NCBI RefSeq assembly: GCF_056746865.1
Contig: NZ_CM163382.1
Direction: 5' to 3' (one strand)
Length of the DNA stretch: 64,000 nt
Part shown: positions 1 to 64,000 of the stretch, one piece after another
Layout of the letters: each line of letters begins with the position of its first letter
How positions within the stretch are numbered: position 1 is the first letter of the stretch
Program-made: the position numbers and the translations under genes
Notes under the pieces: model-generated
What the model saw: the letters and a program-made list of their open reading frames with translations, nothing else
Told to the model about the DNA's origin: nothing
The model's database searches: none

Positions 1-278
1 GTGGTATCTGGAATCTGTACACCCTGAACAACGGCGGGGCATTTATGGCACCCGAACCGGATGACGATGATGACGAAACATGGGTACTGTTCAATGCCAT
101 GAACGGTAACCGCGCTGAAATGAGCCCGGAAGCCGCCGGCATTGCTGCCTGTCTGATGACGTACAGTCATCATGCCTGTCGTACGGAGTGTTATGCCATG
201 ACGGTCCATTATTACCGGCTGCGGGATTACGCCCTGCAGCATCCGGAATGCAGCGCCATTATGCGCATCATCGACTGA
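1..278 (+). CDS. antirestriction-like protein (KlcA/ArdB-type), C-terminal part; 5' end lies upstream of the window
   Basis: Frame is open from the window edge to TGA at 276-278; acidic DDDDDE run; sits directly upstream of the radC-like/yeeT/cbeA module as in CP4-type prophage remnants. Family call is from context and memory, not a search. Confidence 0.4.
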   Translation, partial: GIWNLYTLNNGGAFMAPEPDDDDDETWVLFNAMNGNRAEMSPEAAGIAACLMTYSHHACRTECYAMTVHYYRLRDYALQHPECSAIMRIID

Positions 279-293
279 ATGGAGAGAAGTACA

Positions 294-770
294 ATGCAAC
301 AGCTTTCCTTTCTGCCCGGAGAGATGACGCCCGGCGAGCGCAGCCTCATTCAACGGGCCCTGAAAACCCTGGACCGCCATCTTCATGAACCCGGCGTGGC
401 CTTCACCTCCACCCGTGCGGCACGAGAATGGCTGATTCTGAACATGGCGGGACTGGAGCGTGAAGAGTTCCGGGTGCTGTATCTGAACAACCAGAATCAG
501 CTGATTGCCGGTGAAACCCTCTTCACCGGCACCATCAACCGCACGGAAGTCCATCCCCGGGAAGTGATTAAACGCGCCCTGTATCACAATGCCGCTGCTG
601 TGGTGCTGGCACACAATCACCCGTCCGGTGAAGTCACACCCAGCAAGGCAGACCGCCTTATCACGGAACGTCTGGTACAGGCACTGGGCCTGGTGGATAT
701 CCGGGTGCCGGACCATCTGATAGTCGGTGGCAGCCAGGTTTTCTCCTTTGCCGAATATGGTCTGCTTTAA
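294..770 (+). CDS. RadC-like JAB/JAMM-domain protein (YeeS/YfjY/YkfG family)
   Basis: ATG at 294 preceded by GGAGAGAAG; translation contains LAHNHPSGEVTPSKAD (HNHPSG JAMM-like motif); about 158 aa, typical for prophage radC-like genes. Confidence 0.85.
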   Translation: MQQLSFLPGEMTPGERSLIQRALKTLDRHLHEPGVAFTSTRAAREWLILNMAGLEREEFRVLYLNNQNQLIAGETLFTGTINRTEVHPREVIKRALYHNAAAVVLAHNHPSGEVTPSKADRLITERLVQALGLVDIRVPDHLIVGGSQVFSFAEYGLL

Positions 771-832
771 CCCGTCACAACCACATCACACCTGTTTTCA
801 CTTTTATCTTCTGTCTTCAGAGGTATCCCACT

Positions 833-1054
833 ATGAAAATCATCACCCGTGGCGAAGCCATGCGTATTCACCGTCAGCATCCGGCATCCCGTCTTTTTCC
901 GTTCTGTACCGGCAAATACCGCTGGCACGGCAGTGCTGAAGCGTATACCGGTCGTGAAGTGCAGGATATTCCCGGTGTGCTGGCCGTGTTTGCAGAACGC
1001 CGTAAGGACAGTTTTGGTCCGTATGTCCGGCTGATGAGCGTCACCCTGAACTGA
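833..1054 (+). CDS. DUF987 small protein (YeeT/YpjJ/YkfH family)
   Basis: 73-aa ORF in the conserved position between the radC-like gene and the antitoxin gene; length and sequence fit the YeeT family. Confidence 0.75.
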   Translation: MKIITRGEAMRIHRQHPASRLFPFCTGKYRWHGSAEAYTGREVQDIPGVLAVFAERRKDSFGPYVRLMSVTLN

Positions 1055-1216
1055 TGTTCCGTCACCCGGAAAACGAGTACGACTGGCAGAGCTCAGACGC
1101 CGCTGTGGATGAGGTCCTGCTCATCAACGAATACACCTTTACCGAAGCCGGTCTGCGCGCCGGCTGACCCGTCATCGTTAAACTATCATTCACCGATTTT
1201 CTGTGAGGATTTTATC

Positions 1217-1585
1217 GTGTCAGACACACTTTCCGGGACAACGCATCCCGATGACAATGACGACCATCCCTGGTGGGGACTACCCTGCACAGTGACGCCC
1301 TGTTTCGGCGCCCGTCTGGTGCAGGAGGGTAACCGGTTGCATTACCTTGCCGACCGTGCCGGTATCAGAGGCCGGTTCAGAGATGCGGATGCGTACCCTC
1401 TGGACCAGGCCTTTCCGCTGCTGATGAAACAACTGAAATTAATGCTCACCAGTGGTGAACTGAATCCCCGCCATCAGCATACCGTGACACTGTATGCGAA
1501 GGGGCTGACCTGTGAAGCCGACACCCTCGGCTCCTGTGGTTACGTTTATCTGGCTGTTTATCCGACACCTGAAACGAAAAAGTAA
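1217..1585 (+). CDS. type IV toxin-antitoxin system antitoxin, CbeA/YeeU family
   Basis: GTG start at 1217 in frame with track ORF 1109..1585 gives about 122 aa (MSDTLSGTTHPDDNDDHPWWGLP...), the size and N-terminus typical of YeeU/YfjZ/YafW antitoxins; followed by the start of a cbtA-like gene. Confidence 0.8.
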   Translation: MSDTLSGTTHPDDNDDHPWWGLPCTVTPCFGARLVQEGNRLHYLADRAGIRGRFRDADAYPLDQAFPLLMKQLKLMLTSGELNPRHQHTVTLYAKGLTCEADTLGSCGYVYLAVYPTPETKK

Positions 1586-1674
1586 ACCACCAGAATAACC
1601 TTCTGCTCCGGCCTGGTGTTTTCACCACGCCACTGTCCCATTTTTTATCTCTGCATATCAGGAAAATCTTCAGT

Positions 1675-1733
1675 ATGAAAACATTACCCGACACGCATGT
1701 ACGGGAGGTATCGTGCTGCCCGTCTCCAGTCAC
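1675..1733 (+). pseudogene. cbtA/yeeV-family toxin gene, 5' fragment (MKTLPDTHVREVSCCPSPVT) interrupted by the IS21-family insertion
   Basis: ATG at 1675 a short distance after the antitoxin stop; the first ~20 codons match the CbtA-family N-terminus, then the reading frame runs into the IS terminus at 1734. Confidence 0.7.
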
Positions 1734-1832
1734 TGCGTATTCCGCTCTATTCGATCACGGATTGGCATCGAAGTCCGATCAGCGATTCGCATCCATTCGA
1801 TCAACCGGGAACTTAACTTTTTCTACCGCTTT

Positions 1833-2588
1833 TTAACGCGTTTTTTCGCTGCTTTCCACTACCGGGGGATTTTTCCTCAGTGACTCTCCCTGAAGGACCA
1901 CCCGGTGTGAGTTATGTACCAGTCTGTCCAGGATGGCATCTGCTGTTGTTGGGTTCTCCATCAGACCATGCCATTTATCTACCGGGAACTGGCTTACCAC
2001 TATCGTGCTGCTTTGTCCGTAACGATCCTCTATGAGCTCCAGAAGGTCATTACACTGGGCGTTACTTAACTGTTCCAGCCCCAGATCGTCCAGGATTAGA
2101 ACCTGTATTTTTTGCAACTGTTTCAGATATTTCAGCCAGCTGCCATCAACACGTCCCTGAGCCAGTTGTTCCAGTAATCGCCCGGTTCTACAGTACCGGA
2201 CGCTGTGTTTCTGTCGACATGCCTGTTCGCCCAGCGCATTGGCTATCCAGCTCTTGCCACATCCTGTCGGACCGGTTATCAGCAGGTTTTTCCTGTGGGT
2301 TATGTAGTGGCCGTTCAGCAGTTCTCTCATCTGTTCAGCCCGCAGACCTCTTGAGGCCGGATAGCGCAGCCCTTCCGGTGTTGCCTGGTATTTCAGGCCG
2401 GCATTTTTTCTCAACCGTGCCACACGGCTGTTTTCCCTGCTCAGAAGCTCGTCATCAACCAGCAGCGTCAGCCTTTCCTCGAACGACAGTTCGTCGTAGG
2501 TCTGAGGCGTTTCCCGCTGCCGTATCAGGCTCCCGGCCATCGCCGGGAGTTTCAGTTGGGTCAGTTTGTTTAACAGGTTATCACTCAT
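1833..2588 (-). CDS. istB: IS21-family transposition helper ATPase IstB
   Basis: About 251 aa from ATG at 2588 (MSDNLLNKL..); Walker A motif GPTGCGKS and a DnaC/IstB-like AAA+ core; immediately downstream of istA. Confidence 0.85.
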   Translation of the reverse strand: MSDNLLNKLTQLKLPAMAGSLIRQRETPQTYDELSFEERLTLLVDDELLSRENSRVARLRKNAGLKYQATPEGLRYPASRGLRAEQMRELLNGHYITHRKNLLITGPTGCGKSWIANALGEQACRQKHSVRYCRTGRLLEQLAQGRVDGSWLKYLKQLQKIQVLILDDLGLEQLSNAQCNDLLELIEDRYGQSSTIVVSQFPVDKWHGLMENPTTADAILDRLVHNSHRVVLQGESLRKNPPVVESSEKTR

Positions 2589-2604
2589 ACTGTTGTTCCT
2601 TCTG

Positions 2605-4140
2605 TCAGTGGTAGTAGCCCGGACCACGCAGGTTTTCATGCTCTGAAGCATATGCCGGATGTTGTTCGCCCTGGCGGGATAATGGAAGCTCCAGGTTCTC
2701 CCGATGGTGACGCAGCAGATTGTCGATAAAGCGTCTGTCAGGGGCGTTATAGTGCAGGGCAACGTAACAGGCCTTTTCCAGCCGTTCCGGGCCGTATTTT
2801 TTCTGAAGTGCCAGCAGCCCCAGAACTGCACGATAAGCCAGTTCCGGATGGGGTTTTGCCTTCAGCATGGATTCAACCACCCGGCCTGTGGACGGGCCCG
2901 TACGTTTTCCCTGCTCGATCAGGCGTTCCGGTGTCCATGTCCCGTGCTGCCGGTGGCGCTCTGGCATGTGAAGCGGATTGGTTGTGTGTTTATATTCATG
3001 TGTGCTGCGCGGATGTTGCGCCACACACTGCCCCTTGTGCCAGAGCTGTACCACCGACTGCCCCGCCTTCAGTGACAGACGCTGACCGACCAGTTCGTGT
3101 GGAACGGAGTACCAGTGACGGGCATATTCAACGTGGTAGTCAGGGCCAACCTTCACAGCTTTGTATTCCGTGTATTCATAAGGTGCCAGAGGCAGCGGAG
3201 AGAGTGCTGGCGCATCCAGTATGCGGAAGCGTTCTGCACGGGTTTGATTGCCGTACCCCTTCATTGGCCGGTTATTCATGTCTGTCAGTAACTCCCTAAG
3301 GCGCGCATTCAGCGCCCTGAGCGTGTGGAAGGTTTCATTACGGATGCGGGCAAGAAGCCATCGTTCGACGATGAGGACGCCGTTTTCTGCTTTTGGTTTA
3401 TCTTTAGGTTTGCGTGGTCGGGCCGGGATGATAACCGTGCCATAGTGCTCAGCCAGTGCCTGATAACTGTCGTTGATGACAGGCTCATATCGATCGGCCT
3501 TTTTCACTGCGCTTCTGAGGTTATCGGGGATGAGCAGCTTCGGTACGCCGCCCAGGAAGGTCAGGCAACGGCTGTGGGCATTTAACCATGACATCATGTC
3601 CTGACCTTCGCACGCTTCAACGTAGGTATAGTTGGACGCCCCCATTACGGCCACGAAGATTGCCACGCGGCGTATCTCACCGGTGTCCGGATTAATAACA
3701 GGAACCGTAGGACCACAGAAGTCGATAAAAAGCTTTTCGCCGGCACGATGCTCCTGGCGCATGGAGAGACGTCGCGTTTTTTTCCACTCCCGGTAGCAAC
3801 GGCAGAAGTGCGAGTATCCCATCGCTTTGTTACCCGCCTGTGCCTTGTATTCCATCCACAACAGTTGCCGCGTCACACCTGGTTTTCTCATTTCCGTATC
3901 GAGGTACAACATGTCAGGCATTACAAGCTCTGATGCAAAGGTGTCTTTGGGCGGAAAAATGAGTTTCTCCAGCGTGTCATGGGATATATCAGCAGGTAAT
4001 GGCCATGACAGAGAAGAGGCTTTGAAGCGGGCAAGAACCTCAAAAACGGTTGAGGCGCTGATGTGTAACGTCAGTCCGATACAACGGTTAGTCAGCTTCT
4101 TGTCGAACTTGAGCTGAAGAATCTTAAAACAGGTTTCCAT
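2605..4140 (-). CDS. istA: IS21-family transposase IstA (HTH + DDE)
   Basis: 512-aa product from ATG at 4140 (METCFKILQ..) with AGGAG 5 nt upstream; N-terminal HTH-like region and central integrase/DDE-like region; followed 16 nt later by istB. Confidence 0.8.
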   Translation of the reverse strand: METCFKILQLKFDKKLTNRCIGLTLHISASTVFEVLARFKASSLSWPLPADISHDTLEKLIFPPKDTFASELVMPDMLYLDTEMRKPGVTRQLLWMEYKAQAGNKAMGYSHFCRCYREWKKTRRLSMRQEHRAGEKLFIDFCGPTVPVINPDTGEIRRVAIFVAVMGASNYTYVEACEGQDMMSWLNAHSRCLTFLGGVPKLLIPDNLRSAVKKADRYEPVINDSYQALAEHYGTVIIPARPRKPKDKPKAENGVLIVERWLLARIRNETFHTLRALNARLRELLTDMNNRPMKGYGNQTRAERFRILDAPALSPLPLAPYEYTEYKAVKVGPDYHVEYARHWYSVPHELVGQRLSLKAGQSVVQLWHKGQCVAQHPRSTHEYKHTTNPLHMPERHRQHGTWTPERLIEQGKRTGPSTGRVVESMLKAKPHPELAYRAVLGLLALQKKYGPERLEKACYVALHYNAPDRRFIDNLLRHHRENLELPLSRQGEQHPAYASEHENLRGPGYYH

Positions 4141-4372
4141 AGTGCTCCTGGATTTTCTCTTTCTGGACATTGACGTCTCCACTGGTTTAAACACGGCAAT
4201 GGAGACTGTGGTGAAAAGAGTTAATTCCCGGAGTGACTGGCAGGATGCCAATCAATGATCGGAAGCATGCCAAATCGTGATCGATTGTGATGCCAAACTG
4301 TGATCGGAGATGGATGCCAAATCATGATCGATTCGAATGCCAAACTGCGATCGATTCAGATGCCATTTTGCA

Positions 4373-4417
4373 GTCACCATCTGGCAGACACTGCTCACCC
4401 GGTTACTGGACCAGCAT
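4373..4417 (+). pseudogene. cbtA-family toxin gene, short continuation after the IS (..IWQTLLTRLLDQH), then unrelated sequence
   Basis: Removing the IS and one GTCAC copy restores ..PSPVTIWQTLLTRLLDQH in frame; downstream the sequence no longer encodes a CbtA-like protein (deleted or decayed). Confidence 0.6.
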
Positions 4418-5156
4418 TCCCTGATTTCCTCATCGATATCGAATAAGCACTCGTCGCAGAATTCTTTATCGAGTGAGAGCCTCTGTTCAAGGACGCTTCT
4501 TTTTTTTGTTGCAACGTGCACATCCCTTCATCTTTCCGCGCCTTTGTGACCTCGTGATTTGGGGTACATGGAAAATGGGCGTAGCAAGCCTCAGCTAGAT
4601 AACTAACCGTAATAAAAGGGCTTTTCTGCGAGCAATGTAAGAGAAGGATAACTAGGCAGGTTGCAAGAAAGATAATCGTTTTGATAGATCAGTTTATCGA
4701 TATTGATCGTTAGTGCCGATCGATAAGAAGTGCGGAAACGTTAGACTCACCTCTGTTGCTCCATCATGATGATGGGGCTGTTGGCCCTCGAATCTATCTG
4801 TCTATTAGCATCGGCATGACAAACACCATTTGTTTCCACAACAAAAGACAATAGAAAAGTACATATGTACAAAAAGTGTGATTTATTCTGTCACTTCAGT
4901 ACTTCCTTTCGCCTAAGTTTGCCCGTAATAATTCCCCGTGCAGTACTATTGTTGCGACATAACAACATGAATTACATGGTAATAATAGATGTTTTCCTCT
5001 GCTGATTCCTGTAAGGATCATGACTCCATACGACATCATTTTTAATTTTATACAGTTCAAAAAATCTACATGTGTCACAAATAATTTTACATTTGATAAT
5101 GTATAGTTGTCACATGACAAGTTGATTATCATTCTGTGTAGACAAGGAGAACTGTT

Positions 5157-6416
5157 ATGACGGATTCAATTCCATCAGGTTACAAGCCGCTGACATGTGA
5201 CACGCTGCCGGGTTATCTCTCGTCCAGACTGACCCCTTCATGCGAACCGGGAGGGTTACCTGAAGAGTGGAAAGTTTCAGAAGTGGGGGACGGAAACCTG
5301 AACATGGTGTTTATCGTTGAGGGGACACATAAAACCATCATTGTAAAACAAGCTCTGCCCTGGCTTCGTGCCGGGGGCGAAGGATGGCCTTTATCTCTGA
5401 GCCGTGCGGGCTTTGAGTACAACGTCTTATGTCAGGAAGCCAAGTACGCGGGTCACACACTGATTCCGCAGGTCTATTTTTACGACCCGGAAATGGCGCT
5501 GTTTGCCATGGAGTATCTGACTCCTCACGTGATTCTGCGTAAGGAACTGATTAACGGTAAAAAATTCCCTAAACTAGCTGAAGATATCGGCAGATTTTTA
5601 GCACAGACTCTCTTCAATACGTCTGACATTGGCATGTCAGCAGAACAGAAAAAAGCGCTTACTGCCGAGTTCGCGTTGAATCATGAGCTGTGCAAAATTA
5701 CGGAAGATCTGATCTTCACAGAGCCCTATTACAACGCTGAACGGAATAACTGGACTTCTCCTGAGCTGGACGATGCCGTCCATAAGGCCTGGGCTGATGT
5801 AGAGATGATCCAGGTTGCCATGCGTTATAAGTACAAATTTATGACAGAAGCGCAGGCATTGTTACATGGCGACCTTCATTCAGGCTCAATCATGGTGACC
5901 GACACGGATACCAAAGTGATTGATCCGGAGTTCGGTTTCATGGGGCCAATGGCGTTTGATATCGGCAACTATATTGGCAACCTCCTGCTGGCGTACTTCT
6001 CACGCCCTGGGTGGGATGCGAATGAGCAACGTCGCGCTGACTATCAGGAATGGCTGCTTCAGCAGATTGTCCAAACCTGGTCCGTTTTCACCCGGGAGTT
6101 CCGCCAGCTCTGGGACAACAAAACACAGGGCGACGCGTGGTCGACAGAAATGTATCAACAGAACAGGGCCGCTCTTGAGGACGCACAGGATCAGTTTTTT
6201 GCCACGCTGCTTGAAGATTCCCTGGTGAATGCCGGCATGGAAATGAATCGCCGGATCATTGGTTTTGCTGGCGTTGCCGAGCTGAAACAGATTGAAAATA
6301 CAGAGCTTCGCGCAGGATGTGAACGACGTGCATTGACCATGGCGCGCGATCTTATCGTCAATGCCCGCCAGTTTAAAAATATGGATTCCGTCATCCAGTC
6401 TGCGAAGGTTAAGTAA
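5157..6416 (+). CDS. mtnK: 5-methylthioribose kinase (MtnK-type sugar kinase of the APH/choline-kinase-like fold)
   Basis: 419 aa; RBS AAGGAGA 7 nt upstream; catalytic-loop LLHGDLHSGSIMV and IDPEFGFMGPMAFDIG motifs characteristic of MtnK. Confidence 0.8.
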   Translation: MTDSIPSGYKPLTCDTLPGYLSSRLTPSCEPGGLPEEWKVSEVGDGNLNMVFIVEGTHKTIIVKQALPWLRAGGEGWPLSLSRAGFEYNVLCQEAKYAGHTLIPQVYFYDPEMALFAMEYLTPHVILRKELINGKKFPKLAEDIGRFLAQTLFNTSDIGMSAEQKKALTAEFALNHELCKITEDLIFTEPYYNAERNNWTSPELDDAVHKAWADVEMIQVAMRYKYKFMTEAQALLHGDLHSGSIMVTDTDTKVIDPEFGFMGPMAFDIGNYIGNLLLAYFSRPGWDANEQRRADYQEWLLQQIVQTWSVFTREFRQLWDNKTQGDAWSTEMYQQNRAALEDAQDQFFATLLEDSLVNAGMEMNRRIIGFAGVAELKQIENTELRAGCERRALTMARDLIVNARQFKNMDSVIQSAKVK

Positions 6417-6425
6417 GAGGTCATT

Positions 6426-7541
6426 ATGAATATTAAAGGTAAACACTATCGTACGGTCTGGGTTTCCGGGGATGGAAAAGCGGTAGAAATCATCGATCAG
6501 ACTAAGTTGCCTTTTAAGTTCGAGGTGGTGGCGCTTACCTCTGCGGAAATGGCCGCTACGGCTATTCAGGATATGTGGGTTCGTGGCGCTCCGCTTATTG
6601 GTGTCGTTGCAGCCTATGGCATCGCGCTGGGAATGAATCACGATGCCAGTGACATGGGTCTGCAGCGTTACTATGACCTTCTTATCAAAACCCGACCAAC
6701 GGCAATTAATCTCAAATGGGCCCTCGACAGGATGATAGACACACTGAAGGATCTCTGTGTATCAGAGCGCAAGGATGTGGCCTGGGCGCTGGCGGCAGAA
6801 ATTGCCGAGGAAGATGTCGCGTTGTGTGAACAAATTGGATTACATGGTGCAGAAGTCATCCGCGAAATAGCCCAGAAAAAACCGGCCGGGAGTGTGGTCA
6901 ATATCCTGACACATTGTAACGCAGGCTGGCTGGCGACTGTAGACTGGGGAACCGCGCTTTCTCCCATCTACAAAGCGCATGAAAACGGAATCCCTGTTCA
7001 CGTCTGGGTGGATGAAACGCGGCCACGTAATCAGGGCGGACTCACGGCATTTGAACTGGGCTCACACGGTATTCCTCACACCCTGATCGCCGACAACGCG
7101 GGTGGCCACCTGATGCAACACGGTGACGTTGATCTCTGCATTGTTGGGACCGATCGAACCACGGCCAGAGGGGATGTCTGTAATAAAATTGGTACCTATC
7201 TTAAGGCGCTGGCGGCCCATGATAACCATGTTCCCTTCTACGTCGCGTTACCTTCTCCCACTATTGACTGGACTATCGAGGACGGAAAAAGCATTCCGAT
7301 TGAGCAACGTGACGGAAAAGAGCAGTCCCATGTCTATGGGATAAACCCTCAGGGAGAATTGAGCTGGGTCAATACCGCCCCTGAAGGAACCCGTTGTGGG
7401 AACTACGCTTTCGACGTCACGCCTGCCCGATACATTACCGGCTTCATTACTGAGCGGGGAGTCTGTGCTGCCAGTAAGTCAGCGCTGGCGGATATGTTTG
7501 CTGACCTGAAGAGTAAAGCACTCCAGGGGGAACAGCATTAA
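6426..7541 (+). CDS. mtnA: S-methyl-5-thioribose-1-phosphate isomerase (MtnA, eIF-2B alpha/beta/delta-like family)
   Basis: 371 aa; 9 nt after mtnK; eIF2B-like fold motifs ([31 protein letters not shown]). Confidence 0.8.
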
Positions 7542-7571
7542 AACAGCGGCCATTGCTATTAAGGATCAGGA

Positions 7572-8213
7572 ATGGAACGGATTAAGTTAGCAGAAAAAAT
7601 CATTTCCACTTGTCGGGAAATGAATGCGTCAGGTCTTAATCAAGGAACATCAGGTAATGTGAGTGCCAGGTATACCGGTGGCATGTTGATTACGCCGAGT
7701 GGGATCGCTTATTCAAAGATGACGCCGGACATGATTGTCTTTGTAGACGATAAGGGAAAACCTGAAGCGGGTAAAATACCATCAAGTGAATGGTTAATTC
7801 ATCTGGCGTGTTATAAAGCCAGACCAGAATTGAATGCTGTCATACATACGCATGCGGTGAATTCCACGGCGGTGGCAATACATAATCATTCAATTCCGGC
7901 CATTCATTATATGGTGGCGGTATCGGGGACGGATCATATTCCCTGTATTCCCTATTATACCTTTGGCAGTCCTGAACTGGCCGACGGTGTATCTAAAGGA
8001 ATCAGAGAAAGTAAGTCCTTGCTGATGCAGCACCACGGTATGCTGGCCATGGACGTCACGCTGGAAAAGACGTTGTGGCTGGCGGGTGAAACCGAGACGC
8101 TGGCTGATTTATACATCAAATGTGGCGGATTACATCACGATGTTCCCGTGCTGTCTGAAGCCGAAATGACCATCGTCCTTGAAAAATTCAAAACGTATGG
8201 TTTGAAAGCGTAA
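7572..8213 (+). CDS. class II aldolase (FucA-like); candidate 5-methylthioribulose-1-P / 5-deoxyribulose-1-P aldolase
   Basis: 213 aa, very similar in length and sequence to L-fuculose-phosphate aldolase (MER.KLA..II.TC.EM...GLNQGTSGNVS..., HTH.. metal-binding histidines); directly follows mtnK-mtnA. Confidence 0.75.
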   Translation: MERIKLAEKIISTCREMNASGLNQGTSGNVSARYTGGMLITPSGIAYSKMTPDMIVFVDDKGKPEAGKIPSSEWLIHLACYKARPELNAVIHTHAVNSTAVAIHNHSIPAIHYMVAVSGTDHIPCIPYYTFGSPELADGVSKGIRESKSLLMQHHGMLAMDVTLEKTLWLAGETETLADLYIKCGGLHHDVPVLSEAEMTIVLEKFKTYGLKA

Positions 8214-8316
8214 TTACAGCTTTATTTTAATTAATAACATATGACAGCCATTCGCAGAATGGCTGCTATTCCCTCTGTCCACAACGATTGATTATAACTA
8301 CCACAAGGAGTTATTT

Positions 8317-18134: not shown

Positions 18135-18941
18135 TTATCGGCGTATATGATGCACTTTCTCCATAAACTGACTGACTCGCGCCTGGTCAACGAAATTGGC
18201 AAAAACGCCGTCCTTTTTAAAGGTGGTTGCGGTCACACAGCCATCGGCGATACTGAGTTGTTCCTCCACGTTTTCCAGGCAGACGCCCGTGTTGGCCAAC
18301 ACGACGGTGTCAGGCACCGTTTCTTTGACCCGTTTTAACAGCGCGCTGTCGGTACGCGTCCCGGCGGTCAGGCCAGAAACACAGAGCGCATCAGGATGGT
18401 TGTTAAATACTGTCGATTTAGCAATAGAACAGATATCGCGATTGCCCAGATACACGGCGGCCTCTGGGACGATATTGAACAAGGTTTTCACTTCGCCTGC
18501 ACCAATCCGGTGTTGATGACGGATGGTCTCACCGACGTTAGTGTCCCAGACGCCAAAGTCGCTGGCATAGGCACCGGTAAATATCTCGCGGATAAACTTA
18601 GCGCCGGTAGCCATCGCCAGGTCGAATGAGGCGACCGGATCCCACAGAACATTCACGCCAAACGGGATGCGGATATCGCTCATTAATTGCCCGATGATTC
18701 GTGCCATTGCCGCAGTGGTTTCCGGACGCACCTTCGTGAGATAGGGAAGACTAAACTCGTTGGAGAACATGACTGCATCCACCCCACCATTTTGGAGCGC
18801 CATCAGATCGTCCCAGGCTTTGTCGATAACCCAGTTCATCCCCAACTGCGCATCAAAACTCGGGTCGCCGGGCAATGCACGTAGATGGCACATGGCGATG
18901 ACCGCTTTTTCCGTCCCAATAACCTCTTTCAGCCAACTCAT
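18135..18941 (-). CDS. sgcQ: BtpA/SgcQ-family TIM-barrel protein
   Basis: 268 aa; BtpA/SgcQ family; embedded in the PTS cluster. Confidence 0.8.
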   Translation of the reverse strand: MSWLKEVIGTEKAVIAMCHLRALPGDPSFDAQLGMNWVIDKAWDDLMALQNGGVDAVMFSNEFSLPYLTKVRPETTAAMARIIGQLMSDIRIPFGVNVLWDPVASFDLAMATGAKFIREIFTGAYASDFGVWDTNVGETIRHQHRIGAGEVKTLFNIVPEAAVYLGNRDICSIAKSTVFNNHPDALCVSGLTAGTRTDSALLKRVKETVPDTVVLANTGVCLENVEEQLSIADGCVTATTFKKDGVFANFVDQARVSQFMEKVHHIRR

Positions 18942-18953
18942 TGAAAGTACTCC

Positions 18954-20267
18954 TTATTCCGATAATTCACGTTTACGTAAGAACAGCACGACGCTGGCGA
19001 CAATACCGACCGCCACGACAACGCCAATAATCCCAAGCGACATCAATTCAGAAATCGACCAACCGAACATATTGCCCACGGACAACGCTGAGATTTGCGC
19101 ACTTTCACCGGCAAAACTGAAACCGCCTTTGAGCGCCATTTCAGTGAAGTAAGGCGCGAACTGGGTGGCGATCAGCAGGACGGTAATCATCACGATGACC
19201 CCGCTTATCAACGTCCTGACCAGGTCTCCGCGGTGGATAACCGTAGCCATACAGATAAAGAACGGTGCTACCGGCAGGTCTGCGAGGGGTAACACTTTGT
19301 TGCCCGGTAAAATGCTGGCCAGAATTAACATAATGGGTATCAGTAGCAGACCGACAGCAATGGTGGTTGGATGCCCCAGCGTCACAGCAGTATCCAGACC
19401 GATATACACTTCACGTCCTTTGAAATATTTCTGGAAGAACTTTCTTGCACCGTCGGAGATGGGCAGCAGGCCCTCAACAATCAGGCGGATCATGCGCGGG
19501 AACAACACCATGATTGCCGCAACGGTAATCATCAGACTGGCGCAACCTTTAAAGCCTTCACCAGCCGCCAGGCCAAAAATCAGACCGAGCACTACGCCGA
19601 TAATCACCGGATCGCCGACCATGCCGTAGCGTTTCTGGATCTCCTGAGCATCGATATTGCGTCCCTTCATGAAAGGGATTTTTTCATAGATAGCATCAAG
19701 TAGAACGAAAAGCGGTACTGAACTGGAACCGTAGCCTTGCGGTATCGAAATACCTTCCAGCCCGACGATGTTCTGTACCCGTTTTGCCGTCCAGTCGGCC
19801 ATTTTTAACGATAGCGCCGCATGGCAGATTGCCCCCAGCACACCATAAATCAGGCTACCGGTCATAAGCTGGACCACCGTACCCGTAATGGCGTAGTGCC
19901 AGTAATTGTAAATATCGACGTTCATCGTTTTGGTCAGACGGGTGACCAGCATGGCGACATTGAGAAGAAAAATAACTGGGATAATCATGGCGCCAATGGC
20001 TGTCGCATAACCAACGCCGGAGGCAGGGCCTGCGCCAACGTCAAAGACATGCAGGGCTAGGCCGAAACGCTCAATCATCACTTTGATAGGGGGACTGAGG
20101 CTGTCGATCGCCATGACGATCACCAGTCCCATACCGACAAAACCAATCCCAACCGTTACCCCTGCCTTAATCGCCTGCAGCCAGGGGATGCGGAAGATAA
20201 GGCCAATCACGATCATGATGATAGGGACGAAAACGGTACCGCCGAGAGACAGGATGTAATCAAACAT
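18954..20267 (-). CDS. sgcC: PTS EIIC component (galactitol-type permease)
   Basis: 437 aa polytopic membrane protein of the PTS-IIC galactitol family. Confidence 0.85.
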   Translation of the reverse strand: MFDYILSLGGTVFVPIIMIVIGLIFRIPWLQAIKAGVTVGIGFVGMGLVIVMAIDSLSPPIKVMIERFGLALHVFDVGAGPASGVGYATAIGAMIIPVIFLLNVAMLVTRLTKTMNVDIYNYWHYAITGTVVQLMTGSLIYGVLGAICHAALSLKMADWTAKRVQNIVGLEGISIPQGYGSSSVPLFVLLDAIYEKIPFMKGRNIDAQEIQKRYGMVGDPVIIGVVLGLIFGLAAGEGFKGCASLMITVAAIMVLFPRMIRLIVEGLLPISDGARKFFQKYFKGREVYIGLDTAVTLGHPTTIAVGLLLIPIMLILASILPGNKVLPLADLPVAPFFICMATVIHRGDLVRTLISGVIVMITVLLIATQFAPYFTEMALKGGFSFAGESAQISALSVGNMFGWSISELMSLGIIGVVVAVGIVASVVLFLRKRELSE

Positions 20268-20278
20268 AATGCCTCCTT

Positions 20279-20557
20279 TTATTGAGTTAACAGAGCCTTG
20301 ATTTGTTGTTTTAACGCGTCGTCGTTGATCCCTGTGAGCAGGGCGGCGCCATTAAGCGTAGGGATGCCGTAATCACTGTTGGTTCGCATGGAGGTTACAA
20401 TAAGGTCCATACCGTTACAGTTAAGAGGGATCTCATTCAGACAGCATTGGGCGGTAGTGGCTGAAATGCCCTGTTCAGTCAGGAACTCTTGCAGCTTGTG
20501 TGCAATCATGGTTGAAGTCGACATGCCGGTACCGCATGCCACAAGGATCTTTTTCAT
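20279..20557 (-). CDS. sgcB: PTS EIIB component
   Basis: 92 aa; active-site Cys near the N-terminus (VACGTGMSTS). Confidence 0.85.
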   Translation of the reverse strand: MKKILVACGTGMSTSTMIAHKLQEFLTEQGISATTAQCCLNEIPLNCNGMDLIVTSMRTNSDYGIPTLNGAALLTGINDDALKQQIKALLTQ

Positions 20558-21675
20558 AATGGATGTGCCTCTTGTGTAGTGCCTGAATCAGGCTCAACGG
20601 GGAAATGTGCTGCTGACATACCTGCCAGAGCGGTCAATAGGCGGATGCAATCAGTCAAATCACGCAGGCTGGCAACCTCCGCCGGAGAATGGGTATAGCG
20701 ACAAGGAATAGAGAGACTGGCGCAGGGAATACCATCCTGCTCAACCTGGATATAACCGGTTTCTGTTATCACGCCGGGAGCCACTTCTCGCTGCACCGGA
20801 ATGTTGTGTTCAAGAGCCGTCTGTTCCAACATCCGTATCAGGCGAGGAGGCGTGATTAATCCGGCCAGCGTTCCCCGACCATGGTAGTTCAGGCAGGTGA
20901 TCCCAACGCCCTGATTAATCCTGACCTCGGAATAATCGTGTAAATCAGGGGTGTCACACGATGGAGTGATATCAATACCAATCGCCAGGTCAGGTTTTAC
21001 ACGGCGTAATACGGGAACAATGCCGCGGATATTAAATTCTTCCTGTACCGAAGCCACCAGATAAACGGCGATATCAAGCTCCATAGTACTGATAGCATCC
21101 GCTACACCGAGCAGGGCAGTACAGCCTAGACGATCGTCTAGTGCTTTACTGCACACCAGATCGTTTGCCAGGAGTTGCGGCGGGTTATACAGAGTGACAG
21201 GCGTACCGACCTGAATGCCCATCCGTATAGCGTCGTCTTTGTCTTTGGCACCAATATCAATCCACAGTTTGTCGACAGAAGGTGACTGCGTGCGCTCGTC
21301 GCCTTTGGCAAAGTGGTAGGACTTAATGCCGATACACCCCATGACTGGCCCTTTGTCCCCGGTGAGGGTGACGATGGAACCAGCCATAGTGACCTGCGCA
21401 GGACCGCCTACGCGTTCAAAGCGTAAAAATCCAGACGGCTCTATTTTGCGCACCATAAAACCGACTTCATCCATATGCGCAAAAATCATCAGTCGCAGCG
21501 CATCGGGTTTATCACTACCGTAGCGCGCGACGACATTCCCAAGCCTGTCTCGCCAGACCTCTTTTGCCTGACGCCTGAATTCGCACAGCATGACGTCAGC
21601 GACAGCGTTTTCGTGTCCTGAAATCGCATTGTGCTGCAAAAGCGAGAACAGGGTTTCCTGCACAGAAAATGACAT
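20554..21675 (-). CDS. sgcX: M42-family aminopeptidase / endoglucanase-like protein
   Basis: 373 aa from ATG at 21675 (MSFSVQETLF..); M42 peptidase family; 4-nt overlap with the sgcB start. Confidence 0.85.
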   Translation of the reverse strand: MSFSVQETLFSLLQHNAISGHENAVADVMLCEFRRQAKEVWRDRLGNVVARYGSDKPDALRLMIFAHMDEVGFMVRKIEPSGFLRFERVGGPAQVTMAGSIVTLTGDKGPVMGCIGIKSYHFAKGDERTQSPSVDKLWIDIGAKDKDDAIRMGIQVGTPVTLYNPPQLLANDLVCSKALDDRLGCTALLGVADAISTMELDIAVYLVASVQEEFNIRGIVPVLRRVKPDLAIGIDITPSCDTPDLHDYSEVRINQGVGITCLNYHGRGTLAGLITPPRLIRMLEQTALEHNIPVQREVAPGVITETGYIQVEQDGIPCASLSIPCRYTHSPAEVASLRDLTDCIRLLTALAGMSAAHFPVEPDSGTTQEAHPL

Positions 21676-21898
21676 AGCTATCTCCGTAGACCGTAAAACA
21701 ATCACTCGTTGAGCGTTTTATAGGCGCAGACTGGTCGAATAATTGTGAGAACGTTCACGTGAAAACGCGCAAAGCTGAACAAATAAAAAATTATGTGAGC
21801 CGAGTGGAATAAAAGCGCTCAACGTTTGTGAAAGTTACGGGCTGGAGAGACCAGTGATTATGGTTGAAATAATGAGGATGAATAAAACGCGGTAACTG

Positions 21899-22036
21899 TT
21901 ATAGCACCACTTTGTTGCAGGACGCTCCCTCTTCATTACGTCCTGCACGTGGATACCCCAGCATCTCCATCAGCGGATCTTAGAATGTAATGGCGCGTGG
22001 CAGGTCGTTGGTTCCCAGCATAATGTAAGAAAACAT
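21899..22036 (-). pseudogene. VOC/glyoxalase-like gene remnant with premature TAA
   Basis: ATG (rc) at 22036 gives MFSYIMLGTNDLPRAITF then TAA (plus-strand TTA 21980-21982) where a Tyr codon is expected (..ITF-Y-DPLMEMLGYP..); the frame ends after about 26 more codons, far short of a VOC domain. Confidence 0.35.
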
Positions 22037-22073
22037 CGGATCTCCTGAATAGATTCAGAGGGAGTATAGATAA

Positions 22074-22334
22074 TCAGCTCAAATCACTCTCCGCTTTATG
22101 AGCCCAGGCTGGCATTGCCGTCAGATAACGTTTTGCACGCTTATGTGCTTCCTCCGGGCCGACTTTTTGCCAGGAATCAAGGAAGCTGGCTAAACCTGAT
22201 ACCGCTTCTTCCCAGGGTTTGAGATTGCCGTTGCTGTCGCTGCATTACGCACAATATTGATCACTGGCACTGTGTGCATCTGGTGCCGACATCGGCATTC
22301 CGCAAGCCTGACAGAACTGTTCATGTTGTGACAT
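22074..22334 (-). pseudogene. zinc-ribbon protein gene (yjhY-like) inactivated by an in-frame TAA
   Basis: ATG (rc) at 22334: MSQHEQFCQACGMPMSAPDAHSASDQYCA then TAA (plus-strand TTA 22245-22247), then CSDSNGNLKPWEE.. in the same frame to TGA at 22074; the stop sits where the second CxxC would read C-A-Y-C. Gene name is from memory only. Confidence 0.5.
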
Positions 22335-22460
22335 ATGATGCTCCTTATGGTGACATCTTGATTAATAAACATACTGAATATGTATTGTGCAGGTGATACA
22401 TCAGATCAAAGCAAAGGTAAAGCCTCGATATTTCCAGCCAGAAATACCGGGAACCTGTTG

Positions 22461-23207
22461 TTACCGGGCGATGAGTGCGAACACGCCCCAGCCAAAGCAT
22501 TCCCGCGCGTAGGTCACGTAGCGTTTCGGCGCGATGTTTAGTTCGGCCCTGACTTCGGCGGCGAAGTCATCGTCAGGATTCGCTTCCAGCCAGCGGCGCA
22601 TGGTCAGCCATTTTGCGGCTTCATACCGGTCCCAGCCTTCCTGGTCTGCCAGTACCATTTCCACCACGTCATAGCCGAGATCGTCGAACGCTCCGACAAG
22701 TCCTGGCAGCGTCAGGAAATCGCTTGTCGAGCTGACGCCGCAGGCCTGGGCTATTTCTTCTGTTGCTGGTAGCTGACGCCAGTAGGGTTCGCCGATAAGC
22801 ATGATCCCGCCCGGTTTCAGGCTTTGCGCTAGCAGCTCCTCCGCCCCGGCAAACCCACCGGCAATCCATGTCGCGCCGACGCAGGCCGCCACGTCACATT
22901 TTTCATTTGCGACGTAACCGGCCGCATCGTTATGAATAAAATGTACGCGTTCGCTGACGCCGAGTTCTTCCGCGCGACGCTTTGCCTGCGCGGTGAAGAG
23001 CGAACTCATGTCGATGCCAGTCCCCGTAATGCCATGATCCCTGGCCCAGGTGCAGAGCATCTCGCCCGAGCCGCTGCCGAGGTCAAGAATGCGGGTGCCC
23101 GGCTTCATGCGCAGCACGCGACCCAGCGTGGCGTACTTCTCTTCGGTGAACGGGTTATGGATGCGGTGTTCACTTTCGCTGATGGTAAAAATACGTGGGA
23201 TATCCAT
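22461..23207 (-). CDS. yjhP: class I SAM-dependent methyltransferase
   Basis: 248 aa; motif I RILDLGSGSGEM. Confidence 0.85.
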   Translation of the reverse strand: MDIPRIFTISESEHRIHNPFTEEKYATLGRVLRMKPGTRILDLGSGSGEMLCTWARDHGITGTGIDMSSLFTAQAKRRAEELGVSERVHFIHNDAAGYVANEKCDVAACVGATWIAGGFAGAEELLAQSLKPGGIMLIGEPYWRQLPATEEIAQACGVSSTSDFLTLPGLVGAFDDLGYDVVEMVLADQEGWDRYEAAKWLTMRRWLEANPDDDFAAEVRAELNIAPKRYVTYARECFGWGVFALIAR

Positions 23208-23262
23208 TATTTAATTCCTGTTATTGGGTTAAGCCTTAAAAAGGACACAACAAGATTGTTAT

Positions 23263-23808
23263 TCACGTCAGTGCTCCGGTTTCATCAGGGTCTGCGCACC
23301 GGATGTGGCCGGTCAGGGTCATGGGCTGAGCGGTGAGTGATTGCATCATCCAGCAGGCTTTGTGCTCCTCCGGGATGGGATAAGGTGCCGGATAGCCTTT
23401 GTCTCCGGCACAGGGTTCGAACCCATGTCGGGGGTAATAGGTGGCGTGGCCGAGAACAAAAACCGTCTGGCAGCCCATCAACCTCAGGTGCTCGATGCCA
23501 GTGCGTATCAACCGTCCTCCCACGCCCATCCCTTGGTATTCCGGTATGACCGCCAGGGGAGCGAGGATGTGCATCAACGGTGAATCCATTTCTCCTTTGA
23601 AGGTTGCCCGGGTAAATAAAATATGCCCGACGGCTTTGCCTTCATACCGGGCTAGCAGCGATAACGCGGGGCGCGCGCTTTCATCCTCAAGTAAAGAGGC
23701 CACTAAATCGGCTTCTTTGCTGAAGCCAAATGCGCGGGTTTCGACTTCCCGGATATCACTGGCATCACTTTTATCTGTGATATGAAAAGTGAAGTGGTGT
23801 ACTGTCAT
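23263..23808 (-). CDS. yjhQ: GNAT-family N-acetyltransferase (TopAI antitoxin YjhQ)
   Basis: 181 aa; GNAT fold; directly downstream of topAI on the same strand. Confidence 0.85.
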   Translation of the reverse strand: MTVHHFTFHITDKSDASDIREVETRAFGFSKEADLVASLLEDESARPALSLLARYEGKAVGHILFTRATFKGEMDSPLMHILAPLAVIPEYQGMGVGGRLIRTGIEHLRLMGCQTVFVLGHATYYPRHGFEPCAGDKGYPAPYPIPEEHKACWMMQSLTAQPMTLTGHIRCADPDETGALT

Positions 23809-23819
23809 AGAAACTCTCC

Positions 23820-24077
23820 TTAGCGATTATCGAGCTGAGCGCGAACTTTATTCAGCTCGGTGGTGTTGATTCGATAGGGCTGGCCATTGACGGACTTGAT
23901 AAGTTTTTTGGTTTTGAGTTTTTTGAAGACGGCGAGCGTGCAGTCGGTCAGCAACAGCCCTTCGCGGCTGTAGCATTCAACGGAAGTGACGCGGCCTGAA
24001 GAATCGCGGACGTGCGCAATACGTCTACCTTTAGCGAGAACGTGTAAGGTATGTTGTTCCTGACGGGATAAATTCAT
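23820..24077 (-). CDS. topAI: topoisomerase I inhibitor toxin TopAI (YjhX)
   Basis: 85 aa ([22 protein letters not shown]..); size and sequence as YjhX; upstream of yjhQ. Confidence 0.8.
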
Positions 24078-24453
24078 ACTGAAGAACCTATTTAATCATC
24101 ATGTGCAAAACGTGCAAACACACCGCGGTGTCCGCATTCGATTTCGGCGCATTGATAATCAGTCCGGCCTGAAAAGGTCGGGGAACTGATTATCGGATGA
24201 TTACATTCTCCAGCATCAAAGCCTCGGGTTGAGTTGAAAGGTATTTACGGAGCGAATATTAACACGTAGTTATAGGAGGGATATGTTTCAGTAGAAAAAG
24301 TGTGATGTACTTTGGAAATTGAATGCCAACCCATTTACTGGAAAAGGCAGATGACACTGACGAATGCATGTTGAAGTACGCCTGAAATGGCCTCATCGGC
24401 TTTTCCCTTCGGGAGATTATTCTCCTTTTGTTAAATCCAGAACATAAATATGC

Positions 24454-24699
24454 TCACCCATCTTCGATGCTTGAAAAATTGAAGCCAATCCTGATAAGTA
24501 ATTTTTTTGAAAGGGTATTTTCCGGATTCACACCGGCTTTGATGAGTGAAAAACCGTTCTCTTTTATTCAGTCAATCGTGGCGGTAATTGCTTCAATTGC
24601 ATATCCCTGGCGAGCATAAGCGGGACTGATGGTATAGCCGAGCCAAAACACATCGCATTGCTGACGTAAATAGATATCACCAATCAAAACCTGCGTCAT
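24454..24699 (-). pseudogene. GNAT acetyltransferase remnant, frameshifted
   Basis: Minus-strand reading gives MTQVLIGDIYLRQQCDVFWLGYTISPAYARQGYAIEAITATID-stop (24568-24699), and in another frame ..ENGFSLIKAGVNPENTLSKKLLIRIGFNFSSIEDG-stop (about 24454-24567), i.e. GNAT motif A and the C-terminal motif separated by a frameshift/stop. Confidence 0.45.
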
Positions 24700-24862
24700 T
24701 TGTTGACAATGGCCAATTGAATATCGCGAGCAAGTGTAAGAACTCCCAGCAAGACCCTGTAAATAATTCTGTGTAACTGCCCACGATTAAAGGTGGCCGC
24801 TCAGGCGGCCACCGTATTCGATAATAAATGGGTCTGGAAAAAGTGCAGCATCTGGCAGCGTA

Positions 24863-26055
24863 ATGCAGGTAGCCCAGTTCAACTCTCACTACCAGTATGA
24901 TCCCAAGTTCGAGCGCGGAATGTATCTGTATGAGCATCGTCGCTGTTTCAATAACATCATCGACTACTGTAACTCACTTTGCTATCACGGTAAGTTGCAG
25001 CCTAAAAGAGGGATGGAAAAAGGACGATTTTCCCCGCAATGGGATATTTACATATTGATGGTAGAGGCATGAAGCCAAATGGAGGGAGCCGTCATAACCC
25101 TCTTGAAGCTGAAACAATAGCAGCATGGCTGGTGGCACATAAGGATGATATAGAGCGCCATTACGGGGAACCACTGTACAAAGTTGTTGGTGTTGTGACG
25201 CCATTTTCGGCGCAGGTTAATGCTATCAAAATGTCATTGCGTAAGCTGGAAATTAATGGCAAAGACGAGCAGGGTTTACTGACAGTGGGGACTGTGCACT
25301 CCTTGCAGGGGGCGGAAAGGGCGATTGTTCTCTTTTCTCCTGTCTACTCAAAACATGAAGATGGCAGGTTTCTTGATAGCAACAGCACTATCCTCAATGT
25401 TGCTGTCTCACGCGCTAAAGATAGTTTTCTGGTATTTGGCGATATGGACCTTATCGAGATGCAGCCCGCATTTTCGCCGCGAGGGTTATTGGCAAAATAT
25501 CTCTTTTCTTCAGATAATAATGCGTTGCAATTTGAGTTTCAGAAACGACAGGATTTAATTTCCGCACATACACAAATTTCAACGCTGCATGGTGTGGAGC
25601 AGCATGATGAATTTTTGAACAAGACTCTTGCCGGAGCTCAAAAGAAAATAACGATTATTTCCCCTTGGTTATCCTGGCAAAAAGTGGAGCAAACGGGATT
25701 TCTGGCATCAATGGCTTTGGCCCGTTCCCGGGGCATTGATATTACCGTGGTGACGGATAAAAACTGCAATATAGCGCATGTCGATGATGATAAGCGTCAG
25801 GAGAAACAACATCTGCTGAATGATGCTGTTGAAAAGCTCAATAAGATGGGTATCGCTACGAAATTGGTTAATCGTGTTCACAGCAAAATTGTGATTGAGG
25901 ATGAAGAACTGCTGTGTGTCGGATCTTTTAACTGGTTCAGTGCTACACGGGAAGATAAGTATCAACGATACGATACGTCTTTGGTGTACCGTGGTGAAGG
26001 CGTAAAAAATGAAATAAAGGCAATATATGGTAGTCTGGATCAACGTCAGCTTTAA
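24863..26055 (+). pseudogene. yjhR: truncated superfamily-1 helicase / PLD-family nuclease gene (yjhR); a 338-aa ORF 25039..26055 remains
   Basis: ORF 25039-26055 carries helicase C-terminal motifs ([23 protein letters not shown]) and a C-terminal HKD motif ([19 protein letters not shown]); upstream 24863-25072 encodes more of the same protein in a different frame; no N-terminal ATPase domain is present. Confidence 0.7.
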
Positions 26056-26173
26056 ATGTGATGAGCCGTTCATGATACAGGAGTAGTAAAGGGCATATTT
26101 TACCAATGTTAAGGCGACTTTCCGTTTTATTGCGAGTCGCCTTTCCTGATTATAAATCTTATTGTTTACCTAA

Positions 26174-27368
<1,195 letters not shown>

Positions 27369-27836
27369 CTAATCATTTTCCTTTGCATAATGCGCCTGGG
27401 ATTAATGGCGGGTGCTTTTAGGAATGAAAGAAAATGCAAGCAATAATATAATAATGGCCTAATTTCTTTGAACATCATTAAGCATATCATCATCGTCTAT
27501 TTGCCAGAATCCGTCGACTTATAATCGCCAGAACGGCATATCAGGACGGTGCTGCGAACGCTGTGGCCCAAAACGTTCCAGTAAACTGTGTAGATGTTCG
27601 TAGATTTCCGAGCCATAATCGAAAAGGCGCGGATGTCTATTAAGGCATCCGGCTAATCTGTAAGCAATAACAACGGTTTATGCGGTGCGCGTTTTTCACC
27701 CTTGTGCCAGATTATTATATTGGCAATTGCCTGCTGTTCGAGCCCGCAAGTGAAGAGATATTACCTTGATCTCATTTGTTTTTTGTTGTCTACTCTGAGA
27801 ACGAACAAGGACATCCCCCATGAATAAACTCCCCGC

Positions 27837-28817
27837 TCACCTTTCGCGCCAAAACTGCAAAATTGCTTCTACAAATCTGTCAGAAATAATCCCCCGACGG
27901 GCTGCAGTGCTGAAATGACTGCTTCGCAGTGCCGTCGTCCAGTTCTCCGGTGACCGGTACGCTGAACCGTAATATCCCGTGCTTAAATCGTCCGGGTCTT
28001 CATCAGGCGCGTTCGTCAGTCCTCTTTCACCTTGTTGCTGGAAGTCGACGAAAATAATATTGGCTAAAACATTATTTTGATAATTGCCATAAATAGCTTC
28101 ATACGAATGCGGGAAATTTTCTTTCCAGTACCAGGTGGTATCGCCGCAAAACCACGGCGCGTCAGTAATATTATTAAGCTGAGAATGGTATTGTTTTAGA
28201 TCCCTACGAAAGGCTTCAACCATATGATTAAAGTGTTGAGGGTGTGACGCGTAGTCACTGGTCATTAAGTCAAATTCGCCTTGCATCCAGCATGCGCCGA
28301 GGAATTTGTTCTGCGGATTTTTTGCCAGTGCGGCTCGCGTTCTGCTGACTAAATCCTGGTACAGCGGAGTATCCGTTCCCCAACGACAAGCATCATGGCT
28401 GGCTCCGTGCCGTTCTGAATATGTCCCTTCGCTGCCCGCGGTAAAAGCCGATCCGCCACGGCAACACGGAACGATAAGAATCCCTGCATTATCAGGAATG
28501 AAGGGCAGTAATTTCCGTGCAATATGCAGTGCCTGGCCAACGGTGCCGTACTGTGTTTGATGATTCGTTGCCAGAGGATGGTGATAACCCTGCATATCCT
28601 GAACATCGTGTGGGCAGTGAGTCAGTGGAATAATGTCGTTAAAGTGACATGGCGGGCCTCCGGGATGCGTATGCGCAAATCTCGCTAATTGTTTAATTCT
28701 GGGATGAGGCGCATCTTCCCTGTCCGGTAATGGCAGTCCTTCGCCATACGCCATGGCATTAGACTGACCAGCAACGGTAAGAACATAGTAATAATCGGGC
28801 GATATTATTGCGTTCAT
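27837..28817 (-). CDS. nanS: sialate (9-O-acetyl-N-acetylneuraminate) esterase
   Basis: 326 aa from ATG at 28817 (MNAIISPDYYYVL..); SGNH/sialate O-acetylesterase-like. Confidence 0.85.
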   Translation of the reverse strand: MNAIISPDYYYVLTVAGQSNAMAYGEGLPLPDREDAPHPRIKQLARFAHTHPGGPPCHFNDIIPLTHCPHDVQDMQGYHHPLATNHQTQYGTVGQALHIARKLLPFIPDNAGILIVPCCRGGSAFTAGSEGTYSERHGASHDACRWGTDTPLYQDLVSRTRAALAKNPQNKFLGACWMQGEFDLMTSDYASHPQHFNHMVEAFRRDLKQYHSQLNNITDAPWFCGDTTWYWKENFPHSYEAIYGNYQNNVLANIIFVDFQQQGERGLTNAPDEDPDDLSTGYYGSAYRSPENWTTALRSSHFSTAARRGIISDRFVEAILQFWRER

Positions 28818-28881
28818 ATAAATTTCGCGTAATTGAAATGACAAATTGATAGCAGGGCCCCTTTACCGGGGCCCTGAAGCG

Positions 28882-29988
28882 TTAGTTTTGTACTGTGACT
28901 TTATTATCCTTCACAGTGATCAAAACTGAATCCGTCACCGCTTTGCCGCCTGCAGTTTCACCGCCAATAATCAATAGACTATTATTCCAGGGCAATGATA
29001 CTCCGTAGGCCCGACCTTGCGATAATTCACCCGATTTATCCCATTTCCCGTTATGCCAAAGATGAATATCAGTGCTATATGATTTTTTCAGGCCTTCATG
29101 CGCATAGTTCTTACCGTTCTGGTAATTTTCTCGTGAACCTTTGAATCCGGCCCCTCCGGCAAATATAAGAGAATCATTGCTTATCCCCGCAAAACCGCCA
29201 GCTACGCCATCTGGTGATGAGACGGGAGCAAGCTTATTCCATTTTAAATTATTACCGGTGAAATCAAGTTCAAATACGGCATCCGTTCGCAATCCTGGTT
29301 TGGCTTCGCCATTAATAAGCCAGGTTTTATCACCTTTATTCACAACCGCCGCACCAGCCGTTCCGTACCAGGGCGATTCGCCAGCGTAACTCCATTGCTG
29401 TGTTGAGGGATCAAAAGACAACAGAAACTTATTGAAGAAATAATCTTCTGCTTTTTTGTCAAAATAGTGAGCATTGATTTTATCTATAGCGGTTGAATCT
29501 TTTCCAGCCTCGTTGAGATCTTCAAAATAGCCATTGAAGATATTCTGGTTAACACCACCAGTAACATAAGCCTTGCCGTTGTGTACAAAAGTCACATGGC
29601 CCGCCATGCCCATCGGCGCGTGCGACATCAATTTAACCCAACTATTGGTTTTGGGGTTGTATTTGTGTACGTCATTAAATACCTGAGTCAAGCCCTCGCT
29701 GTTTTTGCCAATGCCGCCAAACACATACAGATTGCCATCAATAAATGCAGAGGTTGCTTGATCTCTTGGTCCGCCAGGGAATGCAGCTAACGCTGTCCAT
29801 TTTTTATCTTTGGCCTGTGTATCCAGCTTGTACCATGCCGTACCTGCGCTACCTAAACCAATGTAGACAGTGTCGTTATCAATTGCTCCGGTACCACTTT
29901 TAAATGGCACAGGAGTTTCCGGTAATACAGACGCGTTTGCGGCAAATGAAGCCATCATGATAGCAAGCGCCGTTATTGTTTTATTCAT
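28882..29988 (-). CDS. nanM: N-acetylneuraminate mutarotase (Kelch-repeat beta-propeller)
   Basis: 368 aa from ATG at 29988 (MNKTITALAIMMASFAANA.. signal peptide); Kelch-repeat pattern. Confidence 0.85.
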   Translation of the reverse strand: MNKTITALAIMMASFAANASVLPETPVPFKSGTGAIDNDTVYIGLGSAGTAWYKLDTQAKDKKWTALAAFPGGPRDQATSAFIDGNLYVFGGIGKNSEGLTQVFNDVHKYNPKTNSWVKLMSHAPMGMAGHVTFVHNGKAYVTGGVNQNIFNGYFEDLNEAGKDSTAIDKINAHYFDKKAEDYFFNKFLLSFDPSTQQWSYAGESPWYGTAGAAVVNKGDKTWLINGEAKPGLRTDAVFELDFTGNNLKWNKLAPVSSPDGVAGGFAGISNDSLIFAGGAGFKGSRENYQNGKNYAHEGLKKSYSTDIHLWHNGKWDKSGELSQGRAYGVSLPWNNSLLIIGGETAGGKAVTDSVLITVKDNKVTVQN

Positions 29989-30007
29989 TGTGACTGTCTC
30001 CTGTCTA

Positions 30008-30724
30008 CTACAGTTTAAATGACACACCAATGCGATAACTGTTTTCCGATAAATTATCTCTGCCGTTGTAAACACCCTGACGGTCAAGGTAGTCATATTC
30101 TATGTATGGCGTAATATCGGGCGTCATATGGTATTGTAGAACAAATGCATTTTCCGTCGCCCATTTCTTATGGTTTGCATAGCGATAATCGTTCTGTTTG
30201 CTGTATAGCGTCGTTTGCCATGCGAAGGTGAAATCACTATTAATATGGTAAGTGACATATCCATCCCAACGATGAACGTTATCACGAGACATATCACCGG
30301 ATAAGTCTTGTTGTCGGTAAGCTTTCCAGTCGTAACGATAGCGAATGCCAAAATTAAGATCTTTTGTCGCGTCCCAGGACAGTTTTACGTAGGGTCCGTA
30401 GCGTGTGCCGTTGCTGCTAAAATGCGTTAACATTCCCGGGCGCACCGTCCATTGATCATCAAGTTTAATCGCGTAATTAACTTCAACCTGAACATCATTG
30501 AGTGCGGCATTTTCCTTTTTATTATCATGAATGGTATTCCAGGTATTACTTTCCATGCTTGCCCACCATCCATTTTGCCATCCCTCACTGACTTTGAGTC
30601 GAGTCTCATAGGCGTGGCTTCCACTACGATATCCACCACGTACGTCCAGTGTCGCAGCCTGAGAAATTAATGGGGACGAAAAGCACAGTAATAATACGCC
30701 AGAAAGTATTTTAGCCTTTTTCAT
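30008..30724 (-). CDS. nanC: N-acetylneuraminic acid outer-membrane channel (KdgM-family porin)
   Basis: 238 aa from ATG at 30724; signal peptide and beta-barrel pattern ending in ..RIGVSFKL. Confidence 0.85.
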   Translation of the reverse strand: MKKAKILSGVLLLCFSSPLISQAATLDVRGGYRSGSHAYETRLKVSEGWQNGWWASMESNTWNTIHDNKKENAALNDVQVEVNYAIKLDDQWTVRPGMLTHFSSNGTRYGPYVKLSWDATKDLNFGIRYRYDWKAYRQQDLSGDMSRDNVHRWDGYVTYHINSDFTFAWQTTLYSKQNDYRYANHKKWATENAFVLQYHMTPDITPYIEYDYLDRQGVYNGRDNLSENSYRIGVSFKL

Positions 30725-31147
30725 AAATTTCACTCATTTGTAGGATACAGAAAGCAATACAAAGCCCGCATAAACAATTAGCATTTATGTTGTGTAATAT
30801 TTTTTTGCCAGGCTTATAGTGTCTTTGGCAACCGGTAGCTGTATTTTATATTTTTTTGTATAAGGTCTCCTGTGAAAAATCTCTTTTCACATTATTTAAA
30901 TAAACAGAGATCCAGATTAAATACCTGAGTATAAAATCTCTTCTGATGTTTAATTGATTTGAATGTTCGTAAGCTATATCACTTACTCAATCCATTTTAC
31001 CCAGAGTCATAAAATAGAATGTCTGTTGATCTCATTTTCATATTCCTTTCAGACTGAAGTGCGTTTTCATCACCCGATGAGAAAGAACTGAAGTGATGTT
31101 TGCCATAGATTGCGAGATGCCCTGTCTCATTGACTATCTTGGTGCAC

Positions 31148-31167
31148 CTTTATACCTGTTATACCAG
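31148..31167 (-). promoter_or_regulatory. NanR-type operator (GGTATA repeats: rc = CTGGTATAACAGGTATAAAG) in the nanC-fimB intergenic region
   Basis: Two to three GGTATA hexamer repeats read on the minus strand, about 420 bp upstream of the nanC start codon. Confidence 0.6.
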
Positions 31168-32179
31168 ATCAAAAATCACGCAATCCATACAACAAAACCA
31201 GATTTGCAATTCGTGTCACAAAATATGTCGATCTTTTTCTAAGAGGAAGATGCCATGTGAAGCCAGACGAACACTTGCGGTGGTCTTCAAAAACTAAAGA
31301 TCTTAGTTTAACTATTTGTTTTATAAATAATTTATTTAGAGTCTAAACAAGGGGAGCTTTGCAAGCTAACTCAGTGAGCTTGGTGAAAATCAGTGTTTAC
31401 CCGCCATCAGGCTGAGCATAATTCTCATCATGAAATATGTTTCCTGGTTTGTGGCTTGTAACTGGTCACTTCTGAAGTCGATCTGGAGAGGCTTGTTGAT
31501 GTTGGTGTTTTCAGGATGATGTTTCACTTAGTTTGTTTGCCGTATCGCCCGGCGAATGGCTGTGATTGAGGAAGGTTTAAGTCGTAGTGACCAAAGCTAT
31601 ATTTACCAACGAATGTAGATGAAAAAATCATCTCCTGCGTTCCCCCATATCTCCAGGATAAAAAGGAATGTAACAATCTCATGGCGTAAGCTGACGAATC
31701 AGCAGGAATAATCGCTAGGGACCTAAGAATTAGCATGATAATAGCCACTAAGAAATTACTGCGCTCCATGAAATAGCCATTTTGTGGCAAATGGAGTTGA
31801 CTAATAATGTCATATGTGAGACGGCTAGTTGAACGAATATTAAATTTTGCTGAATTTTTTATGTTGATTTTACTTGTTACAGAACATATCACATGATATA
31901 TAGATAAGATTAGTTGCATTAATGATGAGGGTTATTATTAGATTCGTATCCGATTGATAAATATATAAAGGTACATAGCATGCAAGAGCATGGCGTTTGT
32001 ATGGCAACGTTATTATAATTAACAGTTGCTACTCCATTTAAGTTCACTCAGAAGAACTGGTCCACTTACGTTAGTTATTAAGCAAACGTTCGCTTTTATA
32101 AACATAATCAGGATAAAAATGTTGGATTATTGCTAACCCAGCACAGCTAGTGCGCGTCTGTAATTATAAGGGAAAAACG

Positions 32180-32782
32180 ATGAAGAATAAGGCTGATAAC
32201 AAAAAAAGGAACTTCCTGACCCATAGTGAAATCGAATCACTCCTTAAAGCAGCAAATACCGGGCCTCATGCAGCACGTAATTATTGTCTGACTTTGCTTT
32301 GTTTTATTCATGGTTTCCGGGCGAGTGAAATTTGTCGATTGAGGATTTCGGATATTGATCTTAAGGCAAAGTGTATATATATCCATCGATTAAAAAAAGG
32401 CTTTTCAACAACGCACCCGCTATTGAATAAAGAAGTTCAGGCTTTAAAAAACTGGTTGAGTATCCGTACTTCGTACCCGCATGCTGAGAGCGAGTGGGTA
32501 TTTTTATCACGTAAGGGGAATCCGCTTTCTCGGCAACAGTTTTACCATATTATCTCGACTTCCGGTGGTAATGCCGGGTTGTCACTGGAGATTCATCCGC
32601 ACATGTTACGCCATTCGTGTGGTTTTGCTTTGGCGAATATGGGAATAGATACGCGACTTATCCAGGATTATCTTGGGCATCGCAATATTCGTCATACTGT
32701 CTGGTATACCGCCAGCAATGCAGGGCGTTTTTACGGCATCTGGGATAGAGCCAGAGGACGACAGCGTCACGCTGTTTTATAG
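32180..32782 (+). CDS. fimB: tyrosine recombinase FimB (fim switch recombinase, ON<->OFF)
   Basis: 200 aa from ATG at 32180 (MKNKADNKKRNFLTHSE..); integrase-family catalytic region HMLRHSCGF..HRNIRHTVWY. Confidence 0.95.
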   Translation: MKNKADNKKRNFLTHSEIESLLKAANTGPHAARNYCLTLLCFIHGFRASEICRLRISDIDLKAKCIYIHRLKKGFSTTHPLLNKEVQALKNWLSIRTSYPHAESEWVFLSRKGNPLSRQQFYHIISTSGGNAGLSLEIHPHMLRHSCGFALANMGIDTRLIQDYLGHRNIRHTVWYTASNAGRFYGIWDRARGRQRHAVL

Positions 32783-33259
32783 AGATAGTTGAGATACCAG
32801 GGATGGTGTTAAAAACTACATTATTCTTACGATATATCAAAAATGATTAACCATTTATTAATTGATGTTATTGTAAGTGTGATTCTTAATTATCATAATA
32901 AACATTAAGTTAACCATATCCATACAAAATACAATGGTTTATGTTCTTCAAAATAAATAAACAAAATCATTCATAAATTTACACATCACTTAAAATCTCC
33001 TGTTTCCGCACTTTTTTCTTTATTTTTTAAGCAACTGGAAGTTAATCCACTGCAATCTATTGTTATATTGAATCAAATCAATGAAAATAGATGTTGTCAC
33101 ATCAGTGATATTTTATTTTTGTATGATATTTAATGTAATTGACTGATAGCCACATCACTCCGTGTGTGGTTATCTTTTTATCTATTGGGCTAATTTTGAC
33201 CGATTGAGGTTTCCTATAGGTATTCATTCAAATATATCTCAGTTAGGAGTACTACTATT

Positions 33260-33856
33260 GTGAGTAAACGTCGTTATCTTACCGGTAAAGAAGTTCAGGC
33301 CATGATGCAGGCGGTTTGTTACGGGGCAACGGGAGCCAGAGATTATTGTCTTATTCTGTTGGCATATCGGCATGGGATGCGTATTAGTGAACTGCTTGAT
33401 CTGCATTATCAGGACCTTGACCTTAATGAAGGTAGAATAAATATTCGCCGACTGAAGAACGGATTTTCTACCGTTCACCCGTTACGTTTTGATGAGCGTG
33501 AAGCCGTGGAACGCTGGACCCAGGAACGTGCTAACTGGAAAGGCGCTGACCGGACTGACGCTATATTTATTTCTCGCCGCGGGAGTCGGCTTTCTCGCCA
33601 GCAGGCCTATCGCATTATTCGCGATGCCGGTATTGAAGCTGGAACCGTAACGCAGACTCATCCTCATATGTTAAGGCATGCTTGCGGTTATGAATTGGCG
33701 GAGCGTGGTGCAGATACTCGTTTAATTCAGGATTATCTCGGGCATCGAAATATTCGCCATACTGTGCGTTATACCGCCAGTAATGCTGCTCGTTTTGCCG
33801 GATTATGGGAAAGAAATAATCTCATAAACGAAAAATTAAAAAGAGAAGAGGTTTGA
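33260..33856 (+). CDS. fimE: tyrosine recombinase FimE (fim switch recombinase, ON->OFF)
   Basis: 198 aa from a GTG start (MSKRRYLTGKEV..); paralog of FimB with HMLRHACGY..HRNIRHTVRY. Confidence 0.95.
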   Translation: MSKRRYLTGKEVQAMMQAVCYGATGARDYCLILLAYRHGMRISELLDLHYQDLDLNEGRINIRRLKNGFSTVHPLRFDEREAVERWTQERANWKGADRTDAIFISRRGSRLSRQQAYRIIRDAGIEAGTVTQTHPHMLRHACGYELAERGADTRLIQDYLGHRNIRHTVRYTASNAARFAGLWERNNLINEKLKREEV

Positions 33857-33904
33857 TTTAACTTATTGATAATAAAGTTAAAAAAACAAATAAATACAAG
33901 ACAA

Positions 33905-34218
33905 TTGGGGCCAAACTGTCCATATCATAAATAAGTTACGTATTTTTTCTCAAGCATAAAAATATTAAAAAACGACAAAAAGCATCTAACTGTTTGATAT
34001 GTAAATTATTTCTATTGTAAATTAATTTCACATCACCTCCGCTATATGTAAAGCTAACGTTTCTGTGGCTCGACGCATCTTCCTCATTCTTCTCTCCAAA
34101 AACCACCTCATGCAATATAAACATCTATAAATAAAGATAACAATAGAATATTAAGCCAACAAATAAACTGAAAAAGTTTGTCCGCGATGCTTTCCTCTAT
34201 GAGTCAAAATGGCCCCAA
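33905..34218. promoter_or_regulatory. fimS invertible element (314 bp) bounded by 9-bp inverted repeats TTGGGGCCA (33905-33913) / TGGCCCCAA (34210-34218); fimA promoter inside, here apparently in the OFF orientation
   Basis: Inverted repeats read directly; a sigma70-like promoter (TTGAGA, about 18 bp, TATGATA) lies on the minus strand next to the fimE-proximal repeat (plus-strand TATCATA at 33923-33929), pointing away from fimA. Confidence 0.75.
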
Positions 34219-34337
34219 ATGTTTCATCTTTTGGGGGAAAACTGTGCAGTGTTGGCAGTCAAACTCGTTTACAAAACAAAGTGTACAGAACGACTGCCCA
34301 TGTCGATTTAGAAATAGTTTTTTGAAAGGAAAGCAGC

Positions 34338-34886
34338 ATGAAAATTAAAACTCTGGCAATCGTTGTTCTGTCGGCTCTGTCCCTCAGTTCTACAGCGGCT
34401 CTGGCCGCTGCCACGACGGTTAATGGTGGGACCGTTCACTTTAAAGGGGAAGTTGTTAACGCCGCTTGCGCAGTTGATGCAGGCTCTGTTGATCAAACCG
34501 TTCAGTTAGGACAGGTTCGTACCGCATCGCTGGCACAGGAAGGAGCAACCAGTTCTGCTGTCGGTTTTAACATTCAGCTGAATGATTGCGATACCAATGT
34601 TGCATCTAAAGCCGCTGTTGCCTTTTTAGGTACGGCGATTGATGCGGGTCATACCAACGTTCTGGCTCTGCAGAGTTCAGCTGCGGGTAGCGCAACAAAC
34701 GTTGGTGTGCAGATCCTGGACAGAACGGGTGCTGCGCTGACGCTGGATGGTGCGACATTTAGTTCAGAAACAACCCTGAATAACGGAACCAATACCATTC
34801 CGTTCCAGGCGCGTTATTTTGCAACCGGGGCCGCAACCCCGGGTGCTGCTAATGCGGATGCGACCTTCAAGGTTCAGTATCAATAA
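34338..34886 (+). CDS. fimA: type 1 fimbrial major subunit FimA
   Basis: 182 aa with signal peptide and pilin-domain C-terminus ..ATFKVQYQ. Confidence 0.95.
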
Positions 34887-34950
34887 CCTACCCAGGTTCA
34901 GGGACGTCATTACGGGCAGGGATGCCCACCCTTGTGCGATAAAAATAACG

Positions 34951-35490
34951 ATGAAAAGGAAGAGATTATTTCTATTAGCGTCGTTGCTGCCAATGTTTGC
35001 TCTGGCCGGAAATAAATGGAATACCACGTTGCCCGGCGGAAATATGCAATTTCAGGGCGTCATTATTGCGGAAACTTGCCGGATTGAAGCCGGTGATAAA
35101 CAAATGACGGTCAATATGGGGCAAATCAGCAGTAACCGGTTTCATGCGGTTGGGGAAGATAGCGCACCGGTGCCTTTTGTTATTCATTTACGGGAATGTA
35201 GCACGGTGGTGAGTGAACGTGTAGGTGTGGCGTTTCACGGTGTCGCGGATGGTAAAAATCCGGATGTGCTTTCCGTGGGAGAGGGGCCAGGGATAGCCAC
35301 CAATATTGGCGTAGCGTTGTTTGATGATGAAGGAAACCTCGTACCGATTAATCGTCCTCCAGCAAACTGGAAACGGCTTTATTCAGGCTCTACTTCGCTA
35401 CATTTCATCGCCAAATATCGTGCTACCGGGCGTCGGGTTACTGGCGGCATCGCCAATGCCCAGGCCTGGTTCTCTTTAACCTATCAGTAA
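34951..35490 (+). CDS. fimI: fimbrial protein FimI
   Basis: 179 aa from ATG at 34951 ([19 protein letters not shown]..); pilin-like, ..WFSLTYQ C-terminus; track ORF is N-terminally over-extended. Confidence 0.9.
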
Positions 35491-35526
35491 TTGTTCAGCA
35501 GATAATGTGATAACAGGAACAGGACA

Positions 35527-36252
35527 GTGAGTAATAAAAACGTCAATGTAAGGAAATCGCAGGAAATAACATTCTGCTTGCTGGCAGGTATCCTGATGTT
35601 CATGGCAATGATGGTTGCCGGACGCGCTGAAGCGGGAGTGGCCTTAGGTGCGACTCGCGTAATTTATCCGGCAGGGCAAAAACAAGTGCAACTTGCCGTG
35701 ACAAATAATGATGAAAATAGTACCTATTTAATTCAATCATGGGTGGAAAATGCCGATGGTGTAAAGGATGGTCGTTTTATCGTGACGCCTCCTCTGTTTG
35801 CGATGAAGGGAAAAAAAGAGAATACCTTACGTATTCTTGATGCAACAAATAACCAATTGCCACAGGACCGGGAAAGTTTATTCTGGATGAACGTTAAAGC
35901 GATTCCGTCAATGGATAAATCAAAATTGACTGAGAATACGCTACAGCTCGCAATTATCAGCCGCATTAAACTGTACTATCGCCCGGCTAAATTAGCGTTG
36001 CCACCCGATCAGGCCGCAGAAAAATTAAGATTTCGTCGTAGCGCGAATTCTCTGACGCTGATTAACCCGACACCCTATTACCTGACGGTAACAGAGTTGA
36101 ATGCCGGAACCCGGGTTCTTGAAAATGCATTGGTGCCTCCAATGGGCGAAAGCACGGTTAAATTGCCTTCTGATGCAGGAAGCAATATTACTTACCGAAC
36201 AATAAATGATTATGGCGCACTTACCCCCAAAATGACGGGCGTAATGGAATAA
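35527..36252 (+). CDS. fimC: periplasmic fimbrial chaperone FimC
   Basis: 241 aa from a GTG start; PapD-like chaperone fold. Confidence 0.95.
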   Translation: MSNKNVNVRKSQEITFCLLAGILMFMAMMVAGRAEAGVALGATRVIYPAGQKQVQLAVTNNDENSTYLIQSWVENADGVKDGRFIVTPPLFAMKGKKENTLRILDATNNQLPQDRESLFWMNVKAIPSMDKSKLTENTLQLAIISRIKLYYRPAKLALPPDQAAEKLRFRRSANSLTLINPTPYYLTVTELNAGTRVLENALVPPMGESTVKLPSDAGSNITYRTINDYGALTPKMTGVME

Positions 36253-36318
36253 CGCAGGGGGAATTTTTCGCCTGAATAAAAAGAATTGACTGCCGGGTGA
36301 TTTTAAGCCGGAGGAATA

Positions 36319-38955
36319 ATGTCATATCTGAATTTAAGACTTTACCAGCGAAACACACAATGCTTGCATATTCGTAAGCATCGTTTGGCTGGTTTTTTTG
36401 TCCGACTCGTTGTCGCCTGTGCTTTTGCCGCACAGGCACCTTTGTCATCTGCCGACCTCTATTTTAATCCGCGCTTTTTAGCGGATGATCCCCAGGCTGT
36501 GGCCGATTTATCGCGTTTTGAAAATGGGCAAGAATTACCGCCAGGGACGTATCGCGTCGATATCTATTTGAATAATGGTTATATGGCAACGCGTGATGTC
36601 ACATTTAATACGGGCGACAGTGAACAAGGGATTGTTCCCTGCCTGACACGCGCGCAACTCGCCAGTATGGGGCTGAATACGGCTTCTGTCGCCGGTATGA
36701 ATCTGCTGGCGGATGATGCCTGTGTGCCATTAACCACAATGGTCCAGGACGCTACTGCGCATCTGGATGTTGGTCAGCAGCGACTGAACCTGACGATCCC
36801 TCAGGCATTTATGAGTAATCGCGCGCGTGGTTATATTCCTCCTGAGTTATGGGATCCCGGTATTAATGCCGGATTGCTCAATTATAATTTCAGCGGAAAT
36901 AGTGTACAGAATCGGATTGGGGGTAACAGCCATTATGCATATTTAAACCTACAGAGTGGGTTAAATATTGGTGCGTGGCGTTTACGCGACAATACCACCT
37001 GGAGTTATAACAGTAGCGACAGATCATCAGGTAGCAAAAATAAATGGCAGCATATCAATACCTGGCTTGAGCGAGACATAATACCGTTACGTTCCCGGCT
37101 GACGCTGGGTGATGGTTATACTCAGGGCGATATTTTCGATGGTATTAACTTTCGCGGCGCACAATTGGCCTCAGATGACAATATGTTACCCGATAGTCAA
37201 AGAGGATTTGCCCCGGTGATCCACGGTATTGCTCGTGGTACTGCACAGGTCACTATTAAACAAAATGGGTATGACATTTATAATAGTACGGTGCCACCGG
37301 GGCCTTTTACCATCAACGATATCTATGCCGCAGGTAATAGTGGTGACTTGCAGGTAACGATCAAAGAGGCTGACGGCAGCACGCAGATTTTTACCGTACC
37401 CTATTCGTCAGTCCCGCTTTTGCAACGTGAAGGGCATACTCGTTATTCCATTACGGCAGGAGAATACCGTAGTGGAAATGCGCAGCAGGAAAAACCCCGC
37501 TTTTTCCAGAGTACATTACTCCACGGCCTTCCGGCTGGCTGGACAATATATGGTGGAACGCAACTGGCGGATCGTTATCGTGCTTTTAATTTCGGTATCG
37601 GGAAAAACATGGGGGCACTGGGCGCTCTGTCTGTGGATATGACGCAGGCTAATTCCACACTTCCCGATGACAGTCAGCATGACGGACAATCGGTGCGTTT
37701 TCTCTATAACAAATCGCTCAATGAATCAGGCACGAATATTCAGTTAGTGGGTTACCGTTATTCGACCAGCGGATATTTTAATTTCGCTGATACAACATAC
37801 AGTCGAATGAATGGCTACAACATCGAAACACAGGACGGAGTTATTCAGGTTAAGCCGAAATTCACCGACTATTACAACCTCGCTTATAACAAACGCGGGA
37901 AATTACAACTCACCGTTACTCAGCAACTCGGGCGCACATCAACACTGTATTTGAGTGGTAGCCATCAAACTTATTGGGGAACGAGTAATGTCGATGAGCA
38001 ATTCCAGGCTGGATTAAATACTGCGTTCGAAGATATCAACTGGACGCTCAGCTATAGCCTGACGAAAAACGCCTGGCAAAAAGGACGGGATCAGATGTTA
38101 GCGCTTAACGTCAATATTCCTTTCAGCCACTGGCTGCGTTCTGACAGTAAATCTCAGTGGCGACATGCCAGTGCCAGCTACAGCATGTCACACGATCTCA
38201 ACGGTCGGATGACCAATCTGGCTGGTGTATACGGTACGTTGCTGGAAGACAACAACCTCAGCTATAGCGTGCAAACCGGCTATGCCGGGGGAGGCGATGG
38301 AAATAGCGGAAGTACAGGCTACGCCACGCTGAATTATCGCGGTGGTTACGGCAATGCCAATATCGGTTACAGCCATAGCGATGATATTAAGCAGCTCTAT
38401 TACGGAGTCAGCGGTGGGGTACTGGCTCATGCCAATGGCGTAACGCTGGGGCAGCCGTTAAACGATACGGTGGTGCTTGTTAAAGCGCCTGGCGCAAAAG
38501 ATGCAAAAGTCGAAAACCAGACGGGGGTGCGTACCGACTGGCGTGGTTATGCCGTGCTGCCTTATGCCACTGAATATCGGGAAAATAGAGTGGCGCTGGA
38601 TACCAATACCCTGGCTGATAACGTCGATTTAGATAACGCGGTTGCTAACGTTGTTCCCACTCGTGGGGCGATCGTGCGAGCAGAGTTTAAAGCGCGCGTT
38701 GGGATAAAACTGCTCATGACGCTGACCCACAATAATAAGCCGCTGCCGTTTGGGGCGATGGTGACATCAGAGAGTAGCCAGAGTAGCGGCATTGTTGCGG
38801 ATAATGGTCAGGTTTACCTCAGCGGAATGCCTTTAGCGGGAAAAGTTCAGGTGAAATGGGGAGAAGAGGAAAATGCTCACTGTGTCGCCAATTATCAACT
38901 GCCACCAGAGAGTCAGCAGCAGTTATTAACCCAGCTATCAGCTGAATGTCGTTAA
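36319..38955 (+). CDS. fimD: outer-membrane fimbrial usher FimD
   Basis: 878 aa; usher family. Confidence 0.95.
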   Translation: MSYLNLRLYQRNTQCLHIRKHRLAGFFVRLVVACAFAAQAPLSSADLYFNPRFLADDPQAVADLSRFENGQELPPGTYRVDIYLNNGYMATRDVTFNTGDSEQGIVPCLTRAQLASMGLNTASVAGMNLLADDACVPLTTMVQDATAHLDVGQQRLNLTIPQAFMSNRARGYIPPELWDPGINAGLLNYNFSGNSVQNRIGGNSHYAYLNLQSGLNIGAWRLRDNTTWSYNSSDRSSGSKNKWQHINTWLERDIIPLRSRLTLGDGYTQGDIFDGINFRGAQLASDDNMLPDSQRGFAPVIHGIARGTAQVTIKQNGYDIYNSTVPPGPFTINDIYAAGNSGDLQVTIKEADGSTQIFTVPYSSVPLLQREGHTRYSITAGEYRSGNAQQEKPRFFQSTLLHGLPAGWTIYGGTQLADRYRAFNFGIGKNMGALGALSVDMTQANSTLPDDSQHDGQSVRFLYNKSLNESGTNIQLVGYRYSTSGYFNFADTTYSRMNGYNIETQDGVIQVKPKFTDYYNLAYNKRGKLQLTVTQQLGRTSTLYLSGSHQTYWGTSNVDEQFQAGLNTAFEDINWTLSYSLTKNAWQKGRDQMLALNVNIPFSHWLRSDSKSQWRHASASYSMSHDLNGRMTNLAGVYGTLLEDNNLSYSVQTGYAGGGDGNSGSTGYATLNYRGGYGNANIGYSHSDDIKQLYYGVSGGVLAHANGVTLGQPLNDTVVLVKAPGAKDAKVENQTGVRTDWRGYAVLPYATEYRENRVALDTNTLADNVDLDNAVANVVPTRGAIVRAEFKARVGIKLLMTLTHNNKPLPFGAMVTSESSQSSGIVADNGQVYLSGMPLAGKVQVKWGEEENAHCVANYQLPPESQQQLLTQLSAECR

Positions 38956-38964
38956 GGGGGCGTG

Positions 38965-39495
38965 ATGAGAAACAAACCTTTTTATCTTCTGTGCGCTTTT
39001 TTGTGGCTGGCGGTGAGTCACGCTTTGGCTGCGGATAGCACGATTACTATCCGCGGCTATGTCAGGGATAACGGCTGTAGTGTGGCCGCTGAATCAACCA
39101 ATTTTACTGTTGATCTGATGGAAAACGCGGCGAAGCAATTTAACAACATTGGCGCGACGACTCCTGTTGTTCCATTTCGTATTTTGCTGTCACCCTGTGG
39201 TAATGCCGTTTCTGCCGTAAAGGTTGGGTTTACTGGCGTTGCAGATAGCCACAATGCCAACCTGCTTGCACTTGAAAATACGGTGTCAGCGGCTTCGGGA
39301 CTGGGAATACAGCTTCTGAATGAGCAGCAAAATCAAATACCCCTTAATGCTCCATCGTCCGCGCTTTCGTGGACGACCCTGACGCCGGGTAAACCAAATA
39401 CGCTGAATTTATACGCCCGGCTAATGGCGACACAGGTGCCTGTCACTGCGGGGCATATCAATGCCACGGCTACCTTCACTCTTGAATATCAGTAA
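38965..39495 (+). CDS. fimF: fimbrial minor subunit FimF
   Basis: 176 aa from ATG at 38965 ([12 protein letters not shown]..). Confidence 0.9.
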
Positions 39496-39507
39496 CTGGA
39501 GATGCTC

Positions 39508-40011
39508 ATGAAATGGTGCAAACGTGGGTATGTATTGGCGGCAATATTGGCGCTCGCAAGTGCGACGATACAGGCAGCCGATGTCACCATCACGGTGAAC
39601 GGTAAGGTCATCGCCAAACCGTGTACGGTTTCCACCACCAATGCCACGGTTGATCTCGGCGATCTTTATTCTTTCAGTCTTATGTCTGCCGGGGCGGCAT
39701 CGGCCTGGCATGATGTTGCGCTTGAGTTGACTAATTGTCCGGTGGGAACGTCGAGGGTCACTGCCAGCTTCAGCGGGGCAGCCGACAGTACCGGATATTA
39801 TAAAAACCAGGGGACCGCGCAAAACATCCAGTTAGAGCTACAGGATGACAGTGGCAACACATTGAATACTGGCGCAACCAAAACAGTTCAGGTGGATGAT
39901 TCCTCACAATCAGCGCACTTCCCGTTACAGGTCAGAGCATTGACAGTAAATGGCGGAGCCACTCAGGGAACCATTCAGGCAGTGATTAGCATCACCTATA
40001 CCTACAGCTGA
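39508..40011 (+). CDS. fimG: fimbrial minor subunit FimG
   Basis: 167 aa from ATG at 39508 (MKWCKRGYVLAAILALASA..). Confidence 0.9.
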   Translation: MKWCKRGYVLAAILALASATIQAADVTITVNGKVIAKPCTVSTTNATVDLGDLYSFSLMSAGAASAWHDVALELTNCPVGTSRVTASFSGAADSTGYYKNQGTAQNIQLELQDDSGNTLNTGATKTVQVDDSSQSAHFPLQVRALTVNGGATQGTIQAVISITYTYS

Positions 40012-40030
40012 ACCCGAAGAGATGATTGTA

Positions 40031-49576: not shown

Positions 49577-50749
49577 TTAAGCCGTTTCAAACGTTCCTTT
49601 CACGCAGGCTTTGCCGTCTTTGACCATCAGTTTGCCGCGAGCGTATACCTGCTCAATGCGCAGTTCTGGCGTCATGACCAGCAAGTCAGCATCATTGCCT
49701 GGCAGAATTTCGCCTTTCCCGGTCAGGTTAAGGAAACCGGCTACGCTACTGGTGAGCGGGCGCAGGGCATCGCTGATACTGAAATCATAGTCTTTGACCA
49801 GCACCTGCACGGTTTCCAGCAACGTTTCAAAACCGGCAACACCGATATGGGTTAAATTCCCTTCGTCATCGAAGAACGGCTGGCTACCGTTGCCGTCGGA
49901 GCTGAGGGTGACGCGTGCCAGCGGAATACCCGCCTGAACGGCGCGGGCAATACCTTCGGCAGGGGCGACCGGTTCGTCAATGCTGCTGGTGATATCGATG
50001 GTGCCGCCTTTGCGCGCGAACTCCAGCGCCTGCTCAAACAACGGTACGTTGCGGTTAACGTGGGTCGGCAGCAGCTTGCTGATCGGCACATCGCAGTTTT
50101 CCAGCAGGTCATAAATAGGCTGTAACGCCTTTTTACTGTCGCCCATGTGGAACACGGTGACGCCAGGTTTACCGCCGAGCAAACCGCCAACGCGGGATTC
50201 TGCCGCCATATTGGCCAGGTGATAAACGTCCGGTGCGGCAGAACGGTGATCAGAGATGGCGCATTTCACGCCAATCACACGATCGATAATCGCCACGTCT
50301 TTTTCCACGGAACCCGTAATGGTGCGGGAAGGGACATGATAAGCGCCGGTCAGCATCCAGGCGCTGATGCCTTCTTCATTGAGCGCACGGGTCTTGGCGA
50401 GCAGGGATTCCGGGTGGCGAGAGATAGAGTCGGTGCCCAGCAGACCAACCACTGACGTGACGCCCGCTTCCGTCAGGCGACTTAGCGCCACTTCCGGCGT
50501 GCGCGTCGTGGGACCTGCTTCGCCGCCACCGCCAATCAAATGGACGTGTTGATCAATAAAACCTGGGCAGAGGATCTGCCCACTGAGATCGACAACCGTG
50601 CAGTTCGGTACAATGTCAGAAGGGATATTGCTGGCAACGGCGATAATTTTGCCGTTAGCGACGAGGACATCGCAAATTCCCCGATCTTCCGGCGCATACA
50701 AATGCGCTCCCTGCAGCAGGGTAAAACCGGCTGCGGTATAATCAATCAT
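49577..50749 (-). CDS. iadA: isoaspartyl dipeptidase
   Basis: 390 aa; amidohydrolase-superfamily metal-binding motif (GFIDQHVHLIGGGGE). Confidence 0.9.
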   Translation of the reverse strand: MIDYTAAGFTLLQGAHLYAPEDRGICDVLVANGKIIAVASNIPSDIVPNCTVVDLSGQILCPGFIDQHVHLIGGGGEAGPTTRTPEVALSRLTEAGVTSVVGLLGTDSISRHPESLLAKTRALNEEGISAWMLTGAYHVPSRTITGSVEKDVAIIDRVIGVKCAISDHRSAAPDVYHLANMAAESRVGGLLGGKPGVTVFHMGDSKKALQPIYDLLENCDVPISKLLPTHVNRNVPLFEQALEFARKGGTIDITSSIDEPVAPAEGIARAVQAGIPLARVTLSSDGNGSQPFFDDEGNLTHIGVAGFETLLETVQVLVKDYDFSISDALRPLTSSVAGFLNLTGKGEILPGNDADLLVMTPELRIEQVYARGKLMVKDGKACVKGTFETA

Positions 50750-50761
50750 GGTAACTCCTTG

Positions 50762-51223
50762 TTAAACAATAAGCTGCATAACCCAGATCGACAGCAATGC
50801 GTTAATCACGCAGACCGTAATGATATGCGGGTAATATTTGGCATTCACTTCGGCTGTCCCCAGGCAGCGACCGACATTTTGCACCGGGTTGCCCATTAAA
50901 TACATCGCGGGCAGTAAAACGGTGACATCGTGACCGGTTAATGCGCCAGCGGTTGCCAGACTGGCGGCAACACCGACTGCGCCACCCATACTCATTAATG
51001 CGGCTAAAAGGACGGTTGCCGCTTCACCGGGTAATCCCCACAGCGCCATTACGGGTTCACAGATATGCCCCACCCAGTCGAGCAGGCCGGTAATTTTCAG
51101 CGCCTGAATGATGACAAACGCCATCACCACGTTTGGCAGCAGGTTGGTCGTGGCGATAGTAAAGCCACGGCGCGCGCCATCGATAAACATATCCATGACG
51201 TTTTTGCGGACCTGAGTTGTCAT
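50762..51223 (-). CDS. yjiG: inner-membrane protein YjiG (SpmB-like, nucleoside-recognition-domain family)
   Basis: 153-aa hydrophobic protein; start overlaps the yjiH stop. Confidence 0.85.
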   Translation of the reverse strand: MTTQVRKNVMDMFIDGARRGFTIATTNLLPNVVMAFVIIQALKITGLLDWVGHICEPVMALWGLPGEAATVLLAALMSMGGAVGVAASLATAGALTGHDVTVLLPAMYLMGNPVQNVGRCLGTAEVNAKYYPHIITVCVINALLSIWVMQLIV

Positions 51224-51903
51224 GCTTGCGCTCCTTGCGTTGGGTTGCGACGTTCTTCGAAGTTAAGCCAGACGCGCAAAATGTTGGCTCCGACAAATTT
51301 AAACACCAGGATGACGGCTAAAGGTACGATTACGGACGTGCCCAGAAAGGCAAACACCGCGACGCCGGAAGAGAAGTAGTTGGTGATGATGGCGCTACCG
51401 CTGGTTTGATATGCGGCGAAAATCACTTTATCGCGTTCGGTAATTTCACCTTCCTGCGCCAGCTCTTTGGTCATACCGGCGGCGGCATCGGTGTTTTGCA
51501 GGTTAGCGATCAGCGCCAGCGAGCAGATCCCTGGAATGCCCAACAACGGTTTTAGCACAGGTGTCATTAACTGCTGTGCGGCGCGTAATCCACCAAGACC
51601 ATCGGTAATTGAAATAATCCCCAGAGAGAGAATGACTGACGGTGCCAGCTCCAGCGCAAAGAGAAAGCCATCTTTAGCCCCCGCGCCACCCGCGCCGCGA
51701 AATGAGGTGGTGGCTCCGTTCGCACCAGGCAGTTGCCCAAACGATCCGTTCAGAACGGAAAAATCAAAAACGCGCCACCAGCTGTCTGTTCCGGAAAAAA
51801 CACCGGAAAAAAAGATTATGGTGAGAAAAAAGGCCAGATACCCTTTAATGCCCACTTTTTCTGTCGCCAGCTCCCCGGCTACAGCATCCCCTTGTTGTGT
51901 CAT
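51220..51903 (-). CDS. yjiH: inner-membrane protein YjiH (SpmA-like, nucleoside-recognition-domain family)
   Basis: 227 aa from ATG at 51903 (MTQQGDAVAGELATEK..). Confidence 0.85.
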   Translation of the reverse strand: MTQQGDAVAGELATEKVGIKGYLAFFLTIIFFSGVFSGTDSWWRVFDFSVLNGSFGQLPGANGATTSFRGAGGAGAKDGFLFALELAPSVILSLGIISITDGLGGLRAAQQLMTPVLKPLLGIPGICSLALIANLQNTDAAAGMTKELAQEGEITERDKVIFAAYQTSGSAIITNYFSSGVAVFAFLGTSVIVPLAVILVFKFVGANILRVWLNFEERRNPTQGAQA

Positions 51904-52152
51904 AACAATCCCCATTGTTTTTTTGTGTTTGTGTGTTGCTTGAGCCAGGAAAATTCCTGGAACTGAAAAACCTTATCAGCCATGTGGGTATGGGGAAAAT
52001 GCAAGTATGTTTCTGGCTATGCGTTTTTTGCATAGCGGAAAAATTACGCTGTGTGGAAAAGGCTCTGCGCAGGATTGAGTTGCAGAAAATTCATAAACCA
52101 AGTGACAATGACATCAGTAAATAAAAACAGAAAATCCAGGGACGAAAACGAG

Positions 52153-52707
52153 ATGGCAAAGTACAACGAAAAAGAGCTGGCGGATACGAGCAAGTTTTTA
52201 AGTTTTGTCCTCCGACACAAACCGGAGGCGATTGGTATCGTACTGGACCGTGAAGGATGGGCGGATATCGATAAGCTCATACTTTGTGCCCAAAAAGCGG
52301 GCAAGCGGTTAACCCGTGCATTGCTGGATACTGTGGTTGCCACCAGCGATAAAAAGCGTTTTAGTTATTCCAGTGATGGTAGGTGCATCCGCGCGGTTCA
52401 GGGGCATTCGACTTCGCAGGTCGCTATTTCCTTTGCCGAAAAAACACCGCCACAGTTTCTCTACCACGGTACGGCAAGCCGTTTCCTTGACGAGATAAAA
52501 AAACAGGGGCTGATTGCAGGTGAGCGTCACTACGTACATCTCTCTGCTGATGAAGCAACGGCACGCAAAGTGGGAGCAAGACACGGATCGCCGGTTATTT
52601 TAACCGTCAAAGCACAGGAAATGGCGAAACGAGGCCTCCCTTTCTGGCAAGCGGAAAACGGGGTCTGGCTGACATCAACGGTTGCGGTTGAGTTTCTTGA
52701 GTGGTAA
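52153..52707 (+). CDS. kptA: RNA 2'-phosphotransferase (Tpt1/KptA family)
   Basis: 184 aa from ATG at 52153 ([25 protein letters not shown]..); Tpt1-family signature residues including HGT and an R/H-rich active site. Confidence 0.9.
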
Positions 52708-52719
52708 GGGAAACTTCCC

Positions 52720-53898
52720 TCATGAAGTGACCACTTGTAGCTTAAATAATTGCACTGTGCTGATAAGCGCAGCAATAAACAACGCCGCCGCGCCGCAGAG
52801 AGTGGCGCTGGCAAGCGCCGATGTTCCATTGCTGAGCATACTGGTCAGCGCCGGGCCGAGGATTTGCCCAATGCCGTAAATGAGCGTCACAAAGCCTAAA
52901 AGATTGAGATTTCCCGGTACGCTCAGTTGGCGGGCGATAGTCATCACCAGAGATGTCGTGCCCATAAAGGTACCGCCAAAACCAAGACTGCTGATGATAA
53001 GCAAGAGAGGCGAGTCGCTGGCGAGAGTAAGCAGCACACAGATAGCCTGCACCAGCAAATTCGCCGTCAGGCAGGGCAAAGCCCCCCAACGTTTTGCTGC
53101 CCATAGCCAGCCAAAGCAACCAGGCACAATTGATAAGCCGACTAACGTCCAGAGATGGGCGGTTAACAATGGTGAGCCTGCATCTTTCGCCATGAGCGGC
53201 AGGTAAGTCGCGACGATGATATAACCAAATCCCGCCAGGCCGTACAGAATAGCCAGTAACCACCAGCTCATTATCTGTTGCTCCGTTTTTGCCAATGGCA
53301 TTGTTGTGATGGCGTGTTTTTTCGAGGGCATTAAAAGCGTAAGTGCAATCAGCATCATGCCAGAAAGCGCCCCGGCGCCTTGCCATAACGTTTGCGAGGA
53401 GAGGTCAAAATGCAGGCCTGCCAGAACATATTCATTGCCCAGTGCGATGCCAATGCCAACGCCAGAAAACAAAGCTGCCAGCACAAAAGGATGGCGCGTG
53501 TGCTGCATAATCAGCGTCGAACCAAAAATCAGCATACCGGCGCTGGCGACACCCGCCAGGACGCGAATCAATAACACCAGAATAAATGGCGGCAACCATG
53601 CCATTGCGAGGATCAACAACCCGCTCGCCAGGGCAGAAGCCAACAGAAATGGGCGCAGGCGCGATGGCTGGTGAAATGCGCCAAAAGAAAATAGCAGACT
53701 GCCAGCCAGATACCCCGCATAGTTGCCGCTGGCAATCCACGAGAGCTGGCTAAATGAAAACGATCCTTCCGCCATCATGACGGGCAACATAGGCGTATAA
53801 AGGAAGCGGCCTAAACCCATACCTAAGGTCAGAACCAGCATCCCGAAAAGCGCGGTGCTGAAAGAAAAGCGTTCTACGGGATGCGTGGACGAAGGCAT
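52720..53898 (-). CDS. yjiJ: MFS-type transporter YjiJ
   Basis: 392 aa; about 12 predicted transmembrane segments. Confidence 0.85.
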
Positions 53899-53965
53899 GT
53901 TTAACCTTGTTTGTCATTTTTGTTGTTAACAAGTTAATAACAAAAAGGTGAAGCATGCCAGCCTG

Positions 53966-55918
<1,953 letters not shown>

Positions 55919-55921
55919 TCC

Positions 55922-57073
55922 TTACAGCATCTCAATAAAGGCCGCGACACGGGTACTGAGCTGCCCGACATCCGAGGTGGAGTAGTCTGTTTCAATAGCG
56001 ATATAAGGAATGTTGTGCTGCTGGCGCACATGACGTTTAATCGCCAGCGATTCCACCGCGTAGGTATGGCACGCCTGCAAAATCACATCAACTACGCCAT
56101 CGACCTGATATTCCTCCACCATCTGGCTGAGCATTTTCAGGCGCTGATCGTTCGGCGAAACACAGGAGCAGCCAATCGCCAGATATTTATCCGCCAGCGC
56201 GTCGTAGACATCGCCCGTTTCTGCCACGCATTGCTCGGTCGCTTTCGCCCCGGTGCAGTTTTCATAACCGACAACCCAGCCGCCATTCTCTTCAATCGCG
56301 CGCACCACTTTTTCTGCTGCGCCGCCAATCGGGCAGCCGGTGATTAAAATGCGCGGACGCGGGTCCAGTCGCTGGCCTTCTTCCCACTGCTGACGAACGC
56401 GGGCGGTCATTGCATCCAGTTCATTGATCAACGCCTCTTTATCGAACCGGAAGGTTGCGCCGTAAACCACTTTCAGAATGTCGCTGCCGCTAAGCGCCGG
56501 AGGATTTAACTGCCCAAGATGATAAAAATTAGCCAGTGCGCGACGTTCGCGGTTTTTCAGCGCAATGGCATCGCGCAGAACATCTTCGCTAATCTCGTGC
56601 CCAAAACGTTCTTCTACCGTTTTTTGCAAGCGCAGCATCTCGGCTTTCCATAACGCACGCGAGGCATCGTCCTTAACGCTGTTGGGCAATTGCATCACAT
56701 GAACAGGCTTAAACTCCGCCATGTATTCATACATTTTCTTTTTGCCGTCGCAGGTGGTTTCACCGACCACCAGATCCGAAAAGTAGAAGTAGGGGCATTT
56801 ATCGGTTTTGCCGAAGCCGTAGCTGCTTTTAATCAGCGGGCAGAGGTTGCGCGGCAGATCTTTCTCCGCTTCTTCAATGGTTTCATCAGAGGTGGAACAG
56901 AGCGAAACCACAACCGCACCGGCTGCCATCGGGATCTCTTGCGGCATAAAGGTGCAGTAAGTGCCAACCAGCGGAATGCCGCGCTCCTTGAGATCCATGA
57001 CGGTGAGAAAGCCTGTCTGGCGAGCTTCAGAGAACTGATCGAAAATGGCGGGTAGATCGGTGACAAGTGACAT
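55922..57073 (-). CDS. yjiM: 2-hydroxyacyl-CoA dehydratase D-component-like protein
   Basis: 383 aa from ATG at 57073 (MSLVTDLPAIFDQF..); HgdB/BcrB-like family. Confidence 0.85.
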   Translation of the reverse strand: MSLVTDLPAIFDQFSEARQTGFLTVMDLKERGIPLVGTYCTFMPQEIPMAAGAVVVSLCSTSDETIEEAEKDLPRNLCPLIKSSYGFGKTDKCPYFYFSDLVVGETTCDGKKKMYEYMAEFKPVHVMQLPNSVKDDASRALWKAEMLRLQKTVEERFGHEISEDVLRDAIALKNRERRALANFYHLGQLNPPALSGSDILKVVYGATFRFDKEALINELDAMTARVRQQWEEGQRLDPRPRILITGCPIGGAAEKVVRAIEENGGWVVGYENCTGAKATEQCVAETGDVYDALADKYLAIGCSCVSPNDQRLKMLSQMVEEYQVDGVVDVILQACHTYAVESLAIKRHVRQQHNIPYIAIETDYSTSDVGQLSTRVAAFIEML

Positions 57074-57188
57074 GATTTTCCTTCCCCGTACCACGGGAGA
57101 TAATGAAAAGAGGCCACATTATTACCATTCTTTTAGTATGGTTTATTTGATCTCTCTCGCGGTTAGCCACTTAGTTTTTCATGGATTT

Positions 57189-58469
57189 CTAAAAATTGCC
57201 GAGGGGGAACAAGGCCGGGAGCTGCGACAGCAAATATAAAATTAGCCCAATACAACCGCCAACCAGCGTACCGTTGACACGAATAAACTGCAGATCTTTG
57301 CCGATATTTAACTCTATTTGCCGCGACATATCCCGCGCATCCCAGCTTTTTACCGTATCGCTGATGTGGCGCGTCAGGAATGCGGAAAACTCAGGCGCGA
57401 CGCGGTGCGCGGCTTGTTCAAGATGACCATTTAACGACGCCCGCAAGGCATCATCGGCAATTAACGTTTCGCCAAACCATTGACCCGCTCGTGCGATGCG
57501 TTCTTTCACACGAGAATCTTCACTGTTGATATCCACTTTCAGCCATTCCCGTAAATCCCCCCACAATTCACTGAGATAGCGATTAAAAGCTTCATCTTCT
57601 TTCAGATAGCTTTTTACGGCATCGGCTCGCGCTGCCATTTCCGGATCGTTTTTCAGCTTGTCGATCAGGGCGAAGGTGGCGCGATCAAACGCATGGCGGA
57701 TCTGATGCGCACGATCGCGACTAATATCATCAAGCAAAGAATTCACCGCGTCAGAAACCAACTCCGCGCTATGTTCGCCCAACCATTCGGTGGGGAGAAT
57801 TTTGGCTTTCAGTGGATGCTCGCTCTCCAGCCAGCGAACAATTTGCTGGGCGATAAACTTGCGCGATTTATCGCGCTGGAGAAGGGCGATCAACTGTGCG
57901 ATCAGCGTATCCAGCAGCACCTGATGACGATCGTTTTTGGTCATACTCTCCAGCATCAACGCACTGGTGCCGGAAAGATCGACCTTATCAATCGCCCGAT
58001 GGACCGCGCGCTTAAGCAGGCGCTGAATACGCGCATCATCGGTAAGTTCGAGAAAACCGCTCATGATCTGCAACAGATGCTGACCAACGCGGCGGGCGTT
58101 TTCTGGCTGGCTAAACCAGTTGCCAATCAGCAACGCCGGTTCGTGGCGTCGAATCAATGCCACCAGGGATTGAGTATCAAGAAATTTTTCCTGCACGAAC
58201 TGGCCGAGATTTTCGCCAATCCGGTCTTTATTACGCGGGATAATCGCCGTATGGCGAGAAATGATCGGAATCGGCACGCGGCGAAACAGCGCCACCACCG
58301 CAAACCAGTCCGCCAGCGCGCCGACCATCGCCGCTTCAGCAATCGCCTTCACGCCGCTCACCCAAAAATTGGGCGGCAAAAACAGCGTAACGACAAAGGT
58401 AGCAGCGGCGATAAGCAGTAAAGAGAGCGCCAACCTTTTGGCGCGTCTGAGTTCGATGAGTTTATTCAT
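57189..58469 (-). CDS. yjiN: DUF445-family inner-membrane protein YjiN
   Basis: 426 aa; N-terminal membrane segments then a long helical domain. Confidence 0.85.
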
Positions 58470-58509
58470 AACGTTAAGAATAGAGCCTGACGGCCGGATC
58501 GCGCAAAAA

Positions 58510-59742
58510 TCACTGCTCCTCCACTAGCTCGGCTGCCTGATGCTGGCGCACGCGATTGAGCAATCCCGCCAGGGTGAAAACGACGATAACGCCCGCCACA
58601 ACGGCTAACAGATGAAACGGCAAGCGACCGCCGTTAAACCATAGCCAGCGGCCGATTTCGACCGAGACCGACATCACCATCAGGATCACCATATTTAGCG
58701 ATGCGGAGACGGTCCCTTTCGGTAACTTATTGGAAAACAGCGTAAAGCGGAATAAGGTCGGGAAAATCAAACCAATCCCGAAAGCATACAGACTGGTGCC
58801 CAGCACCGACCACAGCCAGACGTGCGGCGACAGCAGATTGCCGACAATCAACAGCGAGAGGCCGACCAGTTGAATGGGTACGGCACGCCAGATAAACCGC
58901 GGTTCGGTCGGATCTTTAACAAAACGCGCCACGATGGCATTCGCAACAATCACCGCGCCGAACACCGGAACCTGTGTCCAGGCGAACTGCGAAGTTGTTA
59001 AGCTGCCTGCATCGATAAGGATCACCGGCGAGACAGCCACCCAGCTCATCATCGGGATATAGCTTAAAGAGATGGTTGCTGCGCCAAAGAGGAACAGCCG
59101 ATTGCAAAAGACATTACGAAAATCGCGCAAGACGCTTTTGGCGCTAAACGGAACCGCGCCGCGCTTCACCGTCTCTGGCATCGCCAACAGTAAGCCAACA
59201 AATGAGATAAAACCCATAACCGCAATGATGGCAAAAAGGACTTTCCAGTGCATAAAGTGCATCAGAGCTGCGCCGGAAAGCGGGCCGATAATCGGCGCAA
59301 TCAGTACGATGGAGGTGATAATCGCCATCAACTTGATCCCTTTTGTCTGTCCGAACGCCTCCTGCACCGTGACATAACCAACGGTGGCAATAAAACAGAT
59401 ACTGGTGCCCTGAATTGCACGCGCGATAAGAAACTGTGTCATAGACGTTGTGAACATTGTCGCGGCGCAGGCAAGGGTAAAAATTAGCGCCCCGGTAATC
59501 AGCACCGGCCTGCGGCCAATTCTGTCGGAAAGCGGCCCCAGCAGCCACTGTAACGCCATACCGCCAGCAAGATAGAGACTGACGGCAGCAGGGGCCAGAC
59601 TGACATCGGCATTAAAATCACGTACCACATTAATGATCCCAGGCTGGATCAGATCCGTCGACAGATACGCAGCAAAGTCATACAAAATCAACGCCATCGG
59701 GAAAAACAGCGTGGCGGCATGGCGGGTAAAAAAACGTGGCAT
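58510..59742 (-). CDS. mdtM: MFS multidrug efflux transporter MdtM
   Basis: 410 aa from ATG at 59742 ([20 protein letters not shown]..); MFS DHA1-type motifs ([13 protein letters not shown]). Confidence 0.9.
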
Positions 59743-60220
59743 AACAAACAACTCCTTGTCCGGAGAACCCCAACGGGGAAAACGAAATTCAATACCGTCG
59801 GTAATGACGAAAGGCAGGTGAGAAGGGCAACGAGACTGCAAATGTACTGAATTTCATGTAATCAACCACACTGCCTGTGAACACACAGACAGAGAAATAC
59901 TTTCTGACTTCGGGTCAGAATGTATAACGATTACAAATAGTCATCAGCACATTACACCTCTTGAATTGATGGGTTGCATAGAAAATATACACCTTAAGTG
60001 TAATTAAAATTTGCGGTTAATCAAAAGAGCGCGGTGGAAAGGGGAATATCTGCCGGGTACAGGACATGTAAAACGCGAGCTTGTTTCCGGAAAAATGTAT
60101 CGTTTGCAGAAGAATAAAAATAGCCTGGAAAGCGCCTCGGGGAATGGGAAATTGCCGGGTGAGAATGGTTTTGTTAGTCGCTAAAGTCAGGCCATCTTTT
60201 TCAACAGGTGATGGATCGCC

Positions 60221-61141
60221 ATGACAAACTTCACGACCAGCACGCCGCATGATGCATTATTTAAAACCTTTCTCACGCACCCTGACACTGCGCGGGATTT
60301 TATGGAGATTCATTTACCTAAAGATTTACGTGAACTGTGCGATCTCGATAGCTTAAAACTGGAATCCGCCAGCTTTGTCGATGAAAAATTGCGGGCGCTA
60401 CACTCCGATATTTTATGGTCGGTAAAGACCCGCGAAGGCGATGGCTATATCTATGTGGTGATTGAACATCAGAGCCGCGAGGACATTCATATGGCCTTTC
60501 GCCTGATGCGCTATTCCATGGCGGTGATGCAGCGCCATATAGAGCATGATAAACGCCAGCCGCTACCGTTGGTCATCCCGATGCTATTTTATCACGGTAG
60601 CCGTAGTCCTTACCCCTGGTCCCTGTGCTGGCTGGACGAATTTGCCGACCCGACTACCGCACGGAAGCTTTATAACGCCGCGTTCCCGCTGGTGGATGTT
60701 ACTGTCGTGCCAGACGACGAGATTGTGCAGCATCGCAGAGTCGCCCTGTTGGAGTTGATCCAAAAGCATATTCGCCAGCGCGATCTGATGGGGCTTATCG
60801 ATCAACTGGTAGTATTACTGGTTACAGAGTGTGCTAATGACAGCCAGATAACTGCGCTGTTAAATTACATTTTACTGACTGGCGATGAAGCGCGTTTTAA
60901 TGAGTTTATCAGTGAACTTACCCGTCGAATGCCACAACACAGGGAGCGAATAATGACGATTGCAGAGCGAATTCATAATGATGGATATATAAAAGGGGAG
61001 CAGCGCATTCTTCGATTGTTGTTGCAGAATGGGGCGGATCCTGAATGGATACAAAAGATTACCGGACTTTCGGCAGAGCAAATGCAGGCATTAAGGCAGC
61101 CCTTGCCTGAGCGTGAGCGCTATTCATGGCTCAAGAGTTAA
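60221..61141 (+). CDS. rpnD: Rpn-family (transposase_31 / PD-(D/E)XK) recombination-promoting nuclease-like protein, apparently intact
   Basis: 306-aa uninterrupted ORF; N-terminal PD-(D/E)XK-like region ([12 protein letters not shown]) and YhgA-like C-terminal domain. Confidence 0.8.
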
Positions 61142-61167
61142 TCAGAGACGGATGACAAACGCAAAGC

Positions 61168-61270
61168 AGCCTGATGCGCTATGCTTATCAGGTCTACATA
61201 ACCCATTAAATATATTGAACTTTAAAGATTTTTGTAGACCTGGTCAGGCGTTCACATGGCATCCGGCATG
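61168..61270. repeat. pair of REP palindromic units (BIME-like) between rpnD and yjiR
   Basis: GCCTGATGCGCTATGCTTATCAGGTCTACA and TGTAGACCTGGTCAGGCGTTCACATGGCATCCGGCATG in inverted arrangement. Confidence 0.7.
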
Positions 61271-61384
61271 AACAAAGCGTACTTTGCTTAATTCAGGCTG
61301 GAACGTGGCGATGACCCAGCAAAGATAAAACGAGTCACAGGTTATGCATGAGAGGAAATCAGGCGCTTCGCCGCTATTTCGAAT

Positions 61385-62797
61385 TTATTCCATTGCCCGA
61401 TACACGGCCTCGCCAATTTGCTTCAGTGCTTCGCGATAGGTTTCGCTGAGCGGCAAAGCGCAGTTGATGCGCAGACAATTACGGTATTTGCCGGAAGCTG
61501 AGAAAATCGAGCCTGCCGCCACCTGGATTTTCATGCGGCACAGCTGCCGCGCGACGCAGACCATATCGACCTGTTCAGGCAATTCTATCCACAGTAAAAA
61601 TCCGCCTTTCGGGCGCGTAATACAGATTTCGCAGGGAAAATATTCCCGTATCCAGCAGGTATAAAGCGCCAAATTGCGCTGATAGATCTGCCGCATCCGC
61701 CGGATATGGCGATGATAGTGACCTTCCAGCACAAACGTTGCCGCCGCCATTTGCGTGGACGGCACATTAAAGCTGCTGATGGCGTATTTCATATGCATCA
61801 GTTTATCGTGATAACGCCCCGGTGCGACCCAACCCACGCGCAGGCCTGGTGCAATACTTTTACTGAACGAGCTGCACAACAGCACTCGCCCGTCGATATC
61901 CCAGGAATGAATGGTCCGCGGGCGCGGATACTCCGTCGCCAGTTCGCCATAGACATCATCTTCAAAAATCACAATATCATGACGCTGAGCGAGAGAGAGA
62001 ACGGCCCGTTTGCGCGCGTCCGGCATAATAAATCCCAGCGGATTATTACAGTTTGGCACCAGAATGATGCCTTTAATCGGCCACTGTTCCAGCGCCAGTT
62101 CCAGCGCTTCAACGCTGATGCCAGTTTCTGGATCGGTTGGGATTTCAATCACTTTCACGCCCATGCCGCGCAGCATCTGCATCGAACCGTAATAACAGGG
62201 GGATTCGACCGCGACAATATCGCCCGGTTTACACACTGCCATTAACGCCAGCGACATCGAGTTATGGCAGCCGCTGGTGATGATGATGTCATCGGCGGTG
62301 ACCACCGAGCCGCTGTCGAGCATCAGGCGGGCAATCTGCTCTCGCAATACTCGCTGACCGGCTAACAAGTCATAACCGAGAACGGTTTGCAGATTATGCT
62401 GCACCACCCGGCTTAGCTCCCGCCACAGCGGTTTCAGGCTGGGCGCTTCGACATCCGGTGTGCTTTTGCTTAACGGAACAATGGAACTGTCGCTATGCGC
62501 CTCCAGCATATCCAGCACCTGATCCCACTGGGTAATTTCCACCGGGCGCTGCACCGGACGCGTCATCGGCGGTACTGGCGGCTGGGCTTTACGTTGTGCG
62601 ACAAAATAACCCGAACGCGGCTGCGGAGTGATGAGCTTCATCGTCTCCAGCGTCTGATACGCCTGCTGCACGGTGCTGATACTGACGCCGTGCTCCTGAC
62701 TTAAGCTGCGCACCGACGGCAATTTCTCCCCGTGACGATACAGCCCTTGCTCAATCCGTTCGGCAAGCAGAGTCGCCAGATGTTGATAACGCGTCAT
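61385..62797 (-). CDS. yjiR: MocR-type regulator (GntR HTH fused to PLP-dependent aminotransferase-like domain)
   Basis: 470 aa; N-terminal GntR HTH (LPSVRSLSQEHGVSISTVQQAY) and aminotransferase class I/II-like domain. Confidence 0.9.
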   Translation of the reverse strand: MTRYQHLATLLAERIEQGLYRHGEKLPSVRSLSQEHGVSISTVQQAYQTLETMKLITPQPRSGYFVAQRKAQPPVPPMTRPVQRPVEITQWDQVLDMLEAHSDSSIVPLSKSTPDVEAPSLKPLWRELSRVVQHNLQTVLGYDLLAGQRVLREQIARLMLDSGSVVTADDIIITSGCHNSMSLALMAVCKPGDIVAVESPCYYGSMQMLRGMGVKVIEIPTDPETGISVEALELALEQWPIKGIILVPNCNNPLGFIMPDARKRAVLSLAQRHDIVIFEDDVYGELATEYPRPRTIHSWDIDGRVLLCSSFSKSIAPGLRVGWVAPGRYHDKLMHMKYAISSFNVPSTQMAAATFVLEGHYHRHIRRMRQIYQRNLALYTCWIREYFPCEICITRPKGGFLLWIELPEQVDMVCVARQLCRMKIQVAAGSIFSASGKYRNCLRINCALPLSETYREALKQIGEAVYRAME

Positions 62798-62973
62798 GCT
62801 GTATTCCTTATGTGGACCATACAGAGAGAAAAACCGGTACAGATGAGGCTAAAAAACCGGATGCAGATGCTGTTTTAACCTGTCTGTATGTTAAATAAAA
62901 GTAATATTTGAATCTGTATTGTGAACTGCCAGAAGGTGGATGATGAAGCCTCTGAAAGATGAGGAGGTAGCAG

Positions 62974-63138
62974 ATGGAATTTCACGAAAACAGAGCTAAA
63001 GCGCCGTTTATCGGCTTGGTGCAACTCTGGCAGGCGGTGAGGCGTTGGCGGCGGCAAATGCAGACCCGACGCGTGTTACAGCAGATGAGTGATGAGCGGT
63101 TGAAGGATATCGGGTTACGCAGGGAGGATGTGGAGTGA
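62974..63138 (+). CDS. yjiS: DUF1127 small protein YjiS (54 aa)
   Basis: ATG at 62974 preceded by GAGGAGG; translation MEFHENRAKAPFIGLVQLWQAVRRWRRQMQTRRVLQQMSDERLKDIGLRREDVE; below the 60-aa cutoff of the supplied ORF track. Confidence 0.8.
   Translation: MEFHENRAKAPFIGLVQLWQAVRRWRRQMQTRRVLQQMSDERLKDIGLRREDVE

Positions 63139-64000: not shown

Follow-up and report, generated by a model that had tools for sequence, protein, structure and literature searches.

The spacer upstream of mtnK in the leuX-island region of Escherichia coli: a probable mosaic of the mtn control region, with candidate MtnR operators, and the relic of a small-ORF/GT2 module

Introduction

How much of the long spacer in front of mtnK serves the control of the mtn operon, and where does the rest come from? 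In the stretch of DNA that we analysed (64,000 nucleotides of contig NZ_CM163382.1, hereafter the window), mtnK is preceded by about 740 bp at positions 4418–5156. An earlier note, made from the sequence alone, had described this spacer as unassigned, non-coding DNA that probably holds the promoter and operators of the mtn cluster and possibly an island junction. The DHAP shunt encoded downstream lets extraintestinal pathogenic E. coli (ExPEC) grow on 5'-deoxynucleoside waste products, which gives its control region some interest for ExPEC physiology. Here we report that the spacer is very probably a mosaic that arose from island rearrangements, in which the mtn control region, with inferred MtnR operators, is joined to the relic of a small-ORF/GT2 module.

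The same intergenic region, 799 bp long in strain ATCC 25922, was dissected by Huening et al. (J Bacteriol 2025; PMC12632272). Their lacZ fusions put the regulated promoter 66–126 bp upstream of mtnK, with a 126-bp upstream fragment being sufficient for regulated expression, and primer extension placed the start of this promoter, P1, 72 bp upstream of the gene. The second promoter, P2, is weak, constitutive and unregulated, and its start is put at 188 bp upstream in the main text and at 218 bp in the figure legend. Deletion of yjhU, renamed mtnR by these authors, derepresses P1. Growth on 5-deoxyribose depends on CRP, which also binds the P1/P2 fragment in EMSA, and CRP sites are predicted at −35.5 (the best) and −17.5. 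For MtnR the authors suggest the semi-palindrome CAAAT-N8-ATTTG, which lies at 5078–5095 of our window (PMC12632272). The mtn promoter and the regulator YjhU, both proposed in the earlier note, are borne out by this work, with two start sites inside the spacer, repression by YjhU and the sufficiency of 126 bp. The published experiments show that YjhU/MtnR represses P1 unless a 5-deoxypentose substrate is present, and that this promoter needs cAMP-CRP. In the literature searched, no later paper on the MtnR operator was found.

Results and Discussion

Megablast places the region in E. coli, and the window corresponds to the leuX-island region of this species. Strain FDAARGOS_497 (locus L001) matches it base for base except for one insertion at 1734–4370: L001 4275–6007 equals window 1–1733, and L001 6001–12830 equals window 4371–11200, with an overlap of 7 bp. 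The insertion is an IS21-family insertion sequence on the minus strand (istA/istB, ISSso4-like; 98% coverage and 99.5–100% identity to annotated copies). Several terminal repeats of the ATGCCAAAnnGTGATCGATT type lie within it, at about 4240–4370, and the duplicated target (CA)GTCAC borders it at 1727–1733 and 4371–4377. The element lies outside the spacer, just left of its start, and sets its left context. None of the complete E. coli genomes in our collection carries it at the same place (best coverage 83%), and a search of the plasmid collection returned only E. coli chromosome-like records. The element splits an N-terminal pseudogene stub of cbtA, the toxin gene of CP4-like prophages, on the plus strand into a left part at 1675–1733 and a right part at 4371–4417, together 99 bp. 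RefSeq annotates the stub at L001 5949–6047 as 'TA system toxin CbtA family protein, incomplete, missing C-terminus'. It ends in a deletion junction at 4417/4418, where it meets the relic of a small ORF, and the spacer begins at 4418 because the stub ends at 4417.

On its right side the spacer is followed by mtnK (5157–6416; RBS AAGGAG at 5144–5149 and ATG at 5157–5159, plus strand), mtnA (6426–7541), the class II aldolase gene ald2 (7572–8213) and a GRP-type transporter gene (8317–9321), named after the RefSeq annotation of L001. Downstream, yjhU (9362–10348, minus strand) is convergent to this mtnK-mtnA-ald2-transporter operon. We found the spacer in 1082 of 5426 complete E. coli genomes, nearly always with at least 99% identity; 1027 genomes cover at least 80% of it, and it is annotated in none. 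The word 'unassigned' in the earlier note therefore holds for genome annotation only, as the proximal part had already been studied experimentally (PMC12632272); in that study the full-length spacer was present in 1,569 of 1,847 genomes. Against the ATCC 25922-type allele of strain Nissle (L016), the shared part is 99.1% identical over 802 bp. By sequence identity, our spacer is the characterised ATCC 25922/Nissle-type 5' region, including the minimal ~250 bp common to all operon-positive strains. About a dozen divergent E. coli alleles also exist, as a search with Citrobacter queries revealed.

The left end of the spacer has a coding past. The earlier note had seen no ORF with coding character in it, which does not hold for 4418–4531 on the minus strand: nucleotide alignment to an intact ORF of Nissle (L016 3946..4113(-), 55 aa, MKRCARCNKKRSVLEQRLSLDKEFCDECLFDIDEEIRERRIITIRRLKDDNERKS) identifies this segment as the remnant of a real, conserved small ORF with a CxxC-N17-CxxC arrangement. 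The start codon lies at 4531–4529, a +1 frameshift is found in a homopolymer at 4500–4507 (8 bases vs 7), and at the 3' end the 4417/4418 junction has removed everything beyond codon 38; codons 1–38 remain and the GT2 gene is absent. The ORF is also intact on the minus strand in Citrobacter sp. On2M. Its family comprises 32 database proteins of 54–55 aa with all four Cys invariant, hosted by Lelliottia, Enterobacter, Citrobacter, Klebsiella, Kluyvera and Yokenella, and by homology the relic belongs to this family, here as a pseudogene. The small ORF gave no match in Pfam, NCBIfam or PADLOC, and PADLOC returned no defence-system match for the GT2 and YjhU proteins. In the three genomes examined (Lelliottia, Yokenella, Klebsiella) the ORF stands 6–80 bp upstream of a gene for a 312–329-aa GT2 glycosyltransferase, and these pairs are located in islands that also carry genes of the CbtA/CbeA, McrBC or CBASS-like kinds; mtnK is not found near them. 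Nissle retains an 84-aa N-terminal GT2 fragment (WP_000788354), which is the 'closest upstream ORF' of PMC12632272.

The similarity to such islands continues beyond the ORF. In Lelliottia jeotgali (L020), whose locus is free of mtnK, 87% identity extends through the small ORF and on into its 5' flank for about 200 bp, to ~4734. This flank (4532–4734, minus strand) is not part of the mtn module; it is probably the former promoter region of the small ORF. We propose that the relic derives from the small-ORF/GT2 module that other Enterobacteriaceae carry at the ends of their CP4-like islands, and that its zinc-ribbon-like ORF, now dead, came with its own upstream region. A deletion would have fused the relic to the cbtA stub, into which the IS21-family element would later have landed. 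The gene order in Yokenella (cbeA-cbtA-DUF5983-...-GT2-small ORF) suggests that the cbtA/small-ORF junction of the window arose by deletion within an array of this kind. No tRNA or att remnant was found in the spacer, and the whole window contains no tRNA genes.

The extent of the mtn-specific part follows from the upstream regions of other mtnK genes, which we compared after a MtnK scan of one genome per species. Citrobacter sp. On2M is 88% identical starting exactly at window 4417, and the homology between Nissle and On2M runs 54 bp further, to the stop codon of the small ORF. Homology to C. amalonaticus begins only at ~4838–4875 and that to Providencia rettgeri only at ~5056. A metagenome scan with an invariant promoter 21-mer gave 14 matches, eight of them chance matches in unrelated DNA and six genuine alleles; the left homology borders of the metagenome alleles are 4547, 4774 and 5054, and over all alleles the borders fall at 4547, 4774, ~4838 and ~5054. 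The linker at 4735–4837 is common only to E. coli and Citrobacter-type alleles, and allele-specific borders, such as the one at 4774, fall inside it. The mtn-specific part certainly comprises 5054–5156 and probably reaches left to ~4838. Left of this, 4418–4837 would do nothing for mtn. The island junction suspected in the earlier note turned out to be more than one, with a border between cbtA stub and small-ORF relic at 4417/4418, another between the small-ORF/GT2 module and the mtn module at 4734–4838, and the IS21-family insertion just outside.

Within the mtn module, we aligned nine alleles and computed the sliding mean pairwise identity. It reaches 0.9–0.96 over 5061–5140, beyond which every base up to the ATG is invariant; it is 0.81 at 5021–5040, about 0.75 at 4881–4920 and about 0.5 at 4941–5000. 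Invariant in the core are TTTACATTTGATAA (5086–5099), GATAATGTATAGT (5095–5107) and the whole leader. A distal conserved block at 4838–4920 (plus strand) contains an invariant ACAAAAG, a 12-bp palindrome and CTGnCAnT, the last of which includes the TGTCACT at 4889 that the earlier note had pointed out. That note had named as a refuting outcome that the spacer be a degenerate gene remnant with no motifs conserved across mtn-positive genomes. Part of the spacer is indeed a gene remnant, but the comparative alignment shows that conserved motifs do exist.

The individual elements listed in the earlier note are all present, and they differ in how they stand against chance. Three ATCGAT stretches are found at 4432, 4696 and 4719, compared with 20 in the whole window, so that they are locally enriched; they belong to the unrelated relic and not to the mtn promoter. 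TGTCAC(A/T) occurs at 4889, 5073 and 5108 on the plus strand and at 5196 on the minus strand, and these 4 sites in ~830 bp are likewise a local enrichment over 24 in the 128 kb of both strands. The DNA before the mtnK RBS is AT-rich, with a GC content of 0.278 at 5031–5156 against 0.392 for the spacer and 0.493 for the window. The perfect 12-bp palindrome GTACATATGTAC at 4859–4870 is, taken by itself, no more than chance: the window contains 17 such palindromes and local shuffles give 16.2, and at least one appears in 22% of the spacer shuffles. It gains a possible meaning only through cross-species conservation. Overall, the interpretation given in the earlier note was largely right, with the mtn-regulatory role confined to the right-hand 100–320 bp.

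We next consider the promoters. P2 maps to 4926–4969 on the plus strand, with a −10-like TAATAAT at 4926–4932 and a start at 4939 or 4969, depending on whether the published 218 or 188 bp is used. For P1 (5057–5092, plus strand), the hexamers compatible with the published description (PMC12632272) are TTCAAA at 5057–5062 and AATAAT at 5080–5085 (TTCAAA-18-AATAAT), and in a consensus scan AATAAT was the only compatible −10. It is the most variable spot of the core, being replaced by AATGCT, AATCAA, AACATA, AATAAA, AATGAT or AATTGA. The neighbouring GATAATGTATAGT (5095–5107), identical in all alleles, provides the alternative −10 hexamers GATAAT (5095–5100) and TATAGT (5102–5107), and the scan also detected the promoter-like pair GTGTCA-17-GATAAT in the core. 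Two CRP-site candidates, 18 bp apart, occupy 5043–5082 on the plus strand, where we mapped the published predictions by eye. In candidate 1, TTTTA-N6-TCAAA (centre 5053.5), the left half is not conserved across alleles. Candidate 2, ATCTA-N6-TCACA (centre 5071.5), has a perfect TCACA half and is conserved across alleles. The reported 72 bp place the P1 start at 5085, and the CRP offsets of −35.5 and −17.5 imply ~5089 by this by-eye mapping. The TCACA half-site would stand at about −42.5 only if the start followed TATAGT, which contradicts the reported start. The reported start lies at a non-canonical distance from every conserved −10, so that any promoter geometry drawn here is provisional. 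No intrinsic terminators were found in the spacer.

Around these conserved hexamers we find the sites that MtnR may recognise. O1 (TTTACATTTGATAA, 5086–5099) and O2 (TTGTCACATGACAA, 5107–5120, containing TGTCACA) are candidate MtnR operators whose centres are 21 bp apart, and O1 is invariant in all nine alleles. The palindrome at 4859–4870, ~297 bp upstream of mtnK, is a candidate auxiliary operator. At this distal site ACAnnTGTA is invariant in nine of the nine alleles and the flanks vary; E. coli has GTACATATGTAC there, four alleles share ATACATATGTAT, and On2M, C. amalonaticus and locus L034 have ATACATGTGTAT, GACAGCTGTA and AACAACTGTA, respectively.

Motifs of this type are also seen in other genera. 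Orthologues of yjhU linked to mtnK share 99% amino acid identity in Citrobacter, 89% in Providencia, 78–80% in Vibrio, 66% in Aliivibrio and ~60% in Morganella. The Morganella promoters carry two TACA(T/A)(A/T)TGTA cores exactly 21 bp apart around TATAAT; their positional homology to our sites is ambiguous, since MAFFT sets the register one 21-bp repeat to the left of the manual alignment. The core TACATATGTA of the distal palindrome is identical to these paired Morganella sites. Providencia has CTTTGCATATGTAAAG at the position of the E. coli O2, which is positionally equivalent to TTTGCATATGTAAA of Providencia; Citrobacter On2M has the perfect palindrome TTGTCATATGACAA at O2, and in Aliivibrio TTTACAAATGTAAA directly precedes the ABC-transporter gene at the head of its operon. 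A position weight matrix (PWM) built only from Morganella and Providencia sites found its top matches in the loci of Vibrio (three species), Aliivibrio and Xenorhabdus, where they sit in yjhU-divergent, transporter-upstream or mtnK-upstream intergenic regions. With a similar matrix from other genera, among the 64,000 positions of the window, the distal palindrome ranked 5th and O1 ranked 8th and 15th, and O2 scored poorly. In neither C. amalonaticus nor L034 do the arm changes of O2 compensate one another cleanly. The skeleton TTNNCANNTGNNAA matches the 64-kb window only twice, at O1 and O2, a result that is partly circular because the skeleton was partly derived from E. coli sequences; the count of 2 equals the chance expectation of 2.0, and only the placement is striking. 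In E. coli and Citrobacter we also looked upstream of yjhU for a site of the MtnR type that would allow autoregulation; the only match is weak and is lost in On2M, and we rejected the idea.

From these comparisons we suggest that MtnR, probably as a dimer, binds TTnnCAnnTGnnAA palindromes with TACATATGTA as the best core. O1 and O2, 21 bp or two helical turns apart, would straddle GATAATGTATAGT, on or just downstream of the start. MtnR bound at or just past the start site would block RNA polymerase at initiation or early elongation. The distal palindrome may act as an auxiliary operator, for example by looping, which is the most speculative step of the proposal. It is dispensable on plasmids, since 126 bp are sufficient and the UR3 fusion, which holds the distal palindrome and P2, is indifferent to the mtnR deletion (PMC12632272). 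The full reading, in which TTnnCAnnTGnnAA/TACATATGTA is the MtnR operator, O1, O2 and perhaps a third site at 5065–5078 are phased, the palindrome at −297 loops, and the true −10 is GATAAT or TATAGT rather than AATAAT, is a tentative one, which we hold to be less likely than not.

The proposal of the authors, by which MtnR would bind CAAAT-N8-ATTTG over the −10 of P1 and the TTnnCAnnTGnnAA/TACATATGTA palindromes would be incidental or serve another factor, appears rather unlikely to us. Its ends are kept in the E. coli and Citrobacter alleles, and its overlap with O1 makes the two operator models hard to separate. However, its left arm and interior vary more than any other part of the core (AATAAT, AATGCT, AATCAA, AACATA, AATTGA), in Providencia CATTAACTTTTACAATTG stands in its place, and it is without counterpart in Morganella, Vibrio and Aliivibrio, where a TACAnnTGTA-type motif recurs next to yjhU-linked operons. 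Another assumption would be that all 740 bp are dedicated mtn regulatory DNA with many operators, the ATCGAT stretches among them. This is in keeping with the preservation of the full length at ≥99% identity in most mtn-positive E. coli, an identity that is explained by recent common descent. Outside of E. coli, though, the homology between mtn-positive loci shrinks to ~320 bp in C. amalonaticus and to ~100 bp in Providencia and in locus L034, and 4418–4734 is homologous instead to a locus without mtnK. In addition, the far-upstream fragments UR1 and UR2 (ends mapped near 4560 and 4722 from the primer sequences) show no promoter activity toward mtnK, and there is no start site 381–709 bp upstream of the gene (PMC12632272). 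This assumption is already largely refuted, and we consider it very improbable.

Just as little, or even less, speaks for a functional small gene or RNA hidden in the spacer, whether a 78-aa ORF at 4896..5132(-), a 46-aa ORF at 4865..5005(+) or a structured leader or riboswitch. The 78-aa frame is uninterrupted in E. coli, in Nissle and in Citrobacter On2M, a promoter-like GTGACA-18-TAAAAT is present on the minus strand (5113..5084), and the 5' UTR is the most conserved segment. Against this, the frame is broken in C. amalonaticus, whose longest ORF there has 31 aa, and the protein diverges far faster than the DNA. For the 46-aa ORF, either the start codon or the frame is lost in both On2M and C. 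amalonaticus. As neither reading frame nor protein is conserved, we reject both the antisense and the sense ORF as genes. A Pfam match is missing, an Rfam scan of 3500–6000 (E ≤ 1) gave nothing in 4418–5156 and only a spurious snoRNA match inside mtnK, and the fold of the leader RNA (z = −1.07) is not significantly structured; a hidden gene or RNA is accordingly extremely improbable. As a side observation, the 46-aa ORF starts inside the 12-bp palindrome. We retain the mosaic reading, with TTnnCAnnTGnnAA-type sites as candidate MtnR operators in its right-hand part.

What does this add? The control region had already been dissected experimentally, and our finding therefore adds no new biology on what the region is. 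The function of the proximal part was known (PMC12632272), and the putative operator assignment, which is sequence-based, is a modest addition. It offers a testable candidate motif for MtnR from five genera, the recognition sequence having been left open in that study. Moreover, the −10 that belongs to the published start is the least conserved element of the core and the adjacent 13-bp block is invariant, which suggests that the start site should be mapped again. Finally, strain comparisons have used a 'promoter region' of which two thirds consist of unrelated relic sequence.

Comparison with Known Systems

The DHAP-shunt operon of E. coli ATCC 25922 (PMC12632272) is the same locus, with essentially the same sequence and the same gene order, including the convergent yjhU. 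Compared to it, the present strain has the cbtA-junction variant, in which the region upstream of mtnK measures ~740 rather than 799 bp: the GT2 fragment is absent, the small ORF is cut, and an IS21-family insertion is found 47 bp further left. The left part of the spacer has its counterpart in the small-ORF and GT2 module of CP4-like islands: by homology, 4418–4734 corresponds to the small ORF together with its 5' flank, and the module is dead here.

MtnR had been grouped with E. coli DeoR, GlpR and FucR (PMC12632272). By Pfam it falls outside the E. coli DeoR/GlpR family and is SorC-type: the protein combines an N-terminal HTH, matched by generic HTH models, with the PF04198 Sugar-bind domain (E = 9e-80), which places it in the SorC family, and neither DeoRC (PF00455) nor HTH_DeoR (PF08220) gave a match at E ≤ 0.001. 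As with the SorC-family repressors B. subtilis DeoR, CggR and SorC, MtnR adjoins the sugar-phosphate pathway that it represses. The known operators of this family differ in sequence from TTnnCAnnTGnnAA, CggR using direct repeats and B. subtilis DeoR a palindrome plus a half-site.

Class II CRP-dependent, repressor-controlled promoters of sugar catabolism, such as galP1 and deoP2, have CRP near the textbook position of −41.5. The mtn promoter would resemble this type in having a candidate CRP half-site TCACA ~30 bp upstream of a conserved −10-like hexamer, and in the overlap of palindromic candidate repressor sites with the core promoter; it differs in that, in E. coli, the CRP site has a poor left half. 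By analogy with the looping of the gal, lac and deo systems, a distant auxiliary operator could be at work here too, and looping at mtn would be pure inference. Activation by CRP, together with a repressor that acts at the core promoter and is released by the substrate, is the usual logic of catabolic operons.

Results and Discussion

Once the distances reported for the DHAP-shunt operon in PMC12632272 are mapped onto window positions 5078-5120, the published figures disagree among themselves. The P2 start is placed 188 bp upstream in the text but 218 bp upstream in the legend (PMC12632272). P1, given there as 72 bp upstream, falls at 5085, and no -10 element is found at the canonical distance before 5085; the CRP offsets of the same paper imply a start near 5089. 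The sequence AATAAT, which is the -10 element implied by the PMC12632272 start, is the least conserved stretch of the core, and GATAATGTATAGT is invariant. The top sigma-70 consensus match in the spacer upstream of mtnK, a putative promoter, is GTGACA-18-TAAAAT on the minus strand (5113..5084; 10/12 positions), which is directed away from mtnK and overlaps both candidate MtnR operators, O1 and O2. Two near-palindromes that are alike, TCTACATGTGTCAC (5065-5078, centre 5071.5) and CTGACATGTGACAC (5190-5203, centre 5196.5, inside the mtnK coding sequence), are spaced from O1 and O2 by roughly whole multiples of 21 bp. These near-palindromes may be additional operator-like sites of low strength, or they may be coincidental.

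To the left of the spacer, an IS21-family element (1734-4370) sits within the cbtA stub, a toxin pseudogene remnant. It carries istA (2605-4251) and istB (about 1833-2600), both on the minus strand. Near its two ends, at about 1734-1800 and 4240-4370, there are several terminal repeats resembling ATGCCAAAnnGTGATCGATT, and the target duplication is (CA)GTCAC. None of the 5426 complete E. coli genomes in the collection has the element at this site, the best coverage of 4200-5200 being 83%. The mtnK upstream region also exists as a divergent allele, with 80-90% identity to the common one, in about 12 complete E. coli genomes.

Separately, we noted an uncharacterised two-gene module kept at CP4-like island ends in Enterobacteriaceae, with copies in E. 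coli Nissle (L016, 3685-4113, minus strand), Lelliottia jeotgali (L020, 5001-6113) and loci L021 (5001-6146) and L023 (5001-6237). Its 55-aa protein, which in Nissle is without a PGAP call, has an invariant CxxC-N17-CxxC pattern and is directly followed by a GT2 glycosyltransferase of 312-329 aa. Pfam, NCBIfam and PADLOC returned no family for the module, whose neighbours are CbtA/CbeA, McrBC or SMODS/ThiF/JAB (CBASS-like) genes.

In the Vibrio and Aliivibrio mtn loci (L004, L005, L006 and L013, about 1650-6000), mtnK-mtnA-ald2 is preceded by an ORF of 130-160 aa and by three genes for an ABC-type transporter; the yjhU orthologue is divergent from these, and a hairpin lies immediately 5' of mtnK. 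These loci are without the GRP-type transporter, whereas the E. coli mtn locus has it. YjhU/MtnR itself (9362-10348, minus strand) is, by its Pfam match (PF04198 Sugar-bind, E = 9e-80), a SorC-type regulator. PMC12632272 groups MtnR with E. coli DeoR, GlpR and FucR; these three belong to the HTH_DeoR/DeoRC family, and by Pfam YjhU/MtnR falls outside it.

Follow-up and report, generated by a model that had tools for sequence, protein, structure and literature searches.

The window, that is the whole stretch of 64,000 nucleotides analysed here, originates from an Escherichia coli of the extraintestinal pathogenic type, and a 2-kb query around the hairpin that is the subject of this analysis was 100% identical to many E. 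coli chromosomes. The hairpin lies between the last two of four consecutive genes, which are followed by a convergent regulator gene:

5157-6416, + strand: mtnK (RefSeq annotation)
6426-7541, + strand: mtnA (RefSeq annotation)
7572-8213, + strand: ald2, a class II aldolase gene annotated as L-fuculose-phosphate aldolase, the cistron upstream of the hairpin (RefSeq; operon membership, PMC12632272)
8211-8213, + strand: TAA stop codon of ald2
8317-9321, + strand: gene of a GRP-family sugar transporter (putative permease), the last cistron of the operon (RefSeq; PMC12632272)
9326-9349, both strands: terminator-like hairpin in the gap between the transporter gene and convergent mtnR, with the clearer T-run on the - strand (terminator scan)
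9362-10348, - strand: yjhU (= mtnR), the convergent regulator gene (RefSeq annotation)

The genes mtnK, mtnA, ald2 and the transporter gene form a single operon for the DHAP shunt, or 5'-deoxynucleoside salvage (Huening et al. 2025, PMC12632272). This pathway allows extraintestinal pathogenic E. coli, including ST131, to grow on 5'-deoxynucleosides, and the regulation of the operon has so far been studied at the promoter only (PMC12632272). The primary start site, P1, is located 72 bp 5' of mtnK, and all mapped starts are upstream of this gene; YjhU, renamed MtnR, is the repressor of the operon and acts at P1, and CRP is required for expression (PMC12632272). All four genes are induced by 5-deoxyribose with similar fold changes (~7.5 log2), and the RNA-seq read depth, as judged visually, is similar over mtnK, mtnA, ald2 and the transporter gene (PMC12632272). 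The hairpin at 9326-9349 is likely to be the true end of the operon transcript. No stem-loop, hairpin or any other feature of the ald2-transporter spacer is mentioned in that study (PMC12632272), and the RefSeq records hold no annotated feature beneath the hairpin.

The spacer between ald2 and the transporter gene is composed as follows:

8214-8316, + strand: the 103-nt spacer, from the ald2 stop to the ATG at 8317
8214-8244, + strand: variable, A+U-rich linker from the ald2 stop to the hairpin
8245-8265, + strand: hairpin CAGCCATTC-GCA-GAATGGCTG, with a perfect 9-bp stem and a 3-nt loop
8266-8279, + strand: variable, pyrimidine-rich and G-poor linker 3' of the hairpin, CUAUUCCCUCUGUC, without a U-tract
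8280-8316, + strand: conserved block with the Shine-Dalgarno (SD) sequence AAGGAG (8305-8310) and a predicted SD-sequestering hairpin (8294-8314)

A preliminary description of this DNA had reported the perfect 9-bp stem with its 3-nt loop in a 103-nt spacer, which is exact as read from the sequence, and the lack of a T-run 3' of it, which also holds, the + strand tail reading CTATTCCCTCTG. As RNA, the arms read CAGCCAUUC/GAAUGGCUG around the loop GCA, and positions 8244 and 8266 form an A.C mismatch in the window where relatives have a 10th pair (G-C or A-U). The calculation of folding energy that had been suggested was run and gave -13.1 kcal/mol for the hairpin alone. The spacer as a whole folds at -19.6 kcal/mol, compared with -11.8 +/- 2.6 in dinucleotide shuffles (z = -3.0; equalled by 2 of 200 shuffles), and in a 281-nt context every stem pair forms with a probability of 0.98-1.0. 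Distinct perfect 9-bp stems number 9 in the 64-kb window, against ~1.9 expected from Markov simulations. As a perfect 9-bp stem is unremarkable in 64 kb, the case for the hairpin rests on the comparison with relatives.

Orthologous loci were collected by tracing transporter homologues of at least 84% identity to their contigs, all of which showed the mtnK-mtnA-ald2-transporter / mtnR arrangement. Scans of a genome collection and of metagenomes added Citrobacter and near-E. coli variants and otherwise returned unrelated contexts; P0007 and P0012 yielded no further lineage, and the transporter homologues of 72% identity or less adjoin PfkB kinases and have no homologous spacer. Six independent lineages were thus available: the E. 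coli/Citrobacter clade (7 alleles), Providencia rettgeri, Klebsiella oxytoca and three designated L007, L008 and L019.

Across six alleles of the E. coli/Citrobacter clade, 19 of the 103 spacer columns vary, and none of these is among the 18 columns of the stem. By region, the variable columns amount to 11/31 upstream of the hairpin, 2/3 in the loop, 6/14 downstream and 0/37 in the block preceding the transporter start. The probability of an invariant stem is 0.017 with all columns of the spacer counted and 0.0007 with the invariant 37-nt block excluded. The loop occurs in the clade as GCA, GCG, GUG or GAG. The seventh allele (L031, found in 14 E. coli genomes) was read separately and carries 5 changes in 35 nt with the stem intact. 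The palindrome was found in 1,232 of 5,426 E. coli genomes, at one place in each and always at the DHAP-shunt operon. A dispersed repeat of the REP/BIME type was considered and rejected, as was an operator with a partner site, since the palindrome and its half-sites are single copy everywhere (the window, the fetched loci and the 5,426 E. coli genomes).

Between genera, only 0.30-0.40 of the four-fold degenerate sites of the transporter gene are identical, which corresponds to saturation. At this distance, the hairpin is found in P. rettgeri as GCAGCCAUUU-UAUA-AAAUGGCUGC (-14.9 kcal/mol), with the top pair changed from C-G to U-A, and in L019 as GGCAGCCUCU-GCC-GGGGGCUGCU (-16.5 kcal/mol), with a rebuilt top consisting of U.G, C-G and U.G; the stem base GCAGCC/GGCUGC is common to E. 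coli, P. rettgeri and L019. In L008 the 5' arm persists, but as part of another, larger structure that is stable and occupies the corresponding place (spacer z = -1.95). The hairpin is degenerate in K. oxytoca (-3.8 kcal/mol on the + strand) and L007, whose spacers fold no better than their shuffles (z ~-0.5), which indicates that the element is dispensable or turning over. Where it is kept, the hairpin lies 22-31 nt past the ald2 stop and 46-51 nt before the transporter start, the E. coli values being 31 nt and 51 nt. The linker 5' of it is A+T-rich in most lineages and unalignable between them, and a CCUCU-like tract recurs on its 3' side in other lineages. The conserved half-stems are separated by 11, 12 or 9 nt, and the loop varies freely in sequence, which fits a structural role and not sequence-specific recognition.

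Formally, the covariation support for the stem is weak to modest. In the alignment 94.9% of the cells pair and two pairs change on both sides; the observed score was reached in 29 of 500 shuffles, and the covariation term given by RNAalifold is close to zero. That the stem is non-random is apparent from the comparative data and not from the stem itself. From these data we conclude that purifying selection preserves the stem as a structure, in the majority of lineages though not in every one. The earlier proposal of an intra-operon RNA structure is thereby strengthened, the stem being invariant against a varying loop and flanks and re-paired in the distant lineages P. rettgeri and L019.

The same description had held that the hairpin is not a terminator, and we reach the same view. 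It has in common with a Rho-independent terminator that it is a stable, G+C-containing hairpin (9 bp, -13.1 kcal/mol) soon after a stop codon, but it differs from one in lacking both the U-tract and the transcript drop. The tail reads CUAUUCCCUCUG, the + strand terminator scan returned nothing at this place, and the tract is absent in every lineage; read depth is similar over the four genes, which are induced together (PMC12632272). Because the published depth is similar on both sides, the hairpin is not a strong attenuator.

Other kinds of element were searched for in the same region. A search of 4000-11000 against Rfam 15, up to E = 10, gave three chance matches to snoRNA models, none of them within the spacer. 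No internal sigma-70 promoter was predicted in the spacer; the -10-like TATAAC at 8293-8298 is without a -35 element and reads TGTAAC in one natural E. coli allele. A small ORF of 16 codons that runs across the hairpin (8241-8291; MTAIRRMAAIPSVHND, then a stop) lacks a Shine-Dalgarno sequence, and close relatives have ATA in place of its ATG, so that it is probably not translated.

As the four genes form one operon whose starts are upstream of mtnK, the hairpin is transcribed inside the mRNA. It is thus a stable structure at a cistron boundary within a polycistronic transcript, and it is kept in the E. coli/Citrobacter clade, P. rettgeri and L019, replaced by a different structure in L008 and lost in K. 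oxytoca and L007. We tentatively favour, at somewhat less than even chances, the reading that it is a functional structure of the sense-strand polycistronic mRNA, which would mark a decay boundary without stopping transcription. By analogy with malE-malF or papBA, it would most likely protect part of the message as an intercistronic hairpin. Examples of such structures, both 3' and 5', have been documented in E. coli operons, and Dar & Sorek found them conserved in 75-91% of shared cases (PMC5927463).

Two arrangements may be envisaged. If the hairpin is of the malE-malF type, RNase E would cut in the single-stranded spacer or in the transporter cistron, and the hairpin would act as a 3' cap that halts 3'-to-5' exonucleases (PNPase, RNase II), so that the enzyme-coding segment would be protected. 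If it is of the papBA type, RNase E would cut in the A+U-rich linker just 5' of the hairpin, which would be left as a 5' cap and protect the transporter segment. The linker at 8214-8244 may be single-stranded and serve RNase E as a place of entry or cleavage. RN|WUU-like sequences can be seen by eye in the E. coli 5' linker, although this motif (PMC5927463) is too degenerate to count as evidence.

Like malE-malF and the structures of Dar & Sorek (PMC5927463), the element is a stable stem-loop without a U-tract just 3' of the upstream cistron; it is conserved in several orthologous operons, and soluble products are encoded upstream and a membrane transporter downstream. It differs from malE-malF, whose element consists of dispersed REP repeats, in being single copy, in being rather weak (-13 kcal/mol) and in that the reported steady-state coverage is similar on both sides. 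With the papBA 5' stem-loop of uropathogenic E. coli, where RNase E cuts 5' of the hairpin (PMC5927463), it shares the A+U-rich single-stranded stretch on its 5' side and a strong terminator that closes the downstream cistron (here 9326-9349); it differs in that it lies 51 nt from the start codon and that cleavage by RNase E is a possibility here. Many protective structures are more stable than this hairpin with its -13 kcal/mol. In the Rhodobacter capsulatus puf operon, hairpins between cistrons are decay barriers that set the stoichiometry of the products; the puf hairpins occur in another organism with another set of RNases and are structures of much greater size, and their effect on half-life has been shown experimentally.

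Similar hairpins are not restricted to this spacer. In four lineages the spacer between mtnA and ald2 also contains hairpins, of -16 to -21 kcal/mol and unrelated sequences:

3699-3758 of the P. rettgeri locus (L012): hairpin in the mtnA-ald2 spacer
2189-2248 of L008: hairpin in the mtnA-ald2 spacer
2201-2260 of L019: hairpin in the mtnA-ald2 spacer
2194-2253 of L007: hairpin in the mtnA-ald2 spacer

They are found a few nucleotides past the mtnA stop, directly 5' of the ald2 Shine-Dalgarno sequence, and are lacking in E. coli (equivalent positions 7542-7571) and K. oxytoca. This layout suggests translational coupling or a decay barrier, and the occurrence of these hairpins shows that intercistronic hairpins are a general habit of this operon family.

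The preliminary description had proposed that the structure could set differential stability or translation of the permease message, and it had named two observations that would speak against this, equal transcript abundance across the spacer and lack of conservation of the stem in related loci. The abundance is indeed roughly equal, judged visually from the published data (PMC12632272), but the stem is conserved in most lineages. Given the similar coverage, likewise judged visually, and the similar fold changes, an effect on differential stability, if any, is modest or condition-dependent; the loss of the hairpin in K. oxytoca and L007 also speaks against a large effect. If the hairpin is a decay barrier, the ratio of the enzymes to the transporter would be set partly after transcription, which would represent a routine but undescribed layer of control, relevant to the engineering or quantification of this operon. 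The findings leave the current understanding unchallenged.

The part of the spacer next to the transporter gene is strongly conserved and is more puzzling than the hairpin. The 37-nt block at 8280-8316 shows a single change in L031, A8294G, a natural variant in which the SD-sequestering helix is retained through a G.U pair. Over its last 45 nt, the spacer shares 80-82% identity with those of P. rettgeri and L008 despite an identity of 0.30-0.38 at the four-fold sites, and the first 14 coding bases of the transporter gene (ATGTTTATCGTGGA) are nearly invariant in all lineages; the start region of ald2, in contrast, is conserved at the SD only. This block, more than the hairpin, could hide a control of the transporter at the level of translation.

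It is possible, although unlikely, that the hairpin forms the 5' part of an extended leader which controls translation of the transporter, together with the block, the anti-SD-like pyrimidine tract at 8270-8276 and the SD hairpin. The amount of transporter made would in that case be adjusted separately from the enzymes, perhaps upon a signal from a protein or a ligand. Such a leader is suggested by the start-adjacent block, which is conserved far above neutral sites, by the nearly invariant 14 coding bases and by the contrast with the ald2 start; moreover, the SD is predicted to be mostly paired (unpaired probability 0.17), RNAalifold proposes a long helix around the SD and AUG, and in L019 an 8-bp pairing with the SD is predicted for the tract directly 3' of the hairpin. 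Several results weaken this reading. When the 5' arm was shuffled in silico to disrupt the stem, the accessibility of the SD and AUG was unchanged, so that a direct effect of the hairpin on translation is unsupported. The hairpin is also parted from the block by a variable linker, the start region folds no better than its shuffles (z = -1.4), no Rfam family matches, and there is no covariation in the SD/AUG helix, because its sequence hardly varies. That the hairpin, the block of 37-45 nt and the 14 coding bases together constitute one cis-regulatory RNA sensing a protein or a small molecule is a very improbable extension of this idea. If it were true, a 5-deoxypentose or a 5'-deoxynucleoside derivative would be the candidate ligand and translation of the transporter would be gated apart from that of the enzymes; this would be a hitherto undescribed switch between cistrons, MtnR and CRP, the pathway's other regulators, acting at the promoter only.

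Two further features of the transporter start region were observed. The mtnK leader and the ald2-transporter spacer have two 8-mers in common, TTGATTAT and ACAAGGAG. The first is not conserved in other genera; the second constitutes the ribosome-binding site of both mtnK (5142-5149) and the transporter gene (8303-8310) and resembles the CsrA binding consensus (ACA-GGA). In L007, a tandem duplication at 2980-3075 comprises the ribosome-binding site and first codons of the transporter gene (CCACAGGGAGTTATTAATGTTTGTCGTGG, then CCACAAGGAATTATTTATGTTTATCGTGG), as a result of which the gene caller began the protein 20 codons early.

A palindrome without present function could have arisen by chance as an inverted repeat, or it could be what remains of a former terminator whose U-tract disappeared as the transporter gene became part of the operon. 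About two 9-bp stems are expected by chance per 64 kb, the hairpin has decayed in K. oxytoca and L007, and the transcript level does not step down across it, all of which speaks for such a palindrome. Against it stand the depletion of variation in the stem when compared with the loop and the flanks on either side (P = 0.0007 to 0.017) and the survival of the stem base and of compensated top pairs across lineages with saturated four-fold sites, and we consider a functionless palindrome distinctly unlikely.

Attenuation within the operon is to be considered as well, the hairpin being transcribed in an untranslated stretch, 31 nt past a stop codon, and followed in every lineage by a segment that is C-rich and G-poor by base count. 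The hairpin could be a leaky intrinsic terminator or a pause hairpin before a putative Rho loading tract (8266-8305), Rho being loaded on the C-rich, G-poor tract when the transporter is poorly translated. Both the leaky terminator and the loading of Rho have little probability in our judgement, as a U-tract is lacking in all lineages, the + strand terminator scan is empty, and read depth and induction ratios are similar on either side.

On the - strand, the hairpin could serve as a terminator for antisense transcription that has crossed the transporter gene, such as read-through from mtnR, and so keep it out of ald2. The terminator scan gave a weak match on this strand, GCAGCCATTCTGCGAATGGCTGT followed by CATATGTTAT, and in K. 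oxytoca the hairpin is stronger on the - strand than on the + strand (-10.7 vs -3.8 kcal/mol) and is followed by UUAUUUUUGA. K. oxytoca is the only lineage that lends this role support, which is weak. The - strand tail is poor in E. coli, P. rettgeri and L008 lack it altogether, and owing to their G.U pairs the + strand folds much better in L019 and L008; assignment of the strand by G.U pairs is consequently contradictory, pointing to the + strand in L019 and L008 and to the - strand in K. oxytoca. Furthermore, a good terminator for mtnR is already present at 9349-9326, and no promoter-like site was found on the - strand between 8300 and 9350. A - strand terminator thus has only a slight chance of being the function of the hairpin.

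Finally, it is most improbable that the 9-3-9 palindrome is a DNA operator for a dimeric regulator such as MtnR (YjhU): it is perfect in E. coli and the recognition sequence of MtnR has yet to be defined (PMC12632272), but no similar sequence is present at the regulated P1 promoter or in the rest of the window, each operon that keeps the palindrome has it once, in the ald2-transporter spacer and never near a promoter, the gap between the half-stems varies (11, 12 or 9 nt), L019 has other sequence in the inner half of both arms and relies for its pairing on G.U pairs, which do not exist in DNA, and repression by MtnR maps to P1, 3 kb upstream (PMC12632272).

Additional observations concern the remainder of the locus. 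The spacer and the transporter gene are disrupted in some E. coli genomes: in strain SW4848 the spacer match ends at ~8298 and a second matching place is found elsewhere in the same record, in strain UPEC-774U the transporter gene is split by an IS3-family element, and in L030 its 5' end is replaced. These are insertions or a replacement affecting ~8298 and the gene at 8317-9321. The P1 region of mtnK (5072-5125) contains the sequence TGTCACA twice, at 5073-5079 and 5110-5116, the second copy being located within the near-palindrome TTGTCACATGACAA, and the segment ACATnTGTCACA...TTTTACAtTTGATAATGTATA of this region is kept in Citrobacter, Klebsiella and Providencia; the TGTCACA and ACATnTGTCACA...TTTTACAtTTGATAATGTATA sites are candidates for the MtnR operator. 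The intergenic region between mtnR and yjhF contains a perfect palindrome at 10507-10545, ATACTGTAAAGCCGGAG-ACATG-CTCCGGCTTTACAGTAT, with a 17-bp stem that folds at ~-28 kcal/mol on either strand.

Follow-up and report, generated by a model that had tools for sequence, protein, structure and literature searches.

The toiL-topAI-yjhQ-yjhP operon of Escherichia coli: a known stress operon probably kept by ordinary purifying selection and block inheritance

The window analysed here, a stretch of 64,000 nucleotides from contig NZ_CM163382.1 (NCBI RefSeq assembly GCF_056746865.1), carries the known E. coli operon toiL-topAI-yjhQ-yjhP (Yamaguchi & Inouye 2015, PMC4666372; Baniulyte & Wade 2025, doi 10.1101/682021). 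The features of the locus are listed in Table 1. Over 2.7 kb of the module region the DNA is 100% identical to that of K-12 MG1655, and the three proteins read from the window are 100% identical to the K-12 topAI, yjhQ and yjhP products. The likeness to the published operon extends to the position of toiL, 139 nt upstream, and to the predicted occluding hairpin. The window does not itself come from K-12 and differs from MG1655 in having an IS5 element straight after yjhR, at a junction common to 84 E. coli genomes and absent from MG1655. The original prediction of three co-directional, intact-looking reading frames with short spacers is borne out to the exact coordinate, with 11 nt between the topAI stop and the yjhQ start and 55 nt between yjhQ and yjhP. 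The gene identities proposed with it were also right, as was the knowledge cited: TopAI is an inhibitor of topoisomerase I, co-overexpression of YjhQ neutralises it, and no role is known for YjhP.

Table 1. Features of the operon and its flanks, with positions in the window
Feature	Position	Strand	Remarks
VOC remnant	21920..22036	-	glyoxalase/bleomycin-resistance fold; residues 1-39 of 130 left; tblastn with the E. coli R2 protein
yjhY	22074..22334	-	zinc-ribbon pseudogene; one nonsense codon, TAA at codon 30 (...QYCA*CSD...)
yjhP	22461..23207	-	248-aa class I SAM-dependent methyltransferase; ORF list and domains
yjhQ	23263..23808	-	181-aa GNAT acetyltransferase, reported antitoxin; K-12-type allele, C-terminal tail frameshifted
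2-bp deletion in short GC run	23290..23300, near 23298	-	GTGCGCGCAG -> GTGCGCAG; last yjhQ codons frameshifted
topAI (yjhX)	23820..24077	-	85 aa, topoisomerase I inhibitor; ORF list
leader, topAI 5' region	24078..24248	-	171 nt; predicted hairpin occluding the topAI ribosome-binding site
toiL leader ORF	24190..24216	-	MLENVIIR*; ATG 139 nt upstream of the topAI ATG; translation
yjhZ remnant	24420..24771	-	RimL-like GNAT (Acetyltransf_3); residues 1-41 missing, frameshifted
yjhR	24815..26055	+	helicase pseudogene; N-terminus missing, frameshifted; PGAP, mapped coordinates
IS5	26174..27364	.	just after yjhR; InsH ORF; gap in MG1655 alignment

TopAI matches the Pfam family YjhX_toxin (PF09857) over its full length (residues 1-85 of 85, 2.5e-37) and NCBIfam PRK13687 (3.9e-44). 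Its sequence is that of K-12 WP_001054376.1, and its translation contains a lysine-rich segment. Directly 3' of topAI on the same strand come a GNAT gene and a class I SAM methyltransferase gene. YjhQ has Pfam GNAT domains (4.8e-12) with the acetyl-CoA motif QGMGVG; YjhP has Pfam class I SAM methyltransferase domains (best 5.8e-11) and is identical to PDB 1NKV. The catalytic motifs of both enzymes, as read from the sequence, are kept. The structure model of TopAI is confident (pLDDT 88); searched against solved structures it gave zero matches at E <= 0.001, and its weak matches are winged-helix-like (eS10, ZitR, NadR and PrfA, TM about 0.45-0.5). A TopAI sequence profile found no match in the PDB, and PADLOC returned none for TopAI or YjhQ. 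Assignment of YjhP to PADLOC mad2 was rejected, the match running through the generic methyltransferase domain only. A promoter and terminator scan gave no signal above shuffled background and no terminator 3' of yjhP.

In both sequence and position, toiL in the window agrees with the description of Baniulyte & Wade (doi 10.1101/682021), and the literature on the K-12 operon places the start of the topAI transcript 171 nt upstream of the gene. The minimum-free-energy fold of the leader is -57.8 kcal/mol (z = -3.8), with toiL predicted to pair with the Shine-Dalgarno and start region. A consensus structure from 30 loci, covering 30 genera, keeps this predicted pairing between a short upstream ORF and the downstream ribosome-binding site; at one base pair, 5 sequences have a compensatory change from AU to CG. 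A search of Rfam assigned the leader to no family. Among 80 species loci (the best 80 of 587 matches), toiL or a close variant lies 135-142 nt upstream of the gene in 78; a strict toiL pattern missed 18 loci, and alignment then gave variants in 16 of these. The two loci outside the count are L051, for which there is no upstream sequence, and L080, which comes from Janthinobacterium, not an enterobacterium. The leader is nearly invariant between genera, despite synonymous sites near saturation in the adjacent genes.

Published work on MG1655 describes topAI-yjhQP as one co-transcribed operon in which topAI is translationally repressed and Rho-terminated within the gene, barring a ribosome stall on the 8-codon toiL. 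The stall opens the hairpin and the whole operon is expressed; absent translation stress it is silent. Known inducers are tetracycline, macrolides, spectinomycin, retapamulin and ribosome defects, and at least five classes of drug act through toiL, the stall codon differing between them. TopAI binds DNA-bound topoisomerase I (TopA), its target, and blocks relaxation. Overexpressed TopAI is toxic, and YjhQ binds and neutralises it, as seen by overexpression and by pull-down of tagged fusion proteins. TopAI has also been reported to carry a fitness cost and to become truncated spontaneously. The operon, its toxicity, the neutralisation and the co-transcription were all known before, and the toxicity assay and co-transcription analysis proposed with the original prediction are already in the literature.

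The same prediction called the module intact. All three reading frames are indeed open, but yjhQ carries a 2-bp deletion that replaces the invariant C-terminus ALMKPEHWRE. A frameshift in any of the three genes had been named as evidence against the prediction, and yjhQ has one, with 94% of the protein unaffected. As seen in protein alignment and in an alignment of K-12 with Nissle DNA, the window YjhQ ends in ...CADPDETGALT, whereas the 183-aa proteins of E. coli Nissle, strain 746, Klebsiella, Hafnia and Citrobacter end in ...CA(Q/R)ALMKPEHWRE. By a 100-bp probe, 910 genomes have the deletion allele, and 119 combine a K-12-like background with the +2 allele. Because the Klebsiella, Hafnia and Citrobacter orthologues align with the 183-aa form, that form is ancestral; the K-12-type allele is by these alignments derived, with the conserved C-terminus lost in this lineage. 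This is a modest new point. PGAP calls yjhQ 'frameshifted' in Nissle, ST131 and strain 746, which makes B2 strains look like carriers of a dead antitoxin beside a live toxin; that reading was rejected, the 183-aa form being ancestral and the K-12 allele derived. The textbook YjhQ of K-12 and BL21 is a frameshifted allele without a C-terminal motif invariant across genera, and the NCBI pipeline labels the ancestral allele broken. The missing tail may be relevant to the low solubility of YjhQ and to the interpretation of the neutralisation experiments in the literature.

Decay on both sides of the module, another part of the original prediction, holds for the immediate neighbours (yjhY, VOC, yjhZ and yjhR are all wrecked) but not beyond them, for about 750 bp from yjhP begins the sgc operon, whose seven genes are intact. 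The 86-aa form of YjhY is intact in Nissle and strain 746 and matches Pfam Zn_ribbon_2 (1.7e-10). The VOC remnant is annotated by PGAP as a pseudogene, and the yjhZ remnant is 74% identical over residues 42-146 to the intact 158-aa protein of E. coli R2 (tblastn). The yjhR remnant abuts that of yjhZ, and one deletion can therefore account for both truncations; beyond yjhR, a restriction-endonuclease fragment accompanies the IS5. In all, flank decay comes down to a handful of events, namely two junction deletions, one nonsense codon and an IS. Most of these lesions are common to B2 strains and are therefore old scars, not ongoing erosion around a protected core.

With so few events, the contrast between intact and decayed genes could reflect chance and time and have no functional meaning, small targets having simply been missed and the decay of the module having begun with the yjhQ deletion. 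About five flank events (the yjhZ-yjhR deletion, the VOC deletion beside sgcX, the yjhY nonsense codon, frameshifts and IS5) would suffice; K-12 and B2 share 98-99.6% identity in the flanks, which marks the segment as either young or clonally inherited, and the invariant YjhQ C-terminus is already gone in 910 genomes. We nevertheless consider this quite unlikely. Interspecies dN/dS values of 0.05-0.10 (against Citrobacter, 0.08-0.10 for topAI, 0.085-0.094 for yjhQ and 0.047 for yjhP) indicate that all three proteins have long been under purifying selection, the 5' leader hardly varies between genera where the synonymous sites of adjacent genes are near saturation, and the catalytic motifs of YjhQ and YjhP persist. 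Purifying selection would also be expected of an addiction module.

The neighbourhood of yjhX was surveyed at the locus only, in one genome per species, for the best 80 of 587 matches, nearly all from Enterobacterales. The first gene after yjhX encodes a SAM methyltransferase at 55 of these 80 loci and a GNAT at 12, and at 13 no gene is recognisable, which makes a YjhP-like methyltransferase the commonest gene in that position. Where genes follow yjhX in this sample, they always encode modifying enzymes, either a GNAT or a class I methyltransferase of one of three families, and fuller cassettes carry VOC genes (bleomycin/fosfomycin-resistance fold) and RimL-like GNAT genes on their flanks. YjhX itself is 78-95% identical across Enterobacterales. 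The locus scan used an alignment of 10 sequences, one of 22 having proved too diverse. The scan pattern (EQR) does not match the EQH variant of the K-12 type, and its matches are mostly Enterobacterales. Alphaproteobacterial YjhX homologues are solitary at 5/5 loci examined, which casts doubt on the label 'YjhX family toxin'; two distant homologues (P0129 and P0125) lie on contigs too short for a view of their neighbours. Across the best 80 of 587 loci and the five alphaproteobacterial ones, the toxin-antitoxin pairing is not conserved. The conserved unit appears from these comparisons to consist of toiL-yjhX and a methyltransferase rather than of TopAI and YjhQ, which is again a modest new point: toiL-yjhX is invariant across Enterobacterales, and its usual 3' companion is a methyltransferase, not a GNAT. 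The methyltransferase could itself neutralise YjhX at loci without a GNAT. As the usual gene after yjhX encodes a methyltransferase, YjhP is the obvious next protein to test.

These data bear on the idea that the module is maintained by addiction, TopAI and YjhQ forming a classical type II pair whose loss kills the cell and so shields three genes from the decay of their neighbours. Its attractions are that overexpressed TopAI is toxic while YjhQ both binds and neutralises it, that three open frames stand against four to five broken adjacent genes, and that few genomes, about 15 of roughly 1665, appear to have lost the whole module while keeping the sgc flank. The module is, however, retained no better than a dead gene or an ordinary intact one: it is found in 1650 of 5426 complete E. 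coli genomes, against 1648 for intact sgcX and 1570-1729 for the dead yjhR remnant, and roughly the same set of genomes has all three. The operon is also off when no ribosome stalls on toiL; with topAI repressed and Rho-terminated, loss of the locus therefore leaves no toxin behind in the cell. The Keio yjhQ single-gene knockout is viable and was scored in a screen of that collection, the yjhP knockout is viable as well, and a deletion that removes topAI together with the first 74 bp of yjhQ was made routinely. YjhQ lacks a DNA-binding domain (Pfam finds GNAT only), and its complex with TopAI leaves the promoter unbound in the published EMSA, so that the autoregulation expected of an antitoxin is missing. 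Further points against addiction are the 12/80 GNAT and 13/80 partnerless loci of the survey (best 80 of 587) with the five solitary alphaproteobacterial ones, the frameshift of the 'antitoxin' gene itself in this lineage, and a flank decay that consists of few old events, mostly common to B2 strains.

The locus does resemble type II systems such as ccdAB, relBE and mazEF in having two genes, one product of which arrests growth on overexpression while the other binds and neutralises it, and a toxin-first gene order occurs in higBA and mqsRA. It differs in that the 'antitoxin' is a 181-aa GNAT enzyme with neither a DNA-binding domain nor autoregulation; expression is under the control of an upstream ORF, a hairpin and Rho, not of antitoxin turnover, and the antitoxin knockout is viable. 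The toxin is moreover unusually conserved (78-95% in Enterobacterales), whereas its partner gene is not. GNAT proteins also occur in TacT/TacA, AtaT/AtaR and KacT/KacA, where the GNAT acts as the toxin on aminoacyl-tRNA, which it acetylates, and the antitoxin is a small DNA-binding protein. The comparison is one of role, not sequence, and the roles are reversed here, the yjhQ GNAT being the reported antitoxin. Addiction-type maintenance is accordingly disfavoured for toiL-topAI-yjhQ-yjhP and, in our estimate, very improbable: retention equals that of dead yjhR and of sgcX, the unstressed operon is silent, the yjhQ knockout lives and the pairing is not conserved. The original observation matters little in itself, the system being published and the addiction idea failing to hold up; the by-products should be useful to those who work on the operon.

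We instead regard the locus, with a probability of about 0.78, as a known conditional stress operon that is kept by ordinary purifying selection and block inheritance, not by post-segregational killing, and whose stable unit is toiL-yjhX. By the published account, a stall on toiL opens the hairpin and turns the operon on, TopAI blocks topoisomerase I, and YjhQ binds TopAI and limits its toxicity. Two things would keep the three genes open, purifying selection on a stress operon with conditional expression and the inheritance of everything from sgc to yjhR as a single block; the module would not owe its retention to post-segregational killing. The evolutionarily stable unit would be toiL and yjhX, usually with a class I SAM methyltransferase next to them. 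The GNAT YjhQ would be a lineage-restricted addition, its conserved C-terminus having gone in this lineage through the 2-bp deletion.

The operon may alternatively serve for inducible detoxification or target modification, YjhQ and YjhP modifying the compound sensed by toiL, or the ribosome, with TopAI as an accessory growth brake. Induction through an antibiotic-sensing upstream ORF is otherwise typical of resistance genes, and the toiL authors have themselves speculated on a resistance-type role. The leader works like those of ermC, cat, vmlR, msrD and whiB7, in which a drug-stalled short ORF reshapes the RNA that hides a downstream ribosome-binding site. Modifying enzymes always fill the position after yjhX where it is occupied, the fuller cassettes add VOC and RimL-like GNAT genes, and the nearest solved relatives of YjhP beyond its own family are the natural-product methyltransferases MitM, MppJ, LahSB and TnmJ. 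This last similarity is weak (E ~1e-5 to 1e-7), however, and the literature reports no resistance phenotype. Unlike the genes behind those attenuators, the genes of the toiL operon are not known resistance determinants: the first one regulated encodes a topoisomerase I inhibitor, and toiL answers at least five drug classes by stalling at different codons. Detoxification would also leave unexplained why yjhX is the invariant member and why 13/80 loci (best 80 of 587) have yjhX alone. On balance we find this alternative rather doubtful.

As a tentative extension of the stress-operon reading, YjhX/TopAI might be the effector of a conserved toiL-gated translation-stress switch and not a selfish toxin of a toxin-antitoxin system. 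Its usual partner, a YjhP-like methyltransferase, might neutralise it or act alongside, and the antitoxin role of YjhQ might be a lineage-specific add-on. The YjhP-like partner possibly modifies TopAI as a type VII antitoxin would, or modifies the small molecule that is sensed. On the stress-switch reading, YjhQ has been studied only through the K-12/BL21 allele, which is without the invariant C-terminus.

A second E. coli yjhX locus lies beside lsr, with a truncated methyltransferase and IS21, in 125 genomes, 112 of which are without the K-12-type module. It was considered as proof that the toxin can persist alone and was then downgraded, since this YjhX has a GTG start and an E7G change at a nearly invariant residue and may itself be decaying. 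As a lead towards type VII toxin-antitoxin systems, we note that all partner genes encode modifying enzymes and that TopAI has a lysine-rich segment.

The observation of an intact topAI-yjhQ-yjhP module among decayed genes is essentially right, and the locus is already well characterised; its reading as addiction-type maintenance is not supported, and several independent results contradict it. As predicted, three co-directional ORFs lie head to tail, with spacers of 11 and 55 nt (Table), and their identity is established by their Pfam families and by the 100% identity of the 2.7-kb module region to E. coli K-12 MG1655, where they are annotated topAI, yjhQ and yjhP. The DNA is not K-12 itself. 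An IS5 element is absent from MG1655 and common to 84 other complete genomes, which marks the window as DNA of a natural isolate whose module is identical to that of K-12; FDAARGOS_497, ECONIH1 and MS6198 are among the genomes sharing it. The K-12 region holding the module is annotated as the KpLE2 phage-like element. YjhP is identical to structural-genomics entry 1NKV, and its nearest relatives beyond its own family are natural-product methyltransferases of weak similarity; YjhQ is similar to the uncharacterised YhbS-like acetyltransferases 4ZBG and 4RS2. A confident AlphaFold model of TopAI (pLDDT 88) matches no solved structure significantly; its best hits, all weak, are the winged-helix proteins eS10, MarR-type ZitR and NadR, and PrfA (TM ~0.45-0.5). 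PADLOC has no model for TopAI or YjhQ.

Table. Features of the topAI-yjhQ-yjhP region, in window positions
Feature	Coordinates	Strand	Description
VOC-fold gene stump	22036..21920	-	cut after residue 39
yjhY pseudogene	22334..22074	-	lone TAA at codon 30; otherwise intact 86-aa zinc-ribbon gene
yjhP	23207..22461	-	248 aa; class I SAM methyltransferase families (Pfam)
yjhQ	23808..23263	-	181 aa; GNAT acetyltransferase families (Pfam)
topAI	24077..23820	-	85 aa; Pfam YjhX_toxin 2.5e-37, full length
toiL	24216..24190	-	ATGCTGGAGAATGTAATCATCCGATAA, MLENVIIR*; ATG 139 nt upstream of topAI ATG
yjhZ, RimL-like GNAT remnant	24771..24420	-	without first 41 residues
yjhR remnant	24815..26055	+	N-terminus missing, frameshifted
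IS5	~26174-27364		directly after yjhR

Overproduced TopAI, which inhibits topoisomerase I on DNA, causes growth arrest and killing; co-induction of YjhQ rescues the cells, the tagged proteins pull each other down reciprocally, and the promoter palindromes are bound neither by YjhQ nor by the complex (Yamaguchi and Inouye, PMC4666372). The three genes form a single operon with a 171-nt upstream region. A hairpin represses translation of topAI, as a result of which Rho terminates transcription within the gene, between nt 10 and 42, and derepression occurs when ribosomes stall on the 8-codon uORF toiL, which ribosome-targeting antibiotics of at least five classes bring about (Baniulyte and Wade, doi 10.1101/682021). 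The checks of toxicity, neutralisation and co-transcription that had been proposed for this locus are thus already published.

In the window, toiL is placed exactly as published (doi 10.1101/682021). In the predicted RNA fold of 24235..24060, toiL base-pairs with the Shine-Dalgarno and start region of topAI (-57.8 kcal/mol, z = -3.8 against shuffles), and this toiL-RBS structure is kept in an alignment of leaders from 30 loci. Only one pair of the helix shows a compensatory change (AU to CG, in 5 sequences), because the leader sequence is so conserved. Rfam has no family for the toiL-topAI leader. Judged by its sequence, the regulatory leader of the operon is both present and conserved.

The trio is intact in the sense that all three frames are open. 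yjhQ, however, carries a 2-bp deletion that frameshifts its C-terminus, yet 94% of the protein is unaffected and the acetyl-CoA motif is present. Judged by the refuting condition set in the original prediction, this amounts to a frameshift within the trio. In Klebsiella, Hafnia and Citrobacter, YjhQ orthologues have 183 aa and the invariant end ALMKPEHWRE, the same as in E. coli alleles with two more bases, and the window/K-12 allele ends in the unrelated DPDETGALT. The K-12-type yjhQ is thus a derived deletion allele, in which a strongly conserved C-terminus has been swapped out. In Nissle, ST131 and strain 746, PGAP labels yjhQ as frameshifted (window 23290-23300; 9465-10012 in the Nissle locus L004; loci L005 and L006) because a short GC run in these alleles is longer by two bases. 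The match of the orthologues to the longer reading rules out that B2 strains pair a live toxin with a dead antitoxin, and the pseudogene calls in B2 strains and strain 746 are an artefact that arises from taking K-12 as reference. By a 100-bp probe, 910 complete genomes, BL21(DE3) among them, have the deletion allele; the ancestral form is carried by 119 genomes with a K-12-like background and by about 626 of B2 type. This derived allele and its mis-annotation are modestly new.

Decay on both sides holds for the immediate neighbours but not beyond: the sgc operon, about 750 bp past yjhP, is intact, as are nanC and the fim genes farther out on the opposite side (MG1655). Nissle and strain 746 have an unbroken yjhY. 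The remnants of yjhZ and yjhR diverge and abut, so that one deletion can account for both truncations; at the junction (24771-24815) both 5' ends are gone together with whatever stood between them, probably in one event. The VOC stump is explained by one deletion beside sgcX. Since a few deletions account for several remnants, the decay of the flanks amounts to a handful of events, and most of these are old scars, as the VOC stump, the truncations of yjhR and nanS and an endonuclease fragment recur in B2 strains, where the module has diverged by 4.3%. A fuller cassette is found in E. coli strain R2 and Citrobacter amalonaticus, with intact VOC and RimL-like GNAT genes upstream of yjhX (topAI) and yjhP, a zinc-ribbon gene and a VOC gene downstream; the yjhQ position is taken by a second methyltransferase in R2, and yjhQ is in fragments in C. 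amalonaticus.

The original prediction read three open genes among broken ones as consistent with addiction-type maintenance. A self-protecting module should be kept more often than its neighbours. Among 5426 complete E. coli genomes, the full-length module is present in 1650, intact sgcX in 1648 and the dead yjhR remnant in 1729 (1570 at full length), near-equal counts which indicate that the segment is inherited or absent as a block; about two thirds of the genomes lack it. The Keio strain lacking yjhQ alone is viable and has a score in a published screen, growth of the yjhP knockout is normal, and construction of a deletion spanning topAI and the initial 74 bp of yjhQ was routine (doi 10.1101/682021). 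TopAI expression is costly, and a spontaneous TopAI truncation arose in an evolution experiment. Because topAI is untranslated in unstressed cells, a cell losing the locus carries no toxin to kill it. As the TopAI-YjhQ pair is not conserved across species either, we regard addiction-type maintenance as very improbable.

dN/dS against two Citrobacter loci is 0.08-0.10 for topAI, 0.085-0.094 for yjhQ and 0.047 for yjhP, indicating long-term purifying selection on all three proteins, and the catalytic motifs of YjhQ and YjhP are intact. Such selection does not by itself separate function from addiction, which the retention, knockout and pairing results do; the low values fit a genuinely functional operon that is used conditionally. 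Most likely, ordinary purifying selection keeps open a toiL-gated translation-stress operon that sits in a block-inherited, scarred island remnant. Between K-12-type and Nissle yjhP (22461-23207 and L004 8663-9409), dS is 0.40 with 54.5 synonymous differences, against 0.05 for topAI and 0.07 for yjhQ, with flanks of 98-99.6% identity; the yjhP allele seems to have been replaced in a recombination event involving a divergent donor.

YjhX proteins form a small family, with 201 clusters (50% identity) among 1.84 billion representatives, and are highly conserved, with 78-95% identity to the query alignment within Enterobacterales. Among the best 80 of 587 matches, one genome per species, 78 loci have toiL or a close variant (MLENVII, MLENVFIR, MLENVTIR, MLEIVTIR, MLENATI, MLEHVII, MLENVI) 135-142 nt upstream of yjhX, the exceptions being a contig without upstream sequence (L051) and Janthinobacterium (L080). 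In the neighbourhoods of the same 80 loci, the gene directly after yjhX is a class I SAM methyltransferase in 55 (YjhP-like of 248 aa, a second type of ~295 aa or a third of ~236 aa) and a GNAT in 12 (8 complete YjhQ-like, 3 fragments, 1 distant); nothing recognisable follows in 13, and 64 have at least one methyltransferase within 2.6 kb. For five alphaproteobacterial homologues, all on long contigs, the position directly downstream lacks a co-directional GNAT or methyltransferase; a GNAT does follow one metagenomic homologue. The partner being variable, the conserved unit is toiL-yjhX and not the TopAI-YjhQ pair. Its usual companion in these gene neighbourhoods is a methyltransferase rather than a GNAT, which is also modestly new.

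Positions 4-7 of the toiL peptide, encoded about 140 nt upstream of yjhX, vary in Enterobacter, Trabulsiella, Phytobacter, Kosakonia and Serratia rubidaea (L019-L042, L055; MLENVFIR, MLENVTIR, MLEIVTIR, MLENATI, MLEHVII, MLENVI), mostly at loci with the 236-aa methyltransferase type or no partner; given that stalling is sequence-specific, the drugs to which the variants respond might differ. In Yersinia massiliensis, Salmonella diarizonae, Lelliottia, Enterobacter hormaechei and Klebsiella, a single 543-562-aa frame spans the second-type methyltransferase and YjhP (L039 5266-6906; L079 5263-6894; L058; L071; L040, L045 and L050 5778-7466), either a possible fusion or the result of YjhP starting at a codon other than ATG. 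On a 3.2-kb contig of a Collinsella sp. MAG (L007, JAIJJM010000365.1) lie toiL, a topAI of 95% identity and the beginning of yjhQ; this contig is most likely enterobacterial DNA mis-binned into the actinobacterium. A second E. coli yjhX locus, beside the lsr operon, occurs in 125 genomes (5727-6560 in L002, strain MRSN346638); toiL stands there at 139 nt, yjhX starts with GTG and has E7G, and next comes a methyltransferase truncated by IS21, with no GNAT. The K-12-type module is missing from 112 of these 125 genomes.

Follow-up and report, generated by a model that had tools for sequence, protein, structure and literature searches.

We analysed a 64-kb window (64,000 nucleotides of contig NZ_CM163382.1) of a K-12-like E. 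coli chromosome, and concentrated on positions 24078-26173, which lie where the leuX tRNA island has its right end. This segment is flanked by yjhP, yjhQ and topAI/yjhX on one side, and by IS5, nanS and nanM on the other. Most of it, 24420-26055, is very probably a composite of two non-functional gene remnants bridged by a scrap of insertion sequence. The loss of function of both remnants is deduced from their sequence. The features of the region are the following:

24078..24248, minus strand: 5' upstream region of topAI (171 nt), with the 8-codon uORF toiL.
24420..24752, minus strand: GNAT acetyltransferase pseudogene (yjhZ-type), residues 48-158 of 158 (tblastn, homologs, translation, Pfam Acetyltransf_3).
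24753..24828, no strand given: terminal 76 bp of an IS256-family (ISEc39-like) element (similarity to IS ends in strains P19_598 and 4973).
24829..25023, plus strand: upstream segment of mkoC/yjhR, residues ~764-828 of 1171 (DNA alignment to intact genes, tblastn).
25018..26055, plus strand: main segment of mkoC/yjhR, residues 827-1171 (Pfam, PADLOC MkoC, tblastn).
26174..27368, plus strand: IS5, 1195 bp (comparison with the uninserted site of strain 2FA, PGAP annotation).
27471..27736, minus strand: frameshifted remnant of an HNH restriction endonuclease that binds phosphorothioated DNA, residues 8-96 of 290 (PGAP, and tblastn using the intact N1420 protein as query).

The first 171 nt of the segment are not part of the decayed genes and belong to the functional topAI-yjhQ-yjhP operon. 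The topAI upstream region has been described as 171 nt long, with the start of toiL 139 nt upstream of topAI (Baniulyte & Wade, bioRxiv 10.1101/682021), and the positions in the window agree with this description. There, toiL has its ATG at 24216, its stop codon ends at 24190, and it reads ATG CTG GAG AAT GTA ATC ATC CGA TAA on the minus strand.

The adjacent GNAT gene is a RimJ/RimL-like (Acetyltransf_3) acetyltransferase that lacks residues 1-47, and with them the N-terminal strands of the complete fold of ~158 aa. Using the intact GNAT of P0125 as a tblastn query, residues 65-146 matched at 24702-24457 and, with a second frame, residues 48-158 matched at 24752-24420. A 43-aa minus-strand open reading frame within the remnant (24568-24699) is recognized by Pfam Acetyltransf_3 (E=7.3e-4). 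The corresponding remnant of strain ARL09/232 allowed us to reconstruct an unframeshifted version of 99 aa, which is 85-92% identical to intact 158-aa GNATs; such homologs occur in Enterobacter, Klebsiella, Citrobacter and Salmonella. Alignment to ARL09/232 locates a 1-bp deletion between 24699 and 24700 and an in-frame TGA at 24568-24570, where ARL09/232 has TGG. The frame change in the tblastn matches and our reading of the sequence further suggest a 1-bp insertion near 24456, which would put the last 12 codons out of frame. The initial annotation described GNAT motifs split across frames at 24454-24699. This is correct for the whole remnant, but the narrower interval is in a single frame, interrupted by the TGA. 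In other genera, the intact GNAT lies directly upstream of toiL-topAI-yjhQ-yjhP, which makes it an old neighbour of the operon. Intact copies were seen only in these other genera and on one metagenome scaffold of 693 bp.

On the other side of the insertion sequence fragment, the plus strand carries two open reading frames, at 24863-25072 (69 aa) and 25039-26055 (338 aa, with an ATG start). They had been read initially as pieces of one large protein, separated by a frameshift, with helicase motifs, a C-terminal HKD motif and no N-terminal ATPase domain, and each of these points holds. The 338-aa frame matches the Pfam families AAA_12 (E=6.7e-19, residues 15-136), PLDc_2 (2.9e-11) and PLDc (7.4e-07). 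This places the second RecA-like helicase domain at ~25081-25446 and the PLD domain at ~25621-25938. The HKD motif HxK(x)4D(x)6GSxN is canonical (25879-25932), and the presence of an HKD nuclease domain is thus not in doubt. A tblastn search with an intact homologous protein of 1171 aa (see below) gave two matches, of residues 759-832 at 24815-25036 (frame 2) and of residues 827-1171 at 25018-26052 (frame 1, 96% identity). The change of frame is caused by the loss of one G: where strain ARL09/232 and the intact genes have GGG, the window has GG (25022-25023). The counterpart in ARL09/232 reads as 413 codons without a frameshift. No residues before 759 were found by the same search anywhere in the 64-kb window.

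The identity of the protein was given by the defence-system profiles of PADLOC. When the frameshift is removed, the remnant matches the Mokosh type II profile MkoC (PDLC03924) with E=7.3e-180, over profile positions 739-1135 only, of 1136. The 338-aa frame as it stands in the window matches positions 812-1135 only (E=3.8e-139). The profiles of Mokosh type I gave much weaker matches in the same search (E ~1e-18 for MkoA and ~1e-14 for MkoB). At the DNA level, alignment with two intact alleles shows that homology to mkoC begins at TGGGTCTGG, position 24829 of the window, which corresponds to codon ~764. By these alignments, yjhR is the 3' 35% of the Mokosh type II gene mkoC, residues ~764-1171 of 1171. 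Given this breakpoint and the lack of earlier residues in the window, the remnant is devoid of the N-terminal region and of the first RecA-like domain, which holds the Walker A and DEAG motifs.

Several lines of evidence showed that the complete gene exists at this very site in other strains, in agreement with the early suggestion that yjhR is what remains, at the 3' end, of a large defence gene for a helicase-PLD nuclease. A protein search revealed E. coli homologs with 97% identity that reach further towards the N-terminus and run off the ends of their contigs near nanS, nanM, nanC and fimB. Our survey of 5426 complete E. coli genomes, queried with the extra 5' sequence, identified 13 carriers of an intact allele. 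In these 13 genomes the gene is an uninterrupted frame of 3516 bp at the same locus, beside nanS-nanM-nanC-fimB; WP_338387444.1 of strain 2017-02-2CC and WP_033555724.1 of strain N1420 are two of the intact products. It encodes a product of 1171 aa (132.35 kDa), 92-97% identical to the remnant across the shared part, with the Pfam domains AAA_11, AAA_12 and PLDc_2. This protein has a Walker A motif (GPPGTGKT) at residue 294, the sequence LLIVDEAGQV at 693-702 (DEAG at ~701), and the HKD motif at 1114. It matches the PADLOC MkoC profile from end to end (E=0, positions 1-1135 of 1136). The 338-aa frame is therefore not a complete stand-alone protein.

Mokosh type II was described as a single gene encoding a COG1112 (Upf1-like) RNA helicase followed by a PLD nuclease; the verified MkoC, from E. 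coli 5-366-08_S1_C1, has 1171 aa and protects against phage, and defence is lost when either the ATP-binding site or the PLD active site is mutated (Millman et al. 2022, bioRxiv 10.1101/2022.05.11.491447). According to a later preprint, type II Mokosh is monomeric, has a mass of 132 kDa and acts with narrow specificity for phages. The intact ortholog resembles the verified protein in length and in the order of its parts (N-terminal region, Upf1-like SF1 helicase, C-terminal PLD domain), and the two are colinear, with 66% identity across the 398 N-terminal residues available from the supplement of Millman et al. By contrast, the copy in the window consists of the last 35% of the gene, is frameshifted, and has lost the ATP-binding motifs required for defence. 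It matches the MkoC profile and keeps the HKD motif, but it is not a single uninterrupted gene of ~1100-1200 aa and has neither Walker A nor DExx. It is thus a relic rather than a working member of the family. The loss of the N-terminal region and first RecA-like domain, together with the 1-bp frameshift, would leave the yjhR of the window unable to act as a Mokosh protein.

The relation to other systems is more distant. Mokosh type I consists of two genes, MkoA (helicase-kinase) and MkoB (PLD). Its homology with the remnant is at the level of domains, those of the Upf1-like helicase and of the HKD nuclease, but it includes a kinase domain, and the match of the remnant to MkoC is far stronger than to MkoA or MkoB. 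The piRNA proteins MOV10L1 and PLD6/Zucchini likewise show homology at the level of these domains. Solved structures provide only weak sequence matches, to DNA2, SMUBP-2 and a 5'-3' RNA helicase (E ~1e-4). These matches, and the PGAP name of the gene, which is simply "helicase YjhR", might be taken to indicate that the ancestor was a housekeeping DNA2/Upf1-like helicase-nuclease of DNA repair or RNA decay, and not an immune gene. We find this scarcely credible. The intact protein matches the Mokosh type II profile over its full length and is 66% identical to a phage-protective protein over the N-terminal residues that can be compared. Furthermore, an intact gene in only 13 of 5426 genomes is an accessory gene, and it sits in the leuX island by type IV/HNH restriction genes, restriction-modification genes or a P4-like satellite bearing a DRT. 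The ancestor of yjhR is best regarded as the defence gene mkoC.

What truncated this gene? The remains of GNAT and mkoC are joined by 76 bp (24753-24828) that comprise a 25-bp inverted repeat and the adjoining inner sequence of an IS256-family (ISEc39-like) end. This fragment is 88% identical to the end of the IS256-family element of strain P19_598, with inverted repeat TGACCCTGTAAATAATTCTGTGTAA; its identity to an IS256 fragment of strain 4973 is 97.4%. The outer end of the element points towards the GNAT remnant, which it meets at GNAT codon 47/48, and the inner break abuts mkoC codon ~764. A single T is shared at the break between IS256 and mkoC. Bases 24752 and 24829 can be assigned to either side, because both partners share them. 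The window contains no further IS256-family pieces; a single end is present, rather than two repeats plus a transposase. A fragment that has an IS terminus at one border and a position internal to the IS at the other is characteristic of an insertion with a subsequent deletion, and we infer such a history here.

The starting state would have been a leuX tRNA island whose far end, next to nanS, carried mkoC and a phosphorothioate-dependent HNH restriction enzyme. An IS256-family element would then have inserted into the GNAT gene at codon 47/48. A subsequent deletion, from 76 bp inside the element to mkoC codon ~764, would have removed the rest of the element, the 5' end of GNAT, the intervening DNA and 2.3 kb of mkoC. 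The same IS end delimits both remnants. The remnant would then have spread to about one third of E. coli, with continuing decay by point mutations and IS insertions, and IS5 would have inserted 118 bp downstream in the lineage of the window. That the IS insertion preceded the deletion is read only from the anatomy of the junction, as our genomes include no intermediate. The arrangement expected before the deletion, with both GNAT and mkoC intact, was found in no E. coli genome; the 13 genomes with intact mkoC have different upstream neighbours, either a P4-like satellite or restriction-modification genes. A displaced 5' part of mkoC, as could result from an IS-mediated inversion, was also considered and, since tblastn gave no match, it was ruled out within the 64-kb window.

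The IS5 copy, which begins at 26174, 118 bp past the yjhR stop codon as initially noted, is so close that it could be suspected of having caused the truncation. We can reject this explanation outright. IS5 lies downstream of an intact stop codon, leaves the yjhR reading frame untouched, and is bordered by a clean CTAA target duplication (26170-26173 and 27369-27372, by comparison with the uninserted site of strain 2FA). The missing part of mkoC is the 5' end, 1.3 kb away from IS5 and bounded by the IS256-family fragment. Moreover, the identical truncation is present in genomes lacking this IS5 copy, among which are K-12 derivatives such as 2FA. The GNAT-IS256-mkoC junction was found in 1281 of the 5426 genomes, as against 84 with the exact IS5 insertion, with no laboratory K-12 strain among the 25 listed. 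Hence, IS5 arrived later than the truncation and is unrelated to it, in line with the initial annotation, where the truncation was placed before or independently of IS5.

The truncated allele is much more frequent in the population than the intact one (about 1700 genomes versus 13). The 3' part of yjhR is present in 1729 of the 5426 genomes, with at least 99% identity in 1712 of them. Such conservation, and the large protein clusters to which the products belong (1335 members for the 338-aa form and 695 for the 397-aa form read without the frameshift), might suggest that the fragment is a functional stand-alone RecA2-like and PLD nuclease, for example a dimerising HKD nuclease like Nuc/Zucchini. 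Some residual activity of the shortened protein is conceivable, since the 338-aa frame is open, starts with an ATG, and keeps an intact HxK(x)4D(x)6GSxN motif and the whole of AAA_12. Yet the homology to intact MkoC continues upstream of this ATG in another frame (residues 764-832), Walker A and Walker B are absent from the fragment, and the high identity among copies suits a recent common origin rather than constraint. In other strains, the fragment has been repeatedly and independently damaged by later insertions of ISEc52, ISEc23 and IS1A, and by deletions sparing only the PLD part. Promoter-like consensus sites for the 338-aa frame are at chance level (4, against 4.5 expected in shuffled sequence).

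The pattern of substitutions also bears on this question. Between the two groups of intact alleles, dN/dS is 0.10. The changes specific to the allele of the window are 6 non-synonymous and 2 synonymous, which is near the neutral site ratio of 3.6:1 and differs from 26:60 (Fisher p=0.017), with the caveat that there are only 8 such changes. These small numbers point to relaxed selection on truncated yjhR. Overall, we regard a functional stand-alone nuclease as very unlikely. It is also very unlikely that the RecA2-PLD fragment is expressed and acts as a free HKD nuclease, or modulates incoming Mokosh systems, for instance as a dominant-negative partner; if this were true, a defence-gene relic would have been repurposed. 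The reading that we favour is that the GNAT and yjhR remnants are ordinary pseudogenes, which are already on record in databases and the literature.

The decay of mkoC is not an isolated case in this island. The HNH remnant at 27471-27736 is a second dead defence gene. Its counterpart is intact in strain N1420, where a second HNH gene follows, and the intact protein matches the PADLOC profiles HNH and mREase_IV. Two types of cargo fill the interval between leuX and mkoC in genomes with intact mkoC, namely a P4-like satellite that bears a DRT (UG5-nitrilase) system in some, and methyltransferase and type IIG-like genes in others. The flank of the leuX island that is proximal to nanS is thus a site of defence genes that has largely decayed in most E. 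coli.

These results agree with existing annotation, and some of the observations were already available. PGAP labels yjhR "frameshifted; incomplete; missing N-terminus", and the yjhR/yjhZ pseudogenes are those of E. coli K-12, as over 24078-26173 the window and laboratory K-12 derivatives (2FA, for example) have 100% identity. The order topAI, GNAT remnant, yjhR, nanS is shared with K-12, the additional downstream IS5 being that of the strain of the window. The link between YjhR and Mokosh was also known: K-12 YjhR was presented as a Mokosh protein that combines MkoA and MkoB in a fusion, and its model was compared with MOV10L1 and PLD6 (Cury et al. 2022, bioRxiv 10.1101/2022.12.12.520048). 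Our analysis adds the precise position of the breakpoint, the IS256 fragment, the counts of intact and truncated alleles, and the observation that "K-12 YjhR" represents no more than the C-terminal third of MkoC. With respect to the initial annotation, the additions are the name of the system, Mokosh type II, the IS256-family breakpoint, and the loss of the N-terminal part of GNAT at the same IS end.

The finding leaves general understanding unchanged, and its importance is chiefly one of annotation: yjhR of K-12 receives a precise family, Mokosh type II, and a breakpoint. It also calls for caution in structural work that uses K-12 YjhR as a fused Mokosh protein, which is a fragment without the N-terminal region and the first RecA-like domain. 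Since it is truncated, the comparison of Cury et al. could align only the second RecA-like and the PLD domains. At its nanS-proximal end, the leuX island emerges as a graveyard of defence genes, with mkoC and a phosphorothioate-dependent HNH enzyme. Finally, intact 1171-aa alleles of mkoC survive in a few natural isolates, and are directly testable.

The first 171 bp of the decayed-gene interval 24078-26173 are functional regulatory sequence rather than gene debris. They form the long upstream region of topAI and contain toiL, an antibiotic-sensing uORF (10.1101/682021). toiL precedes the start codon of topAI by exactly 139 nt, in agreement with the published distance (10.1101/682021).

24078-24248, minus strand: topAI long 5' upstream region
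24216-24190, minus strand: toiL uORF, 8 codons (MLENVIIR), within that region

The terminal fragment of an IS256-family element (24753-24828), between the GNAT and mkoC remnants, has near-identical solo copies at other sites in many E. coli genomes. One sits directly downstream of djlA, with 60 bp aligning at about 90% identity, and a second is near yafV in strain 4973 (97% identity). These scattered solo fragments suggest old and widespread relics of a single IS256-like element.

Two loci from other genomes, solo IS256-family fragment copies: L005 2001-2060; L012 2201-2278

The stretch from the stop codon of yjhR, the 3' remnant of mkoC, to nanS holds three further features. The inverted repeat may be the old mkoC terminator; a terminator scan made no call for it. 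The HNH gene, frameshifted here, is intact in strain N1420 (290 aa), where it adjoins a 216-aa HNH endonuclease gene.

26111-26143, plus strand: 9-bp inverted repeat AAGGCGACT ... AGTCGCCTT with a 15-nt loop, 56 bp past the yjhR stop codon
27471-27736, minus strand: N-terminal remnant, frameshifted, of an HNH restriction endonuclease that binds phosphorothioated DNA, between IS5 and nanS
27820-27918, plus strand: 32-codon ORF MNKLPAHLSRQNCKIASTNLSEIIPRRAAVLK a short way upstream of nanS, corresponding to the small protein annotated as YthB
N1420 locus, 11485-12357 and 12494-13144: the intact HNH counterpart and its neighbour

In strain 2017-02-2CC, the leuX island carries a P4-like satellite with integrase, delta, psu, sid and alpha primase. 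Between its integrase and delta/psu lies a DRT system made of a 961-aa RT_UG5-nitrilase and a 229-aa RTasTM, and an intact yjhR is found just past the alpha gene.

2017-02-2CC locus, 7476-12363: P4-like satellite with DRT system, leuX island

Two more pseudogenes lie beyond yjhP, at positions carried over from where PGAP annotates them in an identical strain; both genes are intact in Enterobacter-like contigs. In these other Enterobacteriaceae (L013-L016) the module reads glyoxalase, intact GNAT (158 aa), topAI, yjhQ, yjhP, Zn-ribbon and VOC.

About 21920-22292, minus strand: VOC/glyoxalase remnant and Zn-ribbon gene with an internal stop
Enterobacter-like contig L014, 7001-10262 and 11906-14477: example of this gene context

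The far side of the module is occupied in one arrangement by a convergently oriented MkoC homolog of 1172 aa that shares 73% identity with E. coli YjhR, and in an alternative arrangement by a BREX system (L013). It is therefore a variable defence slot that travels with the topAI module.

Follow-up and report, generated by a model that had tools for sequence, protein, structure and literature searches.

The nanC–fimB intergenic region of Escherichia coli and its NanR operator

INTRODUCTION

What is the role of the tandem GGTATA repeats that lie deep within the DNA separating the divergent genes nanC and fimB of Escherichia coli? Repeats of this hexamer are bound cooperatively by dimers of NanR, a repressor of the GntR type that is released by Neu5Ac. 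Both NanR and NagC activate fimB, and their inducers lower the expression of fimB and hence the FimB-driven switching from OFF to ON (PMC3173223 and reviews). Mutations in nanR and nagC lower a FimB-LacZ fusion (PMC3173223), and work from the Blomfield and Plumbridge laboratories has reported that activation occurs through the NanR operator ONR and the two NagC operators ONC1 and ONC2 (PMC3173223). One review gives the opposite signs for the action of NanR, in conflict with the laboratories that did the work.

An earlier note on this DNA had proposed that NanR and NagC sites between the two genes tie sialic acid and GlcNAc to nanC, to fimB and to fim switching, and this agrees with the literature. 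In the present analysis we have asked whether the repeats are the operator through which this control is exerted, how they are placed relative to the two promoters, and how well they are preserved. With a probability of about 95%, we conclude that this DNA is the known nanC–fimB divergent regulatory region of E. coli, in which the GGTATA repeats constitute ONR, the operator bound by NanR.

RESULTS

The nanC–fimB intergenic region

The window analysed is a stretch of 64,000 nucleotides from contig NZ_CM163382.1. The nanC–fimB intergenic region occupies positions 30725-32179 of this window (1,455 bp), equivalent to 4539502-4540956 of the K-12 sequence NC_000913.3; K-12 positions are converted into window positions by subtraction of 4,508,777. 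In the list of open reading frames the region is flanked by a minus-strand gene on one side and a plus-strand gene on the other. Mapping of the RefSeq K-12 annotation identifies the former as nanC (30008-30724, minus strand), which encodes the N-acetylneuraminate outer-membrane channel, is the first gene of nanCMS and ends with its start codon at base 30724. The latter is fimB (32180-32782, plus strand), beginning at 32180 and encoding the tyrosine-type DNA invertase of the fim switch (NCBIfam NF007370, E = 2e-138). The nanC reading frame as listed begins further upstream, at a GTG at 30733, than the annotated ATG at 30724.

The GC content of the intergenic region is 36.1%, compared with 49.3% for the window as a whole, and varies between 30 and 43% in a 300-bp profile. 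RefSeq annotates no feature inside it in 30 sampled genomes. It is thus the unusually long, AT-rich and non-coding region that the earlier note had described. A search of 30500-32400 against Rfam at a permissive threshold gave no match. When 5,426 complete E. coli genomes were searched with megablast, 5,020 had a match with a query coverage of 80% or more; the identity was 100% in FDAARGOS_497 and 99.9% in K-12 MG1655. The region differs from that of MG1655 at two single bases, 31337 and 31654, neither of which is within a known site.

The GGTATA repeats and the NanR operator

ONR is located on the minus strand at 31143-31165, an assignment based upon its exact and unique repeats, its position relative to the fimB start site, its conservation and published SELEX. 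Read along that strand it comprises GGTATA (31160-31165), ACA, a second GGTATA (31151-31156), AA and GGTGCA (31143-31148). The full site is taken as 31143-31165 because the array continues as AA-GGTGCA past the second GGTATA. The reverse complement of 31148-31167, in which GGTATA repeats had been remarked upon previously, is exactly CTGGTATAACAGGTATAAAG. Even when three mismatches were tolerated the window contained no other match, and 100 shuffles yielded none at all. The tandem GGTATANNNGGTATA (GGTATA-ACA-GGTATA, 15 nt, 31151-31165) also occurs just once in the window. We sought at least two direct GGTATA repeats separated by 2-3 nt, and ONR contains such a pair. The third unit, GGTGCA, is degenerate, matching the repeat at 4/6 positions, and is GGTACA in strain E69. 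The third perfect repeat of the canonical (GGTATA)3 is therefore absent; the nanC operator is known to have this form, and the site is not excluded on that account. The spacing of the units is the same as that of the three-repeat operators of nanA and nanX. NanR binds DNA containing two perfect repeats with a KD of 25 nM, compared with 20 nM for three, while a single repeat is bound poorly; two NanR-DNA complexes, not three, are formed on the two-repeat DNA.

A Dam GATC site read from the sequence at 31167-31170 is separated from ONR by 1 bp. According to a methylome study NanR binds within 5 bp of a GATC at nanA, nanC and yjhB (PMC5155068), and the arrangement GATC-T-GGTATA is also present at nanX and in most nanA operators.

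The position of the repeats can be compared with that of the mapped operator. Published work locates ONR, ONC1 and ONC2 in the interval that begins some 760 bp before the fimB start site and ends some 470 bp before it (PMC3173223). Counted from the start site derived below, ONR occupies -766 to -744, so that the repeats and the mapped NanR operator are in alignment. The operator positions rest on statements in the secondary literature (McVicker 2011, the FITBAR paper, Horne 2021 and reviews), together with our own arithmetic.

Might the tandem be simply a chance feature of AT-rich intergenic DNA, without function? The region is indeed AT-rich, and GGTATA as a single hexamer occurs 24 times in the window compared with 19 expected, which is no enrichment. 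But this cannot be said of the tandem, given the uniqueness of the 15-nt sequence and the failure of every shuffle to match the 20-mer. Furthermore, the sequence is identical to that of the nanA operator, which is conserved across the Enterobacteriaceae, and genomic SELEX places a peak of NanR binding in the nanC/fimB spacer. The matter is decided by the conservation of the site, which is presented below after consideration of the NagC operators.

The NagC operators and the DNA between them

Both of the fimB NagC sites are given by sequence in the FITBAR paper (PMC3098098, Table 1), and exact matches to each are found on the plus strand. ONC1 (the published 'fimB1' site, TGCAATTCGTGTCACAAAATATG) is located at 31205-31227, and ONC2 (the 'fimB2' site, CATAATTCTCATCATGAAATATG) at 31417-31439; the latter spans -492 to -470 relative to the start site derived for fimB. 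A weight matrix was constructed from eight non-fim NagC sites, the fim sites themselves being excluded. When applied to the 64-kb window this placed ONC2 at rank 1 with 20.1 bits, while ONC1 scored 11.9 bits and was fourth of about 64,000 positions, above the 99.99th percentile.

In 10 of 11 sequences ONC2 starts 212 bp from the start of ONC1, and one of the ten is that of strain E69, in which the spacer is just 66% identical. A fixed spacing of this kind would be compatible with looping of the intervening DNA. Three overlapping matches to the IHF consensus WATCAANNNNTTR form a cluster at 31309-31336, each with one mismatch, there being no exact match to that consensus in the region. Halfway between the centres of ONC1 and ONC2 is position 31322, which falls within this IHF-like cluster. 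The cluster may correspond to the IHF site reportedly placed 'midway' between the fimB NagC operators by Sohanpal et al. 2007. In an alignment of eight strains the segment 31309-31336 is among the most variable parts of the region. A second GATC, also read from the sequence, lies 2 bp from ONC1 at 31230-31233, and is probably the Dam site that El-Labany et al. 2003 reportedly described as protected by NagC. It has been lost in one of the eight strains (L095) and in E69.

Conservation of the operators

How well is the operator region preserved? Alignment of the eight diverse E. coli strains gives 170 variable columns out of 1,469, yet there are only two (31171 and 31199) within the block 31141-31232, and ONR itself is invariant. 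The same contrast is found in the larger sample. Of the 5,099 complete genomes that match the 92-bp block 31141-31232, which contains the NanR operator and the first NagC operator, 3,998 (78%) carry it without change. By comparison, only 94 genomes (2%) have an identical copy of the control 92-bp spacer 31260-31351, and just 3,149 give any match to it. A tandem that is invariant across E. coli while the neighbouring DNA varies is not a product of chance. The difference between the operator block and the control spacer refutes such an origin, to which we assign a negligible likelihood.

A more divergent example is provided by strain E69, obtained through a scan of species-representative genomes. 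The identities there are 22/23 for ONR, 39/39 for the block 31166-31204, 22/23 for ONC1 and 21/23 for ONC2. Outside these elements the sequence has diverged substantially, with 66% identity in the spacer falling to 57% over the next 200 bp, and 57-83% in the flanks of the 39-bp block. The possibility that the E69 locus had been rearranged at the operator was considered and rejected, the alignment being that of an ordinary diverged orthologue.

The intergenic region is therefore present in most complete E. coli genomes, and the operator block is unchanged in the majority of those matching it. The earlier note had named two observations by which its reading could fall: misalignment of the repeats with the mapped NanR operator, and their absence from other E. 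coli. Since the repeats align with that operator and are present in other E. coli, neither was made.

The fimB promoter and its associated sites

The positions given above relative to the fimB start site were derived from the published SlyA sites. The SlyA operators OSA2 and OSA1 lie at -194 to -167 from the start of fimB transcription (PMC3173223, McVicker et al. 2011). Their published sequences are located on the plus strand of the window at 31715-31726 (OSA2, CTAGGGACCTAA) and 31730-31741 (OSA1, TTAGCATGATAA), so that by back-calculation the start site is at 31908/31909. The promoter is thus assigned to 31874-31909 on the plus strand, with hexamers read from the sequence: a -35 element TTGTTA (31874-31879), a 17-bp spacer and a -10 element TATATA (31897-31902). 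The 5' untranslated region, from the derived start site to the ATG at 32180, is about 271 nt (31909-32179). The segment 31836-31939, which includes the promoter, is without any variable column among the eight strains. A consensus scan of the region for promoters and terminators reported neither the nanC nor the fimB promoter, and returned fewer promoter-like sites than shuffled sequences; it carries no information here.

Two H-NS sites located from the sequences in the same source, H-NS3 (31706-31715) and H-NS2 (31735-31744) on the plus strand, overlap the SlyA operators, the whole block extending over 31706-31744. H-NS protects fimB from about -500 to +150, and SlyA counteracts it independently of NanR and NagC (PMC3173223).

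On the minus strand a 131-aa open reading frame (31524-31919), which the earlier note had considered to be poor in coding character, covers the fimB promoter as well as the SlyA and H-NS sites. In the window this frame begins with an ATG and is uninterrupted, and its first ~70 codons are conserved among strains, which might suggest a real small protein encoded divergently from fimB. However, in MG1655, where the region is 99.9% identical, the single-base difference at 31654 creates an in-frame stop codon. In the other seven strains 1-bp indels at 31702, and in some also at 31628, alter the frame. Where both indels are present the frame is restored with replacement of the residues between, and four of the seven then reach stop codons. 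There is no match to a Pfam family, and the frame was never annotated by RefSeq in the 30 sampled genomes. Conservation of its 5' part is explained at the level of the DNA, because the SlyA and H-NS sites lie there together with the fimB promoter. The judgement on its coding character was thus sound. By these comparisons the 131-aa frame is not a gene but a spurious reading frame, and we regard a genuine protein product as very improbable.

The relationship of ONR to the nanC promoter

ONR is 419 bp from the start codon of nanC and 1,015 bp from that of fimB. It had previously been described as far upstream of both genes. That is true of both start codons, and of the fimB promoter, but probably not of the nanC promoter, which the operator most likely overlaps, judged by the architecture of nanA and nanX. 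At nanA the start codon is only about 46 nt beyond the operator, and therefore the operator there must overlap the promoter. By analogy ONR probably sits on the nanC promoter itself, as at nanA and nanX.

The elements of such a promoter can be tentatively assigned. A CRP-like site on the minus strand (TGTGACACGAATTGCA, 31205-31220) lies wholly inside ONC1, and with two mismatches it is the only one in the intergenic region with two or fewer. The distance from the CRP-like centre to the operator, counted by hand, is 46 nt for nanA, 47 nt for nanX and 47 nt for nanC, in a three-promoter comparison using the rows for nanC, nanX and E. whittamii nanA only. The conserved block between ONR and ONC1 (31166-31204, minus strand) would form the upstream half of the nanC promoter, as indicated by its conservation and by the block that it has in common with the nanX promoter. 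We infer that the -10 element is TATAAC (31158-31163), inside repeat 1, with a start site near 31150. Our literature search found no mapped nanC start site, and two reviews differ in describing the position of the nanC operator. The predicted start site near 31150 leads to a putative 5' leader of about 426 nt (30725-31150, minus strand). The leader is 83% identical in E69, and has weak collinear similarity to that of nanX.

Two possible roles for the leader were considered and rejected. A riboregulator was rejected because the RNA was no better folded than shuffled sequences (z = 0.19) and there was no Rfam match. A leader peptide encoded by a 30-aa reading frame at 31038-31130 was rejected because its ATG is lost in E69 and it spans several variable positions.

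With the inferred promoter on ONR and the CRP-like site inside ONC1, NanR and NagC would be ordinary promoter-proximal regulators of nanC. Might this be the whole of their function? ONR would then serve nanCMS only, as a promoter-proximal repressor site, and the effect on fimB would be indirect, whether through nanC transcription, supercoiling or GlcNAc-6-P acting on NagC. The layout of ONR and ONC1 is the same as at the nanA and nanX promoters, and on this account the primary origin of the site would therefore be a nan promoter. Moreover, the site is about 750 bp from the fimB promoter, and it is known from the literature that the catabolism of sialic acid yields GlcNAc-6-P, which inactivates NagC. 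However, ONC2 and its strict 212-bp spacing have no obvious role in a simple repressor model for nanC. Activation of fimB is also said to be independent of nanC transcription, in work of Sohanpal et al. from 2007. In addition, fimB has been reported to be activated by each of NanR and NagC, by way of ONR and of ONC1 with ONC2 (PMC3173223). Action at nanCMS alone is therefore decidedly unlikely, and we retain the reading in which ONR and the NagC operators act on both genes.

DISCUSSION

The assignment of the nanC–fimB region is correct, and the region has been known in detail since 2003-2007. What is mildly new is comparative in nature. There is a sharp contrast in conservation between the operators and the DNA around them, a loop length fixed at 212 bp over a fast-evolving spacer at 31245-31416, and an apparent paralogy of the nanC and nanX promoters that includes their leaders. 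By-products of the analysis are a coordinate-level map of the published sites, their footprint at the population scale, and the verdict that the 131-aa reading frame should not be called as a gene.

How might control be exerted? When sialic acid is absent NanR dimers bind cooperatively to the repeats of ONR, and when GlcNAc-6-P is absent NagC occupies ONC1 and ONC2, probably so that the 212 bp between them form a loop about an IHF bend near 31322. At nanCMS, NanR would cover the inferred -10 element and start site while NagC at ONC1 would cover the CRP-like site, and nanC would therefore be repressed until sialic acid arrives. At fimB the same bound proteins, about 470-770 bp upstream, raise transcription from the promoter at 31874-31909, which is otherwise silenced by H-NS, with SlyA helping independently. 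Sialic acid or GlcNAc removes the activators, and fimB expression therefore falls. There is then less FimB-driven OFF-to-ON inversion of the fim switch, and fewer cells make type 1 fimbriae. As to how activation might act from about 750 bp away, we think it likelier that a complex of NanR with NagC-IHF-NagC relieves silencing of the H-NS type, or alters the architecture of the DNA locally, than that RNA polymerase is contacted directly.

In this way the region lets E. coli read two host-derived amino sugars whose levels rise in mucus turnover and inflammation. The response is that the sialic-acid porin operon goes up, and the recombinase that switches type 1 fimbriae on goes down.

The locus analysed here is the same as the fimB control region of K-12, with its order ONR/ONC1/IHF/ONC2, described by El-Labany (2003), Sohanpal (2004, 2007) and McVicker (2011). 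The sequences of the NanR, NagC and SlyA sites are identical in the two, and they lie at the same distances from the fimB start site.

Comparison with the nanA operator, (GGTATA)3 of nanATEK-yhcH, reveals both close similarity and clear differences. The first 20 nt of ONR are identical to it, a GATC lies 1 bp upstream in both, and both have a CRP-like site centred 46-47 nt upstream of the repeats. But nanA has three perfect repeats with the start codon about 46 nt beyond, whereas at nanC the third unit is GGTGCA and the start codon is 419 bp away. In the scan of species-representative genomes the nanA-type context is widespread in the Enterobacteriaceae, while the nanC type was found only in E. 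coli.

The promoter-operator of nanXY (yjhBC) is likewise similar. Over 77 bp that take in the CRP-like site, the promoter and the operator, the two sequences are 83% identical (E = 2e-19), and the first 20 nt of ONR are again identical to the nanX operator. The distance from operator to ATG is 441 nt for nanC and 434 nt for nanX, and there is weak collinear similarity between the leaders. There are differences too. All three repeats of the nanX operator are perfect, and it is not known to take part in the control of a divergent gene; nanXY is carried by about 15% of isolates compared with about 93% for nanCMS. These likenesses invite the speculation that the nanC and nanX promoters are duplicates of one module of ~100 bp, comprising a CRP/NagC site, a promoter and a NanR operator, and that the duplication included a leader of ~430 nt, the length of which was then preserved. 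The control of fimB would then be a later co-option, and divergence of the NagC loop spacer could tune the fimB set-point. Taken as a whole we think this scheme unlikely. If it were true the long leaders would carry a regulatory role that has not yet been described, and a loop fixed at 212 bp over quickly diverging sequence could let different lineages tune the set-point of fimB.

Lastly, the paired NagC operators may be compared with the two-operator loops of NagC at nagE-nagB, chb and glmU. As at fimB, these have paired 23-bp sites that are needed together, with looping implied, and the same matrix fits them all. The disposition of the promoter is different, however. In nagE-nagB, chb and glmU a repressor loop is formed over the promoter, whereas at fimB the loop would function as a distant activator, with the promoter about 470 bp past the nearer site.

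Possible paralogy of the nanC and nanX upstream regions

The regions upstream of nanC and of nanX (yjhB), a nan gene with its own NanR operator, look alike outside the operator itself, and comparison of their sequences suggests that they may be paralogous over this wider extent. The pair compared was 30725-31300 of the window, taken on the minus strand and containing the NanR operator at 31143-31165, and 2587-3160 of the nanX locus L002. These share a 77-bp block of 83% identity and a further, collinear match of 28 bp (window 31031-31058, E = 0.001), while the global alignment of the two leaders scores z = 4.6 against shuffled sequences. The distance from operator to ATG is 441 nt for nanC and 434 nt for nanX. 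No function was found for these long leaders in the present analysis.

Enterobacterial nan operator DNA is also present in three assemblies that carry other organism labels (L007, L073 and L076). A Bacteroides MAG has a contig of 3.3 kb with E. coli nanC-fimB, a Methylobacterium assembly has a nanX-type contig of 265 bp, and 'Chryseobacterium sp. 18061' has a nanA-type operator whose flanks differ very little from the corresponding ones in Citrobacter sp. 18056 (L064). All three occurrences are probably due to contamination.

Variation of the nanC–fimB region among strains

How variable is the nanC–fimB region (30725-32179)? Over this region just two bases, 31337 and 31654, distinguish the window from K-12 MG1655, and none distinguishes it from strain FDAARGOS_497. 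The peak of variability is the spacer (31228-31416) between the two NagC sites upstream of fimB, ONC1 (31205-31227) and ONC2 (31417-31439). In the divergent E. coli strain E69 this spacer is 66% identical to that of the window, and a search of complete E. coli genomes found identical copies of a 92-bp piece of it (31260-31351) in only 94 genomes. The length of the spacer is constant despite the change of sequence, with the starts of ONC1 and ONC2 212 bp apart in 10 of 11 sequences. At 31658, 12 bp are inserted in strain PMV-1. In the eight-strain alignment one base at 31702, a short distance upstream of the H-NS3/OSA2 sites for H-NS and SlyA (31706-31726), is absent from the window and K-12 and present in all seven other strains.

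In single strains fimB is lost or broken. The homology of EC11 (L099 4190-4960) to the window stops at the fimB promoter (31874-31909), at about 31916. An IS1A element lies there, beside a deletion that has taken out fimB together with most of the fim operon and left a fimbrial-gene remnant adjoining gntP. Strain 1000 (hit H29) gives the same truncated match in the genome search. In SSGNw2 (L096 2254-3053) an ISL3-like ISEc53 transposase gene splits fimB after about 200 bp.

In RefSeq annotation, nanS of EC11 and of one MG1655 record is an incomplete pseudogene that lacks the C-terminus; the pseudogene annotated at L001 527-1030 corresponds to about 28251-28754 of the window. In contrast to these annotations, the ORF listing of the window shows an open 335-aa ORF at 27837-28844.

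A further NagC-like palindrome and the sign of NanR regulation

The palindrome TTTATTCTTTTACATGAAATAAA at 10447-10469 ranks second in the window by NagC matrix score (14.3 bits). It adjoins a GntP-family transporter gene and is located some 100 bp upstream of a DeoR/LsrR-like regulator ORF (9362-10348, minus strand).

For NanR, a review (PMC4797297) gives nanCM and nanATEK as 'activated' and fimB as 'repressed'; the signs in PMC3173223 and PMC8012715 are the opposite.

Follow-up and report, generated by a model that had tools for sequence, protein, structure and literature searches.

The element at positions 33905 to 34218 of the 64-kb stretch of DNA that we analysed (hereafter, the window) is, at a probability of about 0.96, fimS, the invertible promoter cassette for phase variation of E. 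coli type 1 fimbriae, and it is recorded here in the OFF orientation. Nothing that we found in the sequence speaks against the OFF call. The assignment draws on the repeats that bound the element, on the genes and accessory sites around it, on published orientation assays repeated in silico, and on comparison with complete E. coli genomes in which the same segment has been deposited in both orientations.

The invertible element and its neighbourhood

As published, fimS is an invertible element of 314 bp with 9-bp inverted repeats (5'-TTGGGGCCA), located directly upstream of fimA (PMC8777976). The element in the window fits this definition exactly, both in repeat sequence and in its 314-bp length. 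The fimE-proximal left repeat (IRL, TTGGGGCCA) occupies 33905-33913 and the fimA-proximal right repeat (IRR, TGGCCCCAA) occupies 34210-34218; the two 9-bp sequences are exact reverse complements of one another, and each has a single occurrence in the 64-kb window. The earlier note had described 9-bp inverted repeats enclosing a 314-bp element, and that description was borne out. Carried outward by a repeat finder, the pairing becomes imperfect, extending over 22 nt at 77% complementarity (33892-33913 with 34210-34231), which agrees with published reports that the recombinases bind half-sites beside the 9-bp cores.

The fim operon is known to have its promoter inside fimS (PMC8777976, PMC6727828, PMC9993118). 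When we scanned 33800-34400 for sigma-70-like sites, the top site was on the minus strand, with TTGAGA at 33953-33948, an 18-bp spacer and TATGAT at 33929-33924, agreeing with the consensus at 10 of 12 positions. Directed toward fimE, it stops 10 bp short of the fimE-proximal repeat's inner edge. This consensus match and the published placement of the promoter within fimS point to 33924-33953 on the minus strand as the probable fimA promoter, facing fimE in this orientation. A 10/12 match near one end of fimS agrees with the location given in the literature, but the scan itself was close to chance, returning 3 promoter-like sites where 2.0 +/- 1.4 were expected in shuffled sequences. A weaker plus-strand match, TTGATA-18-TAAATT at 33994-34023 (9/12), is directed toward fimA. 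The promoter proposed in the earlier note stands as to its strand, its TTGAGA hexamer, its 18-bp spacer, its fimE-proximal position and its direction toward fimE; the downstream hexamer is TATGAT and not TATGATA as stated there.

Transcription from this promoter would begin on the minus strand with the A near 33917, 7 nt past the -10 hexamer; after inversion this start would lie on the plus strand at about 34206, with the fimA ATG 132 nt further downstream. The primary mapping of the fimA start site was reportedly that of Olsen and Klemm in 1994; a full-text literature search for fimA start-site mapping returned a Salmonella paper as its sole match.

Three perfect 9-bp inverted pairs other than IRL and IRR occur in the same AT-rich 801 bp. 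As the repeat and promoter statistics are both near chance, the reality of fimS rests on context and comparison. We therefore dropped these statistics alone as a basis for the fimS call, since they cannot establish the element.

The gene context is that of the fim switch. The order is fimB-fimE-fimS-fimA with the genes all on the plus strand, so that fimS occupies the fimE-fimA interval and the two paralogous recombinase genes lie directly upstream. The fimB ORF (32180-32782, plus strand), whose start follows the MG1655 annotation and was placed by subtracting an offset of 4508777 from MG1655 coordinate 4540957, encodes the tyrosine recombinase that inverts the switch both ways and matches Pfam Phage_integrase at E=2e-58. 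The fimE ORF (33260-33856, plus strand; 198 aa), supported by the MG1655 and 118UI annotations and by a Phage_integrase match at E=7e-56, encodes the tyrosine recombinase biased from ON to OFF (PMC9993118). FimB (200 aa) is intact, as is FimE (198 aa), and each of them matches nearly the full length of the Phage_integrase model. Downstream, fimA (34338-34886, plus strand, from its ORF and annotation) encodes the major type 1 fimbrial subunit and is the first gene of fimAICDFGH; in this orientation it would be cut off from its promoter. The remainder of the operon served by fimS, comprising fimI, fimC, fimD, fimF, fimG and fimH, extends over 34951-40933 on the plus strand, as annotated in the 100%-identical stretch of 118UI, from which annotation was transferred as window position = locus position + 9099. 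A small RNA, FimR2, is annotated in MG1655 just 3' of fimA (4543674-4543708, equivalent to window 34897-34931). With gathering thresholds, Rfam gave no family hit at this position or anywhere else in the window.

Published maps place IHF-1 adjoining IRL and IHF-2 within fimS (PMC9993118). The IHF consensus has three matches in the 64 kb, and two of the three fall at the fim switch: YAANNNNTTGATW at 33859-33871 (plus strand), just outside the left repeat at the reported IHF-1 position, and a second match at 33987-33999 (plus strand), inside fimS at the reported IHF-2 position. Both are predicted sites. A putative Fis/LRP-2 binding region at 34141-34176 (plus strand), with the core CCAACAAA at 34156-34163, was recognised as the wild-type counterpart of the mutagenesis oligonucleotide FBSFOR2 (PMC9993118). 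Judged by sequence, the accessory sites are all present, with IHF-1 by IRL, IHF-2 inside the element and Lrp/Fis at its promoter-distal end. The element also contains a unique SnaBI site (TACGTA, 33937-33942), off-centre at the promoter end of fimS, as well as the BstUI site (CGCG, 34183-34186) and the HinfI site (GAGTC, 34201-34205) used in published orientation assays.

We also noted a 16-nt inverted repeat, 88% complementary, formed by TAACTTATTGATAATA (33859-33874) and TATCATAAATAAGTTA (33923-33938). In the OFF orientation one of its arms falls in the IHF-1 region outside IRL and the other in the fimA promoter's -10 region within fimS; it may be a chance occurrence in AT-rich DNA.

Orientation of the switch

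Orientation landmarks from the literature were applied to the window and to an in-silico inversion, in which 33914-34209 were reverse-complemented and the flanks left unchanged. Digested in silico with HinfI, the CMD1258/CMD1259 amplicon (33790-34440) gave 412 + 239 bp from the window and 129 + 522 bp from the inverted form, to be set beside published values of 411 + 239 bp for OFF and 128 + 522 bp for ON (PMC6727828). Digestion of the OL20/OL4 amplicon (33645-34372) with BstUI, also in silico, gave 540 + 188 bp from the window and 294 + 434 bp from the inverted form, where the published values are 539 + 187 bp for OFF and 433 + 293 bp for ON (PMC9993118).

The BSFORBIO/BSREVBIO phase-OFF right-end amplicon has one primer inside fimS and the other beyond the right repeat. 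In silico the window yields this amplicon as a 135-bp product (34103-34237) that joins the promoter-distal end of fimS, with its Fis/LRP sites, to the fimA-side flank. The inverted form yields no product, and none is possible, since inversion places both primers on the same strand. The bases substituted in the Fis-site mutagenesis (CCAACAAA, 34156-34163) lie 46 bp from the right-hand repeat; with the switch OFF, the Fis site is reported about 50 bp from the right boundary, at the promoter-distal end (PMC9993118). Finally, the reference genome of UTI89 has been published as having its fimS OFF (10.1101/494401), and on alignment of the fimE-fimA intergenic region the window is colinear with UTI89 throughout, whereas the in-silico inverted form is not.

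The HinfI digest, the BstUI digest, the 135-bp amplicon, the Fis site and the UTI89 colinearity are thus five independent landmarks that agree on OFF for the window, and both digests give the ON pattern for the in-silico inversion. The earlier note had called the switch OFF and had named alignment to reference switch sequences in both orientations, and orientation-specific PCR or restriction assays of the source culture, as ways to check the call; the alignment, run with UTI89 as the OFF reference, and the in-silico assays both uphold it. Its further statement, that the molecule sequenced was OFF, holds for the record but is too strong for each molecule. What an assembly gives is the consensus of a population that varies in phase, and so it shows the majority orientation rather than a fixed state of the strain or of every cell.

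Comparison with other genomes and alternative readings

To compare deposited orientations, we searched 5,426 complete E. coli genomes for a 901-bp query (33600-34500, centred on fimS) in its original and its inverted version, counting as a hit any colinear match that covered at least 80% of the query. The window orientation was present in 4,459 of the 4,725 locus-bearing genomes (about 94%), and OFF is therefore the common deposited state of fimS. The inverted form was present in 251 genomes, in some at 100% identity over all 901 bases, and the carriers at this identity include DH1, DH5alpha, ER1821R and several MG1655 derivatives. The same sequence thus occurs both ways round, its breakpoints lying within the 9-bp repeats, which shows that fimS inverts and is a live switch. 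The K-12 laboratory strains deposited ON at 100% identity also include mouse-gut-passaged O16:H48 isolates. In W3110-P and related laboratory-evolution strains, an IS1 lies under the match, next to the recombinase genes, which fits the known fimE::IS1 lineages of K-12 (PMC9993118).

In MG1655 (NC_000913.3), fimS lies at 4542682-4542995, and the sequences of fimB, fimE, fimS and fimA are identical to those of the window. The two are also alike in their 9-bp repeats, 314-bp length, gene order, OFF orientation and the positions of the diagnostic restriction sites. Given this identity, the switch in the window is OFF yet reversible, and not locked. For the K-12 fim switch, the reference is Klemm (1986). 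Over the 4.5 kb around the switch, the window and MG1655 differ at three positions, 31337, 31654 and 35687. Unlike MG1655, the window has these three SNPs, an IS5 beside a truncated nanS, and different upstream content; none of these differences affects the switch. The first two SNPs precede fimB, within the long intergenic stretch between nanC and fimB, and the third changes codon 54 of FimC from GAG in MG1655 to GTG in the window (E54V). At about 26242-27222 and 28203-28817 of the window, as placed by way of the 100%-identical 118UI stretch, the IS5 transposase gene stands between a yjhR remnant and nanS, a sialate O-acetylesterase gene that is truncated here; in MG1655, nanS is intact and no IS5 is annotated there.

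Over window 22000-46000 (24 kb), the window is 100% identical to 118UI, MS6198 and ECONIH1, among others, and these isolates are of human, animal and environmental origin. Against 118UI, it shows 3 mismatches over 49.8 kb and one extra insertion element. An IS21-family insertion sequence occupies window 1734-4370. On the minus strand it has an ORF for an IstB-like ATPase at 1833-2831 (Pfam IstB_IS21, E=2e-60) and one at 2605-4251 for an IstA-like transposase, whose domains are rve and the Mu-transposase C-terminal domain. 118UI, otherwise identical, lacks this insertion sequence, and there the DNA on its two sides adjoins at a truncated cbtA-like toxin gene. In 118UI (L004, 1-905), agn43, which encodes an autotransporter adhesin, lies just upstream of the DNA that matches the start of the window, and is followed by genes of a CP4-44-like prophage remnant (antirestriction, YeeU/CbtA) that are inside the window.

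The fimS of UTI89, a uropathogenic E. coli, shares its repeats with the window, and its promoter hexamers, likewise shared, occupy the corresponding position in a colinear fimE-fimA region. Over the 481 bp between fimE and fimA, it differs from the window by about 15 substitutions and an indel of 1 bp, and UTI89 has extra unlinked recombinases such as FimX (10.1101/494401). The ipuS and hyxR switches of UPEC, which depend on tyrosine recombinases, and the hin switch of Salmonella, which depends on a serine invertase, follow the same logic, in that a site-specific recombinase turns round a short promoter-bearing segment with inverted repeats at its ends. They differ in their repeats (7 bp in ipuS; 10.1101/494401), target genes and loci, and the element in the window is fimS itself, not an analogue of these switches.

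Three other readings of the record were weighed. Were the switch really ON, the true fimA promoter would have to be another site that faces fimA in the record; the weak plus-strand match at 33994-34023 does so, and the promoter scan overall did no better than chance. Each of the five orientation checks (the two restriction assays, the orientation-specific amplicon, the Fis landmark and the UTI89 colinearity) nonetheless returns OFF, and we rejected this reading, to which we attach next to no credence. A switch locked OFF, whether by mutation of its repeats, of fimS or of a recombinase, is also very improbable. Locked states do exist in other lineages, since regulatory mutations lock fimS OFF in EHEC and an insertion sequence inactivates fimB in ST131 (10.1101/494401), and the record displays one orientation only. 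In the window, however, both 9-bp repeats are perfect and bound the full 314 bp, fimB (200 aa) and fimE (198 aa) are intact with near-complete Phage_integrase matches, and 33600-34500 is 100% identical to K-12, whose assemblies show both orientations. None of the three SNPs relative to MG1655 falls in fimB, fimE, fimS or fimA. With no lesion in the repeats, fimS, fimB or fimE, all of which are identical to MG1655, this reading was rejected as well.

The recorded orientation might instead be an assembly artefact, or an arbitrary pick from a roughly even mixture of ON and OFF. Although an assembler must output one orientation only, an intact fimE biases populations strongly to OFF, and the 94% of locus-bearing genomes deposited in the window orientation (4,459 of 4,725) fits a real majority better than a coin toss; we consider such an origin improbable. 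We thus favour a reversible fimS that was OFF in the majority of the sequenced population.

Expression state and significance

FimB inverts fimS in both directions, FimE strongly favours ON-to-OFF inversion, and the substrate for recombination is shaped by IHF (at two sites), Lrp and Fis (PMC9993118). Within fimS there is also a Rho-dependent terminator affecting fimE mRNA, and inversion of the element connects or disconnects the operon with the promoter and fimE with the terminator (PMC9993118). A literature search on 'orientational control' of fim returned a reference-list mention only.

Applied to the record, recombination at the two 9-bp repeats would flip the 296 bp between them, aided by IHF, Lrp and Fis, and with them the sole promoter of fimAICDFGH, which would be carried near one end of fimS. 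In the recorded state, this promoter would lie beside the fimE-proximal repeat on the minus strand and fire toward fimE. Because it would face fimE, fimA, which begins 120 bp past the fimA-proximal repeat, would have no promoter, and fimbriae would not be made. A flip would bring the promoter beside the fimA-proximal repeat on the plus strand, with a start near 34206, and turn the operon ON. An OFF majority is expected, as intact fimE drives ON-to-OFF inversion strongly in fimE+ strains. We infer from the sequence that fimA was probably silent in most cells of the source culture, while a minority of these cells may have been ON.

The OFF-oriented promoter, firing from about 33917, would also send transcription into fimE at its 3' end (stop at 33856), convergently with that gene, and an antisense transcript or polymerase collision could in this way lower FimE in OFF cells. 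We regard such an effect as unlikely, and the idea is an old one, not new. The fimE mRNA meets the Rho-dependent terminator in OFF cells; if real, the antisense or collision effect would add to this terminator and help OFF cells to stay able to return to ON.

The OFF orientation that fimS has in this record is already known, being the ordinary deposited state of a textbook switch, and its importance extends little beyond correct annotation. Expression prediction and read mapping based on this record should allow for an OFF reference, against which reads from ON cells would appear as a 296-bp inversion. A fimA gene that looks promoterless in the record does not mean that the strain is unable to make type 1 fimbriae.

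Follow-up and report, generated by a model that had tools for sequence, protein, structure and literature searches.

KptA, a solitary Tpt1-type RNA 2'-phosphotransferase of Escherichia coli with a possible role as a conditional eraser of RNA 2'-phosphates

The kptA locus and the encoded protein

The 64,000-nt stretch of DNA that was analysed, referred to here as the window, carries the gene kptA on its plus strand at positions 52153-52707. [quoted passage not shown] Both the open reading frame listing and a direct reading of the sequence place the ATG start at 52153 and the end of the stop codon at 52707, and the RefSeq annotation is exactly the same 555-nt CDS, named kptA. The 1001-bp region around the gene is 100% identical in E. 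coli strains FDAARGOS_497 and FS1576, in which the CDS is also kptA. The gene in the window is the very gene of E. coli KptA (YjiI), and there is no difference of substance between the window protein and RefSeq entry WP_001151855.1. The published properties of E. coli KptA, namely removal of internal RNA 2'-phosphates, complementation of yeast tpt1-delta, the effects of the tetrad mutants and the non-essential knockout, should therefore carry over. Elsewhere in E. coli, alleles with 1-7 changed residues occur, and some strains have a 194-residue form with a different C-terminal junction.

Upstream of kptA and divergent from it lie yjiH, yjiG and iadA, which code for two Gate-domain membrane proteins and an isoaspartyl dipeptidase, and then hypT. 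The genes yjiG and yjiH, considered here for context only, occupy 50762-51903 on the minus strand and are part of a conserved yjiH-yjiG-iadA unit. The intergenic region between yjiH and kptA (51904-52152) is 249 bp long and is the presumed location of the kptA promoter. It contains one sigma-70-like site on the plus strand (ATGACA-16-GAAAAT, 52108-52135), which is not significant because 0.8 sites are expected there by chance. Terminator-like sites were no more frequent than in the shuffled expectation, and the Rfam search gave zero matches across 51000-54000. On the other side, yjiJ (52720-53898, minus strand; also context only) codes for an MFS_4 transporter and is convergent with kptA, with 12 bp between the two stop codons. 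It is followed by yjiK, which encodes an SdiA-regulated-domain protein, and by ytiA, yjiL/yjiM, yjiN and mdtM. In E. coli strain 4621 iatD takes the place of yjiJ, which is thus no obligate partner of kptA. The rest of the window contains the mtnK/mtnA island with IS elements, the yjh/sgc genes, nan, fim, gntP and uxu, and the genes from iraD through yjiT; no RNA-repair, ligase or kinase gene was found elsewhere in the 64,000 nt. The G+C content of kptA (50.8%) matches that of the window (49.3%) and so gives no hint that the gene was imported recently.

The assignment of the protein to its family is clear. Pfam family PF01885 (PTS_2-RNA; RNA 2'-phosphotransferase, Tpt1/KptA family) matches KptA with an E-value of 3.2e-47 and scores 161.3 bits, well over its cutoff of 26; the alignment joins residues 10-175 to positions 4-176 of the 177-position profile. 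The NCBIfam equivalog NF002012 covers the ATG-started protein completely (residues 1-184 of 184) and scores 427 bits, the cutoff being 233. The phage protein family phrog_5470 of PHROG also matches (E 3e-63). Among sequences in the Protein Data Bank the best match is Runella slithyformis Tpt1 (7kw8, E 4.7e-44, 173 residues aligned), and Clostridium thermocellum Tpt1 (6e3a/6ede) is found at an E-value of 2e-33. A longer in-frame reading frame of 218 residues, beginning with the GTG at 52051, was rejected since NF002012 and RefSeq both fit the 184-residue form. Three open reading frames on the minus strand (52044-52343, 52309-52584 and 52530-52829) overlap the conserved CDS and are treated as incidental.

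The catalytic Arg-His-Arg-Arg tetrad was located by a HMMER alignment of KptA to Runella Tpt1. All four residues are present: Arg16, His17, Arg64 and Arg119 of the Runella enzyme correspond to Arg21, His22, Arg69 and Arg125 of KptA. Arg21 and His22, the first half of the tetrad, are encoded by CGA CAC at 52213-52218, Arg69 by CGT at 52357-52359 and Arg125, the fourth residue, by CGT at 52525-52527, all on the plus strand. In an alignment of 21 sequences, comprising homologues of 41-85% identity and including four phage homologues, the tetrad is invariant down to 41% identity, and so are Lys67, Gln83-Gly84-His85-Ser86 and His105-Gly106-Thr107. The last of these, the HGT motif (52465-52473, plus strand), lies in the NAD+-binding lobe, which has the ADP-ribosyltransferase fold; throughout the TRPT1 enzymes this motif is described as the binding site for the adenosine ribose of NAD+ (PMC10415124). 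Alanine substitution at each of the four tetrad residues of KptA abolishes function (Sawaya 2005, as cited in PMC6097658). The R64A mutant of Runella Tpt1 accumulates the 2'-P-ADPR intermediate (PMC6097658), and by analogy Arg69 of KptA would be important for the second step, the transesterification.

An AlphaFold2 model of KptA, built on the 21-sequence alignment, has a mean pLDDT of 94.2 and a pTM of 0.83. When the model was compared with the Protein Data Bank using Foldseek, the top 21 matches were all Tpt1/TRPT1 proteins, the best being C. thermocellum Tpt1 (6e3a) with a TM-score of 0.87 and an rmsd of 1.8 Å. The predicted structure has the two-lobed fold of the family, with an N-terminal winged-helix RNA lobe and a C-terminal NAD+ lobe of ADP-ribosyltransferase type that contains the HGT motif. 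Judged by sequence and model, all the computationally testable features that define the Tpt1/KptA family are present. The original prediction had described an intact 184-residue Tpt1-family protein next to membrane transporters and the yjiLM system, and had raised the loss of conserved catalytic residues as the event that would tell against it. The reading frame, PF01885, NF002012 and RefSeq all agree with the first point, the surroundings (yjiG/yjiH and iadA upstream; yjiJ, yjiK, ytiA and yjiL/yjiM downstream) are as described, and Arg21, His22, Arg69 and Arg125 are all kept. It can be regarded as practically certain, for identity and chemistry taken together, that the feature is kptA and that it encodes a stand-alone, catalytically competent enzyme of the Tpt1 family.

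Retention, loss and distribution of kptA

Of 5426 complete E. coli genomes, 5390 (99.3%) carry the 1-kb kptA region, and in 5388 of these at least 80% of it is present. Against three divergent E. coli alleles (93.3-98.6% nucleotide identity), all with an intact tetrad, the dN/dS ratio of kptA is 0.04-0.08. A ratio of 0.08 was obtained against a 74%-identical orthologue (P0022), which lies in a fully syntenic contig of Escherichia type with the gene order hypT-iadA-yjiG-yjiH-kptA-yjiJ-yjiK-ytiA-yjiL-yjiM. Therefore kptA is maintained by selection in E. coli proper and is no decaying relic. Among the eight genes of the locus that were compared, dN is highest for KptA.

Nevertheless, kptA is dispensable in places. 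A scan of a genome collection for kptA relatives (at least five loci) was non-systematic, and the cases it provided are anecdotes rather than a survey of distribution. At least three other Escherichia lineages (L011-L013) have three different deletions, each of which removes most of the gene. In E. coli MB64 a deletion extends from iraD into kptA. Two further alleles are broken, one (P0050) by a frameshift upstream of Arg125 and the other (P0021) by the substitution R21L together with an internal deletion. The deletions are independent across Escherichia lineages.

Homologues were sought in a set of 5.8 billion proteins, and the named matches among the best 120 were considered. Matches of at least 80% identity are from Escherichia and are followed by a few at 66-74%, P0022 being one of these at 74%. 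The next named relatives, at 62-66% identity, are from Budviciaceae, Superficieibacter, Xenorhabdus and Erwinia persicina, and after them come betaproteobacteria. Salmonella, Klebsiella and Enterobacter are absent from the named matches in the best 120. A kptA locus labelled Citrobacter (L009) is a 4-kb metagenome-assembled contig, and it is probably a mis-binned contig of E. coli.

The neighbouring genes have a distribution of their own. Orthologues of YjiH are 84-85% identical in Salmonella and [Enterobacter] lignolyticus and 74% identical in Citrobacter freundii. The yjiH-yjiG-iadA unit exists without kptA in Salmonella, [Enterobacter] lignolyticus and Citrobacter, and in the latter two it is found in unrelated contexts. 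The Salmonella locus has the order yjiN-yjiJ-(870-bp gap)-yjiH-yjiG-iadA-hypT and is devoid of kptA, yjiK, ytiA and yjiLM. Homology between the gap and the E. coli locus is limited to ~120 bp adjoining yjiH (~51920-52036 in the window), and no remnant of kptA was detected between yjiJ and yjiH even at an E-value of 10. Because the gap contains no such remnant, an insertion in the Escherichia lineage and an ancient loss in Salmonella are indistinguishable.

The neighbours of kptA homologues in Leminorella, Superficieibacter, Erwinia and Methylobacillus share nothing with those in E. coli or with each other, and none of the genes beside the homologues in these four genera is an RNA-repair gene. 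Because the neighbours differ in this way, kptA is a solitary gene without a conserved partner. KptA homologues, 40-46% identical, are also encoded by 98 phage genomes, most of which are jumbo phages of Erwinia, Dickeya, Klebsiella, Serratia and Yersinia, together with large phages of C. difficile. In the four phage loci that were inspected, the KptA proteins are the sole homologous proteins. The genes adjacent to kptA in these four phages are unannotated, and apart from a sub-threshold hint of an HD-type phosphodiesterase and a radical SAM protein, Pfam searches assigned none of them to a family; over about 4 kb around the gene, the phages share neither a ligase nor a kinase as a conserved partner. 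Thus the view that the position of kptA offers no functional clue, which was taken at the outset from the E. coli sequence, is extended to four genera and four phages. The defence models of PADLOC-DB v2 gave no match at E <= 0.01 for KptA, YjiH, YjiG, YjiJ or YjiK.

Possible substrates and roles of KptA

Removal of internal RNA 2'-phosphates by E. coli KptA has been demonstrated in vitro, the two-step, NAD+-dependent reaction being the same as that of yeast Tpt1, and the enzyme complements yeast tpt1-delta (PMC6097658). The enzyme also erases the 2'-phosphate of U47 of tRNA in E. coli cells that express the archaeal kinase ArkI (PMC9095486). The kptA knockout has no apparent phenotype (PMC6182162). 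The published experiments thus establish the chemistry for the E. coli enzyme itself, and the present sequence comparison and predicted fold support it; in the reaction, the internal RNA 2'-phosphate attacks C1'' of NAD+. Papers up to 2025 agree with the original prediction that the natural substrate in E. coli is not established. Its background on the removal of the 2'-phosphate left by tRNA ligation should be updated to include the erasure of 2'-phospho-U47 (PMC9095486) and the use of NADP(H) by archaeal Tpt1s (PMC10622864). Annotation and biochemical characterisation of the gene, and the recognition that its role is puzzling, go back to 1998, and papers as late as 2025 repeat the question. 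The identity of kptA and the question of its orphan substrate are thus already known, and the sequence context gives no new handle on them.

A search for RNA-repair genes elsewhere in the genome had been proposed. In NZ_AP036058.1, a genome with an identical kptA region, rtcA-rtcB-rtcR are located at 3.49 Mb and thpR, the gene of an RNA 2',3'-cyclic phosphodiesterase, at 161.5 kb; none of these makes an internal 2'-phosphate. E. coli is thus equipped with RNA-repair enzymes, but RtcB, the ligase found in this genome, seals to clean junctions, and the products of ThpR are RNA 2'-monophosphate ends (cited in PMC10622864). Thus neither supplies the internal 2'-phosphate that KptA is good at removing. 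E. coli has neither a fungal-type ligase nor an Ark1-type kinase (PMC10622864), and both ArkI and the U-p-47 mark are absent from it (PMC9095486, PMC10622864). As regards the fungal and plant pathway of Trl1 ligase and Tpt1, no ligase gene is present near kptA in the window. The genes of the Runella-type cluster (ligase, HD-Pnk, Tpt1 and MTase-HIT) were found neither beside E. coli kptA nor beside its homologues in the four other genera.

No housekeeping pathway of E. coli gives rise to internally 2'-phosphorylated RNA. The likeliest role for KptA is therefore a conditional one, in which it would erase or repair internal RNA 2'-phosphates whose occurrence is only sporadic. Such phosphates might come from RNA 2'-kinases or 2'-phosphate-leaving ligases of phages and other mobile elements, or from an unrecognised repair route. 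This role is ranked highest because the removal of internal 2'-phosphates is the sole activity at which E. coli KptA is known to be efficient, and because selection on the gene is strong. Furthermore, the gene behaves as an accessory one, with no knockout phenotype, a patchy distribution, recurrent loss and phage-borne homologues. Several observations stand against it. Internally 2'-phosphorylated RNA has never been reported in E. coli, which has no fungal-type ligase and no Ark1 kinase (PMC10622864); RtcB, RtcA and ThpR make no internal 2'-phosphate; PADLOC gives no match; phage kptA genes have no conserved ligase or kinase partner; and no RNA-repair neighbour exists in the window or in the four genera. 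The physiological proposal is accordingly tentative, its chances being put slightly short of even, and the whole package of identity, chemistry and conditional-eraser role is about evenly balanced between right and wrong.

It is possible, if rather doubtful, that the internal 2'-phosphate is installed in a conflict, for instance by 2'-kinases or 2'-phosphate-leaving ligases encoded by phages, plasmids or toxins, and that KptA is a stand-alone immunity or repair eraser. Such a conflict would account at once for four observations: selection is purifying, the knockout shows no phenotype in the laboratory, the gene is patchily distributed in Enterobacterales, and homologues occur in jumbo phages of related hosts. 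The occurrence of kptA in 98 phage genomes and of Runella Tpt1 in an RNA-repair cluster was counted as making the setting plausible. In a variant of this proposal, the product ADPR>p would itself be the signal.

The main rival to an RNA substrate, although an unlikely one, is that the true substrate of KptA in E. coli is NADP+ or NADPH, the enzyme tuning the NADP(H) pools or making an ADPR>p signal. Archaeal Tpt1s convert NADP(H) and NAD+ quantitatively to NAD(H) and ADPR>p, the pA2'p moiety of NADP+ is bound by the RNA lobe just like the junction nucleotide, and NADP+ is also a ligand of Runella Tpt1 (PMC10622864). When foreign Tpt1s are purified from E. coli, ADP-ribose-1''-phosphate comes with them (PMC10622864, PMC6573784), which indicates that some endogenous phospho-substrate exists in E. 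coli. Moreover, kptA is solitary, without an RNA-related partner, and in several bacteria it lies in operons of NAD+/ADPr metabolism, according to a review (PMC8120803). However, the reported reaction is slow, requiring 20 uM enzyme for hours (PMC10622864), and the precedent is archaeal and not E. coli KptA. Nor is a general metabolic role easily reconciled with a gene that Salmonella and other close relatives lack, that has been lost repeatedly and whose knockout has no phenotype.

It is improbable that KptA acts as a one-step ADP-ribosyltransferase which reversibly modifies RNA or DNA by capping their 5'-monophosphate ends with ADP-ribose. Such 5'-phospho-ADP-ribosylation has been demonstrated for Streptomyces coelicolor SCO3953 and human TRPT1 (PMC6582358), and several archaeal Tpt1s and C. 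thermocellum Tpt1 also cap 5'-phosphates (PMC6182162). A review credits E. coli KptA with the activity as well (PMC8120803), but the passages of its primary source that mention KptA describe SCO3953 and TRPT1 only, and not the E. coli enzyme (PMC6582358). Runella Tpt1, which of the solved structures is the nearest to KptA in sequence, is inactive in capping (PMC6182162), and the physiological relevance of the modification has been called unclear and possibly promiscuous (PMC11833690).

The possibility of a terminal clean-up is close to refuted and must be considered very improbable. On such a route, a toxin endoribonuclease would leave a 2',3'-cyclic phosphate, ThpR would open it to a 2'-phosphate and KptA would remove the latter. 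The presence of thpR in the genome with the identical kptA locus, its 2'-monophosphate products, the removal of terminal 2'-phosphates by a subset of Tpt1 enzymes (PMC6573784) and a KptA-2H-Macro route proposed from comparative genomics (PMC9503650) speak for it. However, terminal 2'-phosphate removal was undetected for E. coli KptA (Steiger 2001, as cited in PMC6573784), and Runella Tpt1 is ineffective in this reaction (PMC6573784). Furthermore, kptA and thpR are unlinked, lying at about 4.50 Mb and about 0.16 Mb of the chromosome, respectively. In addition, rtcA is present, and RtcA can re-cyclise 2'-phosphate ends for RtcB.

That kptA is functionless in E. coli, as a horizontally acquired or relict gene drifting to loss, is suggested by the lack of a knockout phenotype (PMC6182162), the Salmonella site without a remnant, the deletions and broken alleles (L011-L013, MB64, P0050 and P0021) and the high dN, but it is highly unlikely, since the dN/dS of 0.04-0.08 at shallow and deep divergence argues strongly against it and the tetrad is intact in all examined full-length alleles, the retention in complete E. 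coli genomes is 99.3% and the G+C content bears no mark of recent import.

The comparative results modestly sharpen the question of the substrate. The strong purifying selection, the lack of a conserved partner, the absence of the gene from the syntenic Salmonella locus and its recurrent loss together tilt the role of KptA towards a conditional or accessory rather than a housekeeping one. The finding would matter only if the orphan-substrate question were solved. Should E. coli, the bacterium studied more than any other, turn out to have endogenous internal RNA 2'-phosphates or ADPR>p signalling, this would bring to light a previously unrecognised way of modifying or repairing RNA, or a new second messenger.

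Comparison with known Tpt1 systems

Saccharomyces cerevisiae Tpt1 shares with KptA the PF01885 domain, the Arg-His-Arg-Arg tetrad and the two-step NAD+-dependent chemistry, and KptA can replace it in yeast. The sequence similarity between the two is low (PDB 7yw4, E 7e-10). Yeast cannot do without Tpt1, whose substrate is defined and is produced by the Trl1 ligase, whereas kptA is dispensable in E. coli, where both a ligase of this kind and tRNA introns are lacking.

SCO3953 and human TRPT1 resemble KptA in their family, their NAD+-binding lobe and the first step of their reaction, the attack of a phosphate on NAD+. In contrast, the side-activity documented for them ends after step 1, at 5'-phosphate ends (PMC6582358).

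By sequence, the closest relative of KptA with a solved structure is Runella slithyformis Tpt1 (7kw8). [quoted passage not shown] The genomic settings are different. Runella Tpt1 is part of a putative four-gene RNA-repair cluster (ligase, HD-Pnk, Tpt1 and MTase-HIT), whereas in E. coli kptA stands alone, flanked by genes for membrane proteins.

The KptA/Tpt1 of Thermococcus kodakarensis (PDB 9ld3-9ldi) is an eraser of 2'-phospho-U47. Its fold is shared with the KptA model (TM-scores of 0.83-0.87) and its tetrad is the same, although the two sequences are only about 32% identical. T. kodakarensis encodes the writer kinase ArkI and carries the U-p-47 mark, whereas E. coli has neither; nevertheless, E. 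coli KptA erases the mark if ArkI is supplied.

Remnants of kptA and the site lacking it in Salmonella

The gene order hypT-iadA-yjiGH-[kptA]-yjiJK is conserved, and most of kptA (52153-52707, plus strand, in the window) has been removed from it by at least four independent deletions that differ from one another. Three of these are in syntenic loci compared here as L011, L012 and L013, in each of which the kptA match lies at about position 10001; the fourth is in E. coli MB64 (L030, 3001-3318), where everything from iraD to the middle of kptA is gone. The residual fragments are of different extents. KptA residues 113-184 remain in Escherichia sp. MOD1-EC7003, residues 1-54 and 166-184 in 'E. 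coli' SCPM-O-B-8794, and only residues 165-184 in E. whittamii. Among these deletions, the endpoints fall recurrently within kptA or next to it.

The corresponding site in Salmonella enterica (ABJBQU010000005.1; L026, 5130-6000) is an 870-bp gap between yjiJ and yjiH, which is AT-rich (43% GC) and in which neither a called gene nor a KptA remnant was found. The genes yjiK, ytiA and yjiLM are likewise not present at this Salmonella locus. The site without kptA may be explained either by an insertion in Escherichia or by an ancient loss in Salmonella.

The kptA-yjiJ junction and strain variation around it

In E. coli strain 4621 (L029, 3254-3838 and onward; protein P0006) the kptA product is 194 residues long, with a C-terminal extension of 10 residues (...EWSFMPTGVQKQ), and the next gene downstream is iatD, which encodes an inverse autotransporter and stands in place of yjiJ. 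Because iatD replaces yjiJ and KptA is extended in this strain, the 3' end of kptA is a junction with a variable region. When the window (51220-53898) is compared with L015, a single strain pair, yjiH and kptA have dS values of 0.26-0.27 and yjiJ has 0.027, and the abrupt shift falls on the kptA/yjiJ boundary. The jump in this one pair suggests that the convergent kptA/yjiJ junction is the site of a recombination breakpoint.

The window differs from the K-12-like strain FS1576 by an IS5 element inserted in yjhR (about 26174-27364) and by another island at its start (1-9263, about 9.3 kb), which carries mtnK/mtnA, sugar-transporter and IS genes. The 1.5-kb segment 26000-27500, which takes in the whole IS5 insertion in yjhR, has 100% identity in FDAARGOS_497 and two further strains. 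Among the complete genomes searched, strain E21 alone covers the first 9.3 kb in full. The ytiA gene (54891-55148, minus strand), located between yjiK and yjiL and encoding an 85-residue Se/S-carrier-like protein (PF11823), has an intact reading frame in the window, and its copy in FS1576 is annotated as a frameshifted pseudogene. The start of yjiH (51903-51915, minus strand) is ambiguous: the ATG at 51915 gives 231 residues and the RefSeq start at 51903 gives 227. The ambiguity is minor and lies across from the kptA promoter region, on the other strand.

KptA homologs in other settings and reported activities

A 2021 review (PMC8120803, citing Munnur 2019) states that 5'-phosphorylated RNA is robustly ADP-ribosylated by E. 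coli KptA. In that primary paper (PMC6582358), the passages on 'KptA' describe only the S. coelicolor homolog SCO3953 and human TRPT1. Crediting the E. coli protein with the 5'-phosphate activity may be an error.

Homologs of KptA with 40-46% identity are encoded by 98 phage genomes (examples are at L018 5980-6543, L019 5971-6552 and L021 5980-6516), mostly those of jumbo phages of Erwinia (61), Dickeya, Klebsiella, Serratia and Yersinia; none of the 98 is an Escherichia-named phage. In the four phages compared, the genes beside kptA are uncharacterized and differ from phage to phage. On a Methylobacillus metagenome contig (L008, 8001-16603), a kptA homolog with 63% identity and an array of orphan contact-dependent-inhibition toxin/immunity modules are separated by about 1 kb. 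Among these modules are ImmE5 and a tRNA anticodon nuclease domain of the Colicin_E5 type. KptA is here a neighbor of tRNA-cleaving toxins, perhaps by coincidence.

Follow-up and report, generated by a model that had tools for sequence, protein, structure and literature searches.

The rpnD locus of Escherichia coli raises the question of whether its uninterrupted reading frame in one strain and its division into yjiP and yjiQ in some K-12 records reflect a difference between strains or only between annotations, and of what an intact gene of this kind could do. The sequence analysed here, referred to below as the window, is a stretch of 64,000 nucleotides, and both the list of its open reading frames (ORFs) and its raw letters give a single frame of 306 codons plus a stop, starting with ATG, at positions 60221..61141 of the plus strand (Table 1). 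The DNA from 60000 to 61400 is 100% identical to that of E. coli FDAARGOS_497, whose PGAP annotation contains the identical intact CDS (WP_000181202.1), and the exact 306-aa protein bears the UniRef name “Recombination-promoting nuclease RpnD.” What lies at 60221..61141 is an ordinary unbroken rpnD, the form in which the gene is commonly found and probably its ancestral allele as well.

In K-12 strain MG1655, rpnD (b4584; formerly yjiP, b4338, and yjiQ, b4339) is annotated as a pseudogene whose length, 921 nt, equals that of the window gene, and in the K-12 derivative KLY it is flagged “internal stop” by PGAP. A base-by-base comparison with MG1655 found 918 of the 921 nt identical and exactly three substitutions. 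At window position 60530, a C stands where MG1655 and KLY have T, so that codon 104 reads CAG (Gln) in the window and TAG (amber) in K-12; the other two differences, T against the K-12 C at both 60313 (H31) and 61138 (S306), are synonymous. What splits yjiP from yjiQ in K-12 is therefore a genuine nonsense mutation and not a frameshift or an artefact of annotation, and the full-length protein, RpnD_L, can be made from the window allele but not from that of K-12. The C-to-T transition of K-12 abolishes RpnD_L and leaves unchanged the frame of the predicted small in-frame product, RpnD_S, which is identical in K-12 and in the window, as are the locus and its gene order (mdtM-ytiE-rpnD-yjiR-yjiS-yjiT). 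The split that the first-pass annotation had noted for K-12 records is thus real: it appears in the pseudogene status of the MG1655 gene, in the KLY flag, and in a K-12 gene table that lists “rpnD; yjiP, yjiQ” as one gene with two UniProt entries (PMC9504249). Of the two explanations offered there for the intact frame, strain specificity stands and a difference in annotation only does not, because MG1655 and KLY carry TAG at codon 104; the alignment with the K-12 yjiP/yjiQ region, also suggested there, finds the K-12 copy interrupted at this codon and hence not identical. That most E. coli encode a complete YjiP and that a point mutation in K-12 leads to a premature stop was reported by Kingston et al. 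in 2015 (PMC4498929), and the strain difference in rpnD intactness is accordingly already known.

Among 5,426 complete E. coli genomes, 4,255 contained the rpnD locus, and the median number of places in each was one. Exact matches to an 81-nt allele probe centred on codon 104 were counted among the same 5,426 genomes. The CAG version matched 253 of them, including B-type strains and many clinical isolates, which makes a sequencing error at 60530 unlikely, and the TAG version matched 339; all 13 of the exact TAG matches listed appear to be laboratory derivatives of K-12. Public collections contain the exact 306-aa protein on at least 1,000 contigs, and the gene was intact at six of ten further sampled loci (those of S65EC, ATCC 8739, PA8, CUPS TF 6/1_01, FDAARGOS_1289, and Z1323HEC0355). 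The intact CAG 81-mer is also found in RR1, ET12567, and the “K-12 MG1655” records CP010444 and CP010440, all of them labelled K-12 or K-12-derived, with two matching places each in CP010444 and CP010440; such records presumably come from hybrid or engineered strains.

The assignment of the gene product to the Rpn family is unambiguous. The Pfam domain PF04754 (Transposase_31, “putative transposase, YhgA-like”) matches residues 8-210 (E value 4.5e-87; 291.3 bits against a cutoff of 21), and with 160.6 bits the protein also exceeds the cutoff of 52.1 set for the NCBIfam model TIGR01784 ([quoted passage not shown]). With both scores above their cutoffs, the first-pass reading of this stretch as an uninterrupted 306-aa rpnD frame encoding an Rpn/Transposase_31 nuclease is upheld. 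Its domain layout needs correction in one half: the putative PD-(D/E)XK core does lie in the N-terminal region, but the YhgA-like Pfam domain occupies the N-terminal two-thirds of the protein, not its C terminus, and residues from about 211 to 306 form a variable tail outside that domain. The score against the RpnA equivalog model NF007361 (392.6 bits) falls below the cutoff of 583, so that RpnD is a paralog of RpnA and not RpnA itself.

In a five-paralog alignment, RpnD shows 59, 63, 49, and 56% identity to K-12 RpnA, RpnB, RpnC, and RpnE, respectively, and residues D11, D63, E82, H83, Q84, R94, and P164-D165-D166-E167 are invariant across RpnA-E, with the codons checked in the raw sequence. 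The catalytic residues, whose comparison with RpnA-C the first-pass annotation had proposed, are thus all in place (D11, D63, E82, Q84, R94, and PDDE). RpnA (YhgA), the biochemically characterised exemplar of the family, is encoded at a different locus (feoC-rpnA-bioH), and its C-terminal end is 13 residues shorter than that of RpnD, which nevertheless keeps every functional residue tested in RpnA. The RpnA substitutions D11A, D63A, E82A, and Q84K each eliminate all three in vivo phenotypes, D63A being inactive both in vivo and in vitro, whereas R94A loses the promotion of recombination and D165A is hyperactive (PMC5350276). Divalent-cation-dependent DNA endonuclease activity in vitro has been reported for RpnA only (PMC5350276).

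An AlphaFold2 model of RpnD built from the five-sequence alignment has low confidence (pLDDT 53.6), and its order of secondary structure elements (strands 40-47, 64-70, and 76-84, helix 91-109, and strand 117-124) fits a PD-(D/E)XK core, a fold of the alpha-beta-beta-beta-alpha-beta type, with strand 64-70 starting just past D63 and strand 76-84 bearing E82 and Q84. A Foldseek comparison of this low-confidence model with the PDB gave no match at an E value of 0.001 or lower, the best hits being tRNA-splicing endonuclease subunits (E value 0.048). The putative PD-(D/E)XK fold of RpnD rests on the conservation of the motif plus the published classification of the family.

Table 1. Features of the rpnD locus and its neighbourhood in the window, with positions, strand, and source of the assignment
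Feature	Position	Strand	Source
mdtM, upstream neighbour, synteny marker	58510..59742	-	ORF list; K-12 and FDAARGOS_497 annotation
ytiE, small K-12 gene, unchanged in the window	59915-59950	-	Comparison with K-12
RpnD_L, full-length intact rpnD ORF, 306 aa plus stop	60221..61141	+	ORF list, raw sequence, Pfam, NCBIfam
Transposase_31/YhgA-like domain, residues 8-210, containing the putative PD-(D/E)XK core	60242..60850	+	PF04754
D11 codon	60251..60253	+	Invariant; RpnA D11A mutant data
D63 codon, predicted catalytic Asp in the PD-(D/E)XK motif	60407..60409	+	Invariant; RpnA D63A mutant data
E82-H83-Q84 codons, E-x-Q variant of the (D/E)xK motif	60464..60472	+	Invariant; RpnA E82A and Q84K data
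R94 codon	60500..60502	+	Invariant; RpnA R94A data
Codon 104, CAG (Gln); TAG (amber) in K-12, source of the yjiP/yjiQ split	60530..60532	+	Comparison with MG1655 and KLY
PDDE motif, residues 164-167, non-core part of the domain	60710..60721	+	Invariant; RpnA D165A data
Sigma-70-like site ATGACA-18-TAAATT with TG, candidate internal promoter	60837..60866	+	Consensus scan
Shine-Dalgarno sequence AGGGAG for the internal start	60941..60946	+	Anti-Shine-Dalgarno pairing, dG -7.4
Predicted RpnD_S, 62 aa, M245-S306, small antitoxin/oligomerisation domain, in frame with RpnD_L	60953..61141	+	Paralog alignment, 7TH0, Shine-Dalgarno ranking
Hypervariable spot, residues about 255-258 (GYIK); 1-3 extra 4-aa repeats in other alleles	60983..60994	+	Allele alignment
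yjiR, downstream neighbour, synteny marker	61385..62797	-	ORF list; K-12 and FDAARGOS_497 annotation

The C-terminal part of rpnD carries the signals of a second start. M245 and T246 are invariant in all five paralogs, and the AGGGAG sequence located 6 nt upstream of M245 (ATG at 60953) gives the strongest pairing with the 16S anti-Shine-Dalgarno sequence when all in-frame ATG, GTG, and TTG codons are ranked. The aligned Met ranks first in this respect in every paralog, including M244 of RpnA, the internal start that has been proven experimentally (PMC10400941), and the counterpart of AGGGAG is the ribosome-binding site that was mutated in RpnA (K240R+E241D; PMC10400941). The only PDB relative of RpnD, 7TH0, is the crystallised small protein of RpnA (49 aa), whose residue 1 aligns to M245 and which spans RpnD residues 245-292, so that RpnA with its RpnA_S antitoxin and RpnD share an internal Met and Shine-Dalgarno sequence at the same aligned position. 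Taken from the paralog alignment, 7TH0, and the Shine-Dalgarno ranking, translation would most likely start at Met245 in the frame of RpnD_L and yield the 62-aa RpnD_S. In-frame internal starts in all five rpn genes have also been seen by ribosome profiling with retapamulin and Onc112 (bioRxiv 10.1101/520783; PMC10400941), and internal transcription start sites have been reported in all rpn genes (PMC10400941). In rpnD, a sigma-70-like site precedes the internal ATG by about 87 nt, in a promoter scan whose number of matches equals the chance expectation. In MG1655, all five Rpn_S proteins were detected, with full-length forms for RpnB, RpnC, and RpnE only (PMC10400941); the absence of RpnD_L there fits the K-12 amber codon, although the rpnD stop is not mentioned in that work.

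Past M245, rpnD alleles diverge. Natural alleles encode 306, 310, 314, or 318 aa and differ by 12-nt units located about 11 residues after M245; the window allele, like that of K-12, belongs to the shortest repeat class seen. The alleles of S65EC and CUPS TF 6/1_01 (318 aa), ATCC 8739 (314 aa), and PA8 (310 aa) occupy the same locus, are intact, and have nuclease domains with 96-97.5% protein identity to that of the window, from which they differ by 1-3 extra 4-aa repeats and by more substitutions in RpnD_S. Substitutions between the window allele and other alleles amount to 2.5-4.1% in residues 1-244 and to 4.8-25.8% in residues 245-306. Rpn_S regions have been described as hypervariable, with 4-aa repeat variation setting the specificity between Rpn_L and Rpn_S (PMC10400941), and rpnD shares the trait noted by Zhong et al. 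in 2023, a 4-aa repeat region that begins 8-20 residues after the internal Met.

Two further lineages carry lesions in this same segment. In BL21(DE3) and in the “strain C” record CP029371, an IS1A element is inserted in rpnD at about codon 256 (corresponding to window position ~60985), with the BL21 junction read from translation and annotation. The element sits at the hypervariable 4-aa-repeat spot, and with it the C-terminal tail is lost along with nearly the whole of RpnD_S. The O157:H7 strains LSU61, Z892, and FRIK2069 have one identical 958-nt rpnD with a 25-nt tandem duplication (ATAATGACGATTGCAGAGCGAATTC) across the internal start ATG (corresponding to window positions ~60950-60975). 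This duplication frameshifts RpnD_L, and the second copy of the ATG opens an intact RpnD_S frame that lacks the AGGGAG Shine-Dalgarno sequence. In PA8, a strain of the O157 group, the allele is intact (310 aa). K-12, B-type strains, and typical O157:H7 thus each carry a different rpnD lesion, and the window strain carries none.

Considered together, these features make it very probable that the intact rpnD, at its usual mdtM-yjiR site, encodes a PD-(D/E)XK endonuclease, RpnD_L, plus a predicted in-frame RpnD_S and so represents a gene-within-gene toxin-antitoxin system. RpnD_L would act as a DNA endonuclease of the Transposase_31/YhgA-like type, with a nuclease chemistry suggested by homology to RpnA, RpnB, RpnC, and RpnP2, and its excess would damage the chromosome, leading to SOS induction, toxicity in recA- cells, and RecA-independent recombination. 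RpnD_S is expected, again from homology, to bind the C-terminal domain of the matching RpnD_L and to restrain the nuclease. Such a pair would be of the kind proposed for phage defence, a role that may extend to RpnD through its relatives. Zhong et al. (PMC10400941) interpreted the Rpn genes as toxin-antitoxin systems of the gene-within-gene type that act against phages; inhibition of the cognate Rpn_L by Rpn_S was shown for RpnA, RpnB, and RpnC, and phage protection was demonstrated only for the plasmid-borne RpnP2 (PMC10400941). The PADLOC-DB v2 defence models gave no match; a model for Rpn is apparently missing from the 2023 library.

The reading frame, the codon 104 substitution, the residue conservation, the internal-start signals, the synteny, and the allele counts were established in this work; toxicity, SOS induction, and recombination are known from the repaired K-12 RpnD, and the RpnD_S protein is known from K-12. 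The repaired gene, yjiPc, was synthesised by Kingston et al. in 2015; it increased recA-independent recombination about 5-fold, killed recA- cells, and induced the SOS response (PMC4498929). The K-12 gene was later renamed rpnD by Kingston et al. in 2017, who found that loss of the last 45 residues weakens the protein (PMC5350276). This yjiPc, or “WT RpnD” (PMC4498929, PMC5350276), is likewise a 921-nt gene, and its product is likely identical to that of the window ORF if the stop was repaired to Gln; it differs in being a synthetic construct under rhaBp at attTn7, while the window rpnD is a natural gene at its native locus.

An intact gene could still be effectively silent, with RpnD_L scarcely made, RpnD_S as the only form expressed, and the intact and K-12 alleles phenotypically equivalent under most conditions, and this is the alternative that survives best, being possible although somewhat unlikely. 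Transcripts and proteins of the Rpn_S forms outnumber the full-length ones, and RpnA_L, whose gene has no stop codon, is likewise undetectable in K-12 (PMC10400941); the annotated rpnD start codon has no top-ranking Shine-Dalgarno sequence, and RpnD_L has been lost in three lineages with no obvious harm. However, the nuclease domain is retained across divergent alleles, all catalytic residues included, at the low substitution level given above for residues 1-244, which suggests continued selection for the full-length protein in the majority of strains.

Another view of the natural role of RpnD is RecA-independent recombination, serving the horizontal replacement of the immigration control region, instead of phage defence by a toxin-antitoxin pair; we consider it quite unlikely. 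It draws on the 4.5- to 5-fold increase in recA-independent recombination caused by the overexpressed repaired gene (PMC4498929, PMC5350276) and on the fact that rpnD borders the immigration control region (PMC4498929). This effect, however, requires overexpression, the exchanges promoted by YjiPc are not targeted to the immigration control region (PMC4498929), and deletion of rpnA-D left basal recombination unchanged, a result to be read with the K-12 rpnD being already null (PMC5350276). In addition, the internal antitoxin frame and the hypervariability of the 4-aa repeats are better explained by control of a toxin and an arms race with phages.

The genomic setting bears on two further alternatives. 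The mdtM-rpnD-yjiR synteny is the same as that of K-12 rpnD, and from 56223 to 64000, the window differs from K-12 by only five mismatches. Its last 14 kb is collinear with FDAARGOS_497 (1 mismatch), and its first 50 kb is not (21,988 mismatches, resulting from offset). Outside the K-12-like end, the window has non-K-12 content that best matches clinical and environmental isolates, so that its source is a natural strain and not K-12. According to the annotation of the best-matching strains, positions 1-25000 include mtnK/mtnA, an antirestriction protein, remnants of YeeU/CbtA-type toxin-antitoxin systems, and IS elements. The Pfam name “Transposase_31” and the 386.8-bit match to NF007418 (“ISNCY family transposase”) could suggest that rpnD belongs to an IS-like element as its autonomous transposase. 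This is very improbable and was rejected: the NF007418 score is below the 583-bit cutoff, a repeat search of the flanks found no terminal inverted or direct repeats around rpnD, and each of the genomes examined has the gene at a single constant position, between mdtM and yjiR. Zhong et al. (PMC10400941) and the accompanying commentary agree that the Rpn family are not transposons. The view that K-12 is uninterrupted too and that the yjiP/yjiQ split is a matter of annotation in older records can appeal to the listing of both names as synonyms of one gene in K-12 tables (PMC9504249) and to the unchanged length of the K-12 locus but is practically eliminated by the TAG codon in MG1655 and KLY, the PGAP “internal stop,” the presence of the TAG allele in 339 assemblies, and the published premature stop (PMC4498929).

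Other features of the neighbourhood vary between strains. In FDAARGOS_1289 and Z1323HEC0355, rpnD directly follows yjiN, with no mdtM, and downstream either DUF262/GmrSD restriction genes replace yjiR or a shortened yjiR lies beside symE and a type I restriction fragment; with such neighbours, rpnD stands at the variable border of a defence island. The yjiT gene begins in the window at 63637-64000 (plus strand) and runs off its end. In FDAARGOS_497, yjiT is intact (3,291 nt), and a DEAD/DEAH helicase gene follows it. The K-12 copy ends prematurely at 1,518 nt, which makes yjiT a further gene at the margin of the immigration control region whose truncation is specific to K-12. The rpnD-yjiR intergenic region contains a REP/BIME-like palindrome (61169-61247) with arms at 61184-61210 and 61221-61247 that are 78% complementary. 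At 61169 lies the 14-mer GCCTGATGCGCTAT, which is found again within rpnD at 60501. An Rfam scan of positions 58000-64000 gave one sub-threshold match, to the ES036 (CssrF) sRNA at 61190-61232 on the minus strand (30.3 bits; gathering score, 37.6).

On the reading of rpnD as a gene-within-gene toxin-antitoxin system, a broader and more speculative proposal can be formulated, which we regard as unlikely. At least three lineages have each lost RpnD_L on their own (through the amber codon 104 in K-12, IS1 in B-type strains, and the duplication in O157:H7), a loss that may reflect selection against the toxin, and the intact RpnD_L/RpnD_S pair of natural isolates would be a functioning module of phage defence that guards the margin of the immigration control region. 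If so, K-12 would keep an orphan antitoxin. Suppressor strains with supE44 (glnV) insert Gln at UAG, and we infer that read-through in K-12 strains carrying supE44 would restore precisely the wild-type RpnD_L, with Gln at codon 104. The independent lesions of B-type and O157:H7 strains and the restoration of the native Gln by supE are the mildly new points of this analysis, and they come from related loci, not from the window.

For the window gene, there is little consequence beyond correct annotation. Because the K-12 reference shows rpnD as a pseudogene, gene lists based on K-12 under-report one potentially active nuclease toxin of natural isolates. Studies of Rpn proteins, RecA-independent recombination, and phage defence that are carried out in K-12, B-type strains, or typical O157:H7 miss RpnD_L, since the K-12 gene is null and the others have lesions of their own.
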